Part shown: piece by piece, positions 1-7,758 of the stretch
How the letters are laid out: each line of letters opens with the position of its first letter
Numbering within the stretch: the stretch's first letter is position 1
Made by a program: the position numbers and the translations under genes
Origin: an uncultured archaeon
GTDB lineage: Archaea > Iainarchaeota > Iainarchaeia > Iainarchaeales > CSSED10-239
DNA length: 7,758 bases
Assembly (NCBI GenBank): GCA_964586355.1
Contig: CAZPGO010000042.1
Coordinates: forward strand, 1-7,758
Reading direction: 5' to 3'
Notes under the pieces: model-generated
What the model saw: only the letters and a program-made list of their open reading frames with translations
Databases searched by the model: none
What the model was told of the DNA's origin: nothing

Positions 1-277
1 TATTTCTTTTATTTGGCATTATTCTTTTTTTTTGAAATTTGTCATAATTTTTTAATATTATTATTTCTGGTACATATATTTCTTTTTTGGGTGTTTTTAT
101 TTTTTTATATTCAAGATTATAATCTATTGAATACCATTCTTGCCAAGTGTATGTATTGTATGATTTTGCTTCTAGTATTTTTGCTTTTTCTTTAAATATA
201 AGTGTTATTGCTTTTTTTAGATTTACAACACTTATTGGTACAAAGTGTTTATTTAAACATAAAATTTGATTAATCAT
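1..277 (-). CDS. HNH endonuclease (small phage/bacterial McrA-like type), N-terminal 92 codons only; the 3' end lies beyond the left edge
   Basis: ATG at 275-277 (complement), with the frame open down to position 2. Hand translation: MINQILCLNKHFVPISVVNLKKAITLIFKEKAKILEAKSYNTYTWQEWYSIDYNLEYKKIKTPKKEIYVPEIIILKNYDKFQKKRIMPNKRN. From memory this matches the conserved N-terminal region of small HNH endonucleases (vLvLN..y.Pl..vs..rAi.Ll..gKAevle ... P.virL..y......v..sr.N). The HNH/Cys motifs themselves would be outside the window. It is absent from the supplied ORF track because it is edge-truncated. Confidence 0.55.
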   Translation of the reverse strand, partial: MINQILCLNKHFVPISVVNLKKAITLIFKEKAKILEAKSYNTYTWQEWYSIDYNLEYKKIKTPKKEIYVPEIIILKNYDKFQKKRIMPNKRN

Positions 278-291
278 TACTAATATAGTTT

Positions 292-912
292 ATGAATGAA
301 TTTAAATTTTCTATAAATTTTAGTATTTTGAGAGATGTCCCAATAAGTTTTATTATACATTCAAAAGATAATTTTCAAAATACTTCTTTTATATTAGAAA
401 ATTTGTTTACTAAAGTCTATAATCCATTGGAGATTGTTTTAGTGAACGATAGGTCCTTAAGTAAAGAATATTTTTCACAAATAGTTGATAAATATAAATT
501 TATAAATTTGATAGAGGCAAGTAGTATGTCGGAAAGCATAATTAATGGGGTTGAAAATTGTTCTAATAATTGGATAGTTTATATAAATTCAAATTTTAAA
601 CCTAATAATAGCGCCTGGTTAAGTGCTTTGTTTGGGTCTATGCAGAATCTAAAAGCCCAAGGAGTAAAACTGGTTGGTTCTTTTGTAGAAAATAATAATT
701 TTTTTAATCATTATAGAAACGAAAAAAATGATATTGTTTTAAAAGAGCACTTTTTGCCTTTTAATGTTGTTTTTTTTCACAAAGATCTTTTTAGGACTAT
801 AGGATTATTAGAAAGCACCGACAGTGTAGTGGAAATATCTGCTAGTATCTATAATAAAATGTCTAAGAGAAATTTTAAGCAAGCCATATCAAGAAATAGT
901 CTATTTATTTGA
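292..912 (+). CDS. GT2-like (GT-A fold) glycosyltransferase-like protein with a degenerate DXD motif
   Basis: 206-aa ORF. ISFIIHSKDN...LEIVLVNDRS...GVENCSNNWIVYINSNF follows the GT2 layout (vSviIp.yN ... EiivVDDgS ... N.g...a.g.yi.flDsDd). However DDGS is NDRS and the DXD position reads NSN (586-594). No clear SD. The start is only 14 nt from the divergent HNH start. Confidence 0.45.
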   Translation: MNEFKFSINFSILRDVPISFIIHSKDNFQNTSFILENLFTKVYNPLEIVLVNDRSLSKEYFSQIVDKYKFINLIEASSMSESIINGVENCSNNWIVYINSNFKPNNSAWLSALFGSMQNLKAQGVKLVGSFVENNNFFNHYRNEKNDIVLKEHFLPFNVVFFHKDLFRTIGLLESTDSVVEISASIYNKMSKRNFKQAISRNSLFI

Positions 913-932
913 AAATTTTTCTACTATTTTTT
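891..932. terminator. Inverted repeat straddling the convergent 12-nt gene overlap (possible bidirectional 3'-end hairpin)
   Basis: AAGAAATAGT (891-900) pairs with ACTATTTTTT (923-932). That gives 7 perfect bp (894-900 with 923-929), then one G.U and two A-U. The 22-nt loop contains both stop codons (TAG as complement of 901-903; TGA at 910-912). The stem is almost all A/T and the loop is long, so this is weak. Confidence 0.2.
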
Positions 933-1851
933 TAATTTTTTCCTTTAGTTCTTTTGCCACTTCTTCTTCTTTTGGGTTATTTGTATTTTTTATATCAAGA
1001 TACTTTTTATAAATGTTTTTTAGCTCTAATATGAATATTTTGTCATTATTGGTTATTAATATTACTTTATCTTTGAGTGATTTTTCATAAAGATAATTTA
1101 TGTACTCAATAATCATTGAATTTTCATAAAATTTTTGACTGTCTATTTCATTTAAAAATGCACCAACTTTTATTTCTACTACTTCAAAGTTTGGGAAATA
1201 TGTGTTTAGTAAAAATTTAAACTTGTAATTTAAATTTTTGTCATTGTATTTTTCTAGAGCCACAGCTCCGAATGTTATTAGCTTTTTTAGGAATTTTTCT
1301 GGTTTTTTTGTTATTTTAACTTCTCTTTTATTTTTTGTTTGTTCGTAAAAATCTTCAATAAATTTTTTAATTTCTACCATGTTGTTTGGAACATCTGAAA
1401 TTATGTATGGCGTTTCTTTGTTTGAGTTTAACCCCAGTGTTTTCTGTATTTTATTTCTGTTTTTGTTAAATCCTCTTGATAAAGGTTCATTTGCTGCTTG
1501 AAAACCCCTGAGTGTTGGAGTGATTAGTGTAGCCGCTCCTCCTATTTGTATTGCCCCTACTATAATATCCTTAAGTCCTCTTGCTGTAGATTCTAAATTT
1601 TTATATGATGCTTTTGCTCTATCTTTTGCGGCCTCTTTATTCCCAAGCATACCATAAGCGCTAGATGCCATTAAATTACCAAGAGAAGCTAATGTTGAGG
1701 TGCTTGCTCCTATGGATCCTTTAGCTGCGTTGCTTACCCCTTTTATTCCTTGTCCTATTATATTTCCACCAAAACCTCCTAAAAATTTTATAGGAGATAG
1801 CACGGATTCTTTTTTTATTTCTTCTTTTATATAATCTTTAAAGTTTAACAC
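901..1851 (-). CDS. Hypothetical protein; N-terminal Gly/Ala/Ser-rich (GxxxG-like) region plus a Lys/Asn/Glu-rich C-terminal domain
   Basis: 316-codon ORF that spans the whole interval between flanking + strand genes. The start codon at 1849-1851 is GTG (complement of CAC), and there is no in-frame ATG until far downstream. The in-frame stop upstream is at 1876-1878. N-terminal segment: FLGGFGGNIIGQGIKGVSNAAKGSIGASTSTLASLGNLMASSAYGMLG...IVGAIQIGGAATLITP. I recognise no family. Confidence 0.55.
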   Translation of the reverse strand: MLNFKDYIKEEIKKESVLSPIKFLGGFGGNIIGQGIKGVSNAAKGSIGASTSTLASLGNLMASSAYGMLGNKEAAKDRAKASYKNLESTARGLKDIIVGAIQIGGAATLITPTLRGFQAANEPLSRGFNKNRNKIQKTLGLNSNKETPYIISDVPNNMVEIKKFIEDFYEQTKNKREVKITKKPEKFLKKLITFGAVALEKYNDKNLNYKFKFLLNTYFPNFEVVEIKVGAFLNEIDSQKFYENSMIIEYINYLYEKSLKDKVILITNNDKIFILELKNIYKKYLDIKNTNNPKEEEVAKELKEKIKKIVEKFSNK

Positions 1852-1890
1852 ACTATTATATATAAGTTGGTAGTTTTATTTTAAATTATT

Positions 1891-3096
1891 ATGAATTCAA
1901 TATTTGTACAAATTGCCTCGTATAGAGATCCTGAATTAGTTCCCACCATTATCGATTTGTTATCTAAAGCAAAAAATCCGGATAGGATAAAAATTGGCGT
2001 AGTTAATCAGTATGCCAATGATGAATTTGATAATAACATTAATGATATTAAAGATAGAGTGCGTTTTTTAAATATTTACTATAAAGAGTCCAAGGGAACT
2101 TGTTGGGCCAGGAGCATGGCTCAAAAATTATATTCTGGTGAAGATTTTTCACTACAACTAGATTCTCACCACAGGTTTGAACAGGATTGGGATGAAACTA
2201 TTTTGGATGTTTATGACGATTTGAATGATGATAAAGCTATACTTACTACATATCCTGCACCTTATCAACCTACTTGGAACTATGATCAATATTCTAAAGA
2301 GGTTTATGTTTGTAGAATTAAAGGCTTTAGCGCAGATGGGAAAATAGAAGCATTTCCAGAAGTTTTTAAAGACTGGAAAACTTCTACCAAGCCAAGAAGA
2401 GCCGTCCATATAGCAGCCGGTTTTTTGTTTGGAAAAGGAGAGATAAACGATGTTCTTTATGATCCTAATCTTTATTTTACTGGCGAAGAGTTTTCTTTGG
2501 CTGTAAGGTATTTTACGAGTGGATACAATTTATATCATCCTAATAAGTTAATTTGTTATCATTATTATACACGAGAGAATCAACCAAAACATTGGGTTGA
2601 TCATAAAAATTGGTCTGAATACAATAGAATTGCAACAGAAAGATTGAATTGTTTGGTCGGTAGAAGTTCCACTTTTGATCTAGGTGTTTATGGATTGGGA
2701 AATAAAAGAACTTTAAATGATTGGAAAATTTATTCTGGTATAGATTTTTTAAGTAACATAATACACAAAGATACTAAAGATGGGTTGGAACCCCCATGTT
2801 CTAATTCTGATTGTGGTTGGGAAAAGGAAATGTTTTTTGACCATGTTCTTAGTTGGGATAGCTCTAAGGTTGAAAAGTGTAGCGATCCTAAGTTTTGGTC
2901 TTTTTTTGTAGTAGATCAAAACAAGGTGGCTTTAAACAGAGAGGACGTTACAGATATTGACATTCTTTCTGGAAAAACTTGCACTAAAAAGTTTAATTTT
3001 AATTATAGAGGAAACCCCACTCAGTTGTTGATTTGGCCTTATTCACATAGTAAAGGATGGTTGGGTAATGTTTACCTTCCACTTAAATTCTCATGA
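1891..3096 (+). CDS. Glycosyltransferase of the GlcNAc-transferase family (Gnt1 / Skp1-hydroxyproline GlcNAc-transferase-like, CAZy GT60-like), with an extra ~100-aa C-terminal region
   Basis: 401-aa ORF. IFVQIASYRDPELVPTIIDLLSKAKNPDRIKIGVVNQ, then KGTCWARSMAQKLYSGEDFSLQLDSHHRFEQDWDETIL. From memory this closely follows the signature of the Pfam 'Glycosyltransferase (GlcNAc)' family (IFVsiaSYRDpec..Tl.dlf.kA..P.ri.vGv..Q ... ARy.a.kLy.gE.y.lqiDSH.rF...WD). The stop overlaps the next start (ATGA at 3093-3096). Confidence 0.75.
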   Translation: MNSIFVQIASYRDPELVPTIIDLLSKAKNPDRIKIGVVNQYANDEFDNNINDIKDRVRFLNIYYKESKGTCWARSMAQKLYSGEDFSLQLDSHHRFEQDWDETILDVYDDLNDDKAILTTYPAPYQPTWNYDQYSKEVYVCRIKGFSADGKIEAFPEVFKDWKTSTKPRRAVHIAAGFLFGKGEINDVLYDPNLYFTGEEFSLAVRYFTSGYNLYHPNKLICYHYYTRENQPKHWVDHKNWSEYNRIATERLNCLVGRSSTFDLGVYGLGNKRTLNDWKIYSGIDFLSNIIHKDTKDGLEPPCSNSDCGWEKEMFFDHVLSWDSSKVEKCSDPKFWSFFVVDQNKVALNREDVTDIDILSGKTCTKKFNFNYRGNPTQLLIWPYSHSKGWLGNVYLPLKFS

Positions 3097-3716
3097 AAAA
3101 TTTTTTTAAAAAGTGTTATTATATAAACAGAAAGATTAGAGTTGATAGAAAAGAGATGTTTGAAAACCAACTAAAAAAGGTTGGTTTAATTGATTGGGTT
3201 GAAAGGTGTGAGGCAATTGATAAAGATGATGTGGGTGAAAGTGTTGCTCCTTCTAAAAGTGAAATCGCATGTGGTTCTAGCCACAGGAATATAATTGAAA
3301 TTGCAAAAAAGAATAATTTTGAAAATGTTTTAATTTTTGAAGATGATGCTGCTTTTCTAGACAATTTTCAGGAAATTATCAGCAACAGCTTGCAACAAAT
3401 AAAAGATATTGATTGGGATTTATTTTATTTAAGTTGTCGTTTATTTGATTCTAAGCTTGATTTTTTAAGTGAAAACATAATAAAAATAAAATCTTGTTAT
3501 TGCACTCATGCTTATTGTGTAAACCAAAAAGCTTATGATAGATATTTGGAATATGATCCATACAAACAACCTGTTGATGTTTTTTTATTAAATCAACCAT
3601 TTAAAAGAATTGGCTCTTATCCTCTCTGTGTTTCTGTTTATGCTAGTAATAGCGATATAATTAATGGTTATGCTAATTATGATAATATTTTTAAAGAGTC
3701 TTATGCTTTAAGATAG
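3093..3716 (+). CDS. Glycosyltransferase family 25 (LPS/LOS beta-1,4-galactosyltransferase / collagen galactosyltransferase family)
   Basis: 207-aa ORF. CYYINRKIRVDRKEMFENQLKKVGL (GT25 start: yvINL....dRr..m..ql) and SEIACGSSHRNIIEIAKKNNFENVLIFEDDAAFLDNF (GT25: gEiGC..SH..lw..........lIlEDD..f...f). Translationally coupled to the upstream GT by ATGA. Confidence 0.75.
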   Translation: MKNFFKKCYYINRKIRVDRKEMFENQLKKVGLIDWVERCEAIDKDDVGESVAPSKSEIACGSSHRNIIEIAKKNNFENVLIFEDDAAFLDNFQEIISNSLQQIKDIDWDLFYLSCRLFDSKLDFLSENIIKIKSCYCTHAYCVNQKAYDRYLEYDPYKQPVDVFLLNQPFKRIGSYPLCVSVYASNSDIINGYANYDNIFKESYALR

Positions 3717-6302
3717 TTAATCTTTGAATTCCAATATCATACTTCTTCCTCCTCGAGATTCTGAAAGGAATCTTGAAAATAAAAGGTCTTCTTTTATAGG
3801 ATCTATATCAGTTATTCCTAAACAATAACAGACAAGAGAACCGACTGCAGAGTTGTGTACCAAAAAAGAACTGGTTAGGTAGTTTGAGTTGTTTTCTACT
3901 TGAAAATCATAGACCTTGCTAACATCTTTCATGTATTCTATTTTTCTAATCTTTATTAAGATTCCTCCTTCTATTTTTTTAAAGAAATAGTTTTTTTTGG
4001 CATTTTTGCCTACCAACTCTTCTTTAATTGGAATATTGATCTTGTAACAAATAGATTTTTTTCCACTTCTTTTATCTAGTCTGTTTATAGAATTAAGAGA
4101 AGAAGGAACTTTTAATGATAAAAGTAAAGTTCTTACTTGTGAAGATAAATCAACAGAAACGGAATCAAAACTAATTTTGTTTTTTGCAAAGTGACCATCA
4201 GCAAGGAAATATCCTCTTAAAAAACACCATTTAAGGCGATCGTCCAGAGAAAAAACTATATCTGGCACATGCTTTGTTTGTGAAGTAAATTTATAATTAT
4301 TAAAAAGATCTTTAAATAAACAATAGATAAATCTACTGTTTATGTTTATTTGCTTAAGTTTTTTATTTTTTTTACTTGAAATAGAGTATTCTACGTGCAT
4401 TTTTTTTGCAAACTTTATGGCCAAATCAAGGCCAGTAAAGTCATCTTCATGAAAAGCCAACCCTATACTTCCTCTTCCGTCTGATCTTATCCACCCATCT
4501 CCCATGAACAATCCAACAACAGTCCAAAAAGTTTCATCATTAATTTTTATAAATCTTTTACATTTTTTGTTTCTTTTGACTTTTTTTGTTAGCGGATTAA
4601 TATAATCTTGAAAAACAAAATTTTTGTTAAATACTAAATTCTTATTATTACAATATTTAGCTAAATCTATATCTTCTATTTTGTTTTTATTGAGTTTAAT
4701 ATTTGGCACAAAAACCCAATCACCAATTCTTATTTGATCTGCACGAACCCACTCTAGCTTTCCTTGAGGTTCCTCAAATCTTTTTTTAGATTTTTTTGTA
4801 GAATCAGCCCAACTACTGTAGTTTTTAACTTCTTTGAATTTTTCAACCAAAACTTTATGGTCTTTTGTTAGCGAAACACCATTGTTGTCACCATAATAGC
4901 TAAAAATTGTTAAAATATCTTCTTTGCAAGAATACTCAAAAGTTTTTAATACTTTTTGTATTGTTCCATCTCTTGTAAAAACTTTGTCTCCAACTTTAAT
5001 TTCTGAAATAGGTTTGCAAGTGCCTCGATTAGTCAATATTTTAGTTTTTCCTTCTAGGCAACCTCGCCCTGGCCCAACTGCTTCACTTCCGTCTCCGCTT
5101 CCTAATATTATTGGACAGATTCTTCTTGCCTCATCTGTCATCATTTTTTGAATTAAAAAGTAGCTACTAAAACCTTTTCTAGTTATTAATGAGTATTCTT
5201 CTTTTATTCTTTCTAAGTATTTTTTATTTTTTGGAAGCATTCTTTTTGAGAATCCTATTTTTATTGCTTCCTTTAATTTTTCATCGCTATCTTCTATAGA
5301 TGGTAACTTTAAATTTCTATCAAATTCGACCCCTTTTGCCATTTCACAAACTTTAACAGTTGTTTTTTTGGCTTCACAAAAAACTTCATACGGAACTATA
5401 TCGGAGTACGATTCTAACCACTTTTCATTTAGTTCTTCTTCGCTCTTCATCCATAAATTTTCATCTTGTAATTCAAAAAAGTCTTTCATTGAATCTTTTT
5501 CTTTTTCTTCTTTTATCATTTTTAATGTTCTTTTAGTTTGTATCATCAACATCAATCTTTGATAATAACTATCTTCTTTGTTGCAGTAGTGGACATCTTG
5601 ACTTAGTATTATTGACAATCCATATTTTTCTTTTGCCTTAATTATAAATTTGTTGTATTCAAATTGCTTTTTAAAATCTAATAGCATTATTTCTAAATAA
5701 TAATTTTCTTTTCCAAACATGGAAATGTATTTTTCTATAGCTTGGTAGCCCGCTTCTTCTCCTCCTTTATCAAATGCACGCCCAACCTCACTGTTGTAAC
5801 AACAGCTAGTAAATATTATGCCTTCTTTGTGTTGCAAAAGTTGATCATAATTTACTCTTGGTTTTCTATAAAATCCTTTTGTCCATCCCCAACTCGTTAA
5901 TTTTACTAGGTTTTTATATCCTGTTGAATTTATTGCTATGGCTAATAAGTGAGGGCTTGCCCGAAACCTATCAGTCTCCTGTGGATTCAATTCTTTTGTG
6001 TAACCCTCCAACTCTGATTTATTATTGTATGGTATTTGCAATTCATTTACATATAGTTCTACTCCAAATATGGGACTCAATTTGTTTTTATCTTTGTGTT
6101 TATCGCATACCTTTTCGCATGCTTTTATTTGTCTTGGTATTGCTCCCATCATTCCATGATCTGATACTGTTAGAAATTTTTGATTTATTTCAATAGCTCT
6201 GTTTGCATATTCCTCCACTGTTCCGAATCCATCAAGTACAGAATAGTCGCTATGTAGATGGAGGTGTTCAAATCCGACTATTTCTAACTTTTTATTTGTC
6301 AT
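3717..6302 (-). CDS. dnaE: DNA polymerase III alpha subunit (DnaE-type), N-terminal PHP domain and start of palm only, interrupted by an intein; the ORF ends at the catalytic-aspartate motif
   Basis: 861-codon ORF. PHP motifs: [48 protein letters not shown]. GPGRG (res 410-414) plus [29 protein letters not shown] (res 818-846) rebuild the conserved DnaE motif GPGRGSaaGSLVaY.LgIT.vDP....LLFERFL once residues 415-817 are removed. After ...SESRGGRSM the ORF reads ILEFKD and stops (TAA, complement of 3717-3719). Other DnaE proteins have PDxDxDF here, followed by about 750 more residues. Confidence 0.85.
   Translation of the reverse strand: [861 protein letters not shown]
3852..5060 (-). mobile_element. 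Class-1 intein (403 aa) with an embedded double-motif LAGLIDADG homing endonuclease, inserted in dnaE
   Basis: Cys1 (TGC, complement of 5058-5060) follows GPGRG directly. N-terminal Hint region: [13 protein letters not shown]...[12 protein letters not shown]. Block B is TKDH (res 479-482, about 4857-4868). LAGLIDADG motifs are [11 protein letters not shown] (4488-4520) and [11 protein letters not shown] (4188-4220). Block F is [13 protein letters not shown]. The terminal residues are LVHN (His-Asn at 3852-3857), followed by the +1 Ser (3849-3851). Confidence 0.85.
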
Positions 6303-6374
6303 ATTTTTGATTTAAACCTTATGGGGTTTTGGCTTATTTAATTGAGGTTTGTACGTAAGTTTGACTTTTTGTGA

Positions 6375-6403
6375 AGTATAATATTTTGTTTTATTTTTTG
6401 CAA
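6375..6403 (-). promoter_or_regulatory. Candidate sigma70-type promoter for dnaE
   Basis: On the minus strand: TTGCAA (6398-6403), a 17-nt spacer, then TATACT (complement of 6375-6380), about 70 nt upstream of the dnaE ATG at 6302. It lies in the only sizeable intergenic region (6303-6440). Such matches are frequent by chance in AT-rich DNA. Confidence 0.3.
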
Positions 6404-6440
6404 CTCTTTTTTTTGTTTAATTTTTAATTAAAATAGATAT

Positions 6441-6959
6441 ATGAAAATAAAGTGCTACTTGGCAGGACCCATAGACAGATCTCCAGATTTAGGAATTACC
6501 TGGAGAAAAAAAATATCGAAGTTTTTAAACAAAATAAACATAGAAGTAAATGACCCTATGTTAAAAAGCACAGAGAAAGGTCGGGAGGACTTGGAATCAA
6601 GAAAACTTAGACATGATTGTAAGAAGCGAAAAGATTACAATCTGTTAAGAGCCATAATGAAAGATATAAGAAGAGAAGATTTGAAGCTAGTAAGACAGAG
6701 TGATATTGTCATAGTTAATATTGACACAAGTATTTATAGTTGCGGTACATTAGAAGAGGTTTTTTTGGCTAAAAAACTTAATAAAAAAATATTCATGCGT
6801 GTTAAACAAGGAAAAATAAACACTCCTGATTGGTTGTTTGCTATAGTTGATCATGAATTTATTTTTTCTACTTGGAAAGAGTTACAAAATTTTTTAGAAA
6901 AAAAACTTCTGTTTGACAAACAAAAAATCAAAACTAGAATAGGCTCAATTGGGAGTTAA
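6441..6959 (+). CDS. Nucleoside 2-deoxyribosyltransferase-like protein (NDT / DNPH1-Rcl / YtoQ-like superfamily)
   Basis: 172-aa ORF. N-terminal KCYLAGPID (family hallmark: .yLAGP.). The later block SDIVIVNIDTSIYSCGTLEEVFLAKKLNKKIF matches the family pattern (sD.vva.ld....s.Gt..E.g.A...gkpv), with a Glu (E105/E106) at the expected nucleophile position. No obvious SD. Confidence 0.6.
   Translation: MKIKCYLAGPIDRSPDLGITWRKKISKFLNKINIEVNDPMLKSTEKGREDLESRKLRHDCKKRKDYNLLRAIMKDIRREDLKLVRQSDIVIVNIDTSIYSCGTLEEVFLAKKLNKKIFMRVKQGKINTPDWLFAIVDHEFIFSTWKELQNFLEKKLLFDKQKIKTRIGSIGS
6951..6955 (+). promoter_or_regulatory. Shine-Dalgarno site for the 6962 ORF
   Basis: GGGAG lies 6 nt upstream of the ATG at 6962-6964, inside the last codons of the upstream gene (stop TAA at 6957-6959). 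This indicates translational coupling. Confidence 0.5.
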
Positions 6960-6961
6960 AA

Positions 6962-7180
6962 ATGCTAAAAGAAAAAGATTTGAAGAACAAGTGTATGATA
7001 AACATGGGTGAAAAACAATGTAGATATTTGTCTAAAATAGAAGATGAAGACAAATATTGTTGTTTAAAAAACACTTTGCACAAAATAGTAATAGACAGTG
7101 TTGTTAAAGAAAATAAAAAGGGCAAAAGAACTCCCTTGGGGGATAATTGTTGTGGCTATTTTTTAGACTCAAACATCTAG
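6962..7180 (+). CDS. Small cysteine-rich protein (six Cys including two CC doublets), probable metal-binding; function unknown
   Basis: 72-aa ORF with a good SD. It starts 2 nt after the upstream stop. Cys are at residues 11, 20, 33, 34, 63 and 64 (KCMINMGEKQCRYL...KYCCLKN...PLGDNCCGY). I recognise no family with confidence. Confidence 0.5.
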   Translation: MLKEKDLKNKCMINMGEKQCRYLSKIEDEDKYCCLKNTLHKIVIDSVVKENKKGKRTPLGDNCCGYFLDSNI

Positions 7181-7190
7181 TTTTTTGAGT
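7167..7190. terminator. Inverted repeat straddling the second convergent 12-nt gene overlap
   Basis: ACTCAAA (7167-7173) pairs with TTTGAGT (7184-7190): a 7-bp stem with a 10-nt loop. It covers both stop codons (TGA as complement of 7169-7171; TAG at 7178-7180). No canonical U-tract follows on either strand. Confidence 0.25.
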
Positions 7191-7642
7191 ATTGATATAA
7201 ATTCTTTTTCCTTATTTTTAATCGAAAGTTCTCCGACTACCGACTTTATTAATTCTTCGTCTTTTAAATCAACTATTTTTTTTGTTAAAACTTTTGATAG
7301 CTCTTGACTATTTTTATTTTTATAGTAAAAAACAATGACTAGAACACAAAGGCTAAAAATAAAAATTAATGCTCCATCTCCCTGTAGTATTTGCACTCCG
7401 CTGTTTTCGTTTCTAGATACCGTAGCGTTTAAGTTTACCAAGCCTTCTTGTATTTCTCTTAATTTACTGCTTAAGATCTCTGTTTCTTTTCTTATTTTTC
7501 CTAATTCTAACAAAAAGCCATTTTGATTGTTATTTACTTGTTCGTTTGAGTTGTTGTTTTGTTTCAGGCGTGGGCTAAAGTTCCCGTTATTACAACCCGA
7601 TAGAAGTATCAGAGACACAAAAAAAATTTTAAAAAGTTTCAT
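7169..7642 (-). CDS. Lipoprotein with a lipobox signal peptide, a predicted coiled periplasmic segment, one internal TM helix and a charged C-terminal tail (unimolecular-spanin-like topology)
   Basis: 157-aa ORF. MKLFKIFFVSLILLSG|C has a classic L-S-G-C lipobox (Cys17 at 7592-7594, +2 residue Asn). Residues 27-42 are Asn-rich. Residues 45-72 have heptad-like character (LELGKIRKETEILSSKLREIQEGLVNL). The hydrophobic helix is ALIFIFSLCVLVIVFYY (res 91-107). The tail is about 50 aa and rich in K/E. SD AAGGAA (complement of about 7648-7653) lies 5 nt upstream of the ATG. Confidence 0.65.
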   Translation of the reverse strand: MKLFKIFFVSLILLSGCNNGNFSPRLKQNNNSNEQVNNNQNGFLLELGKIRKETEILSSKLREIQEGLVNLNATVSRNENSGVQILQGDGALIFIFSLCVLVIVFYYKNKNSQELSKVLTKKIVDLKDEELIKSVVGELSIKNKEKEFISILKKLDV

Positions 7643-7698
7643 GCAACTTCCTTTTAATTATATAGGTGAAAAATGAAAAATTTAATTGAAGATGATTT

Positions 7699-7758
7699 TT
7701 ATGACATATAAAGGCCTACAATTTTACCTGTGGCATCATCAATAGCACCATGTAGGGA
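7699..7758 (-). CDS. 3' end (19 codons plus stop) of an ORF entering from the right edge; the motif resembles the first-Asp region of DDE/rve transposase-integrases
   Basis: The complement of 7702-7758 reads SLHGAIDDATGKIVGLYMS, then TAA (7699-7701). h.H.aIDD.t/s.(r/g).i.g is the pattern around the first catalytic Asp of rve-type DDE enzymes (IS481/ISNCY-like). In those proteins about 150-250 further residues follow, so the stop here would mean a truncated or frameshifted copy. Only 19 residues are visible. Confidence 0.25.
   Translation of the reverse strand, partial: SLHGAIDDATGKIVGLYMS

Follow-up and report, generated by a model that had tools for sequence, protein, structure and literature searches.

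A probable two-gene phage DnaE, broken within the catalytic palm without a split intein

In cyanobacteria dnaE is carried as two distant genes, the products of which are joined by the Ssp or Npu DnaE split intein, according to the account of Wu et al. (1998) and Caspi et al. (2003) given in PMC2677866. The locus described here is similar in that the alpha subunit derives from two distant genes, but the break site differs and no intein parts are found at it, whereas the cyanobacterial products are trans-spliced into one chain. A second comparison is offered by fractured genes, in which a split intein and a free-standing homing endonuclease lie between the pieces and which include three GOS DnaE loci (Dassa et al., 2009, PMC2677866). 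The present genes are likewise environmental, phage-like DnaE, and the C-terminal halves of L004/L005 and L013/L014 are fractured in exactly this manner in the fingers domain; the break between the N- and C-terminal halves, in contrast, does not have split-intein halves or an endonuclease gene as its defining content. Replicative polymerases split without any intein reportedly include the family-B polymerase of Methanothermobacter, encoded by two genes, and gp43A/gp43B of the T4-like phages of Aeromonas. There too the catalytic subunit is made of two polypeptides, which are presumed to associate without covalent linkage, but both systems belong to another polymerase family and fold, and we know of no report of an overlapping duplicated segment in either. 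Split polymerase genes are nothing new, but the only form known for DnaE is the one ligated by an intein. Beyond cyanobacterial split-intein DnaE, fractured genes and general surveys, our literature search found no description of an intein-less two-gene phage DnaE, a result that does not prove absence. The dnaE genes of Bacillus phage Edson and Rossellomorea phage phiT1 were also considered and set aside, as they are interrupted at other points or by other means.

The window, i.e., the whole stretch of DNA analysed, is one entire contig of 7,758 bp. In our reading it comes from an uncultured AT-rich tailed phage, one of a large group that encode their polymerase as two separate genes. The gene for the N-terminal half (N-half) occupies positions 3717..6302 of the minus strand and encodes an 861-aa precursor (458 aa once spliced) made up of a PHP domain, the initial portion of the palm and one intein. 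On the same strand, the N-extein (aa 1-414; 5061..6302) contains the exonuclease-type PHP domain followed by the palm helices up to GPGRG, the intein (aa 415-817) spans 3852..5060, and the C-extein (3720..3851) contributes the post-GS palm helix and a family-specific tail. The interval 3717-3851 measures 135 nt and thus corresponds to exactly 44 codons plus the TAA stop (3717..3719). The first-pass annotation had reported that dnaE stops 44 codons past its intein, that the other two minus-strand frames are closed and that the adjacent base, 3716, already belongs to the stop of a convergent glycosyltransferase gene, and all three observations were reproduced: the first stops of the other frames lie at 3820 and 3810, and the TAA abuts the TAG (3714-3716) of a GT25 gene at 3093..3716 on the plus strand (PF01755, E=9e-11; phrog_2835, glucosyltransferase). 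On the 5' side, a divergent intergenic region of 138 bp (6303..6440) is the presumed promoter site; a promoter and terminator scan around the N-half gene gave nothing above chance (18 promoter-like sites vs. 15.3 expected).

Pfam analysis of the 861-aa ORF placed PHP (PF02811) at residues 13-206 (E=2.6e-36), and the PHP metal-ligand motifs HLHLHS, SDHG, ELY, HLLA, TSCCY and DVHY are conserved in alignment A2. The match to PF07733 (DNA_pol3_alpha) ends at profile position 98 of 260, residues 818-850 covering positions 66-98, and the stop codon falls just before the expected PDxDxD position; further matches were to Intein_splicing, LAGLIDADG_3 and Hint. The catalytic Asp triad, thumb, fingers and HhH are absent from the N-half polypeptide and are carried by a separate product (P0126/P0241). 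No other ORF of the window resembles the rest of DnaE, as the first reading had stated for the minus strand: none has a DnaE domain in Pfam, and the motif PD.D.D[FY] is absent from all six frames of the window. The accompanying claim that the whole polymerase core is missing holds for this contig alone, but it reflects the extent of the contig, as the C-terminal half (C-half) lies outside it.

All relatives with enough flanking DNA possess a separate C-half gene (770-920 aa) within 10 kb of the N-half. The distance is 3.6 kb in the closest relative (L009), where the two genes lie on opposite strands, 5.8 kb in L007, where they share a strand, 2.5 kb in L004 and 1 kb in L105, a lineage at 35% identity, and the genes between the two halves differ among lineages. 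The proteins of the C-half family are 821-951 aa long and carry no PHP domain, and the coverage of PF07733 is complementary, with N-halves matching positions 2-98 and C-halves positions 98/100-259 as well as fingers and HHH_6 (Pfam). Among the C-halves, residues P103, D104, D106, D108 and D263 do not vary, and D104, D106 and D263 are the three catalytic aspartates. The corresponding triad in E. coli DnaE is D401, D403 and D555. In addition, the longest-contig sizes 434573, 419905, 226313, 98320, 48374, 30455, 30095 and 19571 are common to the match lists of the N-half and the C-half.

Regarding the phage of the window itself, an 869-aa C-half (P0126/P0241), with matches to PF17657 and PF14579, is present in samples 3300077317, 3300077522 and 3300077563, which are also the three containing the N-half. 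L016 and L001, which come from one sample, both terminate in the same in-frame GAAGACATGGAAGATGAT repeat within one ORF, and the contiguous relative L102 shows the order C-half, acidic-repeat ORF and then homologues of the first L001 genes. This link was missed by blastn with the default low-complexity filter and emerged from tblastx and from inspecting the ends of the contigs themselves. The C-half of this phage lies ~8.1 kb (plus the repeat) upstream, on the opposite strand and outside the window; the join of the contigs via the (EDMEDD)n tandem repeat, which L102 confirms, rests on shared repeat, frame, sample and synteny rather than on a spanning read. Searching metagenome_contigs, a collection that does not include these samples, with an exact 45-mer next to the repeat returned 0 matches. 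Among the options listed in the first-pass annotation, that of a genuinely split dnaE with its second half encoded elsewhere is borne out, the C-half lying 1-6 kb away in relatives and the phage's own being scaffolded to the genome of the window.

Taken together, the two halves have the same domain order as contiguous DnaE (LR756511.1; E. coli, T. aquaticus and M. tuberculosis DnaE1; PDB 2HNH, 2HPI and 5LEW), and AF2 models of both match DnaE structures. With the 1179-aa DnaE of the uncultured huge phage LR756511.1 the N-half shares 52% identity and the C-half 40%, and sister lineages at 52-57% identity have a contiguous DnaE, P0257 and LR756511.1 being contiguous sisters. Compared with contiguous DnaE, the chain is broken here between PF07733 positions 98 and 99 (~E. 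coli 396-400), before D401/D403, and is encoded by two genes that lie kilobases apart, sometimes on opposite strands, and that have a duplicated palm segment in common. The ~85-100-aa stretch of palm at the end of the N-half recurs at the start of the C-half as a degenerate but conserved copy without the GPGRGS strand and loop. When both halves were compared by tblastn with the contiguous DnaE of LR756511.1, the overlap amounted to ~309 nt. Coverage of phrog_405 extends over positions 40-439 for the N-half and 340-1054 for the C-half, and along E. coli DnaE the match of the N-half extends to residue 396 and that of the C-half starts at 368; the palm segment of the N-half aligns to Taq DnaE 384-458. 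The overlap is weak by single-sequence BLASTP (E=0.005) and significant by profile methods only (E=1.7e-5 when the C-half extension was compared by hhalign with the alignment of N-halves). We found no support for reading S-I-x-L-E-F in the N-half tail as a degenerate copy of the PDxDxDF strand, as profile alignments end at 'NPER'.

We consider that the gene in the window is the N-terminal half of a naturally two-gene (fissioned) phage DnaE, and the probability that we attach to this explanation as a whole, heterodimer included, is roughly 0.85. The observations establish the two-gene arrangement, its conservation, the overlap of the halves and the presence and linkage of the partner gene; heterodimer assembly, the composite site and the mode of origin go beyond them. 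The N-half precursor would remove its own intein by cis-splicing and so restore the GPGRGS loop, yielding a product of 458 aa in which a proofreading-type PHP domain is followed by the beginning of a Pol-beta-like palm. The 869-aa C-half begins with the degenerate palm-N helices, which lack the GS loop, proceeds to the PDIDTD strand and the third catalytic Asp, and continues with thumb, fingers, HhH and an OB-like C-terminus. Because no split-intein parts occur at the break, the halves are expected to stay unligated and would most likely associate non-covalently. Since they overlap and the copy in the C-half is devoid of the GPGRGS loop, we infer that one active site is probably assembled from two chains, the GS motif of one and the catalytic aspartates of the other. 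The arrangement may have originated by duplication with complementary loss. A further-reaching view, namely that these proteins form a widespread class of obligate-heterodimer phage replicative polymerases, in which a Pol-beta-like site is built in trans (GS loop and PHP from one chain, three Asp from the other) and complementary, partly degenerate palm copies of ~100 residues arising from duplication hold the chains together, appears to us evenly balanced.

What sets this fission apart is that it is intein-less and evolutionarily stable and separates the GS motif from the DxD strand within the catalytic palm. Its conservation spans 88% to ~35% identity, in uncultured phages with contigs of up to >400 kb. 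If the composite site is real, these phages represent a natural experiment on the two-chain assembly of a Pol-beta-like nucleotidyltransferase fold, on the coupling of PHP proofreading to synthesis and on gene fission via duplication and complementary loss. If the heterodimer is real, replicase assembly could be timed or regulated, because the halves sit in different transcription units. Both pieces are named 'DNA polymerase III alpha' by annotation pipelines, and 'fragments without an intact active site' are dropped from surveys (PMC3919608). Such a two-gene class is thus easily overlooked or mistaken for pseudogenes, as happened in the first reading.

The alternative that survives best, although we regard it as unlikely, is that the two genes encode independent enzymes, i.e., that the C-half is a self-sufficient PHP-less polymerase and the N-half a separate PHP exonuclease or accessory protein, its palm fragment being a docking element or vestigial, with no composite site. 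The C-half has palm-N helices of its own, which the AF2 model predicts with confidence (pLDDT ~90), and could therefore fold and act alone; residues R43, W46, E47, E50, N73, N75 and N76 of this N-terminal extension are invariant, and all three catalytic aspartates reside on the C-half. However, the GS motif, which this copy does not have, is precisely what the N-half preserves: GPGRGS is invariant in 48 N-halves (R416, G417 and S418 in alignment A2), and the helix and tail that follow it are the most conserved part of the gene, with R450, G451 and G452 invariant across 48 homologues. Also against two independent enzymes, the GS motif is established to bind the triphosphate of the incoming dNTP in Pol-beta-like nucleotidyltransferases (Lamers et al., 2006; Wing et al., 2008). 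Moreover, the palm sheet is the worst-predicted region of the isolated C-half; the GS loop and the N-half tail are also of low confidence in the models of isolated halves. The AF2 model of P0001, 83% identical to the N-half, has a pLDDT of 82 and a tail that is disordered in the monomer. By Foldseek both half models are DnaE-like, and the place where the C-half extension docks was not revealed. The first-pass option of a stand-alone PHP protein is not favoured, as the N-half carries PF07733 positions 2-98 and the invariant GS motif, and every lineage with sufficient flanking DNA also yielded a C-half. The related suggestion that homologues naturally end here as a PHP-only family was right about the natural end, but the family is one half of a two-gene polymerase.

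The only intein of the window lies inside the N-half. This 403-aa element (CLEGK...FLVHN) with a LAGLIDADG homing endonuclease is located between G and S of the nucleotide-binding motif GPGRGS, and its removal in silico restores the motif, as was previously claimed. It has Cys1, block B TKDH, the terminal HN and a +1 Ser (junction ...LVHN/S), is in frame at a conserved site as in class-1 inteins, contains the two LAGLIDADG motifs LFMGDG and YFLADG and matches PF14890 and PF14528 (both E=7e-11). Allelic mini-inteins occupy the same site in P0004, P0035, P0059 and P0260, and the site is without an intein in ~116/120 of the best homologues. It is predicted to be of the ordinary cis-splicing type. 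We have also considered a covalent, post-translational joining of the halves, brought about by an atypical split intein of which the N-fragment would be very short. This gene family is rich in split inteins, one of which fractures the C-half in L004 and L013, and the C-half does have ~85 extra N-terminal residues, but the latter are homologous to the DnaE palm and not to Hint. Furthermore, the N-half tail has only 6-17 residues without Cys/Ser1 or intein blocks, no HN-C/S/T junction precedes PDIDTD, and Pfam detects no intein domain in unfractured C-halves. We thus believe that such ligation is very improbable.

The N-half also behaves as a conserved family with a fixed end. Among the best 120 homologues (62-88% identity), 116 are 408-490 aa long, the remainder bear inteins and none has a polymerase core. 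More than 100 of the same length finish in a tail ...SRGGRSM-LEFK that matches the ...RSMILEFKD* of the window, and the end point is common to homologues down to ~35-42% identity. A scan of GTDB genomes returned only ordinary cellular DnaE, at <=34% identity, and hence no clue to the host. Another proposal was that the glycosyltransferase cassette had inserted into dnaE, or recombined there, and left a truncated pseudogene. The convergent GT25 gene indeed touches the stop codon without a spacer, and in L009 the GT block is on the other side of the gene, so that a rearrangement must have occurred nearby. However, the same C-terminus, including the ...RSMILEFKD* end, is found in relatives with unrelated downstream genes, and GT25 is therefore a mere neighbour and not the cause of a truncation. 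Instead of relaxed selection and a lineage-specific end, purifying selection was observed (dN/dS 0.02-0.10), and it is strong in the last 44 codons (pN 0.045-0.049 vs. pS 0.63-0.71); in addition, the intein is intact and the partner gene present. The cassette proposal of the first-pass annotation is accordingly abandoned, being even less credible than ligation.

In IMG/VR, which does not include these samples, 0 matches were obtained with an exact 48-mer spanning the stop junction. Least probable of all is an assembly chimera at 3716/3717, a possibility raised in the first reading: only the abrupt end as such would suggest it, whereas this end is shared family-wide, and both the junction and the 861-aa protein are identical in the 7,758-bp contig and three other (JGI) assemblies from three samples.

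The minus-strand dnaE ORF of the window (3717..6302, 861 aa; hereafter the N-half) carries a PHP domain at residues 13-206 (Pfam, E=2.6e-36), as well as intein and LAGLIDADG domains (Pfam). It comprises a 414-aa N-extein (6302..5061, cut at GPGRG|C), a 403-aa intein (5060..3852, between GPGRG|C and HN|S) and a 44-aa C-extein (3851..3720), followed by TAA at 3719..3717. As the first-pass annotation had reported, the gene ends 44 codons past the intein and before PDxDxD. Coverage of PF07733 (DNA_pol3_alpha) terminates at profile position 98/260 (Pfam), both remaining frames are closed past this point, and base 3716 belongs to the stop codon of a convergent GT25 glycosyltransferase gene (3093..3716, plus strand), no base separating the two stops. 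The polymerase core, which was also described as missing, is indeed absent from the window, where no frame contains a PD.D.D[FY] motif, but this reflects where the contig ends, as the window is the complete 7758-bp contig. Divergent from the N-half lies a nucleoside 2-deoxyribosyltransferase-like gene (6441-6959, plus strand; PF05014, E=2e-7), which may have a role in nucleotide salvage or DNA modification. Glycosyltransferase genes surround the N-half (292-912, 1891-3096 and 3093-3716 in the window; 260-889 in L001, a contig of another assembly) and encode GT2, a GlcNAc-transferase (PF11397) and two paralogues of GT25. In L009, the closest relative, the block of GT2 and GlcNAc genes is on the opposite side of the N-half, so a local inversion or rearrangement has taken place.

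Truncation by the glycosyltransferase cassette was one of the explanations proposed for the early stop. The best 120 matches to the spliced 458-aa protein are homologues of 62-88% identity; 116 of them are 408-490 aa long (the other four are intein-bearing or partial), and none of the 120 contains the polymerase core. Their C-termini are alike (...SRF[LM]SE[SA]RGGRS[MIL]xLEF[KSN], with a short extra tail at most), and homologue P0002 has the identical ending ...RSMILEFKD, yet other genes downstream. The same protein and junction were found in three more JGI assemblies (L001, 12.9 kb; L002; L003). Aligning 48 N-halves revealed no variation in the PHP ligand motifs, in R416-G417-S418 (GPGRGS) or in the tail residues R450-G451-G452. 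Compared with L009 and another relative, L004, synonymous sites are near saturation (pS 0.63-0.75), whereas pN is 0.13-0.18 over the whole N-half and just 0.045-0.049 in the last 44 codons, resulting in a dN/dS of 0.02-0.10. The N-half is neither an artefact nor a decaying remnant, and the shared end of P0002 together with the low dN/dS rules out truncation by the cassette.

A stand-alone PHP protein was also suggested, but in relatives a separate gene, the C-half, completes the polymerase. It is present in every relative with enough flanking DNA: 852 aa, 3.6 kb from the N-half and on the opposite strand in L009 (83% identity); 917 aa, 5.8 kb downstream in L007; starting 2.5 kb downstream and itself split in two in L004/L005; and 768 aa, 1 kb downstream in L105, which is just 35% identical. 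PF07733 is shared out exactly, with positions 2-98 on N-halves and 98/100-259 on C-halves, the latter continuing with fingers and then HHH_6 domains (Pfam). The C-half family is as big as that of the N-half, its members having 821-951 aa and in no case a PHP domain. Eight longest-contig sizes are common to both match lists (434573, 419905, 226313, 98320, 48374, 30455, 30095 and 19571), which indicates that the two genes reside in the same genomes. Across 51 C-halves there is no variation at P103, D104, D106 and D108 of the PDxDxD strand or at D263, the counterpart of E. coli D555. T4-type sheath and gp15 domains are also encoded on the L009 contig, as is ribosomal protein S21. IF3 (PF05198 + PF00707) and S21 are likewise encoded by the phage genome, and one relative has genes for CsrA, PhoH and a protein with a 'Volactin' domain (L001 4081-4635, minus strand; L012 6102-6335; L013 13753-13941). 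Furthermore, a split intein breaks the C-half again in the fingers domain in L004 (13919-17974), L005 and L013/L014 (759-4762), the pieces being separated by a free-standing endonuclease ORF of DUF7487/TnsA-N-like type (437 + 337 + 565 aa). This layout matches the 'fractured gene' (Dassa et al., 2009; PMC2677866), and DnaE of those phages is thus in three pieces.

Outside the window, the C-half of this phage itself was found as P0126 and P0241, which are 869 aa long, fall into one 90% cluster and share 72% identity with the L009 C-half. These occur in samples 3300077317, 3300077522 and 3300077563, exactly the three with the window's N-half, and additionally in 3300077564; GC content is 28.7% on the side of the C-half contigs vs 29.1% in the window. 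All four C-half contigs end ~650 bp upstream of the gene, within a divergent ORF, at an 18-nt tandem repeat, GAAGACATGGAAGATGAT, encoding (EDMEDD)n. L001 begins in the same repeat and frame, continuing to ...DDFLGK and a stop, and comes from the same sample as L016. The repeat, the acidic tail of an ORF of at least ~290 aa, occupies L001 1-230 and the left ends of L012, L015, L016 and L017; every short-read assembly breaks there. The predicted gene order is seen in a contiguous relative, L102 (22.7 kb): a piece of the C-half on the minus strand (79-80% aa identity), the plus-strand ORF with the acidic repeat, and homologues of three L001 ORFs, of 256, 198 and 167 aa (72-78%). From the repeat and this order, the start codons of the two halves would be ~8.1 kb apart, the tandem repeat being extra, with divergent transcription. 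From repeat, frame, sample and synteny we infer that the contigs join, which would place the C-half ~6.7 kb past the window's end at 7758, in plus orientation. In L016 the C-half and the divergent acidic-repeat ORF begin only ~10 nt from each other (649/660), which means that their promoters are located within adjacent coding sequence unless the starts have been misannotated. Of the readings offered at first, a dnaE split into two genes, the second encoded elsewhere, is hence correct, while the other two are wrong.

A split intein at the break was ruled out: the N-half tail has 6-17 residues lacking a nucleophile or intein blocks, unfractured C-halves gave no intein match (Pfam), and no HN-C/S/T junction was found ahead of PDIDTD in the C-half. 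The C-half begins with an extension of ~85-100 residues (KRLxWExxEI...SYFL...NQNNLLvxxLLxIv...D..P), which repeats the palm segment closing the N-half in shortened and degenerate form and, in the alignment, lacks the strand and GPGRGS loop. Residues R43, W46, E47, E50, N73, N75 and N76 are invariant in it, and hhalign aligned it colinearly with the N-halves (E=1.7e-5). In tblastn, ~309 nt of the gene for the contiguous 1179-aa DnaE of the uncultured huge phage LR756511.1 are matched by both halves, as are ~260 nt for Streptomyces phage DnaEs (H13 vs H35). Against the full-length profile phrog_405, positions 40-439 are covered by the N-half and 340-1054 by the C-half; numbered as in E. coli DnaE, the N-half extends to residue 396, and the C-half sets in at 368. 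In the distant L105 lineage the extension is closer still to canonical DnaE (NPNGLVLPFVLGITTVDPIK). Split polymerase genes are already known as a kind; the interest lies in the architecture, an intein-less fission through the active-site palm with overlapping halves, of which no account was found in the literature searched.

AF2 models of the separate halves were good overall (pLDDT 82 and 81), the extension being confidently modelled. The least confident regions were, for the N-half, its GS loop and tail (415-417, 443-460) and, for the C-half, its palm sheet (99-109, 135-139, 212-218, 230-262), a pattern that is only suggestive of a palm incomplete in each chain on its own. We propose that the halves form a non-covalent heterodimer, whose active site would be a composite of both chains.

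The N-half intein (Cys1, TKDH, two LAGLIDADG motifs, terminal HN and +1 Ser) has no connection with the gene fission. Its site contains an allelic mini-intein in P0004, P0035, P0059 and P0260 and is empty in most relatives; such patchy allelic inteins in a conserved motif are usual for a mobile intein. A second site, within the PHP domain (...FIVHN|), is occupied by further inteins in P0005 and P0260, the latter carrying two inteins in a single N-half.

At 50% clustering, a single sequence and the variants with inteins stand for the whole family (>=62% identity). The closest sequences beyond it, P0257 (...SRFLSEARDDFPDADLDF...) and LR756511.1 at 52-57% identity, have a contiguous DnaE, and remoter N-half-only proteins (P0266, P0267, P0379; 31-42%) have the tail ...S[PE]xRGG[RK]xM... 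in common. In PHROGs, phrog_7513 and phrog_13169 are families of N-half size, and phrog_11165 and phrog_12219 are families of the C-part; no relative above 34% identity was found among GTDB genomes, nor any deposited phage nearer than LR756511.1. From this distribution, the two-gene arrangement is viral, old and common in metagenomes, without a cultured representative. An interrupted dnaE also occurs, at other positions, in cultured Bacillus-group phages. The ORF of Bacillus phage Edson (L020 5920-7344) continues through ...NPERNAMPDVDTD and then diverges, possibly due to an intron, and in Rossellomorea phage phiT1 (L021 3986-7268) a 49-aa ORF separates two annotated CDSs, one of 573 aa and one of 469 aa.
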